NCBI GenBank assembly: GCA_965644295.1
Contig: CBFFRP010000430.1
Coordinates: forward strand, 1 to 64,000
DNA from: Paraphysomonas bandaiensis
Lineage: Eukaryota; Protista; Chrysophyceae
Reading direction: 5' to 3'
DNA length: 64,000 nt
The notes below the pieces were generated by a model. It searched no databases, had not been told where the DNA came from, and saw only the letters and a program-made list of their open reading frames with translations. Both the position numbers and the translations under genes were made by a program. Of this stretch, positions 1 to 64,000 are shown piece by piece (the first letter of the stretch is position 1; each line of letters opens with the position of its first letter).

Positions 1-66
1 CTGTTTATGATTTTCTGCATTGAAAATGGCATTATTGCTTGTTTTGGGCTTTGTATAAATTGACAT
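1..66 (-). CDS. 5' end of an ORF running out of the window (MSIYTKPKTSNNAIFNAENHKQ...), resembling virophage/PLV fibre-protein N-termini
   Basis: ATG at 66-64 preceded by tatattatatatag in very AT-rich DNA. The peptide resembles the MSxYxPP...IFNxxxF N-terminus seen in virophage/PLV structural proteins. Only 22 codons are visible. Confidence 0.35.
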   Translation of the reverse strand, partial: MSIYTKPKTSNNAIFNAENHKQ

Positions 67-204
67 CTATATATAATATAGCATTACATTATTATATTCT
101 ATATTTAAATTAGAATTCAAGGTTTTATGAGTTTTTGCTTAAAGCTTCGCCATTATATCACTACAACTACATTCCAGAGCTTTAAGCATTGCCATTATAC
201 ATTA

Positions 205-387
205 TTATAAAAAAGTCATATAGATAACAAAGTAGATTTAATAAGTAGTTTTTATGGTAGAATCCCGGGGTTTTACAAACCTTACAAATTTAAATTATTT
301 TTCATTTTAATTTTTCCCTCCCCCTATATCTACTATTAAATCTACTTATTAAATCTACTTTGTTATCTATATTACTTTTTATTATAA
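205..387. repeat. ~44-bp inverted repeat pair (205-248 / 342-387) in an AT-rich block
   Basis: atatagataacaaagtagatttaataagtag is the exact reverse complement of ctacttattaaatctactttgttatctatat, extendable with mismatches. Confidence 0.85.
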
Positions 388-1272
388 ACATTATAAATAA
401 TATATAAAGTAATTAATTTTATTTAAGAATATAAATAATATATAAAGTAATTATAACTTATTAATAATAAGTTATAAGTTAAACTCACAAAGAGAAGGAA
501 TTACAACCGAAGGTTGTAATTGGAAACACTCGAAGAGAAGAGGCCCCTTGAGGGGCATGTGGGGTAGAAAAAGGCTTGCCCTTGTCCCCCTCCCTTCGTT
601 TTTTTAGGCTTGAATTTCTGCGGACGATTCGGAGATGGAAGTCCCTGCCCAGTCATCTCGAGTACACTTCTCACCCCGAAACCTATCCGAAGCGTATATC
701 AATAACCCTACTCTTACAACTCTTTCCATGATAACGTACTAATTCGGCTTACGGCTTACTGAGCCAGCAGCACTTCCAGGGCTGCGTATCAATTAATTTA
801 TTTTCAACTAATTGTCAAATGTTGAAATTGCAATATTTAAAATTGGGACATCAAGTCATAATTACAATTATAATCACTCCAGCTCGCTTCCCTGAGCGCT
901 TCTACTGATATATGATGTACGCCAACGACATACCTGTATCGTAATTTGTGTATTACTTCTTAGAAGATAAACTGAAGGACAGTATGTTTATATTTTATAT
1001 GATTCAAGATTTATGTTCAGCTACTCAGCTACACCGTACTTTAATCAAAGCTCTGTACCGTCTATATCGAACGTTGAAATACTCTCACGGAGCTCATTGC
1101 ATACCAATATAATTTAGATATCGCCCACGCCAAGTGTAATATAATGTGACATCTACCCGCTTTAAGTAATGCTAGTTACTAACAAGTCACAGCTGATTCT
1201 AGTCAAAATTACACAAAGAGTATAAAAACACAAAACTATTAATTATGCAAGTTGCTTACGTATCCACACACT

Positions 1273-1917
1273 TTATACGCTTGAAGCTATTGGAATCGGC
1301 GAATTGTCTTTTCCTCTAAAAGACAGGTGATCGTTCGGATTATTGTTGTGATACTTATACCCCCCTGCAGTCAGATCTTTCAAATGTACACATTCATCCA
1401 AATGGAATTTGCTTCGTATCCGCTTCACATTTCGTAGAATAAAGTATGCTGTACACCCTATCATCGTAGTAGCAACCACAGCCGTAAAAAAATCCATAAG
1501 GATAAACGATGCACAAGCTACGGTAAACAAATTTCCAGCTAGTCCGAAATCAAAAGCTCGAAATATTAACTCTCTCTCATCATTCATGTCATCAACAGCC
1601 TCGTCCATTGACCCATCTTTTCCTCGAAGAGCTTTCCCACTTCCCCATACAGAAACAATCGTTGACATTGAGACACACACAATATTTGCACATATAGTGA
1701 ATATAGCAGATATATGTAGTAAAAATTTAGCAAATACATCGGCATTATCTGGTATAGTGATCTCAATGAAGCATGTCATAGTAAAGCCTGCAAGAACAGC
1801 CGCTTGTGTACCAACAGATGTAAAGTTTTCAGTAAATAAATTTAATTCTTTTTCTCTTAATTGTATGGCTCGTTGCCTTAAATTAGTTTCTAATAGCATA
1901 CGATCTGCAGCTAACAT
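1273..1917 (-). CDS. Four-TM Orai-like membrane protein
   Basis: 214-aa ORF with 4 hydrophobic segments. TQAAVLAGFTMTCFIE resembles Orai TM1 (TSALLSGFAMVAMVE), including the pore Glu. Confidence 0.6.
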   Translation of the reverse strand: MLAADRMLLETNLRQRAIQLREKELNLFTENFTSVGTQAAVLAGFTMTCFIEITIPDNADVFAKFLLHISAIFTICANIVCVSMSTIVSVWGSGKALRGKDGSMDEAVDDMNDERELIFRAFDFGLAGNLFTVACASFILMDFFTAVVATTMIGCTAYFILRNVKRIRSKFHLDECVHLKDLTAGGYKYHNNNPNDHLSFRGKDNSPIPIASSV

Positions 1918-2474
1918 GACTGTATGTGTGTGTGCTGTTGAATAGACGATATGTATATATATGTATGGGATGGAGGGGTAATAGGGAGACCTGTTATATG
2001 GTGGGGTGATTGGTTTGGTGGGGTTGGTCTTCTAGATGTGGCTATATGGTGTGTAATGATATGATTAGAGTTCAATGTATGTGTATGTATGTGTGTATGG
2101 TTATATATGGTACTCTGCATACGGCATATGGTGGGTATGTACAGCGGTGGGGTATACGGCAGTGTGGTATACCAAACATATGCATCTCACTGTATTCATA
2201 TGAAATACAGCTATATATACTGCCATATACAACCATATACGACACACTGCAGGACCACAGAGTGGGTGGCCAATGAAAGCACTCGATTCAATCATATCGC
2301 TTCATAGTAATAGACGAGTATATGATTGGCACAGGAAATACTCTCTATACACCCAGCAGTATACATGACTCTGTATGTTGTGTGTATGGGCATATCATGC
2401 AACTGGCTCTGTATATATATATATGTCCAGTGCAGTGACCCATTCCCTTTACCTCATATAGTTTACCATAGTCA

Positions 2475-3296
2475 ATGACCGGTGATGAAGAGATTGTTCA
2501 TCTTGATGTAGTGCCATCTCCTCTATTTGGAGGCCCCCTTCCATTTGGCACTTATCACCATGAGAGTATTGGCAGCTTGCGTGTACAGACACGACCATCA
2601 TCTAAGAGTGACGGGCTGTTTGCTGATGACATCTGGCCTGGATCACTTCTAATGGCGGATATATTGGCAGATAAATCATCTTGGATAGAGAATAAGAGTG
2701 TGTTGGAGTTAGGAGCAGGAGCGGCTCTGCCTTCATTAGTATGTGCTAAAGTGGGGGCAAAGCGCCTTGTGATATCTGACTATCCAGATACTACAATACT
2801 ATCGAGTATCGAAGATTGTCTTCATGTGAATAAAATACCGTTTGGTGATTGTAAAAGTGAAGATGCCAACTCAATCAATGTCGTCGGACACATGTGGGGT
2901 GAAAGTGTTTCCCCCCTTTTAGAACCTCTACGCAATAGTGCTTCGTGTAAGCGAAACGAGACCCAATTATTTGATTTGCTGATACTTTCAGAACTGTTGT
3001 GGAAAGATACTTATGATTTACATAGAGCTTTACTACAGTCTGTGTGTTCCTGCCTAAGCAAGAATGGCATTGCACTCGTTTCCTTTGCACATAGACCCTC
3101 CCCAGATGGGACTCACACGCCCGAGAAAGATATGCAGTTCTTTGACCTCGCTGTTCAGGAGTTCGCAATGAATTTTAGTTTGCTGTGCAGCTGTATTAAG
3201 AAGGACTGTTTCTCAGGGTCGTACAATACCAGCAACACTGATACGGAGGAAGATGGTAATGTCACAGTACACCTTTATCAGCTGACATTCAAATGA
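2475..3296 (+). CDS. Seven-beta-strand protein methyltransferase, family 16 (EFM7/NNT1/METTL21-like)
   Basis: Motifs IWPGSLLMADIL, VLELGAGAALPSLV and VISDYPD. Confidence 0.85.
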   Translation: MTGDEEIVHLDVVPSPLFGGPLPFGTYHHESIGSLRVQTRPSSKSDGLFADDIWPGSLLMADILADKSSWIENKSVLELGAGAALPSLVCAKVGAKRLVISDYPDTTILSSIEDCLHVNKIPFGDCKSEDANSINVVGHMWGESVSPLLEPLRNSASCKRNETQLFDLLILSELLWKDTYDLHRALLQSVCSCLSKNGIALVSFAHRPSPDGTHTPEKDMQFFDLAVQEFAMNFSLLCSCIKKDCFSGSYNTSNTDTEEDGNVTVHLYQLTFK

Positions 3297-4479
3297 ACAT
3301 GTTTCATATTTGGAATAGCCCAACGCACTAATCTGGCGAATTTTACTTGAGAAGCTGCAAATGCATGGTACAGTCTGTGAAAGCTATCAATGACCCCAAT
3401 ACAAGTGTGCTTTCGAACATACGATATGTGTTTCTGGTTTCCGCTTGCTCCATTCCCTCTACTGAGGCGATGCGTGTGCATACATGTATGTGAGGTAACT
3501 GGTACTTGAACTACAAGCTCCCTCACATTCAGATATGTACATACACCTCGTGAACTGTACACGTCTGATATCATTGAGAAGAGCCAACCAACGAAAATCT
3601 AACTCATTGAGAAGAGTCAATGGAGAAAATGTATCATGCAAGCAATTGAATATGAAAATAAATATGTCGTTGAATTGATCGAGATATGTAACTGAACTAT
3701 CCATTGATTTTTTTCCCATATTACAACTATGATCATTTATGAAAAGTTACACCGTTAGATAATTGTATCATGTCGAGTAGAGTATATCGAAAATATGATT
3801 TTAGCTTTCTTTTAAACCAACCACTGAGTCGTTTCACATTTATATATAGCTGTACAGCATTTTGACTACTTATTGCAGTGTTTCACATTGTATTTAGCTT
3901 ATACTACAGTTCGCATTTCAACACTTTCATGTACATTATCTCAAGAGGATGTGATTGTTTAGTAAACGAATCGAGCTAAGTGTCCTCCTCTTTCTTCTGG
4001 TTGTCGTTTACTTTGCCCATAATTCTTATCTGATCTTCTTGAACATATTATTTATCAATGTTCTCTTGACAGTGTGAATTGAATGAGTTTTAGTTGCCTC
4101 TTGTCACTCTTTATGTTCTCTTACAGAACAAAGTTAATCATCAATTATTATGTCACAAGCAACTTCCTTCTGGCCAGATATTATAGATATTCCAATACGC
4201 TATATTCCCTGGCCTTAAGGAAGTGTCGTCTGTGGTAAAGTAAATAAAAGACTTATGCAGACATATTATTACTAATATATGCAATATGTAATATTATAGT
4301 ATTACGTATTACTAATATATGTAATATATAATATTATACTAATTACTAATCCCAAAGATAGCCTTCATGATAAAATAAAGAGACTAATAAGAAACGAAAT
4401 GCACTCTTCATGCTATCAGGACAATATTATTGTCCGTCACACTATAGAGCACCAGAATGCCTCCGATAATAGTTTGAAC

Positions 4480-5182
4480 CTAATCACTAAAATATGGTGG
4501 AAGAGTAATCCAATCCACAATCATTCGACCACATGGACGGCTTTATATCTGTAAATATATCGATCTTTAAATTTTCCTAAGTAATTGTAATATATCGATC
4601 TTTAAATTTTCCTAAGTAATTGTTCAGTATCTGAACCATTCACTTGATCAAGATAGTAGCTGCACCACCATTCCGGCAACTGTGAATACCAATGCCACAT
4701 GGGTCACTTTCCAACTGATCGAGCTTATCTTCAGATAATTTAAATCAAACTTATCGCAAAAATTCTTACCGAATGTTTGTTTTTCTATATCTTCCAAGAA
4801 ACATTTGATGTCGTCTTTTCTCACTATATAACTGAAAATGTAGACTGTATGGGCCAGGATCGGACACCTCCACTGATTTAATTCATTAGCATGAATATTC
4901 TTTCCATATACTTTATTACCCTTCTCATCTCCTTTCTGTGTGTTGTTTAATAATGAAACAGTCACATTTCCAATAAATATCTATTCAATTAGTTCCACAG
5001 CAGCATGAAGTAAACCCATAGAACACTGTATGTCTTCTAACTACCAGTAATTGATATAGATATTCATCCAATTCTTGAACCTGAAAGTCTTGAAAGAGTG
5101 GAGGTGTTGAAGAATCAGTGAATACTATATTATAGATGTTTGTGTATTGAATTTTCATTGTAGTTGTGTTTAAGGAGACCAT
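4480..5182 (-). mobile_element. Degenerate Crypton-like tyrosine-recombinase transposon remnant
   Basis: Across frames: TQKGDEKG..KNIHANELNQWRCPILAHTVYIFS (cf. KxDQxG..HxYANPxxPxxCPILALAxY), GIGIHSCRNGGAAT (HSxRxGxA box) and LGKFKDRYI (catalytic Tyr). Stops and frameshifts present; boundaries approximate. Confidence 0.7.
4554..4623. repeat. Perfect 35-bp tandem duplication
   Basis: aatatatcgatctttaaattttcctaagtaattgt at 4554-4588 and 4589-4623. Confidence 0.95.
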
Positions 5183-5700
5183 CTATAGTACAAGTCCATT
5201 ATCAGCCATGCCATGCCCCCTAATATCCAGATATCTAGAATATATAGGTATTTTTAGCTAGCTTGCTGTTGAAAAAATAGGTATTCCCTGATAAATATTA
5301 AGGAAATAAATGAAAAATCAAAGTGCTGCTACTAAAAAGGGAGTATCTACCAAAGCATAATGTCACTACAAAGTACGTGTTTTTGTGTATTCGATGTATT
5401 CCATGTATTCTTATTCCATCTATTGCTTCCTTTCTGCTGAAATTTCTGGCATAACTTTTCGCTCCATCTGCTGTAAGTATGTATGTATGTATATCTGTAT
5501 TATGTATGTAGATGTATGTAGATGTATGTAGAGAGTCTCATGTACATAGTGTGTTGTTCTTCTTTGCTTTGGTGTGCTTTGCTGTAGCTGTGTATGTATA
5601 TGCGATGAACTGATAGGCATATATATATATGTCAGTAGATATATTAACATACATATACACAACCAGAGTCGACACATCTCACTAACTATCAATAACCACC

Positions 5701-6735
5701 ATGCAGACAAGATCAAGCCCCTCTCTGGCAGCCCTCCACAGGTCCCCTCTATCTCTCCCCCCCCTCCTATAACTAACAATACTTTATATACAGATTAGCT
5801 CGACAAGCCTCTATACCAGACTATAAATCCCTTCCTAAGTCAGTGTTATACCGCAGACTACAGGAACAATTCGACTTAGAGCGTCTGCAGAGGGCAGCAT
5901 CACGTGGATCAAAAACAAAGCGTGCGTTAAGTAGTACAGAGAGTGATAGTACAGACACTGATAATATACACACACGATCGAAGAAAAAATCAAGAAAGAA
6001 GTTGAAAGATAATGAACACTTCGATCCAATCATGCGTGAGCCTCTTGGGAAGAATGTCTATACCTTTATCAGGCCAAATGGAACATGTGCTCAGTTTAAT
6101 GTGGAGTCATTAGTAGACTATCTTCTCTGTACTGGTGACTTTATTGACCCTGAGAGTCGGCTACCTTTCTCAGATAAGGACCTGATGGAGATAGACAATA
6201 TTGTAAGATACTCTACTGGTATGTGTATTGTTGTTCTTATGTGTCGTACTTAGGCACAGAAGGCAGACCTCAAGAAGAGCTCAGTACTTGCTGCCAAGAG
6301 GGATAGTGCACAGCTTTATGCTGACAGAAATTTTGTTCGTGATGCCCTTCAAGGATTGGAGAGGTGTACTGGGGAGGTAGTTGCAGAGATGCTGAATATT
6401 GTTGAAGAGTGTGACCCTGAAGAGGCTGAGATGCGGCTCCTTATGAGAGGTATCCCATTTTATAGTTAATGCCTTGATTGATAATTTGGCTCTCAGAGTT
6501 TCCTATGTTTGCGGACTTGTATCGCCAGATCTGTGCTGCGGATGCTACTTTTGCGAAGCAGTGTATGCGGTCGTGGCAGCTCTACCTTCGAGGTCCACCG
6601 AATAGACCTGTTATTGATGAATACGGACTGCTTCAGGATGTCCTTCAATTTCTGCGGTGCTTGGAGATACATGAGGGTCAGCCTGGAGTGTGGAATCCAA
6701 TCGCCCAGCAACAGTTTCAACAGTTCGGCGTCTGA
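5701..6735 (+). CDS. Four-exon protein with a U-box/RING-like segment
   Basis: Predicted exons 5701-5741, 5794-6202, 6254-6449, 6498-6735 with GT-AG introns. DPIMREPL...FNVESLVDYL...DPESRLPF is a U-box-like pattern. Confidence 0.6.
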
Positions 6736-7362
6736 TTACTGCAGTGATTTGACTGACACCGCGTTGTGTGCGTTCTAAACATAGAGCGGATCACATATCA
6801 AGCTGACTTCTTTTATAAAGACTCGTATTTCTCTGTGGGATGGATTGCTATTATGTAAATAATTGGGATGAATTTTGTGCTTACTAATGTAGTTTAGTTT
6901 CAGTAGATGTGTTTGAAGTATAGTATGCTCATATATATAAAATGTGATCCGATGACTGTCATGATTTTTGGTATCCGTATATAGTTTTAGTTTCTTTCCC
7001 ATTCCGATGGTGTTTAGTTGAATTTATAAGTACTGTATTTTGAAGGTGGAAAGTATATGTATGGAGAACTCATTGCTAACATTAATAATTTCTTCGGTAT
7101 ATATCTTTAAATGGGTCATACTCTTCAAGTTCTAGGAAAAATAATTTATGATTTATATTTACCTCAATATACAATCAAATATTCAAAGCTTTTGGGAAAT
7201 ATTGTTCAACCTAACCAAATTGGTTGAATTACCTAGTCGCGCTAATTTTGGTGTAAATACCTAGTTAAAGTAATAAGTGATAAATCTACTAAATTTAATA
7301 TTTTTTAGTGATATACGAAATATATTACTTAGTCAACACTTCGTCTATCATATTCGTGGTAA

Positions 7363-7760
7363 GTAGTGAACGTCTGTTTTTTAGCAATAGGCGTGTAAGA
7401 GTCAGAACTAATGTAGTAAAACAATTTAACTAACAAGTTCTTAACTCTGATATCCTACGAACGCTGCTTGTGCATCGCAAGCACCAAGGTGCAACCACTT
7501 CTTAAGGTGAACTAGCCCGAACGCTTGACTTCAGCAGGCAGCCAAATACTCCGGATGCCTTTGAGGTGGGCACATTCCGGGATGCCTGTTTATTTGTCAA
7601 GGCCCAAAATGTCCCTTGCACTACACAAGCATTTGACTATGAGTAGACAGAACATTATATGATGACTATATATGCAGCTCATGTTATTTTTCCAGAGAAA
7701 TATCTCCTGTACTTATCCCCAGAACATCACGAAAAGGCGCGACTCCGACTTTGTTGAGGG
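7363..7760 (-). mobile_element. Short non-autonomous retroposon (SINE/LINE-derived), family copy 1
   Basis: Exact 11-bp TSD attcgtggtaa (7352-7362 / 7761-7771). Homologous to ~41600-41922, 63835-64000 and ~40025-40145. A-run near the 3' end on the minus strand. Confidence 0.8.
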
Positions 7761-8714
7761 ATTCGTGGTAACGACATACACCTATCATCTTTACGAATAC
7801 AGCGTATATCAGAAGAAAAATATATTATAAGTATTAGTTAATTATGTAATAGTAGAATGTACCATAGAAACTATGGTTTACAACTTATGTACTTCAGTAG
7901 TCCATTGAGCGCTTTATAGAGTAGAAAATGTTGATGGAGTACAGTTTCAGAAAAAACAATATAGTACATTACCAACGTATGGTTTTCTTGCCCTCGCAAA
8001 TATAAATACATGTAATATATACAGCAATACTAGATAGATATGTTAGCCGATGGAAAGCTCATTTCTGCTTACATAACGGTAGTCATACATCAATAACTGA
8101 ATTCACCCGCTACAACTATGTGTTGGTTTCACCTCTAGTACACTTCAATTACACAATATATATATCGTATCATACAACAGAACTTAATACTCCCATTCAA
8201 ATGGATCATGTTTAGATATGTGTCGAATAGCTCGCTCGACACAGTCTTGTACATTACGATCTTGAGTGGAGAGCCCTCAACGACAATGCAGATGATACCA
8301 TTGATATGAACCCAGTACTTATAGATATACTGGCTGGTACTTGATATGCTATATATATACACAGTATAATACGCAGTTCCCGGAATGAGGATATGCAGTA
8401 TACCAGAATACCGACATATACATACATACCTACACACTCAGTAACAGTCAGGATTTTTTTTGCTTGAATTAACAGCATTTTCCGGTATTCCCATACACTC
8501 ATGTGTTTTTTACTAGTGACGAGATCTTGTGTATTGAACAACACGCATACGGCATACACGCACTCTGTATATGCAGATAGGAGCAGTGGGGTGTCTATAT
8601 GTATGTGTATGTACGTATAGTGTACCCAACAGCATGGCAGTCTACTTAAACAGGGACAATATATACACACTATAATTATACTGGTGAACACTTTCTTACT
8701 TGCTGAGTGTGAAA

Positions 8715-9026
8715 ATGTCTTTAACAGATGGATATAACTGGTTGTACAAAGCCACATGTAGTGTGCTTATAAATACAACTCCAACAGCTGTTGGGGCAGC
8801 TCTTGGTTCAGCGGCTGTGCTGGGAGGATTTGCTGCAGTTGGCCTTTCTCCGGTTGGTCCAATTGCAGGTGGATTTTTTGCAGCAAATATGGGTGCTGGT
8901 TTGACTTCAGGTGGTGTAATGGCTGTTGCTCAGTCACTGGCTATGACGGGAAAAGCCTATGCAGTTGGTGCCACCGTTGGGGCTGTAACTGGTGCAGCGA
9001 TAGGGTACCCAAAAGTGTCTGCCTAA
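8715..9026 (+). CDS. IFI27/ISG12-like small Gly/Ala-rich membrane protein
   Basis: GLSPVGPIAGGFFAANMGAGLTSGGVMAVAQSLAMTG resembles the ISG12 motif. First ATG at 8715. Confidence 0.65.
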   Translation: MSLTDGYNWLYKATCSVLINTTPTAVGAALGSAAVLGGFAAVGLSPVGPIAGGFFAANMGAGLTSGGVMAVAQSLAMTGKAYAVGATVGAVTGAAIGYPKVSA

Positions 9027-9390
9027 AGCAATTGAACACGATATAAATGTTTTTTAATGGGAGATAGACTCTGATGCAGGGCAGATTGTGGATACCTGCT
9101 CCCTTCCTTTATACTCTAGATAGTGGTAATTAATTTAAGTAATAAATGATTCTGGCATTAAGATGGTATATTTTAACTAAAATAGCGCTCCTATTGCCCC
9201 ATTCTGAGCGCGTACTTAGGTAGATTCGGATGGGGGTCGGGTGGGTACCTAACTAATACTTGATTTAAGTCCCATACGTTATTTGCTAGCTACCTACTGA
9301 ACCCAACTAGCTACATCATTATCACACGGTATTCAGCGCTGAATATGCAGTGAGAACCCAGAGTGGGGAACTGCTGAACTAAGCAATGTG

Positions 9391-12300
9391 TATTAGGTAT
9401 TAGGAGTCATTGATTCACGTATATCTCTTAACGCGTGAATACAACACACGTATACAATGAAATACCAAGTAGACTGAATAATTACCAAGCTATACATGAT
9501 ACGCGACTGTACAAGATACGCACATGTGTGGTGCTAACGCTCTGCTCAAACGTGTCTTGCTATTATACTATTAGGCCCTATCGTTCAATCTTTATCTCTA
9601 ATAATATCAAGTATATCCTTGCTAAATATCAAGACTAACCTTAAATCTTATTTTGGCAGCGGATGAGTTCTAAGACTAACAGTTACGATAACTCCGACTC
9701 CGACTCATCGGACAAGAGGAAGGATTCCATGCCACCCTTCGACGCCAAGAACTTCTCAAAATGGCAGAAGAAAAGTAGAGCCTGGTTTCTTTCGTAAGCC
9801 CAAAATAGTATACATCCTAAGAAACGATGCGCCAGAGGAGCCTATACGTCAAGAGGAAGAAACAGAAGAGGACTACCTATACAGGAAAAACGCCTACGAC
9901 GAAAATATGCAGTATTTCGAGGAGGGCAACAATTACCTATGGTCACTGCTATCTAGCGCGGTGATTGGCCAAAACGAGGAAGCAGAGGGTATTATCGAAA
10001 CAGTCCCTGAAGGAGATGGAAAAAGGGCATGGTCAGAGATCGAAAAGCATTTCAAAGACAAGACCTCAAATGATACAATAACCGACCTCATTGGCCAACT
10101 GCAATCAATCAAAATCAAGCAAGCTCAAACAATCAATCAATTCCTGGACTCGCTACACACGGCCACAAAGTCTCTGAACAATACCTCATTTCAAGAATAC
10201 GACAAGGGATGGTCTCAAATGAAAACCAGACCTATAAGGACCTGGCAATCAACCTCCAAATGAACCCAATTGATGATTATAAAACGCTGATAAGAAGATT
10301 GAGAGCATTCGAGCATTCCACTGTAGGCTCCCTACTATCACAAAATACGGAAACTAAACGGGATAGCGCAAACTACAGCTCAACAGGCAAACAGCCGTTT
10401 AACCCCCGTCTATCGAAAAAGCAAAAGCACAACGGGCAGCGAAATCCAACAAAACACAAGAAATTCAACAAGTCCAGCAGAGCTACAAGTGCAAAGTCGC
10501 GCGAAGTTAAGTGTTTCAGATGCAATGGATCCAACCACATTGCAGCAGAGTGCAAGCACTCGTGGGAACACATACAACAGATGCAGAAGTCCACAAACAA
10601 ACGAAAACGACAATAAAAGAGGGAAAGGGCATCACCCCAAGAACACATCATCAAAATACCCAAGAAACAGTCATCGGGATTCGAACTTAAGACTGGAAGA
10701 CTATGACGATGAGGGGCCAAACGATGACAATGACTACAGTTCATTCTCTGGGATGATCACAGACAATCACGTCCTACATACGGAACACGAGAAGCAGGAC
10801 TTCGGCATTTTAGACTCTGGCTGCACAATATCAATTACAGCAGCATGAAGCTTACTCTCCGAATTCACTTATGACCAAACCACCATCTACACCGCCAAAT
10901 CAGGATCAGAAATGCAGGCATTGGGATACGGCAAGCTTTGACTGATCAGAAAGTGCAAGTTAGTTCCAGATGCGTCAAAGACTTTAATTTCTATCAGCCA
11001 GTTGACAACAGACGCCGACTGCAACACAGTATTCGGACAAAACGAGGCACGCATCATATACCACGATGGAATTTTGTTAACCACAGCCAGGAAACAAAAC
11101 GGTCTATACGAGGTCAAATTATCCGATTTAGGTTACATCCAAGACCAATGCAACTTGGCATCAACATCAAGCGGTTCCTCAATTTCCCTGGCACATCGAA
11201 GGTTGACCCACGCATCCATTGGCTTAATTCAAAAAGCACTAAAGTTGAATCTTGTAAAAGGAATCACTATTTCAAAATCCGACCTGAGCTACCAGAAGGT
11301 CTTTGTGATGGCTGCGCACAAGGCAAGGCTCACAGGAGGAAACATAGGCGCGAGACAAGGCAAATGATACCGACAAAAACCAGAAGATCACAGGAGCTTC
11401 AATTGGAGGACTTATATAGCAGTTGATTTTACCGGACCATTTTCACCTCCAGCGATAGTCACAGGAAACACCGTAGTCTTCGGAGCTACCGATGCAGCTT
11501 CAAGATACAGTTGGACATTCTATGGAAAACACAGAACCGAGGATTTTGTCATTGAGTGCATTCAGAAAATTGTGGATTATCTGCATTCGAAAGGCAAACG
11601 GCTAGTACACTATCATGCTGATGGTGGTCGTGAGCTAGTATCACATCGTGTACTGAACTTGCTGAGAAAATTAGGATCAACCTGGACCTTCAACGCTCCA
11701 TACACGCCTGAAGACAACCCCATTCAAGAACGACCATGGCGCACGACCAAAGAAAGAACGCTTGCATCCATTTGCAACTCAGGCCTACCACCCAACTTCT
11801 GGGAACAGGCCATGTCCACCGTCACGCATATGAAAAATCGCCTGCCATGCGCCACTGCAAAGGGATTCATATCACCGTATCAGTTCATCCACGACGAGGC
11901 CCCCGATTTATCTTACGCCAGGATTTGGGGCTGCAAATGCCATACATTCATAGACAATAAGTCTCAGAGAAGAAACGATTGGTCTCCACACAGCCATATT
12001 GGGTACTTCATGGGATACCGAGAGGATGGACCAGGGTACGTCATATATGTACCCTAACTCAAGGACTTTGTTATCTCAAGTCACGTCTTTTTCAATGAGT
12101 GCATCCCCGACGTCAAAGAAAACTATTACGCTGAAATCGAATCATCACTGAGAGAAGAAAATTCAGAGAATCGAACAGCCGAGAGCTTCCAATACCTCGT
12201 TGGAATGACCCACACAGATCCACAGGATGGCCTCCAATACATCACGACAAGAATCACAGTCATCAAAGGCTACGTGGCTGCTTACAGAGGATTGGCCCCA

Positions 12301-14943
12301 CGAGAAAATGAAGGGCGGGTCATCGAGTTAAACGACCCAATACACGCTGCGGACATCGAAAAGTACACCGCCGAGCACTTTAGTTATCAGAACGCGGTAT
12401 CACCCTCGCAAGAGGAACCAGGATACCCCGTGGAAGGAACAGTTCCAGGGAGGAGCAGTTCAACAGATAGCCGTCATGACGCCACACGGGGCGGGAGTCA
12501 CAGCCATTTGAGAGGACCCTATACTCAAATGAAAAGGACGCCGCAAAGCAGAAGCTCAACGGAATACAGTGCCGAAGGAGGCACGGGGTGACAACAAGTG
12601 TGATCACCCTGCTCGTAAGGTCAAACGAGCTATCAAGACTGTGAATTCCCAGGGTGACAGGAACCGGCAAAGCCCGGATGGCACAATTACGGGTGTAAGG
12701 ACACCCCACCGTCACAAGGTGAGCCGTTGCGTAAAGAAAAGTCTCCACAGCAAGAGACAGACTAGAAAAAGGGTAATTATAAACGTACACAAATTCGGTG
12801 ACAATGTATACCACTGTAATGTTGATAAACGATATCTGTACAACCACAAAACACCTGATAAACATGAGAGTTACAGAACATTATACATGAATGATGTTGA
12901 CATCATTATGCATGCAAATGACATATATGTAGTAGCAATGATGTACCTAACACTCCCAACAATGTTGGTGAGGCACTATCAGGCAGGTACAAGGAACAAT
13001 GGCTAAAGGCCATCAACAAAGAAATCAAGTCTCTAGAGAGCAAAGGCTGTTGGAGGATAACGACACCACCAGCAAATTCCAACATCATAAGGGGAAAATT
13101 CGTATTTAGAGTAAAGGTCAAGCGAGATGAGGTTACCTTCAAGGCGAGGTTAGTGGCTCAAGGTTTCTCCCAGGTCGAGGGTAAAGACTACAACGAAACC
13201 TACAGCCCAGTCGCAAAGGCCACATCAATGAGAACAGTCATAGCACTAGCAACTATACTTGGGTTGGAGCTTCACCAGGTAGATTTCTCTACTGCTTACA
13301 TCAATGCAGACCTCCAAGAGGAAATCTACATGTATCCACCCGCTGGTCTCAATGTTCCAAACGGTAAAGTCCTCAGACTTCTAAAGAGCATATACGGACT
13401 CAAACACCAGATTAGTATCCGACCCGTGCATCTTCAAAAAATCCATCGATGGTCGACTCATAATTCTGGCAGTTTACGTCGATGACATCATTATCGCCGC
13501 TAAAAATAGGACTGACATCACCCGAATCAAGAATTCGTTAGCTGAAAAATTCGACATTCATGATCTCGGCCTCCTAGATTACTACCTCGGCATATTCGTC
13601 AAACAGGATATATAGAATCGAACTACGACACTAAATCAATCTCAATACATACGGAACCTACTCCACAGATTCAACATGGAAGATTGCAAGCCACGTAGTC
13701 ACCCCATGACAACAAATTTCCATATAGACATTCTCGAAAAGAAACAACTATCCCAAGAAAATCAAGAATTTGTCCAAAATTTTCCTTACAAGGAGCTGTA
13801 TATTGCTGTGTGCACTAGACCTGATATTGCATATGCTGTAAACACCCTTGCTCGTTTCAGTACTAACCCAAATCTAACTACATGCAAAGCCGCATTAAAC
13901 ATACTTAGGTACCTCAAAGGCGCCATCGATCAAGGTCTACAGTACTCCGGGAAGTCTGTTACCTTAACCGGATTCGCTGACAGTGATTGGGCACGCTGCA
14001 ACTTAACTCGCAGGTCGACCACAGCGTTTTGCTTCTTTATTGGAAATTGTCTCATTTCCTGGCGAAATCACGACTCCAGACCACTGTAGCTCTATCCTCT
14101 ACAGAAGCGGAGTACATGGCACTATCAACAGCATGTCAAGAAGCTATTTGGCTACGGTCACTACTCTCGGAATTGGGCTTCCACATGCCATACTCAACAA
14201 CCATATGGTGTGACAACAAAGGTGCAATTCAACTATGCCTAAACCCCGTACACCACCGACGAACAAAACATATTGCCATCAGATATCACTTCATAAGAGA
14301 ACAAGTCGCATCGCACTCTATTATTGTTGATTACATGCCTACAAACGAGATGCTGGCCGACATTCTAACTAAACCCCTCACATCAAACACGTTCCACAGA
14401 TTGCGGGATTCACTAATGGGGGGGGAGGTATTAACATACCTGCTATAGCAGTAAAAGAACAAAAGTATCTATCCCACCGGCAGAGAACTCAACCAAGAGA
14501 CCACGATGGATGACTTAGAGATCTACGGAGTTTTCCACGAGTATGCTGTATGTTGACATCAGTGTAATCCACAATCTGTGATTGCACTCGTGGGTTTTAC
14601 CCTCAGTAGAACTATCTCCAATAATATACATCTATATCCATATATATATCTATGTATACGTCATATGATTATTTCATTGAGGGGGAGTATTAGGAGTCAT
14701 TGATTCACGTATATCTCTTAACGCGTGAATACAACACACGTATACAATGAAATACCAAGTAGACTGAATAATTACCAAGCTATACATGATACGCGACTGT
14801 ACAAGATACGCACATGTGTGGTGCTAACGCTCTGCTCAAACGTGTCTTGCTATTATACTATTAGGCCCTATCGTTCAATCTTTATCTCTAATAATATCAA
14901 GTATATCCTTGCTAAATATCAAGACTAACCTTAAATCTTATTT
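9391..14943 (+). mobile_element. Ty1/Copia LTR retrotransposon, coding-defective, inserted in the 5' LTR of the outer element
   Basis: Identical 256-bp LTRs (9398-9653, 14688-14943), TSD atgtg (9386-9390, 14944-14948), PBS-like tggcagcgg (9654), PPT gagggggag (14679-14687). Domain order gag (CX2CX4HX4C), protease (ILDSGC), integrase (ADGGRE..ER), RT (YVDD), RNaseH (ADSDWA, ADILTK). Confidence 0.95.
9663..14448 (+). pseudogene. Copia gag-pol with in-frame stops, frameshifts and deletions
   Basis: Starts MSSKTN..FDAKNFSKWQKK at 9663. Stops near 9795, 10846, 10939 and 12055. Apparent deletions after YGLK and in FPYKE-LYI. Confidence 0.9.
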
Positions 14944-15955
14944 ATGTGTACATAGATAGAGGTGGGCGGCCGCAGCACTCAGCAGCACCCACTGGGGTGC
15001 CGCACGCAGTAATTAGTTACGCTGTCAATATGGGGCAGATAAAACAATGTATATGGTCACAGTCTATGTACAGTACATGTACAGTCTTTGTACAGCAGTA
15101 TGTGAAGTGAAGTGTTAATCATCATGATGTGTCTCTATGTACTTTAAGGTCACACGTCCATATGAACCTACACATAGCCATATATAGTCCATCATCATCA
15201 GCAGATACATACATACATTCGTATTCTGAGTCCTCCACATGACTGTATGTCTCACTGATCAATAGATACAGTAGTGACTAGTAGTTATGTCTGGTGTTGA
15301 CATGTAGCTATGGTTAACTATACACTGTACTGTACTGTACTCTACTATACACTATACTGTACTCTACTGTACACTATACTGTACTGTACACTGTACTCTT
15401 AAATGTTAACATGTCAAAAGCTGATAATCGCGATGTGTTTCTTGTGTATGTCGCCAAGCAAGCACTAGCTAGATCTACTTTATACTTGCGTGTCTCATAC
15501 ATGATTACGAGAAACCTCGCATATGCAGAGGTGGAGGGGAGCTGAGCCCGATGCTTGTTATACCTACACAGTACAGTCATGGACCATACGTACGAGAGTA
15601 CTCGCATATTATTAATCAAAGGAGGGGGGCACATGGTCTTGCAGATGAACTAAGTTTTAGTGTTATTGTCATTCATGGGTACGAGAATACCCGTCTATAT
15701 ATGAGCAGCCAACATGGTTACGAAGTAGGGAAGTCGACGTCTGTAATTTAATTTCTCTTTCACTTTGTCGTCGTGCTGGTTGATTAGTTTATCATTATAT
15801 AAACACATCCTACATAGATAAGAAAATAGTTCGGTGCACATACTACAATGTACTGAATGTCATAGGGTCCAAACTACGAAGCATAGTTGCAAGTTCATTG
15901 CAACAAACCTATTAATAACCAATTTCAAAAACATATACACACACAACATGAGTAC

Positions 15956-17788
15956 TCAATAGAATGGAGGGTCCTGTGAATAAAGCATCTTCAGAACATC
16001 CAAGACGAGTCTACCTTCAGTAGCCGCATCTTCGCAAGTTTCTTCGTCCCATGGAATTGGAGCGTCCATATCTGAACGAAGCCACTCCAGAACATCCATG
16101 TTTCTACCATCAGCAGCAGCATCTTCGCAAGTTTCTTCATCCGATGGACATGGAGAGAACTGTGAACGAAGCCACTCCAGAACATCCAGGTGGCCACCAT
16201 CATCAGCAGCATCTTCGCAAGTGGACTCCTCCCATGGACAGGGAGGGTCCTGTGAACGGAGCCACTTCAGAACATCCAAATATCCACCATCAGCAGCCGC
16301 TTTGCATGTTTCTTCATCCCATGGACATGGAGGGTCTTGTGAACGAAGCCACTTCAGGACATCCAAGTGTCCACCAGCAGCAGCAGCTGCGCAAGTGAGT
16401 TCATCCCATGGACATGGAGGGTCTTGTGAACGAAGCCACTTCAGGACATCCAACTGGCCACCACTAGCAGCAGCTTTGCAAGTGACATCACCCCATGGGC
16501 ATGGAGGGTCCTGTGAACGGAGCCACTTGAGAACATCGAAGTGTCCACCACGAGCAGCTTCACTGCAAGTGAGTTCACCCCATGGGCATGGAGGGTCCTG
16601 TGAACGAAGCCACTGCAGAACATCCAAGTGGCCATATCTTGCAGCTTCACTGCAAGTTAATTCATCCCATGGACATGGCGGGTCCTGTGAACGAAGCCAC
16701 TTAAGAACATCCATATACCCACCAGCAGCAGCCTCCATGCAAGTGTTCTCACCCCATGGACATGGAGGGTCCTGTGAACGAAGCCACTTAAGAACATCCA
16801 TATACCCACCAGCAGCAGCCTCCATGCAAGTGTTCTCACCCCATGGACATGGAGGGTCCTGTGAACGGAGCCACTTCAGGACATCCAACCTGTCAAAAGC
16901 AGCAGCCTCCATGCAAGTGTTCTCACCCCATGGACATGGAGGGTCCTGTGAACGAAGCCACTGCAGAACATCCAAATATCCAGCATCAGCAGCCGCATTG
17001 CAAGTGAGTTCATTCCACGGGCATGGAGGGTCCCGAGAACGGAGCCAATGCAGAACATCTAAGTAGCCAAAAGCAGCAGCCGTATTGCAAGTGGACTCAT
17101 CCCATGGGCATGGAGGGTCCTGTGAACGAAGCCATTGCAAAACATCCATATACCCACCAGCAGCAGCCTCAATGCAAGTTTCTTCATCCCATGGACATGG
17201 AGGGTCCTGTGAACGAAGCCACTTAAGAACATCCAAGTATCCACCACCAGCAGCTTCACTGCAAGTGAGTTCATCCCATGGACACGGAGGGTCCTGTGAA
17301 CGAAGCCACTTCAGAACATCTACGTGTCCACCAGCAGCGGCAGCAGTAGAAGTGTCGTCATCCCATGGACATGGAGGGTCATGTGAACGAAGCCACTTCA
17401 AAACATCCAAGTAGCCACCACTAGCAGCAGCTTTGCAAGTGAGTTCACCCCATGGACATGGAGGATCCTGCATATGTGGAGGTGTGTATATGAGGCTCAT
17501 GATGTATTTCATCTGCTGTAGTCTGCCGTATTGTGCACATGTATTCATTAGTTGGGTGTGTGGGCAGCCCATAGCCAGAGCCCATGAGACCATTGAGTTG
17601 GTCATACAGTAGTGAGATGCATGTGACTCAAGTCTCTCTCTGCTCTTATCAGTGTAGACTATATCGTGAAATCTCTTACAAGTCATGATCACTGGAAGGA
17701 CAGCCGTGTGTGGGATCATAGAGATGATGAGACGAACAACATCATCATTAAGAGCAGATATATGCGACATATATGAACACTGATTCAT
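15956..17788 (-). CDS. F-box-like plus ankyrin-repeat protein (CPWDE type, ~17 x 29-aa repeats)
   Basis: N-terminal LNDDVVRLIISMI..VIMTCKRFH is F-box-like. 87-bp tandem units encode PCPWDExTCxxAAxGGHLDVLKWLRSQDP. Intronless and intact. Confidence 0.9.
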   Translation of the reverse strand: MNQCSYMSHISALNDDVVRLIISMIPHTAVLPVIMTCKRFHDIVYTDKSRERLESHASHYCMTNSMVSWALAMGCPHTQLMNTCAQYGRLQQMKYIMSLIYTPPHMQDPPCPWGELTCKAAASGGYLDVLKWLRSHDPPCPWDDDTSTAAAAGGHVDVLKWLRSQDPPCPWDELTCSEAAGGGYLDVLKWLRSQDPPCPWDEETCIEAAAGGYMDVLQWLRSQDPPCPWDESTCNTAAAFGYLDVLHWLRSRDPPCPWNELTCNAAADAGYLDVLQWLRSQDPPCPWGENTCMEAAAFDRLDVLKWLRSQDPPCPWGENTCMEAAAGGYMDVLKWLRSQDPPCPWGENTCMEAAAGGYMDVLKWLRSQDPPCPWDELTCSEAARYGHLDVLQWLRSQDPPCPWGELTCSEAARGGHFDVLKWLRSQDPPCPWGDVTCKAAASGGQLDVLKWLRSQDPPCPWDELTCAAAAAGGHLDVLKWLRSQDPPCPWDEETCKAAADGGYLDVLKWLRSQDPPCPWEESTCEDAADDGGHLDVLEWLRSQFSPCPSDEETCEDAAADGRNMDVLEWLRSDMDAPIPWDEETCEDAATEGRLVLDVLKMLYSQDPPFY

Positions 17789-17881
17789 GGTTTATATGAC
17801 TAATAGAGTGGTAATCTACAAGACGAGTGCAGTACTGTAATAGTGCTCTCTCATTGTGTTACTCTATTGTGTATATGCATA

Positions 17882-18020
17882 CAGGGGGTGGTTGTGTGTA
17901 TCGATCATTGAAAAGTCATGGATTTTTCATTAAAAAGTCACTTTTTCTCACTTTTCAATGAAAAATCCATGACTTTTCAATGAAATAAACGATGACCAAA
18001 TCAATAAAAACCACCCCCAG
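17882..18020. mobile_element. MITE, Tc1/mariner-like, 139 bp
   Basis: TA|cagggggtggtt ... aaccacccccag|TA terminal inverted repeats (1 mismatch), plus a perfect internal 27-bp IR tcattgaaaagtcatggatttttcatt / aatgaaaaatccatgacttttcaatga. Confidence 0.75.
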
Positions 18021-18402
18021 TATAGTACTCGAAACACAGCATATTACAGAAAAACATGGCTTTTTTACCTGGTCGCATACAGAATTCCCGCTTCTACGAT
18101 TTTTTGTTTACACTGTATAGCACAGTGTACCGGTGTACGTAGTGTAGTGTACAGCAGTCTACATACTGTACATACAGTACTTCTTGGAAATCGTGTCTGA
18201 TTTTGGGGCTTTCAAAAAAAAATATGTAAAAAATGCGTTTTTACCCAAAAAAAATGCCCATAATAATATAATCATAAAAATCCCCCACTTCTAGACTTGC
18301 TTTGATGGAACACTACGTCGTACTGTATGACAGCACTGTGCTGTACTGTACTGTAGGAATTCCTACTGCTGTCTCGGTGTGTTAATACCACTCAGCATAT
18401 CT

Positions 18403-18481
18403 ACATACATACATACATACATACATACATACATACATACATACATACATACATACATACATACATACATACATACATACA

Positions 18482-18511
<30 letters not shown>
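18403..18511. repeat. (TACA)n microsatellite
   Basis: Direct observation. Confidence 0.98.
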
Positions 18512-18513
<2 letters not shown>

Positions 18514-18881
18514 CGTATATTGATTGACGCGAAGGACAATCATGGTGGTAAGATCAATTTGGGAAAAGCAATCAAAAAAGGAAAACAAGCAGCGGCACTT
18601 GCCAACAAAGCATCCAAAGCGGTGGTTGGCGAGTCACTCACAGATATGGCGGTCAATCGTCTTGAGGAAGAAGCGGTCAATCGCGATGTGAATGTAAAGG
18701 TAGCCAAGCGCGTCAGCAAAGTTGGTAAAAAAGCGGCCTCAAATTATGTCGGTGGTTCGGTCACAGGCGATGCGTATGTGTACTCATATCAAGGTTAATG
18801 GGACCAGCACATCCTGCAATGGATCCGTATAACTGAAGCAGTGGAAAAGGAAAACGCGGTGGTTCGATTTTACTATCCTAA
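18512..18881 (+). pseudogene. PLV/virophage-like basic core-protein precursor (pVII/pX-like), frameshifted and 5'-truncated
   Basis: GGKINLGKAIKKG...YVGGS, then after a frameshift RLMGPAHPAMDPYN*SSGKGKRGGSILLS*. Lys-rich with GG sites; directly upstream of an adenain protease. Confidence 0.5.
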
Positions 18882-18892
18882 TACATAAACGA

Positions 18893-19366
18893 ATGGAACT
18901 AGGAATTATAACATCCTCGCAGTTGACTTGATTGGGAAAACAAATGGGGTTTCGAATATATGTGGTTGGTAAACACCAATTAGTCAACCGAACTCCCATT
19001 CAAAATGAAATGATTATCGTCAACATCGATGACGGCTCCAAAGGTACACATTGGGTTGCCATATTTTCACGGGGTAAACGTTATTTATATTTCGACTCCT
19101 TTGCCCTCGCGCCACCAACAAATATCGCGGCGTATATTAAACGTGTGAATGGAAACAAAAAAATACCCTACAACAATTCTAAACTACCGGATCCTCGTGC
19201 AGAATCGTGTGGTTATTGGTGCGTGCTCTGGTTAGACTATATGAGAAAGCGATCCGTTCTGACAAAATGGTCACTTACCCGAATTCACAACATATTCACT
19301 TCACTATTCAAGAATGTGGAACAAAACGAAATCATATTGCACAAACTATACTCCGGCTTTTTATAG
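18893..19366 (+). pseudogene. Adenain-family (Polinton/PLV/virophage) cysteine maturation protease
   Basis: IVNIDDGSKGTHWVA, YFDSFALAPP and SCGYWC give the His-Asp-Cys triad. Probable start ATG 18893 is interrupted by in-frame TGA at 18929-18931. The oxyanion Gln position reads Pro. Confidence 0.85.
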
Positions 19367-19387
19367 TGCTCTACTAGTAAAAAGTAG

Positions 19388-19835
19388 ATGATTCACTATA
19401 AATCCACTACCCGAGCCACCACGCCCACTGCAACACTCACGCGACGACGGCAAGTCGCAGCCACCACTCATTCCCAATAAACGCGTCTTCGGGGTTCTTT
19501 TTGAAGGAACGGAACAGGAAATAAAACGAATTCGAGACGAGAAACATGCGTGCGAATTTGTTAAAGCAGTTCGTACCCATTTGCAAAACAAATACAGCGA
19601 CCGGATATTGCTGTGTACGATGCAATGTGTTGAAAATTTCATCTTGGGGAAATCACGGGGTTTATTCCGCGAACGACTTGTCATCGAATGTGTGTCTGAT
19701 TTTTTCGGCGGTGACGAAGATATCATTCGCAAAATGATCCAACTCCTCATGCCAAACATTAAAAACTACAAATGGTTCCGCCGTAACATGAAGAAAGCAA
19801 TCCGTTTTTTTGCAAACTTGCTTTTGACGAAGTAA
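19388..19835 (+). CDS. PLV-like hypothetical protein with damaged start
   Basis: Frame open 19392-19835; ATG at 19388 is out of frame by one base. LLCTMQCVENF...RERLVIE..FFG..DIIRKMIQLL resembles small conserved PLV ORFs. Viral-style tight packing. Confidence 0.5.
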
Positions 19836-19938
19836 CCTCACACCTCACAAGAAAATCGATTCAAATTGGATTAAATTGGATTTCGATATATCCTTCCACT
19901 CATACTCGCCGCCGTGTAATATATACTAGAAAGAAATA

Positions 19939-20738
19939 TTATTCAGTTGACGACTCAAGACTCCATGTATCACCTGTCAATCTAAAGTTGATCGTATTAA
20001 ACATAATATAACCGGCAGATGCGATTACAATCCGTATGATTGAATATCTCTTTGTTGTTGTCACCGGTTCAGTATATAAAGTTGAGTCTTGAGTTGCTGG
20101 AAATGCTACGTCATCTATATAACTCCATGTTGTTCCATCATCGGAACCAAGGATATAACAAGCTTTCATTGTTCTTTCCTGTTGTGTGCTTCTTTCCTGT
20201 GTTGATATAGATGTCAATCGCATCTTAAAAGGTAGTTGTATTTGCACCCATTCTCCATCTATGGAGTGTGATGTATCATACATTGTTGAGAAGTAATAAT
20301 CTGTTCCATTACTTCCTATATAATTGCCGGTTGTTCCATCATAAGCTTCACCAGATGGCATCGCATAAAAAACACCGTCTCTATAATTGTCTATACCATT
20401 CGGACCCGTGTTATTTCTGTTATTGCCCCAGAAAGTCTCATTACTATCATCAAATAATAAGTTACATAAATTTAAAGGATCTACCGTCCTGTACCTATAC
20501 CATATGAAGAGCATTTCAAATTGTAGTCTCCGTTTGCATATGCGGTTGGACCACTGCCCGCGGAATAAGTTTTCGTCATATGAGTGTCAAATACATCTTG
20601 ACCGTCAAAAACCGATCTCAAACCCGTGAAATCATTTGGGAATGTCACATCAGATTGATACATGGTGTTGGTGAGTGCGGGTGGGCTTTGGTGGGGGCGG
20701 GTTGTATAACTATTGATGAGTGAGAGAGAGCTCAACAT
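19939..20738 (-). pseudogene. Viral fibre/adhesin-like protein with a discoidin (F5/8 type C)-like domain, frameshifted
   Basis: Two overlapping ORFs (20481-20792, 19939-20514). GEWVQIQLP...ILGSDDGTTWSYID is a discoidin-like motif. Start approximate. Confidence 0.6.
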
Positions 20739-20779
20739 TTTTTTTGTTATTACATATGGGGTCAGAAAGAGCGATTCTG

Positions 20780-21117
20780 AAAAAACACACATAGATTTTA
20801 AATTAATTTGATTTTTTCAAAAATTTTTGTGTGTTTAAAAAAAAAAACTGGAACGGCAATCAATTTTGGAGGGTGCGGGCGTCAAAATAATTTTATATAT
20901 ATATATTCAATTCTGGCGCCCGAATAAAAAAGTTGGAGTTCAAATCCTCGATTCTGATTGGTGGAAAAAAACACACATAGATTTTAAATGAATTTGATTT
21001 TTTTTAAAGTTTTGTGTGTTTTTTGAAAAAAACTTGTACGGCAATCAATTTGGGAGGGATCGGGCGTCAAAATAAATTTATATATATATATTCAATTCCG
21101 GCGCCCGAATAAAAAAA
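20780..21117. repeat. Two diverged ~150-bp direct repeats (period ~185 bp) ending the viral block
   Basis: aaaaaacacacatagattttaaat...cggcaatcaattt..gggcgtcaaaataa..tatatatatatattcaatt..ggcgcccgaataaaaaa occurs twice. Confidence 0.9.
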
Positions 21118-21309
21118 TAAATATCTAATCTTGTCCCTAATTGTTGAAATGGACTAGTCAACCGTGCGGCCTGGTCCACGGCGACTTAGGGTAAGAAAAG
21201 GATGGTGGTCAAATGAGTTGTGTGGGACACTCTCCTTAGTCACAGTGACCGAGTTGATCACATATGGGAATACTGTACTACAGTTGTGTTTAGGAATACG
21301 GGTGGGGGG

Positions 21310-21594
21310 TGCCCCATTCTGAGCGCGTACTTAGGTAGATTCGGATGGGGGTCGGGTGAATACCTAACTAATACTTGATTTAAGTCCCATACGTTATTTT
21401 CTAGCTACCTACTGAATCCAACTAGCTACATCATTATCACACGGTATTCAGCGCTGAATATGCAGTGAGAACCCAGAGTGGGGAACTGCTGAACTAAGCA
21501 ATGTGTACATAGATAGAGGTGGGCGGCCGCAGCACTCAGCAGCACCCACTGGGGGGCCGCACGCAGTAATTAGTTACGCTGTCAATATGGGGCA
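21310..21594 (+). repeat. Intact 3' LTR of the outer element; shows the empty Copia target site
   Basis: Contains aagcaATGTGtacat once, whereas the 5' copy has ATGTG duplicated around the Copia. Confidence 0.9.
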
Positions 21595-22289
21595 CCTATG
21601 AGTGGATGATAGGGTGAATCAGGGCTAGGAAACAATATATTGAATTGCAATACATTGTACAATATATAGTAATATGTAATATATTGTAAAATATATTGAT
21701 TGTTCGACCGGCCAAAAATCCCATCAGGGTGTATTAGCTACAAACCTCACCTCAGTCGAATGAACATTTTCTACTCCCACTGTAATCCTGTCTATGACCT
21801 AGTTAGTGGGTACCGCAGAGCAGGGCTAGGGAAATATATTGCTCACAGGAGAACAACATTTTGGCCTGCGCAACATGCGATAGAAAAAGGAGCTTTGACA
21901 TCTGACATATGTTGCAGTCATAATGATAAAGTCTTAAACATTGAGAATTATATATATATATATGATAAATTATTTTTTATACTTTTGTCAAATTTGATTA
22001 TTTTTGTCAAATATTTTATGCTATCATAATATCATAGATAGTACACGGCAACCTATACTGCTTACTACAGAAGCCTGCTTTAACTTACAGACCACTACAT
22101 ATGACTTGCTGTTTATCACCTAACGTACCGAATTTAGAGACATAATTGTGATGAGACCGAGACTCACTCCACATAGCATAGACGAGATTTACCATCTGTC
22201 CAGAAGGCGGTCATCAGTCCCCAATATACTTATGATTCATGTGCTATCTACTGGAAATTGCGGCTAACTCCTAAAGTTTAACGCCTCGA

Positions 22290-24914
22290 TCAAGAGGCCT
22301 CTCTCTCACGAGGAAGTGGCGGAAGCTTTTCCTTGCTCCAGGTACCATCAGCAGCAGACCCATGAGGGGTTGTTTTTTTGTGGTAGTGCGGAGCATTGGA
22401 TCTATTGTTCTTCTCCGCCACATTCCGGGTATCTTTGTTGCGGTGAGAAGTGTTTGCACCAGAAGGAGCAGACTTGCTCTCAACTGGCTTATTCTCAGTG
22501 GGTTTCTCTCCAGCAGGAGCAGTGCGGGAAGAAGCTTCTTTCTCTTTTGCTGCAGCCTCTTCAGCCTCCTTTTGTTTGAGGACCTATATACAGTAAATAT
22601 TAGCAAACATATTCAGACGACAGTCTACACCAAATTACAACATATTCATACGCCTCAAGTGGATCAATTGGAGTAAATTGAATAATCACAGTATTCATAA
22701 CAAAAGCAGTCATCATTAGCGTTGTAAGGGCGGGCATATATTTTGTAATACTTACATTGGCGAAGGTAGGTCTTCCACCCCAGCTCGACGGGGTGGCAGT
22801 TTGACCTTCAGAATTTCCACCCTGGGTCTATAAAAATATTATACAGCGGGCAGAATAAACGAGGACAACACAATAACATATATGAACCTTCAGACAGTAC
22901 GAATACATTTGCTTGACACACAGAGAAAACTCATAGTCAGCATATTGGTGGATCATCAGCAGGTCTTTTTCAGGGCGGCGACACACTTCTCAATGACTCA
23001 CCTTGTTGGACCCATCTTGACGCCTTCTATCACGTCCCTGGCCTTTTTCCTTCTTTTCTGTCTTGCGAGAAGAGTTTGACCCCTCCTCGCGGCGACCACT
23101 CTCAGTGGATGGCTTCTTCTTTCCGCCTTCGGTACGCTTTTCTCCACCAGAGGACGGTGCAGCAGTAGTATTTGACGCAGTAGCAGAACCGCCAGCTTTA
23201 TCTGCATTCTTTTTCGCAGCTGGAGGCTTAAACGCATCAGGAGCTCCTCCATTTTTTAGGACACCTACCCATGAACCGCCCTCGGACTTCTTACCCCCTT
23301 GTTGTTGTCCTTGGCCTTGCTGATAGTCTTCACCGTATAGCAGCGACCCGTAGTCAACGGCACCTGCAAGAATCGCCTCTCTTTGTACGGGACGACCTTG
23401 CTGCATTTGTTCCCGAGTTTCGTCGATGGAAAAAGTGCGTTGGCGCAACAGGAGGTCCGTGTTTGGTGTAACTGACATTGCAGCCGGGTGGTCTTCCTGA
23501 TATAAGGTTCGAACAATGTTAGTGGTATAATATATGAATGTAAAAAACGCACCGGCCGAATAGTATCTGGTAATATTGCCTCCTTTATACTCGTAACTAT
23601 TTGAATAATATCATCCATGGAATATTTGGTATACGGTCCCTGAAACCCCCGAGCTGGGATTGTGGTGGGGCTGCTAGGTGCACTGCCCACTTCTTCGGTT
23701 CCCTGCGGTGGCAGAGGAGGAAAGTCAGCAGAGGAATTAATCTCAATAGCAGGAGTGGCCTGTTGTTGGGACCCTCCTGTGCCTTGTCCATCCCGTCTCT
23801 CTCTACCATGCCCCTTGCCATGTCCCCCCTTCCGGTTACCATCCCTATCCCTGCCTTTTCCTCCTGACGGCCCTCCATGGCTGTTTGACCTTCTGTCTCT
23901 GCGCGGAGAGCCTTCGCCATCGTTTCCATGGTTTTTATCATGGTAGCGCCCACCGCTGCGGGAATTTGGTGAGGACTTTTCACCATCACTATGCTGTCTA
24001 TTCTGTCTTCTGTTATCTCGACTTCCGTCAGGTCCCTGCTGACTTGCAGATCCCGGTCCATACCCGAACGGCCCACCACCTACTCCATCAGCCTGCATGT
24101 TCCCAGCCGCGTAAGGCGCGAAAGGCATACCAGGGTAAGCACCCATAGGGCCACCCATTGGTCCGGGAGTAGAGTAGTATGAACGTACCACAGCCTCGGA
24201 CTTGAGACGTGCTTTCACAGGAGCTCCATCGAAAGTGCGTTTCTTTAGCTTCAGATCCATGAGAGTATCTTTTGCATCCTCTTCAGATTCCATAGTAATA
24301 AACCTGTACACTAAATAAACCGAATATAACTATATCAAACGTTTAAATTTGCCGCACCATGTATCCCCAATCTCGCTCCTAACACTTGCGATGGGCTTGC
24401 ATCCAGGAAAAGAGAATATCTCTTTGACCTTCTCTTCGGGGGCATCGGAAGGAATTTCCCGCAATATAATTGTTGATCGCCCACTTTTTGCAAGCGTTTT
24501 GATTCTACCATCCGCGTAACTAACACTTGACGAATTCTGCAGGGCCTCAATAACTAAGTTCTCATCCTGAGTGAGGGCCCGAAGCTTCGCGAACTGCAAA
24601 AACATATATAACTGACACAGTCGTGTATACCTCATCGACTCTTACCGACATAACAGTAGCAAGTGGAACTGAGTTCTGAGAATCCATTTGAGATAAAAGG
24701 AATGTATCGCTTCTCAAGTTATCTTTGCTAAAGTAATATTCTATTTGATTGCGTACAGCTACGAGGAGTTGCTCTGGATCTATAAGTGTATGTATATATA
24801 TGTATGTATATATTAACAACCATATGAAACATATCGCATGATAAAACACATACCCATCTCTGTCTTTGCTTGAGGAGATGTTGTATTGGAGCTCGATGAA
24901 TGGTCAGTGGCCAT
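22290..24914 (-). CDS. La-related RNA-binding protein (LARP4-like), multi-exon
   Basis: La motif QIEYYFSKDNLRSDTFL followed by RRM-like IILREIP..WFITMESEEDA..VKARLK and low-complexity tail. Internal exon boundaries approximate. Confidence 0.85.
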
Positions 24915-25615
24915 GTCCTATAGAAGTAATGAATGACTGGTTTCTATATACATATATCTACATACAGCAGCGATCTCTGTCATAGTTCTACAGAGATGAT
25001 GAATAGATAACAGTTGAAGGGATAAACTACACACAATATATAATTAACTCAATAGTATAGTCGAGTTAATTGCCTGTTAATAGAATAGAGTTCTAGTTCT
25101 TTGAATAGTTTAGTATTCCATCTCGCCTCCTGTCCTCTCCTCACCTCGAATGGTGTGTATGTGTATGGTGTGTGGTGTATGGTGTGTATGTGTATGGTTA
25201 GTAGTGTATGGTTTGTAGGGTAGTTGTGTCCAGTACTGTTAAACTTTCAGTCCCACACACCTCATTGGCTCACATTCCCACCATCAATATAATTGAAGTT
25301 TTTTTTTTCTTTTTTCCTCCACACAATATATGGACTTGGAGTGTATCTTCAAATGATTTTCAGTTTTTTATGGACCTCAGATTATTCTAGATAGATTTAT
25401 GTATTTTGGAGGGTATTCCAGATGTATTCCTTATAATACAGCAGAGGTGCAGGTACGAGAAGAAGTACTGCTCTATACCGGTATATAAGTACGTACTGTA
25501 CTGCTCTATGTGCATACTGCTACTCTACTGCTGTACTTATGTATGTATATGTGAGTCCATGTCTCTCATATAGTATCATATATATATATATTAACCCTCT
25601 TGTACTACATGTAAC

Positions 25616-27799
25616 ATGACAAGATCAACATCTACCATCACCCTATGCCTATTCTCTCTACTGGCATGTGTGTCTTCATCAGGATGTCCTTATTTAGCCT
25701 CTCTTAAGACCACATCATCTCATACACTCACATCTCCTCATACACACCCACATCACCGTCAATTAACCCCATCAGAAGAAGATCAATACATCACTGCTCT
25801 CAAATCTCTTCCTCTTGATTCCGTTAAGGCTGATATTAAGGAGTTGTTACATACCTCTCAAGATTTTTGGCCTTCTGACTATGATAATTATGGTCCATTC
25901 TTTATACGACTCGCATGGCACTGTTCGGGTTCTTACAGGACCTCAGATGGACGAGGTGGTTGTGACGGAGGCAGACAACGCTTCGAACCCGAGCAATCGT
26001 GGGAAGATAACACCAATCTGGATAAAGCGCGACATTTGTTGTGGCCAGTGAAAGAGAAATATGGCTTGGGCCTCTCCTGGGGCGATCTATTTATATTGGC
26101 TGGAACGGTGGCAATTGAAGATATGGGCGGACCTGTTCTAGGCTTTTGTGCTGGTCGTCGTGATGATCCTGACGGAAGTGCGTCTTTGCCTCTTGGTCCC
26201 ACTGCGGAGCAGGAGGAGAATTACCCGTGTGAGGTACCTGGTGATTGCAAGGAGCCGCTGGGCACAACGACAATAGGTCTTATATACGTGAACCCAGAGG
26301 GACCACAAGGTCGACCTGTGCCTGAAGGGTCGGCACCGCAGGTGAGAGATACATTTGCTCGAATGGGTATGAACGACACTGAGACCGTGGCACTTATCGG
26401 GGGGGGACATTCCTTCGGAAAGACTCATGGAGCCTGCCCTGATGGCGCTGGTCCCTCTCCTGCAGAGGATCCAGAGAATCCGTGGCCAGGCAATTGTGGC
26501 ACAGGTAAGGGTAATGATACGTATACAAGTGGGTTTGAAGGACCTTGGACAACTGAGCCAACGCGGTGGGACAATGGATTCTTTGTGAATCTGTTGCAGT
26601 ACGAGTGGGAGGCCGTGATTGGTCCTGGAGGCCATTATCAGTGGAGGCCTGATCCCCGCAAACATCCCGATGCTCCTGCTATTATGATGCTTACGAGTGA
26701 TATCAGTCTCACTGTCGACAGTGTTTTTCTGGATATTGTGAAGCGTTTCGCAAATGATCAAGAAGAGTTTGAGAGACAATTTTCTCATGCTTGGTACAAG
26801 CTCACCACTCGGGATATGGGTCCTGTAACTCGTTGCATTGGAAGTGATGTTCCGCCAGCCCAACCCTTTCAGTATCCTCTCCCTCCTCCACCCAACCCGC
26901 TACCAGACTTCGATCAAGTTCGCGAAGACCTGTTACATGTTATTCATACTCCACAGGATGCTATTCTTCCCCAGGATGCCAGCGGGACTTATGCCCCCCT
27001 CTTTGTGCGACTTGCATGGCAATGTGCTAGCACTTTCAGGTCGACCGACTATATGGGCGGGTGCTCCGGAGCACGTATAAGGTTTGAGCCGGAGAAGAGT
27101 TGGCCGGCCAATGCAGCACTGGACTCTGCGCTCAAGCTGCTAGAGGGAGTGAAGAACCGTTATGGAGACTCACTTTCCTGGGCTGACCTTATCGTACTAG
27201 CTGGCTCCGTGTCTTTGGAAGATTCCGCTCGATCTCATGACCTCTCTGTTCCATTTACAGGTGGTAGGCCTGATGCAGTGGAAGGAAAGGGACTGCCGAC
27301 GCCAGATTATCTTGAAGGGCGTCTATCCGGTGGAGCGGAGGATGACACCGTAGCAGAAATGCGAGATGTGATGGAGGTAATGGGCCTCACCCCAAGGGAG
27401 TGGGTAGCACTGATTGGTGGCGGACACTCGCTGGGTGAAATGCATAGAGACAGAAGTGGATTCCGGGATGGAAGCTGGACCACACAGCCTGCCACTCTAG
27501 ATAATGAGTGGTTTATTAATCTACTAGATCTGGAATGGGAGGAGGTTAAGACTGAGCAGGAAGATCAAGTGGAGTATCAGAGTATCACATCTACAGGCAG
27601 GGTTCTTTACATGCTTAAGACAGATATGCTGATACTCTTTGACCCAGAATATAAGGTACACGATGTTATGCCCACTTGAAAGCCCATGTTAATGTGTGAT
27701 ATTCAGGCCATCGCTCAAGAGTACGCCCAGAACGAAACCGCATTCCTTAATGAGTTTATTATGGCTTGGGTGAAAGTCATGAATGCGGATATGTTTTAA
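25616..27799 (+). CDS. katG: Catalase-peroxidase with N-terminal signal peptide
   Basis: RLAWH, GLIYVNPEG, FARMGM and GGHSFGKTH motifs; duplicated C-terminal domain. One intron ~27656-27707, ending KVMNADMF*. Confidence 0.95.
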
Positions 27800-28389
27800 G
27801 CTTTATTCCAAGTAATATCGGGATCCTTTTGTAGGAATACACCAAGCAGGTTGACATATGATAGAAAATATGCATTCTGTCCTCTTTTATTCTTCATGGA
27901 ACCTGTTTAATTGTTGGAAGGAATGTGAAAAGTGAAAGAATAGTATTAAATTCATGCTAAGATCATTGCAAGTTGCACCAAATACGTTGGTAATAAGAAA
28001 CTACGTATGCATAAGTACTTATTGTGAACAAAGACCTAAACATAGTTATGCAGCTCTGCTGCCACATTCTATTGAATATTGACATAGGGAGAACTTTCAA
28101 AGCAAGAATCAATTCATTCTATAATTCTACCCTCTAACGACCTAAATGGCAAAATTGGTCATATTTTTGGAAAAATGTGTGAATACTATTACACTCTACA
28201 TTTATGTAACAGAGAATAGTTCGGAAATAGAACTTTCGACGTGGTGAATCCAATGGAAAACTTCGTATGGAACAATTTTCGTAGTTTCGTGTTACATATA
28301 TAGTGCTTACTTTTATGGTGTAAAATCGTTGCAGCTGAATCAACATTGCAAGTAATAATATATAAATGAATAATTTCTATCAATTCGTG

Positions 28390-30207
28390 TTAACTAGATA
28401 TCATCGCGGCATAAATGTCAGTCATTCGCTTCTCAAGATCGTCGCAACTAGCTCCTACAGATAACTCCTCCATTTTGTTGAGAAGAATGGTTGCATCTTT
28501 CTCCGAGATACCTTCTATAGGGAAGGCAGAGTCCATCACCTCCGGCGAGTGAAGCATCCTGCTCGCTTCAAAGGAGGCTTCCACTCGTGAAGTTGTACGG
28601 GACACCATTTCTCGCTCGAAAAGTTGAACTTTTTTCTCTATACCTACCGATTTATACTTCCCTGTAGAAATATATTAGCCACTGTAAGCGGTTGGCCATA
28701 CCAAGGTTTTCCTCACCTCCTTTCGCCAGCCACGACGCCAGTAGCGGGGCATCTTGTAGTGCCTGGTTCGCACCCTGTCCTTTGAACATTGACATTGGGT
28801 GACAAGCATCTCCAAGGACAGTTACGCAATCCATGGCGACAGTGGGGGATGCCTTCGGCTTGTGCCTCGTGCGTCTGCCCCCCCGTCTTAGGCGCATGGG
28901 TGGCCTGTCGAATAATGGAGTTGCCCAGACCTCTCCTTCATCTGTGAGTTCTATCATCTCCCTCACTGGATCCAGCCAACCTGTACTACACCGGTCACGC
29001 CACTAAATAAGTCTCATTGCAAACCCACCTAAGGTCTTAATGTGGGCCTCTGACAATTGGGCTCGTGGGCCTGCTCCCTTCAACAGCAAAGCTTCGCCTA
29101 TACACCTTCAAATGAGCTGCTTGCACATATATTACGGCAAGAAAAATGACTCACCCAGGCTTAGGCCCGAGAAAGACAGCTGCCACATGCACCGCTCTGC
29201 TGTACCGTCCGGATTGGTCGAAAATGGCATAGTGAACAACCGGTGAGTTCCGTCCAGTACGTAGAAGCCCTGTCCATCAAGCAGTGGATGGGAGCAGCGG
29301 CTGATACCTATAATAACAGACACACCAATATATCGCAACTCCTCTCCTGTCCCTCCAACAGCTTCGTCTCTGTATCGTCGAACACGGGACCTCAGTCCAT
29401 CGGCCCCAACAATGACATCCCCCACTGCATAGGTACCATCCTTGAAGTGTGCCCGCAAATTTCTAGGGTCTCCATTTGGAGAGGCTTCGCACCCAGTAAA
29501 TGGTTTTCCCCACACAACTGTTCCGGGTTGTAAACGATCCAATAGCATTTCACGAATACGTTGGCGGGGTATACGTAGGTTTCCTGTGCGTTGGCACTCC
29601 TGCGACCCCGTGTTTTGCTTCCCTTTAAAGGCCCTCCCATAATAGCCAATCACTTTTCCCTGGTCACAATTACAAAAGATAATAAAAAACAAAAAACAAC
29701 TTACTTCAGGTGTGAATACCCAGTGGCATCGGGATGCGCAGTCTTCCTGAATACACTTATCTAGAATACCAAGTTTTGAAAGTGGTCCATTCATATTCCT
29801 GGACAAAGTGAGCCCGAAACCCTGTCGTCTATCCTCGAAACGTTTGTCACGCTCATATACAACACATTCAATTCCTTCCATTTGCAATGCCACAGCAGTA
29901 GCCAGTCCACCTGATGCATAGTCATACATAACAGAACCACTGCAGAGATAACCATACCGATCCCTGCACCAATAACCACTACTTTAAGATCTTTGTTTCC
30001 GTCATCAGATGAGTCTTTCTGAATAGGTAGAGGGTCTGATTCAGTGGATGAGAGTTGATCTGATTCAGTGGATGAGGTGAGACTGTTATCAGATGAATGA
30101 GATGATCGCTCATATGACAATACAGCAGATCGATAAAACAACACGCTCCAAAGAACAGATACAGAAACAAACAACAATGCACCACTAGAATCACTCAGAT
30201 GATCCAT
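28390..30207 (-). CDS. FAD-dependent monooxygenase (group A flavoprotein hydroxylase), multi-exon
   Basis: VVVIGAGIG|GL, VIVGADG and LGDACHPMSMFKGQGANQALQDA motifs; N-terminal TM segment. Confidence 0.88.
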
Positions 30208-30280
30208 GATGCAAAACCCTAAAGGTTCACTAAACTGTGAGGTCGTCCCGTGAACTGAGCAATGGCCAACAACGGTCCTC

Positions 30281-30363
30281 ACATACATACATACATACAT
30301 ACATACATACATACATACATACATACATACATACATACATACATACATACATACATACATACA

Positions 30364-30397
<34 letters not shown>

Positions 30398-30767
30398 CAT
30401 ACATACATACATACATACATACATACATACATACATACATACATACATACATACATACATACATACATACATACATACATACATACATACATACATACAT
30501 ACATACATACATACATACATACATACATACATACATACATACATACATACATACATACATACATACATACATACATACATACATACATACATACATACAT
30601 ACATACATACATACATACATACATACATACATACATACATACATACATACATACATACATACATACATACATACATACATACATACATACATACATACAT
30701 ACATACATACATACATACATACATACATACATACATACATACATACATACATACATACATACATACA

Positions 30768-30796
<29 letters not shown>
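30281..30796. repeat. (TACA)n microsatellite, ~515 bp
   Basis: Direct observation; lies between divergent genes. Confidence 0.98.
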
Positions 30797-30798
<2 letters not shown>

Positions 30799-30910
30799 GC
30801 CTGCTGTTGTATCTGGGCTCTGTACACATATGCATACAGCAGAATGTACAGCTGACATATTTGTGCATGATGCATATATCTGTGGCAGTGATTTAGAAAC
30901 AAGAGTCTTG

Positions 30911-31732
30911 ATGGTAGGATTTGAAGGATTCATTGCAGGCTTTGCCTATGGGTTGACAACAGTCGCTGGTAATGTTTGAGTGTGTTGATTGTTATGTAAC
31001 GGTGCCATGATTGCAGTTGGGCAGCCTTTGGATACTGTGAAGACTAGAATGCAAGCGCTTGGGTCTAGATCAGCGATTTCTACTGCCACTGAGATATTCA
31101 GGAAAGAGGGGTTGAAAGGGTTGTATCGTGGAGGGGTTCCTTTAGTGTTGGGCGGAGGTTTGATGAGATCTGCTCAGTTCGGCGTGTATGAACAATCCTT
31201 GCACTTTCTGCGGGAGTATTTAGGGGGAGCACCTAAAGCAGATGAGAGATTGTTCGGTGTACTGGATATGCAAGTTGTACTTGCAGGGTTTCTAGGAGGA
31301 GTTGGTCGGGGGGTCGTTGAAGGCCCTTTTGAGTTTATTAAGGTTCGTCGTCAAGTTCAGGCTTCCTGGACTCCTCGTGAGCTCTTAAGTGGATCGGGTG
31401 CTACAATACTACGCAACTCTTTTCTGTTCAGTGGATTTATGATATATGTCGACATCAGCAAGCAAGTTATAGATGGTGGTTTAGGTCCTTTTTTAACGGG
31501 TGCGGTGTGTGCCAATATGGCGTGGCTTACGATATGGCCTCTAGATGTAGCGAAAAGTCAACTTCAGTCCGGGAACTATCATGGGAAAAAATTCTCTGTT
31601 CTTGTGAGGGATGTTATTTCTTCTGGTGCACTCTATCGTGGTATTCTTCCTGGGTTAATGAGATCCACAATTGCAAATGGAATATCAATGGTTGTGTACA
31701 AGAAGGTAGAAGCCTTCCTAAAACAAACTTAG
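30911..31732 (+). CDS. Mitochondrial carrier (SLC25) family protein
   Basis: Three PX[DE]XX[KR] signatures (PLDTVK, PFEFIK, PLDVAK); intron ~30969-31016. Confidence 0.92.
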
Positions 31733-32435
31733 TCATTGATAGTAGTTGTATTTTTTGTTGATACGTCGTTATTGATAAGTAAATGTAATATTCGTCTACT
31801 TGTGCTATGCCTCATTAGCGAATTTGCTCAGGCGAGAGAGAATACATACTTTAAGTCCCATTATCTTGGAATAGCTACCGCTTGGAATAGTGAATTGCAT
31901 ATAGTTGATTGTAATGTAATAAGCATAAACCATGCGCTGTCACTCAGTATAGATGAATTGGAAATGGACTTATCTTGTCTGCTATCTCTTGCACACAGCA
32001 ATACTTATTACATGCCTTCATAATTCATAACATGTGTAATAAAATAGAAAACATAGAAAAACAATGCGTGTAGGAGTAAGCAGCATTATACACTTATTAT
32101 ACACTTAGTCTAGCTAATCTTAAATCAACACAACGCTATTACATACACATACACATGCATGCGTTTGCTGCAAATTAACGACAAATCTTGAGCATATATA
32201 AATCTCATAAATCTCACCTAATCTTATAGTTCATTACAGTACCATCTAGTTCTCATTATTGCTTGCGCATGTAACAGAAAAGCAATAACTGTACATACAT
32301 ATACATATATAACAATGTAGCGATAAAGTATTACGCACTTGTGCTTGGTTCCAAAGAGTACAACGATAATCATCAAATTAATATGGGTACTTATTACTTA
32401 TAGTTTTGTAGAACACACAATCAAAAAACGATATT

Positions 32436-33365
32436 CTACCAAATCAAAGGACATATTCGCCACCAGCTCTTAGGAATTCTATCTCTAAATTTGTTTTTGT
32501 ACCACGTCAAATTCCGATCGGACACAACGGCAAGGTTAGTAGTAACCCATGCAAGCAGCAACCACATGGATGGACTACATGGCAGCATCATTGCAAGGCA
32601 AAGATATATAAGGATCTCACAAGAATAGTGAGGGCAACACACATAGCGGAACCAGGATGATGAAGGCAAAGAATAACGGGTCGCTACAGATGGGGCGGAC
32701 GCTTTGAGACGATATAGAATGAGGTGCGCTTGATACTGGTAGCAGTTAGCGGTAAAGTAGAGAGAGAATAAAATCACGCGCAATACAGATTCCGATGTGC
32801 CTGATAATAGATATAATTGACACGACCTACTGCGGGAGATACAAAATGGCACTGCTATGTAGTGCACTAAACCGGCAACATAACCACCGACGTGCATCTT
32901 CGACTCCCCGTAGAGTGTAATCCAAGCTGATTCCACAAGTCTTCTAAACACATGAGCTGTCCACATTACCAAACACAGCGTCACACTATTGCCCATATTA
33001 CGAAAAAACAAAACTTTCGTATCCATAATGATTACAGCTACAGATACGACGCATCCAACTGCATATAAGTGAATGAAATATGATTTCGGAACTTGTAAGT
33101 TCTGCAAATATGATAACAAGAAAAATGACGATCTCTCTGATGATACATATCCGTGTTTTCCGTGAGATCCAATTCTATTGAGCTGAGGTACAAAAGCTGT
33201 CAAGAGTGCCCCAGTTAAGAGCAGCAGCCACAGAATACAACACAACAACTCCGAATAAGGTCCTATGAGTGCAAGAAGAACTTGAATACGCATCTTCATA
33301 GTCCTCCAAGCAATACACAGGAGCAACACCAACAGGAGCAAGTAGAAGTAGATGACCGCAGACAC
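32436..33365 (-). CDS. Polyprenol reductase / steroid 5-alpha-reductase family (SRD5A3/DFG10-like)
   Basis: VPKSYFIHLY, HVFRRLVES and WFRYVCCPHYSCEILIY motifs. Track start is GTG; first ATG is at 33299. Confidence 0.88.
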   Translation of the reverse strand: MSAVIYFYLLLLVLLLCIAWRTMKMRIQVLLALIGPYSELLCCILWLLLLTGALLTAFVPQLNRIGSHGKHGYVSSERSSFFLLSYLQNLQVPKSYFIHLYAVGCVVSVAVIIMDTKVLFFRNMGNSVTLCLVMWTAHVFRRLVESAWITLYGESKMHVGGYVAGLVHYIAVPFCISRSRSCQLYLLSGTSESVLRVILFSLYFTANCYQYQAHLILYRLKASAPSVATRYSLPSSSWFRYVCCPHYSCEILIYLCLAMMLPCSPSMWLLLAWVTTNLAVVSDRNLTWYKNKFRDRIPKSWWRICPLIW

Positions 33366-33412
33366 CTACAACCAAAACCACATACCCATAATTCAATCCT
33401 ACGATCTTAAAA

Positions 33413-34394
33413 CACACATACATACATACATACATACATACATACATACATACATACATACATACATACATACATACATACATACATACATACATACATA
33501 CATACATACATACATACATACATACATACATACATACATACATACATACATACATACATACATACATACATACATACATACATACATACATACATACATA
33601 CATACATACATACATACATACATACATACATACATACATACATACATACATACATACATACATACATACATACATACATACATACATACATACATACATA
33701 CATACATACATACATACATACATACATACATACATACATACATACATACATACATACATACATACATACATACATACATACATACATACATACATACATA
33801 CATACATACATACATACATACATACATACATACATACATACATACATACATACATACATACATACATACATACATACATACATACATACATACATACATA
33901 CATACATACATACATACATACATACATACATACATACATACATACATACATACATACATACATACATACATACATACATACATACATACATACATACATA
34001 CATACATACATACATACATACATACATACATACATACATACATACATACATACATACATACATACATACATACATACATACATACATACATACATACATA
34101 CATACATACATACATACATACATACATACATACATACATACATACATACATACATACATACATACATACATACATACATACATACATACATACATACATA
34201 CATACATACATACATACATACATACATACATACATACATACATACATACATACATACATACATACATACATACATACATACATGACATACATACATACAT
34301 ACATACATACATACATACATACATACATACATACATACATACATACATACATACATACATACATCCATACATCCATACATACATACATACATAC
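33413..34394. repeat. (TACA)n microsatellite, ~980 bp
   Basis: Direct observation; lies between divergent genes. Confidence 0.98.
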
Positions 34395-34561
34395 GTATGT
34401 ACCGTATTCCTCAGATATTCTTATACTGGACATCAATTGGAAGTATGTGTTCTGCACATATCGGATCTGCAGGGGATACTGCATCTCTGTATGTATATGT
34501 ACAGGTCCATGTGCGTATCTATTGCTACCTGAGTATAGCTTGCTCATATTAATATGCTACC

Positions 34562-37500
34562 ATGTCTATGATACGAACATCTTTTCTTGTCATACTATTA
34601 GTCACATATGTCCAGTGTGATGTGGTTATTATCTGCACATCAGATGGGCTCTTACATGCTTACAGTACGAGTCCTCTGAAGCCCCTATGGATATACGATA
34701 CAGGTCGACCTATCGTCTCTCTTAACAAGGTAACTATACACGTATCTCTATGTGTTTATCTCTCATGTGGCTTATGTAGTATGGGAATACGTCTCGTGCA
34801 TACAGTGTTGTGCCGTCTATAGATGGGAGGTTAGTATATCACGGCTTAAATGGCACTTATGCAACGCCTATAAAGGCATCTTATTTAGCTGCGAATATGC
34901 CATTTGAGTCAGTTGATGGATTGATGTTTTATGGACAAAAAGAGAACTCAAGAAAGCTTGCACTTTCTGTGGAAACAGGAGCCGCTGTGAACAGTATGAG
35001 TGCTGATAATCACGAGCATTCTCTCACTGTCGTTATCAATTTTAAGGAATATGTCATTCACGCTTATGATTCAATTTATGGTACACAGGAGGTATAATTA
35101 GGATATCATGTTAGACTTATCACCTCAATGTAACGTTCTTGTTTTCTGCAGTTCACGATCATATTCAGCGAGGTTTCGTCAGAGAGCATTATTTATAGCC
35201 CAGTTTATTCTTTCGATCAGATAGAGATTGGTCCTGTTGGGTAAAGGAGAAAATATTTTTCTGAAACTGTATAAAGTGAATATGGCAGGCTACAATGCTC
35301 CCTAGATGGTGAATCCCATATCGTTTATAGTAATGGTAATTAGTGGTGGCACTGTTTCAGTGAAATCATTGACACCGCTAATAGGGGAGATATCTGAAGC
35401 CCTTGCGTTTGGTTCTTGGCCAGTGTACGCTTTTCGAGTTGCGACACCTATGTCATTTGGTAAGGAGACGAGTGATGAGTCTGATATTTCGCGGAATCCA
35501 GTAACACTCACTGCTCCTTTTTATCTTCCCACATCACTTGATGATGAAATATGTCCCCTACGCACACTAGGTATTCAATATGGCCCCTCTGCAATCCAAG
35601 ATACTTTCAGTCATATAGTGGTATGTGCTTGGCTTGATATGATTCTACTGTTCGTACTAAACATAGAACCAGGAGGATACCACACTCCATGATAATCACT
35701 CTGACATATCTTCCAATAGCACAATATTTTTTACGCACTACTCTACCGGTGGAATGTGTGCGCTATGCATGGATTCGATCGTTGACGATTCCTCCACTGT
35801 GACCGAAAGTATGACAGACTTATTTAATAAAGAGTTTTGTGATATAATTGTACCGTATGGTCTCGGCTCCAGTGAATCGAATGCTAATATATGTGATGCT
35901 CCTGTCAGATTGAATCTGCTTACCCCCATTGCCGCGATTGCTTGTGGGATTGTAGTTTCGGTAACTTTAATACACTTCTTGGTAAGTATTACTTCAGTTC
36001 AGGTTATTGTTTCGCGCAACAATATTCTTGGCAAGGGAGAGTTTGGAGTCGTTGTATATGAAGGTACCTTCCGCTACGGTAGAATCCGTCATGAACAAAC
36101 AGTAGCAGTAAAGGTGTATCCGTCGCAATTACTCGCTTATGTGGAGAGGTATGCATAAATTGGTTCATTGACACTTATGGAATGCTATGTGTTTGTAGAG
36201 AGGTCGGTATACTACTGGCTCTCCAGGAAAGAGGGTGGCACAAAAATATTGTCCGTTTCCATCATTATATGACACAGGAAGTATGTCATTTGGTAGTTCT
36301 TGAACTGTGTGGTAAATCCTTGTGGTACGTGAGTGCCTGTGTCATGGTATGCGAGTAATGCACAGTATATCAGGGATTACCTAGGGGAAAGTAAATGGTC
36401 TTCCGTGTTCAGCGCTGATGATATACGAAGCATTCTAGCCCAGGTGAATATTGAATGCTCGCACATTAATAGTGTATTGTTACTATCATTAAGATTTCAG
36501 ATGGTCTCTCTTACATGCACAAGAAGTCCATAGCTCACCTTGACTTGAACCCCCGTAATGTACTGTTGTTTGAAGAAACTGCTAATAGTGACAAGAAATT
36601 ATATTGCCCGAAAATATGTGATATGGGAATCAGTCGTAAAGTTGACGGTGACAGTTTGGATGGAAAGCTTTCTGAAGAGGAACTGAATATTCTTCGGCAA
36701 AAGTCTGTGATCACTTTGTCGTTTTATAGTATGAAAGACAACGGTACTCCTAGTGAAGAACCGTATAAATCTCCATTTAAATGGGATATTTGTTGTTTGG
36801 GGTATTTGTTTCACTTTGCAATTGTGGACAAACTTTCCTCCGAAAATAATATCAGCCGACGGTTGGAAGCTAAGGACATAATAAATCGTATGCTTTGTCA
36901 AGATCGGAAGAGTCGGCTGACTGCAGATCAAGTTTGCAATCATCCTTATTTATGGAGCTGTTCACGACGACTTAAGTTTATTATAGATATTGCTGAACGA
37001 ATTAGTGTGAGTATTGAAAATGGAGAACTATTCCATAAACTTGTTGACTCTGTGCTAACCAAAGAAGAGAAGCCACTCTGTGGGAAAAATTGGCCGGAAA
37101 AGGTAGATTATGCAAGCGGCGATGGCGTGAATTGCAACTCTACTTGTGCCTTAATTCGTTTTATTCGAAACAAATGGGTACACCGCACGGATTCACCAAC
37201 AGAAGCTCTTAAGGGGTTACGGACGGAAGAGATTTATGTAACATATTTTGAAGATCGTTTTCCTGATGTAATGATGAACATTGTAGTACTTGCAATGCGA
37301 TTTTTGTCATCGAAAGAGTATATTCAATACTGTTCTTTTGAATCGGAGGTGTATAAGGGCTGGGACTTATGTACATTGTCGACTATCGCTGTAGGAGATA
37401 TTGATCAGGAGTCTTTGAGCAATATTATCGGTAATGCTGAAATTAAAAGAGAAGGTTCTCCACAAAAACCACAACATCATCCGAGTCGTCGGAAGAGAAA

Positions 37501-37612
37501 AACAAAATTATGTCCGCATCGCAATGGTTTCTGTAAAACTGCTGCCGAAAAGGGTACAAAGGCCTGTAACTATGCTCATAATGAGGAAGAACTACGCGTC
37601 GCACAGAAGTAG
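34562..37612 (+). CDS. IRE1-like transmembrane kinase/KEN endoribonuclease with C-terminal CCCH finger, multi-exon
   Basis: Signal peptide; luminal TSDGLLHAY..LWIYDTG and PSIDGRL; TM segment; ILGKGEFG, VAVK, HKNIVRF, DMG; KEN-type HPYLW..RLKFI, LIRFIRNKWVH, YFEDRFP; KTKLC..C..CNYAHNEEELR. Confidence 0.82.
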
Positions 37613-39883
37613 CAGTTGACTTTTATATATATATTAATTACACCGCCGATGTATATGATATCTGTCGTATACACACATACAATAAACTTACTTTTCAGCC
37701 TACTTTCAGAATAACGACAAGTAAAATTTAGGGTGATAGAGTAAGCGGACTTATAAATTTAAATTCGGCTAACATTGAACGACAAAACACGTATTAGATA
37801 GAAAAATGTATGATTGTTGAGATTTGATACAACCACGTTAGCCATGACATGAGTTGTAGATAGAGTTACTGGTTGCAGCATACGTCCTTTCTTCCTCCAG
37901 TCGATTTTATCATTGTATTGAGTAGTTTGCACTCTATTGTATTCGGCTTTGAACATTTTATTGGTTGATATCGTTAAAGAAAATGTTATGTCGTTAGACC
38001 AGATAGATGATTATTATTGCATAGTAAAACATATCATGTAAAACTTCTTTCATGTCAAGCTAACGTATTTTCTTGAGTCGTCATGATACTACAGATCAAC
38101 AATTGTAGCTATATAGTATTTTTGACTACATATTACAGTTTGTTCACATTGTATATAGTATATAGCGTATTCTAGAGTTCTATCTTAGAGAAACATATGT
38201 ACTCCAACACTCTCACTCAATGTACACCGGGTAATCGTCATTATACATTACAGTTATAAATTTATTCTGAGTCTATTCATACTATAGAATAAACGGATGT
38301 GAAATCTTCATAAAGATACTGTGAACCTCACGCTCGCTGTATCACAGTTATGTGGGATTCATACACACTGAAACACGCCCTGATCTCTCTTTGAGCGCTT
38401 CTTCTGGCTCTCCTCTACTTCATTTGAAGTACTTCTCTATTCCAAACAGTATCAACCCACATGATGGCCACGGACCTAGTGATACTTTATTTGAATATGC
38501 TTGGATCTTTTGTGGTATACTGGGCTGTCCATCATGATGAAGAGTGGAGTTGACTTCGTCCGCGCTGGCCTTAATTCGCGTAACACACTCCGGAGCCAAA
38601 TCAATTCTTGTTGCATGGCTGCATACTCAGTCCATATTCGGACTCCATGGATGTAGCTACCGTAGTTCTGTTCTGAACACCTTTTCAGCTTTCGAATGTA
38701 ACAATTCCATAATATTGGTCTCGCTGTTCAATTCATCACTCACATCAGTCTCGATTTGTTCATGATAGTCTTTGAGAGCGTCCTCTCTAGACTTGCCGAG
38801 GAATGTCACAGCTACTTGGCACCGTGCAATAAGAAAAGAGTAACAACACCTGCCTAAAACAATTAGGTCCACGCCATGAGACCTGGGACTCGTCTTCTTC
38901 GAAAGGTTGGGTGCAACCATCCAGAAAACATCTCTTTATAATGGCAAAAACGTGGTACATTCCCTCATGATTCAGCAGTACACATATCTCATGTCTGATA
39001 CAATGTAGGGGGATACAACGGTTGATATCCATCACATATACAGTACAATGTGTGAAATAGCTGAGCTCTCTGTGTGCTGAGGAGATAAAACAACTGACCA
39101 ATATGTAATATCTCATATATGTACAAATATACTATGCTTTTACTTCCATTGATATACATCTGCAATAATGCATCTGTATAAACATCACTAATCGTGCAGA
39201 GTGTGTATAGTGTGTAGTGTGTGCACACTCTATACATAGCACGCCCTCGTGATCCCAGATTGCTGCTTACTTTTTGTGCGTACATCAAATGTTTTTGATT
39301 TTCTATGCTGCGCTGAGAGAGTCCATACAACTGATCAGGCTGTATTTTATGTATGTTGTGGCCTATCTTTAAAGGTCAAAATCTATTTTTCAGTAATGTG
39401 GAATATTTTATTTCCGAAAATCGAGATGCTGACTGCCGATACGCTGATGAGTGGACAGGACTTTAAGAGGTGTGGATCCTCTGAATTTGGTATGCAAAGA
39501 CTCACTACAAAGCTAAAAAGTCGAGGCAATACCAAAACCTTCGGAAAAAGAGTTCAGAAGACTTTGTCGATATTTCTATAAGAAGAGTCGTTCTCCCTGA
39601 GCTTCGTGCTAAGTCGTTGCTCCTAAGGCTACTCCGCCTTATATTCATTCTGTGGGGATTATGTGAACATCAACAAGCACATCATGCAAGTTGGTAAATA
39701 CACGATCCCAAACGTGAAACACCAGTTAGATAAGAACATGGATATTAATCCAACTAACGCGTTTCATCAAATACCTTTGGCAGAGGAAACTTCCGAGTGG
39801 TTGTCTATTCAGACACCGTGCGGGCAATATGCTCCAAAGTTCATGTCCGAAGGTATCACTCCAGCTTCCGGTGTTTTACAAGA

Positions 39884-40355
39884 AAAATAGTTGATGAAAA
39901 TGCTTTAATTGACGATAACTGCAGTATATGAAAGAATAAATTAACCGCTTGCGTATCTTACAATCATAATTTCAAGTGTGTAGTAGACACTATATATATT
40001 ATATTATCTGATTATTTAGTAATTATAGGCTTGTAAAAATGTAAAACTAAACAGAAATCTACCTAGTACTTAATACTATCCTACTCTCTGACGCTACACG
40101 GAGACTGGTTGTGTGTCGCCGCAAGCACCAAGGTGCGACCACCTCCGCTGGGTAGACACTACATATTATATTTAACAACAGTCAAGTATTGAATTTGTAA
40201 CAAAACCTTTAAACAGAATTGACATCTCATAACTTCTCAACATTCATGCTGCTGTACTTCATTCCATCTTAAAAATATATATGTATACTCAACTAGAAAA
40301 CATTCATAAAAAGTATTTGAGAAGTTTTTCCCTCAAGTTTGTAAAAGGTTAGCTT
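39884..40355. mobile_element. 472-bp insertion in the Gypsy RT flanked by a 22-bp duplication
   Basis: cagct(t/a)ccggtgttttacaaga at 39862-39883 and 40356-40377. Contains cgcaagcaccaaggtgc(g/a)accac shared with 7363-7760. Confidence 0.7.
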
Positions 40356-40708
40356 CAGCTACCGGTGTTTTACAAGAGGTTGTCAAGGAGACTTTCAGTG
40401 AATTTTTCTGACCCGGGCTACAGTTATTTTCGACAACATTTGGATTCTAGCCAATGACCCTGTTGATGTTTATGAGAAGTTTGAGAGAACTATTGATAGG
40501 TGTATTGAAAGGAATTTGAAATTGAAAATGACTAAGAGCTGGTTAGGGTTTAGAAAAGGATTTCTTTGGATACGTTTGCAGACAGAAGTCATACGAAGTT
40601 AATCCTGAGAAAAAAGAAGCTCTAGGTAAACCCAATTACAGCCTATCGCGTTTATTTCGAAAACGTAGCTCAGGCTTAGAAATGGGCTACCACTGAGCAA
40701 GAGGCCTA

Positions 40709-41922
40709 TATTGAATGTCAGATTATTAAGAAGCGCAAGCTTTGCGTTGCCGCGACCAACCTAACAACTCGCGCGACACTATGCATAACATGACTCTCAT
40801 CTAGTTACTATTGCATGCACCGACAAGTAGTGCTCAACTATACAACACGATTTAGTTAGCTACATGGGCATACGACGAGTTGCGTGTTTAAGCCGGATCA
40901 TACGCTCCTGCCCAATCTACTTGTCCTAACACAAACAACTTGCGGTCGGTGTCTTCGGCATATGTCTCCTGTATATGCGGCAGATCTTTAGGGCCCTCTT
41001 CAAGGTGGTGTTCACAGCAGCAGGTAGTCTGGAAGGGAGAATAAAGTAGCTCTATAGCGCCGGGTCCTCCCACGGTCACGAAGCGGTCTCACTGGTGCAA
41101 TTTTGCACACTGACGCATGAAACAGACATCTACCAAAATCTGTTACAAATTCAAGCTGACTCCAATGTCTTCCCTCCATTGTGTGCACTCGTCCAGCACA
41201 TGCATCCACCTTGCACTCTTCTCCCGAGTGAGTTACACTAGTAGGAAACCGTGCACCTTCCCCGCTCGGATGAAAACCTACTAAGCAAGAATAACATAAA
41301 AGCACCACAAATGTACCTGACACTGCTTGGAGAACAGTGCCAGAGCCTTGATATAATCTCAATGACCTGGGTCAGGAGAAACCAAGACTAGGCAGTAGAC
41401 GTGTGAGAAGACATGACAGGTCTAATCACATCATTGCCATTGCCATGCATCCATGAGGAAAGTTTGACGCATTACCTCGGTCATTGGCCACACAGATACC
41501 AAATAATGTGAACTCATACTCAGCATCAATCACTCAAAGCAAACGCAGGGAGCAAGCAGAATGTTGATATACCTGACATCTGCTGACTTCAGGTTTTTTG
41601 AGTTCTTAAGGTGAACATCCCGGATGCTTAACTTCAGCAGGCAGCCCAATACCCCGGTTACCCTTCTGGTGGGCCCTGTCCCGGATGCCCTTGAGGTGGG
41701 CCCATTCCCGGATGCCTGTTTATTCGTCAGGGCCCAAAGACGTCTACACAAGTGACACTTTATAGAGTCCCTTGTACCGCACAAGCATTTGGCTATGAGT
41801 GGGCAGAACAATATATCTGCTGACTATATAATATGCGGCTCACGTTAGTTTCCCGGAGAAATATCTCCGGTACTTATCCCCCAGAACACCACGAAAAGGT
41901 GCGAATCCGACTTTGTTGAGGG
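40709..41922 (-). mobile_element. 1.2-kb retroposon, family copy 2, inserted in the Gypsy RNase H
   Basis: 14-bp TSD gagcaagag(g/a)ccta at 40695-40708 and 41923-41936. Same terminus (ctttgttgaggg) as copies 1 and 3. Confidence 0.8.
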
Positions 41923-42909
41923 GAGCAAGAGACCTACGAAATATTTTATAGCTTCAAACACGTAGCTTATTACTTGATAGGCAAGCAGCTATTGAGACAG
42001 ACCAGAAAAATTGGATGGAATCTTCTGATATCCCTAAAATAACACGGGGTAAAACCTTTCTACAGCCCTTCAATTTTAGCATACGTCACATTTCGGGAGC
42101 TAAAAATTGGTTAGCAGACTGGCTATCTAGAGAGAATCCTGTATCACCTGAGACGGCGTTGTCTGAGGTCCATATAGCGCGTGTTGGACACATAGGAGGA
42201 CGAACCACCTGGACTCGCTTGAACAAAGAGTTTCTACGTGCAAATCGGCATCTTTTTGGAATGAGATTATAGTTCAAAAAAGTATTCTAAAATCCAGCAA
42301 TAGAACTGAAGGCAACTATCTCGCAATAATTGGATGCTGGTTAATAATTGCAATTATTAATGTTGGATACTTGTCACCAATTCATTGTTACGCAAGGCTG
42401 ATTGTGACCACATGAGATTTAATGGATACGTTAACAATTAACAACAACCGTGAATTGAATTAGCCTCGAATCTCCGAGTAGCTTAGCGCTAACAGTTACG
42501 TTTGAACCAGGACGACGAACGACAACTATTTAAAAGTCAATTTAAAAGCTTGAATTCAACATAAAAAGCAAAACCAAGACAAATTACCAGATATCCAGAG
42601 TGGAGGGTTATTTGTGAAAATTAGTGAGGCGACGGTGCCGTAGAATATGACGACAACAACGAGAGCAAAAGTACAGCTTAGCAGCAGACACTAAGCACAT
42701 GACATGACACAAAACACTTAATTAAACTACAACTAGCAAACGTTCAGCTGTTGACAACAAAATAAAAGTGACAATACCAGCCAAAAACAGACAACAAGCT
42801 ATGAGTTAATCGTGTCACAATATACCAGTTGCCCTATACATGTACACTGAAAACAGTGGCATTTCTAATAATATCTCAGGGTAATATATACACACCATCT
42901 GCAGCTCGA

Positions 42910-45900
42910 CTAATACTCCTCCCCTTCCACTTCCTTACTTCCGAAGTACGTTTTCCATATCGCTATTTTCTTCATCACATCCTCTAATTCATTCTCAGCT
43001 TCAGCCTTTTCCCGAAGCCAGGATATCTCTAACCTCTTTTCGTATTGCTTCAACTCCGATGGCCTGATATTGTGATGAATTTTCTCTGATGGGTCTCTGG
43101 TTGCCAGAGCTTCTAATTCTTTGGTTAACTGAATCTGTCTGTGATAGAAGTAGCCCAATACCCAAGCGAATCTCTTCTCCAAGCGGTTTCGAAAACCTAC
43201 AAACCTATCAAGCGCTGGATTCGCTTTGGCTTCATCAGAAAGATGGAAATGACTTCCCTTGGTGTACTCTACAGTCAAATCCGTAAATTCATTCCAAAAC
43301 CGAGTTGCTTTAGAAGCACTTTCCTCCTTTACTTTTTTCAAACCAGCACGATACATGCCTTGGTTTCTGAGCGCCCAACAACGTGCATTGTAGAAATTTT
43401 CTAAACCAGGGTAAAGTTCACTCGCAAGCTCCTCATTCTCAACGAGTTGCGATATTGCTTCGTTTTCAATGACTTTTGCAGCGCATACATGCGTCCCAAA
43501 TACATTATCTTCTTTAAATTTTTGAGCCATTTGAGAGGTTTGATTCATTTGTGTCTTAGAATACTCCTCGGAGAAGAAATTACGCCAGTGCTTAGCGTAC
43601 TCCTCCCACTCCAATTCTGCAGCAGTACACATACCATTAAGGATTTTGAAGGCATTTAGAGCGGTTTCCTCTGGAAAACTGTTTTGGAATTCATTTGCTT
43701 TGCCCATATCTTTCTGGTCCTGGGCACTCTGCATTTCACTCGGGTGAAGTCGTGCCCAGCAAATAGCAGCAGCTCTAGATGCGAAATCGCTATCACCTGC
43801 TTCATCATCCACTAATTCCAACGCGATTGACGCTATATCAGGCTCATCAGCATATTGTTCTCCAAACTGAGTTGACATCAAAGCCTCAGCCTCAAGTATA
43901 TCGTCGACATGTTCTTTCGCCCATATAGCTCCTTGCTTCCTCGCCAACTCAGACATTCTCCAATTCACCTTCGACTGTATCGCCATCTTCGCACACTCTT
44001 CGGGGGGGCCCCATATTTCCTCCCACTGACCGCAAGCTTTTTCCGTCTCCATGCGATTAGCTTCGTCCTTCCATCGCTTCCACACCAACACATACAAAAA
44101 TTTTCTTGTGATACGCTTTCCGTCCATCATTGTCCACTGAGTAGTTTCCAGGGTTTCGTGATAAAGATCATTCAGTCTCAACACAATGTTTTCGACGCAA
44201 CTGTCCATAACTTTCTTTAGCTCCGTAATGGTGAGTTCTTTCTCGCCTGGGTCAATAGAATAACCCAAGCCTACGTCATTTTCAATATATCCTTGCTGTT
44301 GCAAGTACACCTCCTCCTCTATCCAATCTCGGATCTGTGGCTTTGGCATCTCCTCCGGCTCCTCCTCAGGGACATCCTCGCCTTTCGCAAGAAGGGACAA
44401 TTTAAGATTTAATTTCTCTTTAGCAATCAAATCTTCAACACCACCCAGTAATCTCTCCATTGCAGCCTCAACAGAGAGTCTGTCTCTCTCATTCTCAATT
44501 TTGCGTTCTAGCAACTCATAATAGTCCATATCCCTCACTTCTCTTTTCCCTAATTCGTAGCTGTCAGACACGAATTTTAGAAGGTCGTACGCATCAGCCA
44601 TCTTTTTCTGCAAAACTTGCAACTCAGACTGCTTTGTTGTCAATCCACGCTTGTAAATATCCAACTTCCCGCCCAACGCATTCTGCTCATGGTGGAGTTT
44701 ATTATGCATTGTCCGTAGTCTGTAGGCCGCATAGCGCTTAGCTTCTGTACTCGTCCGTTGCGGAAGCATATCACGTGCCGCCATCATATACGGGTAATTT
44801 GTTTTCACAAAATCAATTAGATATGGAGCAGCCACTCCCAAACTCTCAACATAGTAACTGTCCCTTCTGAACCTCGGATCAGCTAGTATGCGTGGCAAAT
44901 TTTGGTCTTTTTCTTCTGATTCATGTGCGTGCGCATACACGTCATACGATTCCATCATATGAACTAGCTTGCAGTCATACGTATGCCTCAAAGCCTCATC
45001 ATCACCATTCAAACTGTTAAATATATAATCTGAAATGAGCATCTGTTGAACCTTCCACTCTGTAGGCAAATCCAGCAAGAAAGACACAGCATCCATAATC
45101 TTTTTTAGGAAAGGGGGTGGAGATCGATAATTTTTTAACTTGAACCACTCGTCTTTGTCAACCTCTTTTAAAGCTTCACATGCAGCTCTGAACCTCTCTC
45201 GGCGTTCCAGCTGGTCATCGATCCAGAATTGCTCAGTTATTTGAGACTCTTCTTCTACGACATCCATACTCTGACGAAACTTCTTCATCAGAGCTACTTT
45301 CTCAGCTTCTATCTTTCTGGACTGCTTCATTACAGAATCGATATCTTTCTTAAATATTTCGATTTGGGACTTCTTTTCTCGTATTCGGGGCATTACAATA
45401 TCCAACGTCTCCCTCGCCTCACGCATTTTGTCATTTCCAGTTAATACACCTCCCTCAGTCCTGAGCTTCAAAAGAATTTTTTGAACTTCGGGGTGTTTGG
45501 TATCGATTCCCCTTGGAGCATCAGGCAGGTACCTCGTCAGCAACATCGCATACACACCGTCAAAAGCCTTCCTATCTTGCTCAAATAGTCTGATAAACTG
45601 CTTTGTCGATGCTGGGTTTATAGACTGCCCAATCCACTGTACAAAATTACCCATATTGTATTGACCCAAACAAACCTCATATGATGTCTCTGTAACATCG
45701 TCAACTTGAACAACTTTCTTAACGACATGGTCCCCATGCATCAGATCATCAACGAATTGACCAAAGTATTCAGTTCCTAATCGATCAATAAATATCCCAG
45801 TTCCGTGCCTCTTACCCATTTTAAATTCGCCTGTGTACTTGCTTCCATTGTTGTAGATCAGCTCTCCTTTACCATCGAAGTAGTCCGCTGAAAAGTTGCC

Positions 45901-48900
45901 TCGATATACGTCTCGCATTTTCGATATATATAACCCTTGTCCTTCTTGATGGTTGTGAGCAAAGCGGCCAATATAAGCACTTCCATTAGGCCACCACATT
46001 ATCCCATCTCCATGCCTCTTATCGTCATCAAAATTTCCCTCATATATCCACCCTTCACTTGATTTAAGCATCCCATGACCATATCGCTTCCCTACATGCC
46101 ACTCTCCTTCGTAAACAGAGCCATCACTGTAGTGGAATACACCGACACCGTGAAACTTTTCGTCGACAAAATTTCCTTCATACGTTTCACGAGTGAGAGG
46201 AAGAGTAAGTTTGAAGCAACCTTGAATATTTTCAGGGTCAAAATGATTGTCCACATTTACGCCTTCAAAGACTCTCCCATCAGCACAAGTAAATATCCCC
46301 CAGTGAGTAGAAGAGCGGACATTGGGATGTACCCTCCCCATCATGTCCACGGCACTTTCCTCTATGTAAGGTCCCTCATAGTAACTTCCACCAACATAGC
46401 GGATGGTAACTATCCCATCGCAGCGTCCTGATATAAATGTTCCTTTAATAGAACCGTATATAGTCCACCGACGACGACGAGTCTGAGTTCTTGGGTTGTA
46501 GGCTGGTAATGTCTTCAGAGGATATCGATCAGGAAACTCGATGACAACAACCGTTGGATTTGTCACTCGCTTAATATTAACAGATTTCCCCCTCTTGTTT
46601 GTGACCGCACACACGTACAACCCTTCAGTGACAATTATTACACAAAAACAAAAGATTACTCGGAACTCTACCTTCTCCGTCAAACATGTTCACATACTGC
46701 ATCCCCAATTTTACTTCATATCGAGCCATGCGAAGTTCTTTCAAAACGCCTTCGGCATTAGCCACCTGCTCTTCCATTCCTGGAAGCATCGCTAGCAATG
46801 CTTCATCAGTTGAGCTACGCATTTGAGCCATTGTCTCTCTATGTTTCGCTAACTCTTTCGCTTGCTTGGCTTCTGTATCTTTCAGCATTCCAAGTTCCTC
46901 GCAGTATTTACTTATCTAATAGATGAATAAGCCACATTTCATGTACATGAGATACACAAACCTCCTTGTAGTCAAAGTTATTCCCACAGTTCATGCATTT
47001 CACTTGGTACGCATTCTTTGGTGAATTTCTGCAAATGTTCTTACAAACAGTGCAACGATAGGACCGTGTACTGTTAGAAAGAGGACACAGCAGTGGAATG
47101 TTTATCACATTACTCGTTTCTCCTTTCAAAGCTTGGCCATTTTTATACCACTGAAATTTGGGAAGTGGCCATCCTTCAGCCTCGACTTTTAGCTCTACCA
47201 TTTTTGTCTCGCCAATCTTGGGACCAACAGGAAGTACAATGGAATCTGGCTGTTTCAATATTGTAGCAGACTCTGAAAATTTAAAAAAATAAAACAAACT
47301 CTGGTGCTTGATACTACTTACGTTCTCTTGCCCTTACAAAGCGGATCTGTCGAACTGAAATATTGTTTTCATCGCCGTAATTCTCCTCGAAACAAACTTT
47401 AAAGTACTTCGATATTTTCGACTTGAAGGGAAACTTGATCCAATGAAAGCCTTTTTTCCGAGGGAGTGGAATTTTCGAGTAAAGCATCACGTATTCCTTC
47501 GACTTTTTATCAAGGACAACACCAATACTAATGAATTTAGGTGAAGCCTCGTACGTACTCAACATGACCCATACAGCATCTATGGCCTCTTTAATAGGAA
47601 GTTCTACTCTAATCTCAGCCTTCGTTGTCGAATCAACGACCCACATGGTGTGAGATTGCCGGTCTAAACATAACTGCGGACTGTGCAATGGGAGAGATGG
47701 TGAGTGCTTGAGTACTCTTACATTTCTTATTGTGCGGATATCTAGTTCGGCCATTCTAGCACGCCACTGGCGAAACGCACATTGAATCATTACAATACTC
47801 TTTCTTTCCAGTCTCATGTGATTCACACGTAGTCTGGCCATATTGTAATAAAACAACGCTTGTATCACATATGCAGCTTGATGCTGTTTTTGGTTCCGTC
47901 GTCTAAATATACGTTGAAATTTAGCGATCGCTTCCGTTATTCGAATTAAGAAGTTTCTCTCATTACGAGCAATATATTGCCTTGCAAAGCATTGAATTGC
48001 AATGACAGCAAGATTAACTGATGCCCTCATATCAATGCCAGTGTCAATATGAATATACCCTTCGCGTGGAACAGAGGCGTACATATCAATCACCTCTTCG
48101 CGAGATAAATATTTCGGTACACTGGACGGAAATATCACATTGACAAAATCATCCCTCTCACGTAAAGATGATTTACTCATTTCCTCCTCCGCCGTCATCG
48201 CGGGGGGATATGCAAGAACGAAGACAAGCCCATATTTCACAGTCACTAATCTCATGTAGCGTATGGTTAAGAGCTTTCGAAATCCTCTTTCGGTAATACG
48301 CCGATTTCTTCTCAAGTAATACTCCGAGTCAATACCATACGTATCAATCCACGACGATACCGGCTCTGGTTCAGGCAGGTCAAATGAGAGTCGCCGAGAT
48401 AATGACTTAGATACTGAGCTAATTCCAGATGCAGTTGATCCATCGTCGCCATCACCCCCATCCATCGATTGACTGCCAACATTGTCAATTTCATTGTTTT
48501 TTCTTCGATCTGCACGAATAGAGGCAATCAAAGCAGCCCGTTTCTCAACTTTTAGCTGATCAACATATATTTTCGCTATCATCTTTCGTCCAATGCGCTG
48601 TATGGTAACAGCTGATTTATTCAGTAACTTTCTCCTTTCAATGCGCAGCCGCTTCAAAAGTTTTTCGGCATTATACATGCGCGCAATTGCCTGAATTCTA
48701 ACGGCGGCATCTCGTTCTCTTACTCGAATTTTGAAAATATTTCGAGCAATACGAATTCTCACACGCTTTTGTATTTTAAGAGCAGCTCGGAATCGTCGTA
48801 ATCGACGCTTAAATTCTTTACGAGCCAAGCGCCTCCTGCACGCACTTGTTATTTTCACTGCCACAGACTTGATATATTTCATCTTGACAGCTCTTTCTTC

Positions 48901-51900
48901 TGCCTTTTTCGTTGCCAACGTAAGAGCTGCCAACCGTCTAGCCCAGGCTTGTAGCTTCACAGCAGCTTCCTTCCGTGCCTGAATCCCAGCAATGTCATCA
49001 TCGTATGTCCTATCCGTCCACCTCATCTGGAGCTCAATTTCTCCTCTATCAAAACCTTCCTCTGCATTGATGTCTTCTCCCCTGAGCTGGTACGTTTTCT
49101 TGTGCCATTGACCGTCAGCGACCTCTTGTAATGATATTAAAATTTGTCCCAGAAAGTCATCTTCCCCAATGTAATCCTTATCTTTAACCACTATATTTAA
49201 GCCGGCATTTGGATTTGTAACGTCTATTTCAAATTTTTCGTTCCAGACTGGATTGAGATTTCCCCATATAACTGTAGTAGATAAGTTCTTTCCGTTGCAC
49301 GTTATTTCACAGAACGGGTCACTGGTGCTGATGTCAGCGGCATTCAAGTGACGTGCGCACAAAATCGTCAGATGTAGTACCTTGTCTTCTCGCGAAAATC
49401 CCCATCCGTCGAAAAACAACACGATTCCTTCCCCGTGAGGATAAAGGGGAGTAATGGAAGGAAGACCTTTCCATTCTCCTTGATACATCTGCACATTCGG
49501 AAACCTTACGTGTGGACTCCCATAAAATGAATTGAATTTGTACGTGCTTAGACCAGTCACAACACCAGATTTTTTGGAGAATTCTCTGATGCCCCTGCTC
49601 CCGCACATGTCTTTCAGTCTCAGCATACTCCTGTAAGAGTACCCACACATGACCTTGAAAAACATCATCATCTTTCTTGCTTTCGTTATCTTCTGCCATC
49701 CCACAATGAAAGGTTTTTTCCTGGGATCAATAGCAGCTTTTTCCAAAAACTTTATGCGTTGTTTGTATTTCTCCGCGCCCTCGAATCTTATGGCCGGACC
49801 AACTTTCCCTTTATACTTCAACGCTAGCAGTCGTGCGGACTGCACAGTATACCTCAATTCATCGAACAAAATATTATTCAACGGTCGAAGTCTAAGCTTT
49901 CCAGTGGCAAAGTAAGTCTGGGTTGTGAGAGTGTTCGTGCTTTGCATAAGAGATATAAGCGAGCGTTGTGCATCCGCACGCCGCATCCACATCTCAAAAC
50001 GACGCTTACTAACTCGTCGTCGGGCAGCATATCGACGATAAGCAAGCTGAATCTTCCAGGCAGCAGATATCCTCTCAATTGAGAATTCAGGCTCTTCACT
50101 TCCTGTAAACAACTCCTTCCTACGATTTTTCAGATATTTCGTTGTATCAGGCCTTTTCTCTATTCGATGTAAAGGCTGAGGTTTATCCATGTAGTAAGTT
50201 AGTCCATCTGTGGTCATATGTACAAACGTTTGACGGGGCATGTTATCTAGTTTGACTTCATAGAGGGGCTGACCAGGAACCGATATATCCACTCGAACAA
50301 TAACGCCAGTGTAACCATAGAACTTGTGCATGGGCTGGATGACCAGCACAGCATCATCTCTTCTTAAAGCGATGCCCTTCAAATTAAAATATTTTCTACG
50401 GGCATTTATTACCAAGACCTTATTTCCTTTGGTCTCTCGGTAGATATTACGCTCACGCTTCAATATTTCCAGAAAATCTTTAAAATCATTGTAAGTTTCG
50501 TACAGCAGCTCTTTTAGACGGTAATTGAAAGTTGTCGGTTCCAATCCAATTGTATCTAGGTATTTCGACAGCTCTAATTGAGCTGTTCGCTTCTTGTAAC
50601 CAAACAATCTCAACACGATTCCTCGTTGTCTTCTTGCTGCTTTATATCGATCCATGTGAACGCGATCTCTTCTGACCGCATCGAGCAGTAGACGCGCCAA
50701 TCTACCACGATAGTACCGCTGAATTGTAATAACATGACGGTCCCTCTCTCTCATCACTTTAAGAACGGCTACACGTTTTCTGGCTTGAACTCCCCTCACC
50801 AATGCTTGAATAGTCGTTGCGGCACGGTTTCGCATCAGCTCTTTCTGTGCAGCTGCCCGAATCTCACGTTCATATGCTTTTCTAATATCTAACATTTCGT
50901 TAAAAAATTTCTTTCCCCTATCACGTGCAATCACAACAGCAACGGCATTAGCAATTTCACGCCCTTTCCAACCACGAAAACATCTCTGAATTGCCACAGC
51001 ATTGGTATCGTGGTACATAACATATCTTGTTTCCGCCTCAGCTTCGCGCATTAGATTCAGTTCATCTTCTTGTTTCTTTCTTTCAGCAGCTACATACCGT
51101 TTTATCTTCAATTTCAGTCGCTTCAGAGCCAAGGCTCGACGTGCAAAATTCTGAAGAACCTGCGACGCCCATATAGCAGCGATCTTAAACTTTCTAAATT
51201 TCATTCTCTGGGTGAATCCTCGAGCAACAGCTTGAAACAGAGTGATTCTTCTAAATAACGTCTCCAGCCTTTCTTTCTTCCTGGCTTCTGCAGCTGCAAC
51301 TCTTTCGGCAGCCTCAGCTGCCGCCTTGGCAGCTAATTCCGGGTCTATAACCTCGGAGCCACCTTCATCCTGTACTTCGAGCTCAGGTATTTCTTCGTCC
51401 GCCCCAGCCAGAGCATCTAGATCGTTCGCTAACTGCTTCTTGAATTCAGTGGCTTCTTCTAGGTGCTGAAGGAGTCCTCGAAATCCTCTACTCTTCAGAC
51501 GCATCGTGTACTTACCCCACATGAATTCCTCTAAATTGCGAGAATGAACTGTTACGCGCCTCCAGCCGTGCATAACGAATGTTTTGTATTTTTTCTCACA
51601 TGTATAAGTCGCCAAGGCATTCATCATGTTCCAGTTCTTTCTGCCAACACAACCTTTCTTCAAGCGTACCATACACATTTGTAAATGGAAAAACCTTGCC
51701 TTCTTATATATAACTTTATAAAGCTTCTCCAAAAATATGTTTCGCCTAAAGTTTTGCAATCCAGTTCTATATGGTCGAACTTTGAGGAACTCAAGCAAAC
51801 TGATCAGGTTAGTTTTATCTTGAAGACGATTCGTCCGGTGTTTCTCCAATCGTCGACATCCAATCACTTTCCTCCACTTCATCAATCCTTGATCACCGCG

Positions 51901-54429
51901 CTTCTTCAGTCTATATTTTAAGTGTCTCTCATCCCTATACCATACAAGTGAATTGAAAACTTTCGAGCATACACGTGACATAAATGTGCTATGAAAGAAA
52001 TCTTTAGCCATTGGGGTAAGTGCTTCTGCCTTCATAGCTCGTACATAATCGTCACAGAATGCAATCCACCCGGGTATCACCAACTTTGTCCACCGGAAAT
52101 GTTCCACCATTCCACGCTGCACGGACTGCCGTATAGAATTGTGGGACTCTATGGCAACACACTGCATGAACATAGTGACAAGCTTGCGATTCGTGTTATA
52201 CGTGTCTCCTCTTAGGCTTTTCCATGCACGCATCATTCGTGTGAGAATATTCTCCTCCCACACCGCCGCCGCACATTCGCAATACTTCATCTCCTTCTGA
52301 AGAACCTTCTTGTGACATAGATCTTCGAAATATCTCCGCACGATACGTTTGTGGTACCGCACCAACACCTTGTCGATCCTTATTTGTAGTGATTCTTTCG
52401 ACATCTTCGCAAACATAACTAGCGCCTTGAAGCTCCTGACACGTGTCCTACCGATGTTGTAATTCTTTGCGATTGTCATCTTTTTTAACATTCTGTTATT
52501 GCTATACACTTGACCAGCGGCAACTATCCGTCTACCAGCTACTAACTTCTTCATCACTTTCGTCCTGCTCAATTTCATTCGCATTATACTTTCAATTTTA
52601 ATCGCCCAGTAATGCTTTTGCTGTTCCCGCATTTCCTCCTCCTCTTTCGCCTTGTCGGCGCATCGTCCAAGGTATTGTTTATACGCAGTTTGTACAGCTC
52701 TCGCCGCACTTTCCTTTCTCGTTTGAGTAAATATGTCCCTGAATCTCTCCACAGCAGCACGGTCAGCCTCCTTCGCCTTATATCCCAAAAATGACTTGTC
52801 CTGGACAAATGAAAGAGAAGGATGTGGGTGCCACATGTCTTTGATACTAGGCATAAGCTGGCTACAGCCAGTAAAATTCATAACACGACAAAATACGAAA
52901 TGATCCAGCAGAACGTATACACCATCTGGGAGCAATACAGGGTTGTTTTGCAATGACAGGTAAAGACATGAGGTCTTCGCAGCTGCGGCCATCCTAAAAA
53001 CAACATTTCCAAGTTTTGGAGTGTGAAGAGCTATGCTCGTGTCATCCAGCACCAGGCTCGTCAGTGGGCTGCAGGAAAAGCATGCAAGTAGAGACCCATC
53101 GAGCTCTTTAGGCGACCGAGACAAATCCAACTTAGAAAGCCGTAGATGGGCACAGCGGGCGTATCCTAAATCTGAAATATTTTGACAGTCATTGACTACG
53201 AACTCCTCTAGATTGCGGCAGATTACAGGTATACACCGGAGGTCCCTGTCATTTAATGTACTGCTACCGATCAGGGATAATCGCTTGATATTCGGCACAT
53301 TGCTGCATATGGCCTCCACAGCTAGGGTCCCGAACTGCATATTCGATAGTACCAGCTCCTCAAGGTCAAGACAGCAGCTGATAGCTTCGGCAATATGACT
53401 GTCTAACAGATTATCTAGTCCGCAAAGGTGTAGACACCGCATGGACTCCAAGTGATGACACAGAACGTCTACAAATTCGCTAGGAGGGAAAGGATAAGCG
53501 GTCGGTCCAATGCGTAGATCACGAAGGTCGTTCATACCTTCGGTATGCTTGAGTCCCTCAATCAGATCTAATTCTTCGCACTCCCGCAAATCCAGTGTCT
53601 CAAGGGTGGGAGAAGACAGAGACACCATCGCCAGCAGCTCCGGACCTATGTTGGGATTGCCTCTGAGGACTAGTTCCCGCAAAGTAAGAGCACGTGTGTT
53701 GCGCTGCCTTCCCCATGCAACTTTGCTTTCGTATATGGATGCCAACGCATCTGTGGTAACCTTTGGACAGTTGCACAAATTAACTGATTCAAGCGATGAA
53801 CTCTTTCGTAATAATGCCTCCACGCCATAGTCTGTAACAGCCATATTGTGCCGCACACAAAGTGAGGACAAATGAACTCGTTTTGAAAGCTCGACCAGGC
53901 CAGAATCGGTGACACCACGACAGCAAATAATAGCCATTCTCTTTAGGTTAGGACACTGACGGCTAACTTGAAATATAGCAATATCGGTGATTTTAACATA
54001 TTCGAATTCCAGGCACAGCACAGTCTTAGAGCATTTAAAAGTAAGTTGTTCGATCATTTTATCATTTACCCACGAGCACCTCGAAAATTTGACAGTGTGT
54101 ATCATACTACTGCACGCAATGATCTTCTTCAGAGTTTTCCAGCTCATTAAGTCACAATTTTGAATGTTGATCTCCACTATTTTTGGCCCGACGAATTTAG
54201 CCAGCCATGAGCAAAAATCGGATGATAATGGTGGAACAGCATTCATATGCAGAGCAACTTCAGGATAAGCCGAAACTTCATTCAAAAGAGCGTCTCTATT
54301 AATATTTCCAGCCCAGTTACTTAACTCTAACGTTAATGTTGTCAGCTGTTTATCCCTTCCAAACTTTCTGCTCTCTATACATGTGCCATATATGAATGCA
54401 CTATCAACGATATTGTTGAATGCACTCAT
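42910..54429 (-). CDS. Giant (~3,791 aa) multidomain protein: LRR, IQ repeats, C2, discoidin/DOC-like, Ig, MORN, dynein-stalk-like coiled coil
   Basis: Four ORFs join in frame via GT-AG introns 47273-47321, 46916-46961 and 46623-46671 (11,376 nt CDS). Motifs: cysteine-containing LRRs, many IQxxxRGxxxR, TSDPFC..LNPVWNEKF..DDFLG (C2), YEGEW..GKRYGHG (MORN). Confidence 0.82.
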
Positions 54430-55130
54430 AGTTTACTGAATCAGTAACAACACAACTATCAATACAGTAATCACTATACTAAAACAATAGGAATGATTCT
54501 AATCATATTCTCTTATTGAATAGTGTTAGAATCATGTTGTGAATAAGAGGAGAAGATACCTCTTTTGAATCCTTAATTAGATTCTAATTACTATCAGTCG
54601 ATGTGAGATATATCAGTGTTAATCTCTGCTATCATCGAGAACTTGTATATATATAGAGAGAGAGAGACGCAGACTTACATATAGACATACATACATATAC
54701 ATACATACATATACATACATACGGAGTGAGTGCTGCGTTTCATCTTATATGTATTGGTGTAGATGTATTATATACGGCAGTATACTGATGGAATACAGCA
54801 GTTGGTATACAGTGGAACCTTTCGGTTACTCTGCTGTGAGAGATTGTGTACTGATATACTGTACAGCAGTATATGTACTTCTACAGAGGGAATAAGACCT
54901 ACAAGTACAGACAACAGTACATATTAAACATATACTGTACATATAGCAGTACGTGTTCTCATAGAAGTACACATATATATAGTAAAATACAAGTACAGGT
55001 CTGTACATATATATCCATATATAGACGTTCATAGTAATCGTACTCACTCTTGTGCCTCCACATCACCGCATAATTACCTCAACAAACACCCACAATAAGA
55101 GCACCAAGAGGGTGTCTACATATTACACCA

Positions 55131-55923
55131 ATGGCGGAGCGCCCCGCACGCCTCAGATCATTACGATCACTGCATGCGTTAGACAGTCCTGAATTAGCAA
55201 ACTATGTCGTTCAAGGTCTCGTATATTTATATATAGTTGACTATAGTAACGCCTGTCATACAGGGAGTCTCACAGACGAGCAACTGGCAGGGTTGACTGG
55301 TCTCACTGTCTTTCAAATTGGCGAGTTTCGTGAAATATTTAGACTAGTAGACAGAAATATGAATGGTTATATCGATACAAGTGAACTCAGACAGCTGATG
55401 CAGAGTCTACACTTCGATAGTGTCCTTTTGAGTGAAGATTTTTTCGAAGAGCTTATTAGAAGAGTCAAAGAGTTTACCTCTGCGGAGACATTGACTGAGA
55501 CTGAGCAGCAGGACATGCATTTTTCGGTAGGCCTGGATATATGTGAGACTATTTCTATATAATAACTGGAATGTTCAGTTTGATGAGCTCATGCTATGTA
55601 TACTGAAGCGCCCAACAGTGGACTACTCGAAACAAGATGTTATGGACGCATTCCAGACACTCGCGGGTAAGAATTGTGAACGGGGTACGATATCTGTGGA
55701 CAAGTTATCTCGCGCTGTGTATCGGGGCGCTGGCGGAATCGACCCCCTAGTAGCGGAGGATATAATGGCAATGATGGAACATTGTCCTGGAGGAAAAATT
55801 GACTACATGGAGATTATTGACCTCATGATGGGGGTTGAGAAAGATGGGGAGCCTACCACAGATATACATCCTAATCGACGTAGGCAAAAGGTGAAATCTT
55901 CAAAGCCACAACCCCCCGTATAA
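55131..55923 (+). CDS. Calmodulin/centrin-like EF-hand protein, three exons
   Basis: EFREIFRLVDRNMNGYIDTSEL is a canonical EF-hand; the later hands are degenerate. Confidence 0.8.
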
Positions 55924-57057
55924 TTATTTGTGCCCACATATATTGGTGTTAGTAGTTGTGTTGCAGTTGTTCTTGTTATTGACAATGAGGTGGACACGGT
56001 ATGCTATAAAGTTACAGCCTTAGGGGTCAACCCTGGTAGTTTATAGTCCAGCAATACTTGAAAACAGTATGGATCGGTATTCATTACCGATCATATTATC
56101 CTGTAGGGGTGTTGGGTTGTGACCTCAGTGGTGGTTTGATGTATTAATGTGTAGTGACTATAGCGTGATATAGGTGTAGCTTTTCAAGAAGTAAATAAAA
56201 TTTGTTCTTTGTTATTTAATCGCCTACTGGCGAAGTATTCCGTACTGCAAGCAAAACAATTCATGATGTTGATTCAAAACTGTTAGAAACATATGGTATC
56301 TAAGATAGTACTGCACTGCTTGCTGGCGACAATGTGGTAGCAGGTAGCAGTTGCATTTCTCTAGCCTCTAGCATATGTGGCAGAGTTTTGGGTCGTCATC
56401 TATCTAGGTGTACAGCCCTAACTACACGATATAGAGGTTAGCTAGATCAATGAATGCATGGTTAATACCAGAAACAGCATTTCACGTGCTTAAAGTATCA
56501 CAAATCTACCTCTTATAGACTTTTTGTCCCTTTCTTGCGTTGCATTGATATGATGTACAGCAGTATGCCAGTGTATGTAATCGCGATATAGAGTGAGTTA
56601 TTTACCGTTACACTTGTATCGTGCTGCTGCTGCTGCTGTCGCTAATTATAGCTGTGTATACTATCGACGAGGCATGCAGTATACGGAATGTATTCTATGT
56701 GTATTGATCACTAGCACACACAATATACAACAATATACGTATAAGCTCATATGTAGATGTATGTTACGTATATGCTCATATGTTACGTACTGCTGTATGT
56801 TACGTATAAGAGTATAAGTAGATGTATGTTACGCATATATATATATATATATATATGTATTAAGAGTAACTCCATTCACTGGATGTTCCAATCAAGACAT
56901 GTGCTGACTGATTAATGAACCCTTCCTTCTCCCTCATGTCTCATGTCCGGTAGATATCAGCTATCAGTGATATGATTAATCCATACAGTGTGTATTAATA
57001 CACACATACACACACACATATATATATAACCAACACACGAGAGCCACACTCACACTC

Positions 57058-60000
57058 ATGCTGTCTAAAACAGAGCCAGTGTCTCTCGCGAGACAGGAGA
57101 GAGAGCTCGCTAAGCCCAAGAATTGGGGAGAGGTATGTATATATGTACATATACGTATGTATGTCTGTATATGTATGTATATATGGTGCTGTATGTGACA
57201 TATGATATATTGCAGATCACATATTGGCGCCTACACGAGAGATTTGGTCCAGTTGGTCAAACTAGCAATAAACGAAAATGTAAGCCTTTGGCTCCGAAAA
57301 AGAAAGTTGCTCAAAAGCTCCTTGAGCATGCCGTGTCGAAAGCCCCTCTAGACGGGACATCTGTCCTCCAAGAGCTATCTGAACTTGAACAATACGACTT
57401 TTTCACACGTTATCCTAATTGCGAAACACTTATTCTTCAGAACTGGTCACATATTTCTGATCACGTTCTCCGAGCAATCGCAATAACCATGGGTGAAAGT
57501 TTAATTGAAGTAGATATGTCTGATACAAACGTTTGGATGAATCATTTTGAGATATTGTTAGGCCGTGTATCCAAATTGAAAGTTTTACGCCTCTCTCGGT
57601 GTCCGAAACTGGATAGTGCATGCATGAATTTAATTACCCAGATATGCCATAAGTCTTTGACGGAGCTATATGTTGATGAATGTCCGTTGTTCCGAGTGGA
57701 ACCTCTCCTTTGGATGTGCGGATGCGTCGGATTGAACTCCCAGAAGCTATCTCGGCTTCGCGTCTTAGACCTTGCACGCACTCCAGTTGAAGATACTGGA
57801 CTGGAGGCTGTGGCCTCGGGTTGTCATCTTATCCGATATCTAAACCTGGAGGAGTGCATGGCTATCACAGATAGGGGGGTCGCGGCAGTGTGTTCCGCAA
57901 ACAAGCATCTGAAGGTTCTCAATACCAGTGGGTGCCTTGCTATCACAAGCAAGTCACTTGTAGCCATAGCTCCTTCTTGCAGGTCTCTACTCTCTCTAAA
58001 CGTCTCTCGTTGTTCGAGAATATCCGACAATGGCGTTGAAGCCATCGGGAAGTTCTGCTCGAAACTGCAAGCGATAAATCTAGCAGGACTTAGACTGATA
58101 TCGGAAGGCGCTTTATTTGCATTGGCTTCCCGTTGTCCTGGTATTATGCTGCTCAATGTAACGGGGTGCGAAGAGGTTACTCCGGGTGGGCTCAAGGCAC
58201 TAGTTCAAGGAATGCACCATGTGGAGGAAGCACTCACGTTCATGGGATTCAAACCCGCGGACAATCACATAGAAAAGAAGCTAACCGAACAGCTGTTGAT
58301 GATCCGTGAGACCGCCGCGAACAAAATATCTGGTATGTATCGTAATCATATGCACCAGCGGGAGATGCACCGGATCATGGTGCTGATTCACCGGGACAAG
58401 TGTGTGCGGCGTATTCAGGATTATATGACCCGATATATGCTTCGAGTTAGGTTTTATTACAAGTGGCGAGATCGTGTGAAACAAGAGTGGTGAGTGAATA
58501 TATTGTTCTTCACATGACGATTTAATTTTACCTTGTGCATTCAATCTGCAGTTCTCTACTTATTCAAAGGGTATATCGTGGATACAGAGGCCGCATCAAA
58601 GCGTCATTTGCATCTGAGGAAAGACAGCGACGTGTTCAACTCACACCGCACTGTATCATGTTTCAGCGCATGTTCCGCGGTAACCAGAGCCGCAAAAAGA
58701 ATAGGTATATAGCCGATGTAGTGCGTGAGATGTACGAGCGGCGTAGACGCGAAGCGGAAGTTGCTGTAGTGGTGAGACTGCAGACGTACGGCCGAAACTC
58801 CCTCGCCCAGAGAAAGCTCTCAGCTTGGAGAGAGATGATGTTCAGGCGCCGCGAAGACGAATGGAACGCTGCGTTGGTTTTACAGAATATGGTCCGAACA
58901 TCTCTCTCCAAGGGAAAAGTACATAAGATGCTTCTCCAAAAACAGAGAATTGACGATATGCGACATAGATCGGCAGCTCGTATTCAAGCGTTCTATCGGG
59001 CTAGCAAAGGGAAATACACTGGCAAGCTGTCCCGTCAGGAAATGATAATGGTTAGGCGTAAACGTGAAGCAGCCGTAGCGCTTCTTGTGCGAGTGATCAG
59101 AGGACACTTCGGGAGACAGAAAGCTCAAAAGCTGCGTATCCAGCGGACATTGCGTCACTGTGCGGCCCGCGAAATCCAGCGCATGTACAGGGGCCGTCGT
59201 GTGATTCACTGGCGCGACATGCGTATGAACATCATCGCGTCATTTGTTTTGGACAGACAATATATCGAACGAATGGACCGTATGCGCATCGCCCGCACCC
59301 GTTACCAAGAATACCTGGAGGACGTCCGTCGCGATTCTGCATCAGAGAGTGACGACATAGATGAAGATGCCCTTGTGCAGTGGGCAGTTGGATTCGACAA
59401 GAAGTTGAATGCACAGTATTGGTTCAATGTTGAAACGCAAGAAACGACTTACGAGGAGCCGGAGGACGAATTCGCATTGCAAAAGAGCCTGGTTGGAGCG
59501 CGGGTAAAAATTCTCTGGGTGGCACAGGATGAGTGGTTTGAGGGAACGCCAACCAAGTATCATACCCGGAAGCAACGGTATAGAGTAGAATACGACGACG
59601 GTGACCACGAGTGGATTAACATTGACCGAGAGAGAGAGCGTGTACAAGTACAATTGGACAACGGGTCATGGGTTATGTTTTCGATGTGGCAGCCTCCTCT
59701 GTTGGTACGCGAGATGGAGAAAAAGAGCTTGAAAGCTAAGACTGCGGAAGCGAAGGCAGAGGCCTACAGAGATGCAAGGCAGTGGCGTTTAATTGCGGAC
59801 GATATGAAAGATGCCATAATGTTTATTTCTGATATTACTGGGGCGATAAGGACTGGAGTACCAGATGCAATGAGCTGGGTTATTCAAGACGATGGATTTG
59901 GATACCCGTGTTTTTTAAATGTAGATACTGGAGAGACCGTGGCAGAGGACCCCAGATTCTTGAGTGATGTTGGAGAAGATGTCCAGATGCAGAGGGAATT

Positions 60001-60382
60001 TGTTATGCAAGAGTTACGTTACGCTGTTTACTTTTGTAAAGACATGATGGAGCGCTATGAAAATGCGGTTTATTTGAAAAACACACAGAAAGTGAATTAT
60101 CAGCTGGCAACTATCGCGAAGTCGTCAAAGCCAAAGTTACTCACTGCATTTTTGTTGCGAGCCAAGGCGCTCTACAAGCAGGTATCGGTCGTTGACAAAC
60201 CAATGGATGAAAATATTAGGAAAGAACTGGAGTATGCAACGTGGCTTGCGGGGGTGTTTTCTGAGTTGATTGAGAAAGCTGATCAACACAGAATAGAAAC
60301 GGAACAAGGACGAAGGCGAATTATTAATTCCATAACGAAAACGAGTGTTGATACAACTGCATATAGCAGTGCTGTGAAGTAA
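57058..60382 (+). CDS. LRR + IQ repeats + WW + Tudor-like protein, three exons
   Basis: Predicted exons 57058-57132, 57216-58490, 58551-60382. FBXL-type LRRs, IQ motifs, WW (W...YWFNVETQETTYEEP), Tudor-like LVGARVKILW..WFEG..VEYDDGDHEW. Confidence 0.82.
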
Positions 60383-61005
60383 AGTGTATGTTGTTCATAT
60401 TAATATTGTGTAATAATTTATTGATGTCGATTTACGCATTACATATAAATGTATTGTATTCGCCTAGTATATATCGGTATTATTCCTACGCAGCGAAAAT
60501 TAAATGACGAGTTTAAAACCAGTCTTTCAAATTAGTAATAAGCGAGAGTAGTAAAGTCATAAATTTGCTTCAGAAATGTTGAGTTTGAACAATATAGGTA
60601 GGCAATTAAGTTGGACTTTAAGGGTTTTAAATTAAAACCGTCGTTACGAAATTTTAGCAAAAATATATTGCTGTTACGAAACGGTTAATATCTCAATAGA
60701 TTATTCTTATTGCAAAGTAATCTCCACGTTATGATGAATTGCGGAAAAGTATCGGGTGAGGATTTCGAAAAGTAACAAAATAGTACGATGAAAGCTAGTG
60801 CTAAGATATAAACAAAACCAGGAGTTCTCTTTTAGATACACTAGATTGAATTTACAATTAATAAAAAGTAGATCTAAAAGCGAGCGAGATTTAGTAAGTG
60901 AGAATACTTATGGACAATTTGTTTGGAAATGCGATTAAAGTTGATTTTGTACAAAAGGAACACTATAAATTACAGATATTTATGTGCTATAGGCACCCTG
61001 CCTAC

Positions 61006-61530
61006 CTACTGCATATTACTTGGGAATGGCTCCAATGGAAGAATAGCAGCACCAATATTTCTACCTTCAGCAATGAGAATATTAAAAGTTTGAGCAGCAT
61101 CTATAGAGTTCATCTGTTCAATAACGATTCCTCGAAGCTTAAAATATTGTATCACATCTATTGGAATTCGTTTCGAACATGTTTTCCCACACCCCACTAA
61201 GAGTGTTTCTACAGTCGGATATAAATATGTAAATAAATCCAAACTCTTGATGTCTATCTCTTCAAATTCAGTCGTATTCCATATCAGAAAGTTTTTTGGG
61301 AGAAGAAGTACAGAATTTCTTACAACTGTACCGTTAATAACGAACCCTCCTTCATCAAACTCGTTTACTATTGTCATTGATGCTCTGGAAGGGCTTGCAA
61401 GTATATCCTATCGATACATGTATTAGAAGAGCGGCTATATGTATGTATGTAGAGTATGGGAGACTGTATGTACCTGCATGGAGTATCGTCTGACTATACT
61501 CCCACCTAATCCTCTTACGACCCTTCGCAT
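61006..61530 (-). CDS. NDUFAF3: NADH dehydrogenase assembly factor 3 (Mth938-like domain)
   Basis: Exon 1 MRRVVRGLGGSIVRRYSMQ (presequence-like) splices to DILASPSRASMTIVNEF..LLVGCG..AAQTFNILIAEGRNIGAAILP. Confidence 0.85.
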
Positions 61531-61584
61531 GATGGCTGATTAATCGTCTATTGCAGGTGTTCTTAATATTATGATGCCACATGC

Positions 61585-62438
61585 TGTATGTATGTATGTA
61601 TGTATGTATGTATGTATGTATGTATGTATGTATGTATGTATGTATGTATGTATGTATGTATGTATGTATGTATGTATGTATGTATGTATGTATGTATGTA
61701 TGTATGTATGTATGTATGTATGTATGTATGTATGTATGTATGTATGTATGTATGTATGTATGTATGTATGTATGTATGTATGTATGTATGTATGTATGTA
61801 TGTATGTATGTATGTATGTATGTATGTATGTATGTATGTATGTATGTATGTATGTATGTATGTATGTATGTATGTATGTATGTATGTATGTATGTATGTA
61901 TGTATGTATGTATGTATGTATGTATGTATGTATGTATGTATGTATGTATGTATGTATGTATGTATGTATGTATGTATGTATGTATGTATGTATGTATGTA
62001 TGTATGTATGTATGTATGTATGTATGTATGTATGTATGTATGTATGTATGTATGTATGTATGTATGTATGTATGTATGTATGTATGTATGTATGTATGTA
62101 TGTATGTATGTATGTATGTATGTATGTATGTATGTATGTATGTATGTATGTATGTATGTATGTATGTGTGTATGTATGTATGTATGTATGTATGTATGTA
62201 TGTATGTATGTATGTATGTATGTATGTATGTATGTATGTATGTATGTATGTATGTATGTATGTATGTATGTATGTATGTATGTATGTATGTATGTATGTA
62301 TGTATGTATGTATGTATGTATGTATGTATGTATGTATGTATGTATGTATGTATGTATGTATGTATGTATGTATGTATGTATGTATGTATGTATGTATGTA
62401 TGTATGTATGTATGTATGTATGTATGTATGTATGTATG
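61585..62438. repeat. (TGTA)n microsatellite, ~850 bp
   Basis: Direct observation; lies between divergent genes. Confidence 0.98.
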
Positions 62439-62556
62439 CTATGGGTACATGCACCGTATTTCATGCACCACATACATAACATACATACATGTCTGTTCAT
62501 GTATGTGTATATATCTCGAGGTGTTATTATCACTCATCTCTCAGATAATAGTTACA

Positions 62557-63203
62557 ATGACCACAGCAATAGACGAAAAGCTCGCTACCTACAAGGAACT
62601 ACAGTCTGATATCCAGCAGCTGTATCTGCTGAAGCAACAGTCTCTGGCTCAGTTTAACGAGAACACACTCGTGAAGGGAGTAAGTACACACACATACATA
62701 CATACATACACACTGTACCTATGCATACACACACTGTACGTATGATACCATACACACACACGCATATACATACATATATAGTCGTGTACAGTGTCGTATA
62801 GTATAACGCCTCTGGACCCTCATGTATGTTGCTATGAAGGAACTGGATATGCTCAATGAAGAAACGCCAGTGTTTAAGCTTGTTGGTCCCGTCCTAATGA
62901 AAGTCTCTGCGGAAGGTAATATCATAGCAGATATATATATGTGTGTTTTGCTGAGATATTTATGGATAGAATCCAAAGAAAATGTTGGAAAACGATTACA
63001 GTTTATTGAAGCGGAAATTACGAAGTTAGATAACCAGATCGCTGAAAAGCAGGGCTTGCAAACTACAGTTGGCGAAGAGGTATATACGACATAAATATTT
63101 GTGACAGAAGTTCGTAATTTCTTCTCTTCAGATATCTAAACTACAGCAGGAAATGCAAAAAGACGCGGCCGCTGCCGTGAAGCAAATAGTAGATGACGCG
63201 TAA
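62557..63203 (+). CDS. PFDN6: Prefoldin subunit 6, four exons
   Basis: QFNENTLVK|ELDML..VFKLVGPVLMK..ENVGKRLQFIEAEI. Confidence 0.9.
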
Positions 63204-63834
63204 CACCATTGGTTTGCGTAAGTGCGGTGGAGAAGTTATTGCCCATTTAATCACATGAATAATTTATATGTCATTGTGTATGTTTATACAAGCTGAGTTT
63301 TCCCCGTACATACGTACCACACTTACGCCAATCACTCATATAGTTTTGACAATTACTTATATCGGTTGCTGTAGTTTGGTTGGAATATATTTTCCAAAAC
63401 TTCAACTCTGCGGTTAAGACACGCATAAACCCATACTTATATCATTATACTACTCAGTACTAAGTAGGTATCTATCTTAGAACAACTACAGTGATACCAA
63501 TAGGAATGTGTTATTTCTGAGAAAAAACTGTTTAATACCAAGTACCAAGCGATAGACCTCCGAAGTTAATGCATTATCTCAGTTTTTAAAAATTGAATTG
63601 CATTTAACAGAACGATCATATTAGCTTCGGGAAAATATAAAATATACACATTCAAATTCAATATTCGTTCGAAAAGATATTATCTTTTATTGATTATGAT
63701 ACTGACAGTCATTTTAGGGAGGTAATAAACAACTTTCACCAACAGATTACCAAACACTGTCAAGAATGCAAATGCTTTAAAATTCTACCCCAGGATTGTT
63801 TTTGAAAGCTAAAATATCAAGTACATGCGGAAGG

Positions 63835-64000
63835 CCCTCAACAAAGTTAGACTCGCACCTTTTCGTGGTGTTCTAGGGGGTAAGTACCTAAGATATTTCT
63901 CCGGGAAACTAACAACGTGAGCCGCATATATAGTCAGCAGTCAGCAAATAACCTTCTGCCCACTCATAACCTAGTACTTGTGTGGTACAAGAAGGGACAT
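63835..64000 (+). mobile_element. Retroposon family copy 3 (5' end; runs out of the window)
   Basis: ccctcaacaaag..gcaccttttcgtggtgttct.. is the reverse complement of the termini at 7760 and 41922. Confidence 0.8.

Follow-up and report, generated by a model that had tools for sequence, protein, structure and literature searches.

The locus at positions 9195–21594 of the window, by which we mean the whole 64,000-nucleotide stretch of the Paraphysomonas bandaiensis contig CBFFRP010000430.1 analysed here, raises the question of whether an element bounded by long terminal repeats (LTRs) carries genes of a DNA virus together with an ankyrin gene, and which of these parts move with it. We consider it probable (roughly 0.6) that the locus represents a defective member of an LTR family present in several copies, in which the 3' interior is a fragment of a Polinton-like virus (PLV), and that this copy was likely retrotransposed by means of helper enzymes. 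On our best reading the fragment is probably of the Gossevirus/Maverick type. The features of the locus are as follows, with the strand given in brackets where there is one.

9190–9194 (+): left target-site duplication CCTAT, with its second copy only at 21595–21599
9195–9390 (+): 5' LTR, positions 1–196, starting with TGCCCCAT; 98% identity to the 3' LTR
9391–14943 (+): nested Copia retrotransposon with an ATGTG duplication and ends that are not of the TG..CA type
14949–15037 (+): 5' LTR, positions 197–285, ending with ATGGGGCA
15038–18515: single-copy host-like segment in place of the normal 5' interior of the family
15956–17788 (−): F-box-like/ankyrin gene, intact, 610 aa
about 17884–18018: MITE-like element, its ends inverted, found in high copy number elsewhere
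18402–18511 (+): (TACA)27 microsatellite at the junction of the unique DNA and the family module
18516–18798 (+): ORF A, 3' end of a basic protein, 93 codons, startless and open up to the junction
18893–19366 (+): adenain-type cysteine protease gene, clan CE, Peptidase_C5-like
19388–19835 (+): ORF C, an orphan, lacking 6 codons and with an out-of-frame start
19939–20738 (−): gene D, with an F5/8 type C (discoidin) domain and a frameshift near 20495
20780–21116: A+T-rich tandem repeat, 29% G+C, 185-bp unit, 1.8 copies
21117–21309 (+): spacer and polypurine-tract-like run GGAATACGGGTGGGGGG (21293–21309), multi-copy at module level
21310–21594 (+): 3' LTR, 285 bp, belonging to a very high-copy repeat
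21595–21599 (+): right target-site duplication CCTAT

The LTR pair is real and marks one insertion of the LTR-retroelement type, which confirms the claim made in the first-pass annotation. After removal of the nested element and one ATGTG the 5' LTR is 285 bp long and differs from the 3' LTR at five positions (50, 51, 91, 108 and 246). The termini TGCCCCAT...ATGGGGCA are of the TG...CA type and form a perfect 8-bp inverted repeat. CCTAT stands on the outer flanks only, the inner ones being GATAA and GGGGG, and the chance of a random 5-mer match between flanks at this base composition is 0.0011. The run GGAATACGGGTGGGGGG, with purines at 14 of its 17 positions, directly adjoins the 3' LTR. The LTR boundary at 21594 occurs against many flanks, appearing as loose ends in 12 X1 and 3 X9 contigs (agreement 0.46–0.54). 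At LTR position 218 both LTRs of this locus have C, and T makes up 97–100% of the contig depth in four runs; since this rare allele is common to both LTRs and adjoins unique DNA, the pair fits a single reverse-transcription event. The patterns of the LTR ends had no matches in viral contigs, a single match of 19 nt in metagenomes, and 45 matches in prokaryote genomes, none of them above 29 aligned nt, which is the level of chance; no helper gag-pol with the same LTR ends was found in these three collections. The purine tract and the rare allele common to both LTRs led us to discard a composite transposon made of two MITEs.

The nested element has a coding region with gag, a zinc knuckle and an integrase ahead of RVT_2, the arrangement of Ty1/Copia, and its gag-pol is disrupted by stops and frameshifts. 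Its two 256-bp LTRs (at about 9398–9653 and 14688–14943) are identical, agreeing without a mismatch over 257 nt, and in 9 contigs the LTR terminates at 14943 with many different flanks beyond it. It is evidently a young Copia that inserted into the left LTR later, as the last step in the history of the locus, and split it. This LTR is unrelated to the outer one, so the Copia was rejected as a helper for the outer element.

With the Copia removed, the interior between the LTRs (15038–21309, 6272 bp) gives no match to a gag or pol family in any of its seven main frames, as had been claimed, and the MITE and the microsatellite reported in it are both present. The left part of this interior is single-copy. 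Eight exact contigs from X1 and X5 cover it at 0.7–1.1 times the flank depth, the unique DNA starts at most about 3 nt from the LTR end, and X1, X5 and X11 contigs connect the LTR end to it without a difference (15010 onward). A primer-binding site after the 5' LTR is absent in this copy: the first TGG lies at 15054, 16 nt away, and the longest self-priming match is 5 nt. In X1 no donor locus for the left DNA was present at 88% identity or more over 15072–15319. Non-coding stretches of the left interior are covered at a depth of 4–9 in X11, which may be DNA carry-over and therefore gives no evidence for an LTR-to-LTR transcript; in X14 the coverage of the left interior is almost zero.

The protein encoded by the ankyrin gene has a weak F-box-like N-terminus followed by 17 ankyrin repeats of 29 aa each, of the 'PCPW' type. 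The intact antisense reading frame annotated as an F-box/ankyrin gene stands, but the F-box score of its product (14.4 and 17.3 bits) is below the Pfam cut-off of 20.5; one of the three viral relatives tested passes as F-box-like. The gene family is large and strongly amplified, with relatives in giant-virus contigs. The gene at this locus was probably acquired once, as a one-off passenger. The composite copy itself is probably an immobile dead end, as its left interior is single-copy and abuts the LTR without a tRNA primer-binding site.

In the module to the right of the microsatellite (18516–21309), ORF A, the protease gene, ORF C and gene D are all broken, and for three of the four there are intact relatives elsewhere. 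The protease is adenain-like: a profile search (E 7.8e-10) and a fold comparison both rank the adenovirus proteinase as its best match, 2299 relatives are found at E ≤ 0.001, H53, Q99 and C106 are invariant, and its Atlas neighbours are mostly Preplasmiviricota. In this copy it is dead owing to a stop at codon 13 and the replacement of the invariant Gln99, and neither change occurs in any of the contig depth examined in four runs; the intact relatives are 157 aa long, and four of the five cluster members are full-length. In viral contigs the relatives of the protease lie near A32 ATPase and integrase genes. A pattern derived from a 4-sequence alignment yielded 21 protease loci in these contigs, and in 11 of the 16 that remained after exclusion of the weak matches L063–L067 a basic core-like gene stands directly upstream of the protease on the same strand; in L048 and L060 the core and protease genes are immediately preceded by a putative capsid gene.

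ORF A is likely a remnant of a core-protein gene, as related viruses have such a gene ahead of the protease. Its sequence support is weak, the score being reached by 6 and 14 of 500 shuffles (14 for the core profile), and it has no match in PDB and none in a pattern scan of metagenomes. ORF C, which has an intact relative of 156 aa of transcriptome origin, matches nothing in Pfam, PHROG or the Atlas and has no relatives outside its own cluster; its single-sequence structure model has a pLDDT of 50. The intact relatives of gene D (265 aa) belong to a cluster of 30 members, and a comparison with 397 viral ORFs gave no sequence match. Transcriptome-derived proteins are on record for ORF C and gene D (P0002, P0159 and P0160), and the viral contigs contain no close relative of P0001, P0002 or P0158. 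The A+T-rich repeat downstream of gene D may possibly represent the end of the donor virus or the promoter of this gene.

Searches of the window with major and minor capsid profiles, built from 15 and 14 viral-contig proteins named by size and position, gave no match better than E 0.74; the putative major capsid proteins behind the profile themselves have no Pfam or PDB match. The profile of the A32 packaging ATPase matched none of the six frames of the window; the protease profile used as a control did recover the window protease, at E 6e-23. The description of the cargo as viral structural genes has consequently to be given up. No long inverted ends surround the virus block, and no integrase or replication-gene families were found among the interior ORFs, with the qualification that the integrase profile, made from a single sequence, was not strong enough to be relied on and missed the Copia integrase too. 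Of the four ORFs described as virus-like the protease is firmly viral; the other three are without firm viral homology. The four include no capsid gene, and each of them is broken in this copy.

The virus block is multi-copy, and distinct copies other than this one show it linked with the LTR and its purine tract, which supports the earlier view that it belongs to the LTR family. In four DNA runs, all nearly identical to the window flank and perhaps from a single strain (with X1 as a possible source), the 15 module contigs among those listed have 2.6–10.9 times the depth of the single-copy flank; there are at least nine such contigs per data set, and contig depth does not equal copy number. 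Distinct deletion copies keep the order of the module: 19311>20454, 19552>20581, 20780>21215, 20474>21307, which has a purine-richer tract, and 20884>21457, which runs into the LTR. On our reading, X5 record 14 contains 208 nt of the 5' region of gene D together with about 120 nt of LTR. The best multi-copy contig across the interior–LTR junction, X5 record 15, has 4.2 times the depth and only 24 nt of LTR, below the bridging rule of 31 nt. No loose-end cluster at 21116 appears among the 24 of 376 loose ends listed. The frameshift in gene D is spanned by an exact X1 contig (20455–20585) at 2.6 times the flank depth and is thus multi-copy, as expected under passive amplification. Another exact X1 contig (18738–18897) is at flank depth. 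Of 29 differences 15 are silent, where 9.5 would be expected (p 0.024; 40 of 223 variants listed), and this mild excess, together with the intact transcribed relatives, suggests that some copies are not mere passengers. No available contig spans a second full element, so that among them the present LTR pair is the only one observed with a target duplication. The term non-autonomous is shown to hold for this copy, whose interior is without gag-pol; for typical copies of the family it would be a conjecture.

These data may be accommodated by the following history. A Gossevirus/Maverick-type virus with the protease would have integrated upstream of the polypurine tract of an LTR element, and deletions would then have left the block of core, protease, ORF C and discoidin genes. 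The block, which is present in many copies, was presumably amplified as a passenger between LTRs even after its decay had begun. A transcript starting from an upstream LTR likely crossed 3.5 kb of host DNA with the ankyrin gene, entered a 5'-truncated family copy, and was reverse-transcribed and inserted at the CCTAT site, giving the single-copy left interior. Such read-through predicts a donor locus, and as none is seen in X1, the donor must have been lost.

It is this read-through step alone that is challenged by the possibility that the left segment entered after the insertion, through DNA repair or ectopic recombination with the flank of another LTR. The missing primer-binding site, the missing donor copy and the microsatellite at the right junction all favour such an origin, and a reciprocal exchange would keep the segment single-copy; the allele at position 218, however, leaves only the last 67 nt for a crossover unless a rare sister LTR was involved, and a random deletion seldom stops exactly at the last base of an LTR, so that we regard this origin as rather doubtful. 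A misassembly in which the LTR, the Copia or the microsatellite served as a false join between unrelated loci is highly improbable: no listed contig spans 14943–15010 or the microsatellite, but both target duplications close correctly, the contigs from three data sets pass from the LTR end into the unique DNA without a difference, and the exact contig 18738–18897 has the depth of the flank. We give hardly any credence to the original proposal of a single non-autonomous element spreading viral structural genes and the F-box/ankyrin gene jointly. Every part does lie within one LTR pair and the ankyrin family is strongly amplified, but capsid and ATPase genes are lacking, and the spread of the ankyrin gene with the element is contradicted by a left interior that is single-copy from the LTR end onward and by the absent primer-binding site.

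The amplification of the virus block invites two further explanations. It may be multi-copy as an ordinary integrated PLV family that was hit once by an LTR insertion, with the present locus as a recombination product. Chrysophyte genomes are indeed rich in capsid genes (33–104 per genome), and retrotransposons are commonly nested in such viruses, according to portions of PMC10120064 and PMC12220804; moreover, the sole well-amplified junction contig contains only 24 nt of LTR. The purine tract stands exactly at the LTR edge, however, and in a purine-richer variant in another copy, the LTR at this locus gives way to the matching target duplication and to host DNA, and the two LTRs have a rare allele in common, all of which makes this explanation quite unlikely. 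The block may alternatively be a working part of the family, whose typical copies would retain, left of ORF A, gag-pol and/or a capsid gene and would employ the viral protease, core and lectin-like genes as other retrotransposons do a captured env or ORF3. An X8 contig at 3 times the flank depth does continue 272 nt to the left of 18516 with a different sequence, and the position of the putative capsid gene in L048 and L060, the intact protease and ORF C relatives, the transcriptome proteins, the absence of the stop and the Gln99 change from the contig depth of the four runs and the silent excess point the same way. Against it stand the many deletion derivatives and the multi-copy frameshift; the intact genes are perhaps young or come from free-standing viruses, and transcriptome contigs can stem from DNA carry-over. 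A working block is therefore unlikely in our opinion, and its strongest form, in which typical copies would be retrotransposon–DNA virus hybrids with an intact block of capsid, core, adenain and lectin-like fibre genes under selection, is very unlikely; if true, it would make a retroelement the vehicle that spreads, and perhaps expresses, the genes of virus particles.

Non-autonomous LTR retroelements include the class of LARDs. As regards the preferred reading of a broken family copy with a virus-derived 3' interior, LTR-mediated retroposition by gene-capturing elements (Tan et al. 2016, PMC5131818), as far as the portions used here describe it, is similar in the LTR pair, the target duplication, the purine tract and the non-retroelement cargo, and in that copies share the same defects of the cargo. 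In our case, however, the shared cargo is DNA-virus morphogenesis DNA and not host mRNA, and the left segment is unspliced host DNA abutting the LTR without a primer-binding region. The bdelloid elements of the ORF3 type, in the part of PMC5408684 considered, and likewise the capture of env involve foreign, partly virus-derived 3' genes common to a family; the ORF3 types given in that part include no adenain protease, core-like or discoidin gene, and gag-pol is not seen at our locus. Gosseviruses carry an adenain-type protease and occur in chrysophytes including Paraphysomonas (parts of PMC7805220 and bioRxiv 10.64898/2026.06.19.733378), and with these PLVs and the Maverick-Polintons (also PMC10120064) the block shares the protease, the basic gene upstream of it and the chrysophyte host; unlike them, it is LTR-bounded and has no capsid, ATPase, replication or integrase genes and no inverted terminal repeats. 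Nesting of small DNA viruses and retrotransposons in flagellate genomes is known from EMALEs and Ngaro elements in Cafeteria, where one virophage is reported within an Ngaro retrotransposon, and from cryptophyte PLVs with nested elements (portions of PMC8547959 and PMC12220804). The usual arrangement there is a retrotransposon inside a virus, whereas here a virus fragment lies inside an LTR element and is apparently co-amplified with it. Retrotransposons nested in PLVs or virophages are thus well known; the converse, an LTR family that carries a block of virus genes and multiplies it, was not found in the literature searched, though the supplements of PLV surveys may list such cases. If confirmed, this arrangement would show how the genes of a DNA virus can be amplified and transcribed in protist genomes even though the virus itself is absent, and it would bear on counts of endogenous viruses that are based on marker genes and transcriptomes. 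It may also be a possible first step of gene exchange between retroelements and PLVs.

ORF A allows two further remarks. It may resemble adenovirus protein VI. This likeness is not addressed in the portions of PMC8502044 drawn on here. A motif, HGGKINLGKAIK, that faces HGGKIHWGKIAK in one core protein was spotted post hoc and is not counted as a test.

The main features of the LTR element are the following:

9195-9390 and 14949-15037: 5' LTR, 285 bp, split by a nested Copia element
9391-14943: Copia element in the left LTR, with gag, integrase, RVT_2 and an ATGTG duplication
18516-18798: ORF A, 3' part of a gene for a basic protein, lacking the start
18893-19366: adenain-type protease; intact relative (P0001) at 94%
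21310-21594: 3' LTR, 285 bp

The first-pass annotation was right about the borders. The two 285-bp LTRs differ at 5 positions, both run TGCCCCAT...ATGGGGCA, the target site CCTAT is present at the outer ends only (chance match 0.0011) and the tract abutting the 3' LTR is rich in purines (14 of 17 nt). The interior was also said to lack gag and pol, and indeed no match to either was found there. Both LTRs share C at LTR position 218, where T makes up 97-100% of the aligned contig depth.

The LTRs of the nested Copia (9391-14943) are identical to each other, yet some six stops and frameshifts interrupt its gag-pol; this combination suggests that a defective copy was recently mobilised in trans, or else assembly errors. 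The Copia LTRs, which are very high-copy, have the termini TATT...ATTT in place of TG...CA, and an additional TATTAGG stands on the left.

It had been proposed that the LTR element may spread virus genes together with an F-box/ankyrin gene. Contigs of public sequencing runs were compared with the window (4 of 24 listed runs over 18512-22400 and 4 over 14700-18401, six different runs overall), with a single-copy flank contig of the same run as the depth reference. The virus block (18516-21309) is represented by 15 listed contigs at 2.6-10.9 times flank depth in four DNA runs and the left interior (15038-18515) by 8 listed contigs at 0.7-1.1 times in two runs; these ratios are rough, as contig depth does not equal copy number and a single strain may underlie the runs. 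The virus block is multi-copy, and co-spreading of the ankyrin-bearing left interior is not supported. The LTR itself is far deeper than the block and terminates at 21594, where many different flanks follow. Deletion variants preserve the block order, joining it to the purine tract or LTR (19311>20454, 19552>20581, 20780>21215, 20474>21307, 20884>21457), and several copies carry the gene D frameshift. The best amplified block-LTR junction contig has only 24 nt of LTR, which is under the bridging rule; record 14 of run X5, as read here, joins 208 nt of block to about 120 nt of LTR. A contig of run X8 at 3 times flank depth matches from 18516 and extends 272 nt leftward, so that typical copies carry a different sequence on the left side of ORF A.

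The left interior is unique from about 3 nt past the LTR end (contigs begin at 15010), and no primer-binding site was found in it beside the LTR. Its ankyrin gene (610 aa) is intact, as had been stated, with the F-box scoring under the Pfam cut-off; relatives 37-48% identical occur in 7 viral loci, some of giant-virus size. Ankyrin repeats and the MITE are each high-copy elsewhere, independently of the element. The 'PCPW' ankyrin family (15956-17788) shows very strong amplification in X1, X5 and X11. In X11, depth 159 is reached by a close paralog whose 3' flank is similar too (15442-16258, about 94% alike), and giant-virus-sized contigs (L072-L074, 1.9-2.5 Mb) hold relatives.

The viral nature of the block is clearest in the protease. 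P0001 has 2299 relatives at E<=0.001, H53, Q99, C106 and G107 are invariant in the alignment (79 of 150 listed relatives), and adenovirus proteinase is both the best solved-structure match of the profile (E 7.8e-10) and the top fold match of the predicted model (pLDDT 94). The majority of its Atlas neighbours are Preplasmiviricota. In the window copy, codon 13 is a stop and Gln99 is no longer present. Of 21 viral loci with protease relatives, 16 were examined, and 11 of these have a basic core-like gene immediately before the protease on the same strand, many of them being near-identical viruses; the similarity of ORF A to core-like proteins is weak, its best pairwise score being reached by 6 of 500 shuffles and its profile score by 14 of 500. 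The orphan ORF C starts out of frame in the window copy; one intact relative comes from a transcriptome. Gene D encodes an F5/8 type C domain, is frameshifted near 20495, and has intact 265-aa relatives (a cluster of 30) and a Paraphysomonas-labelled protein 96-98% identical to it, which makes a chrysophyte of this genus the likely host. None of 397 viral-contig ORFs compared with gene D showed direct similarity; the domain also occurs in a fibre-like protein of one protease-bearing viral contig (L055). At 19942-20071 and 20332-20461, a family of paralogous discoidin genes (P0158 type, 30 cluster members) is present in far greater abundance than the block itself, with contigs up to 6.6 kb.

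The description of these genes as structural was not upheld. Profiles built from 15 putative major capsid, 14 putative minor capsid and 5 A32 ATPase proteins of protease-bearing viral contigs had no match in the window's 1166 six-frame segments, while the protease profile scored E 6e-23 in the same search; the block is therefore a morphogenesis-region fragment and not a capsid-gene set. Viral loci L047-L062 share a putative capsid protein of 560-590 aa, for which those Pfam and PDB sequence comparisons that were run gave no match and whose gene adjoins core-like, protease and A32 ATPase genes; L048 also has an integrase and a PIF1 helicase.

Unlike a Polinton-like virus, the window element is without capsid, ATPase and inverted ends, each of which was tested; it behaves like the gene-capturing LTR elements described in PMC5131818 and PMC5408684. 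In the most probable history, a Polinton-like virus with the protease inserted into an LTR element on the upstream side of the purine tract, deletions then left a virus fragment, and the LTR family, in which the block is observed to be multi-copy, would have amplified it as cargo, presumably by retrotransposition. The donor resembles the Gosseviruses, which PMC7805220, PMC10120064 and bioRxiv 10.64898/2026.06.19.733378 present as the one large PLV group with an adenain-type protease, with chrysophyte hosts including Paraphysomonas; alternatively, it may have been a virophage. A virophage within a retrotransposon is reported in PMC8547959, and PMC12220804 describes retrotransposons nested in Polinton-like-type viruses as common. 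The listings of the literature searches, which covered open-access papers, contain no LTR family carrying the viral protease block.

The window copy would then have acquired 3.5 kb of host DNA replacing the 5' interior that is normal for the family. The probable source of this segment is a transcript that started in an upstream LTR, read through and was reverse-transcribed. This route would account for the target duplication, for the rare allele that both LTRs share, for the exact LTR-end join and for the lack of a primer site, but requires that the donor locus was lost; DNA repair via LTR homology is the main alternative. Several observations speak against purely passive cargo: there are intact protease and ORF C relatives and transcriptome-derived proteins, and of 29 coding differences (among the 40 listed of 223) 15 are silent where 9.5 would be expected (p 0.024). 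A bolder reading, in which a retroelement would bear a working viral particle block, is possible but improbable.

Around the element, an A+T-rich small repeat (21620-21726), probably a MITE, is high-copy, lies 25 nt right of it and has loose contig ends at both borders. Immediately left of the insertion (8715-9026, + strand) is a 103-aa Gly/Ala-rich hydrophobic ORF, which we take to resemble the IFI6/IFI27 (ISG12) family; its only Pfam match is a weak one, to a glycine zipper. A dispersed repeat is present in three diverged copies (7516-7760, 41619-41922 and 63835-63991; two direct, one inverted), and very long (TACA)n tracts, almost perfect and 0.5-1 kb in length, occupy 30281-30797, 33412-34394 and 61585-62443.
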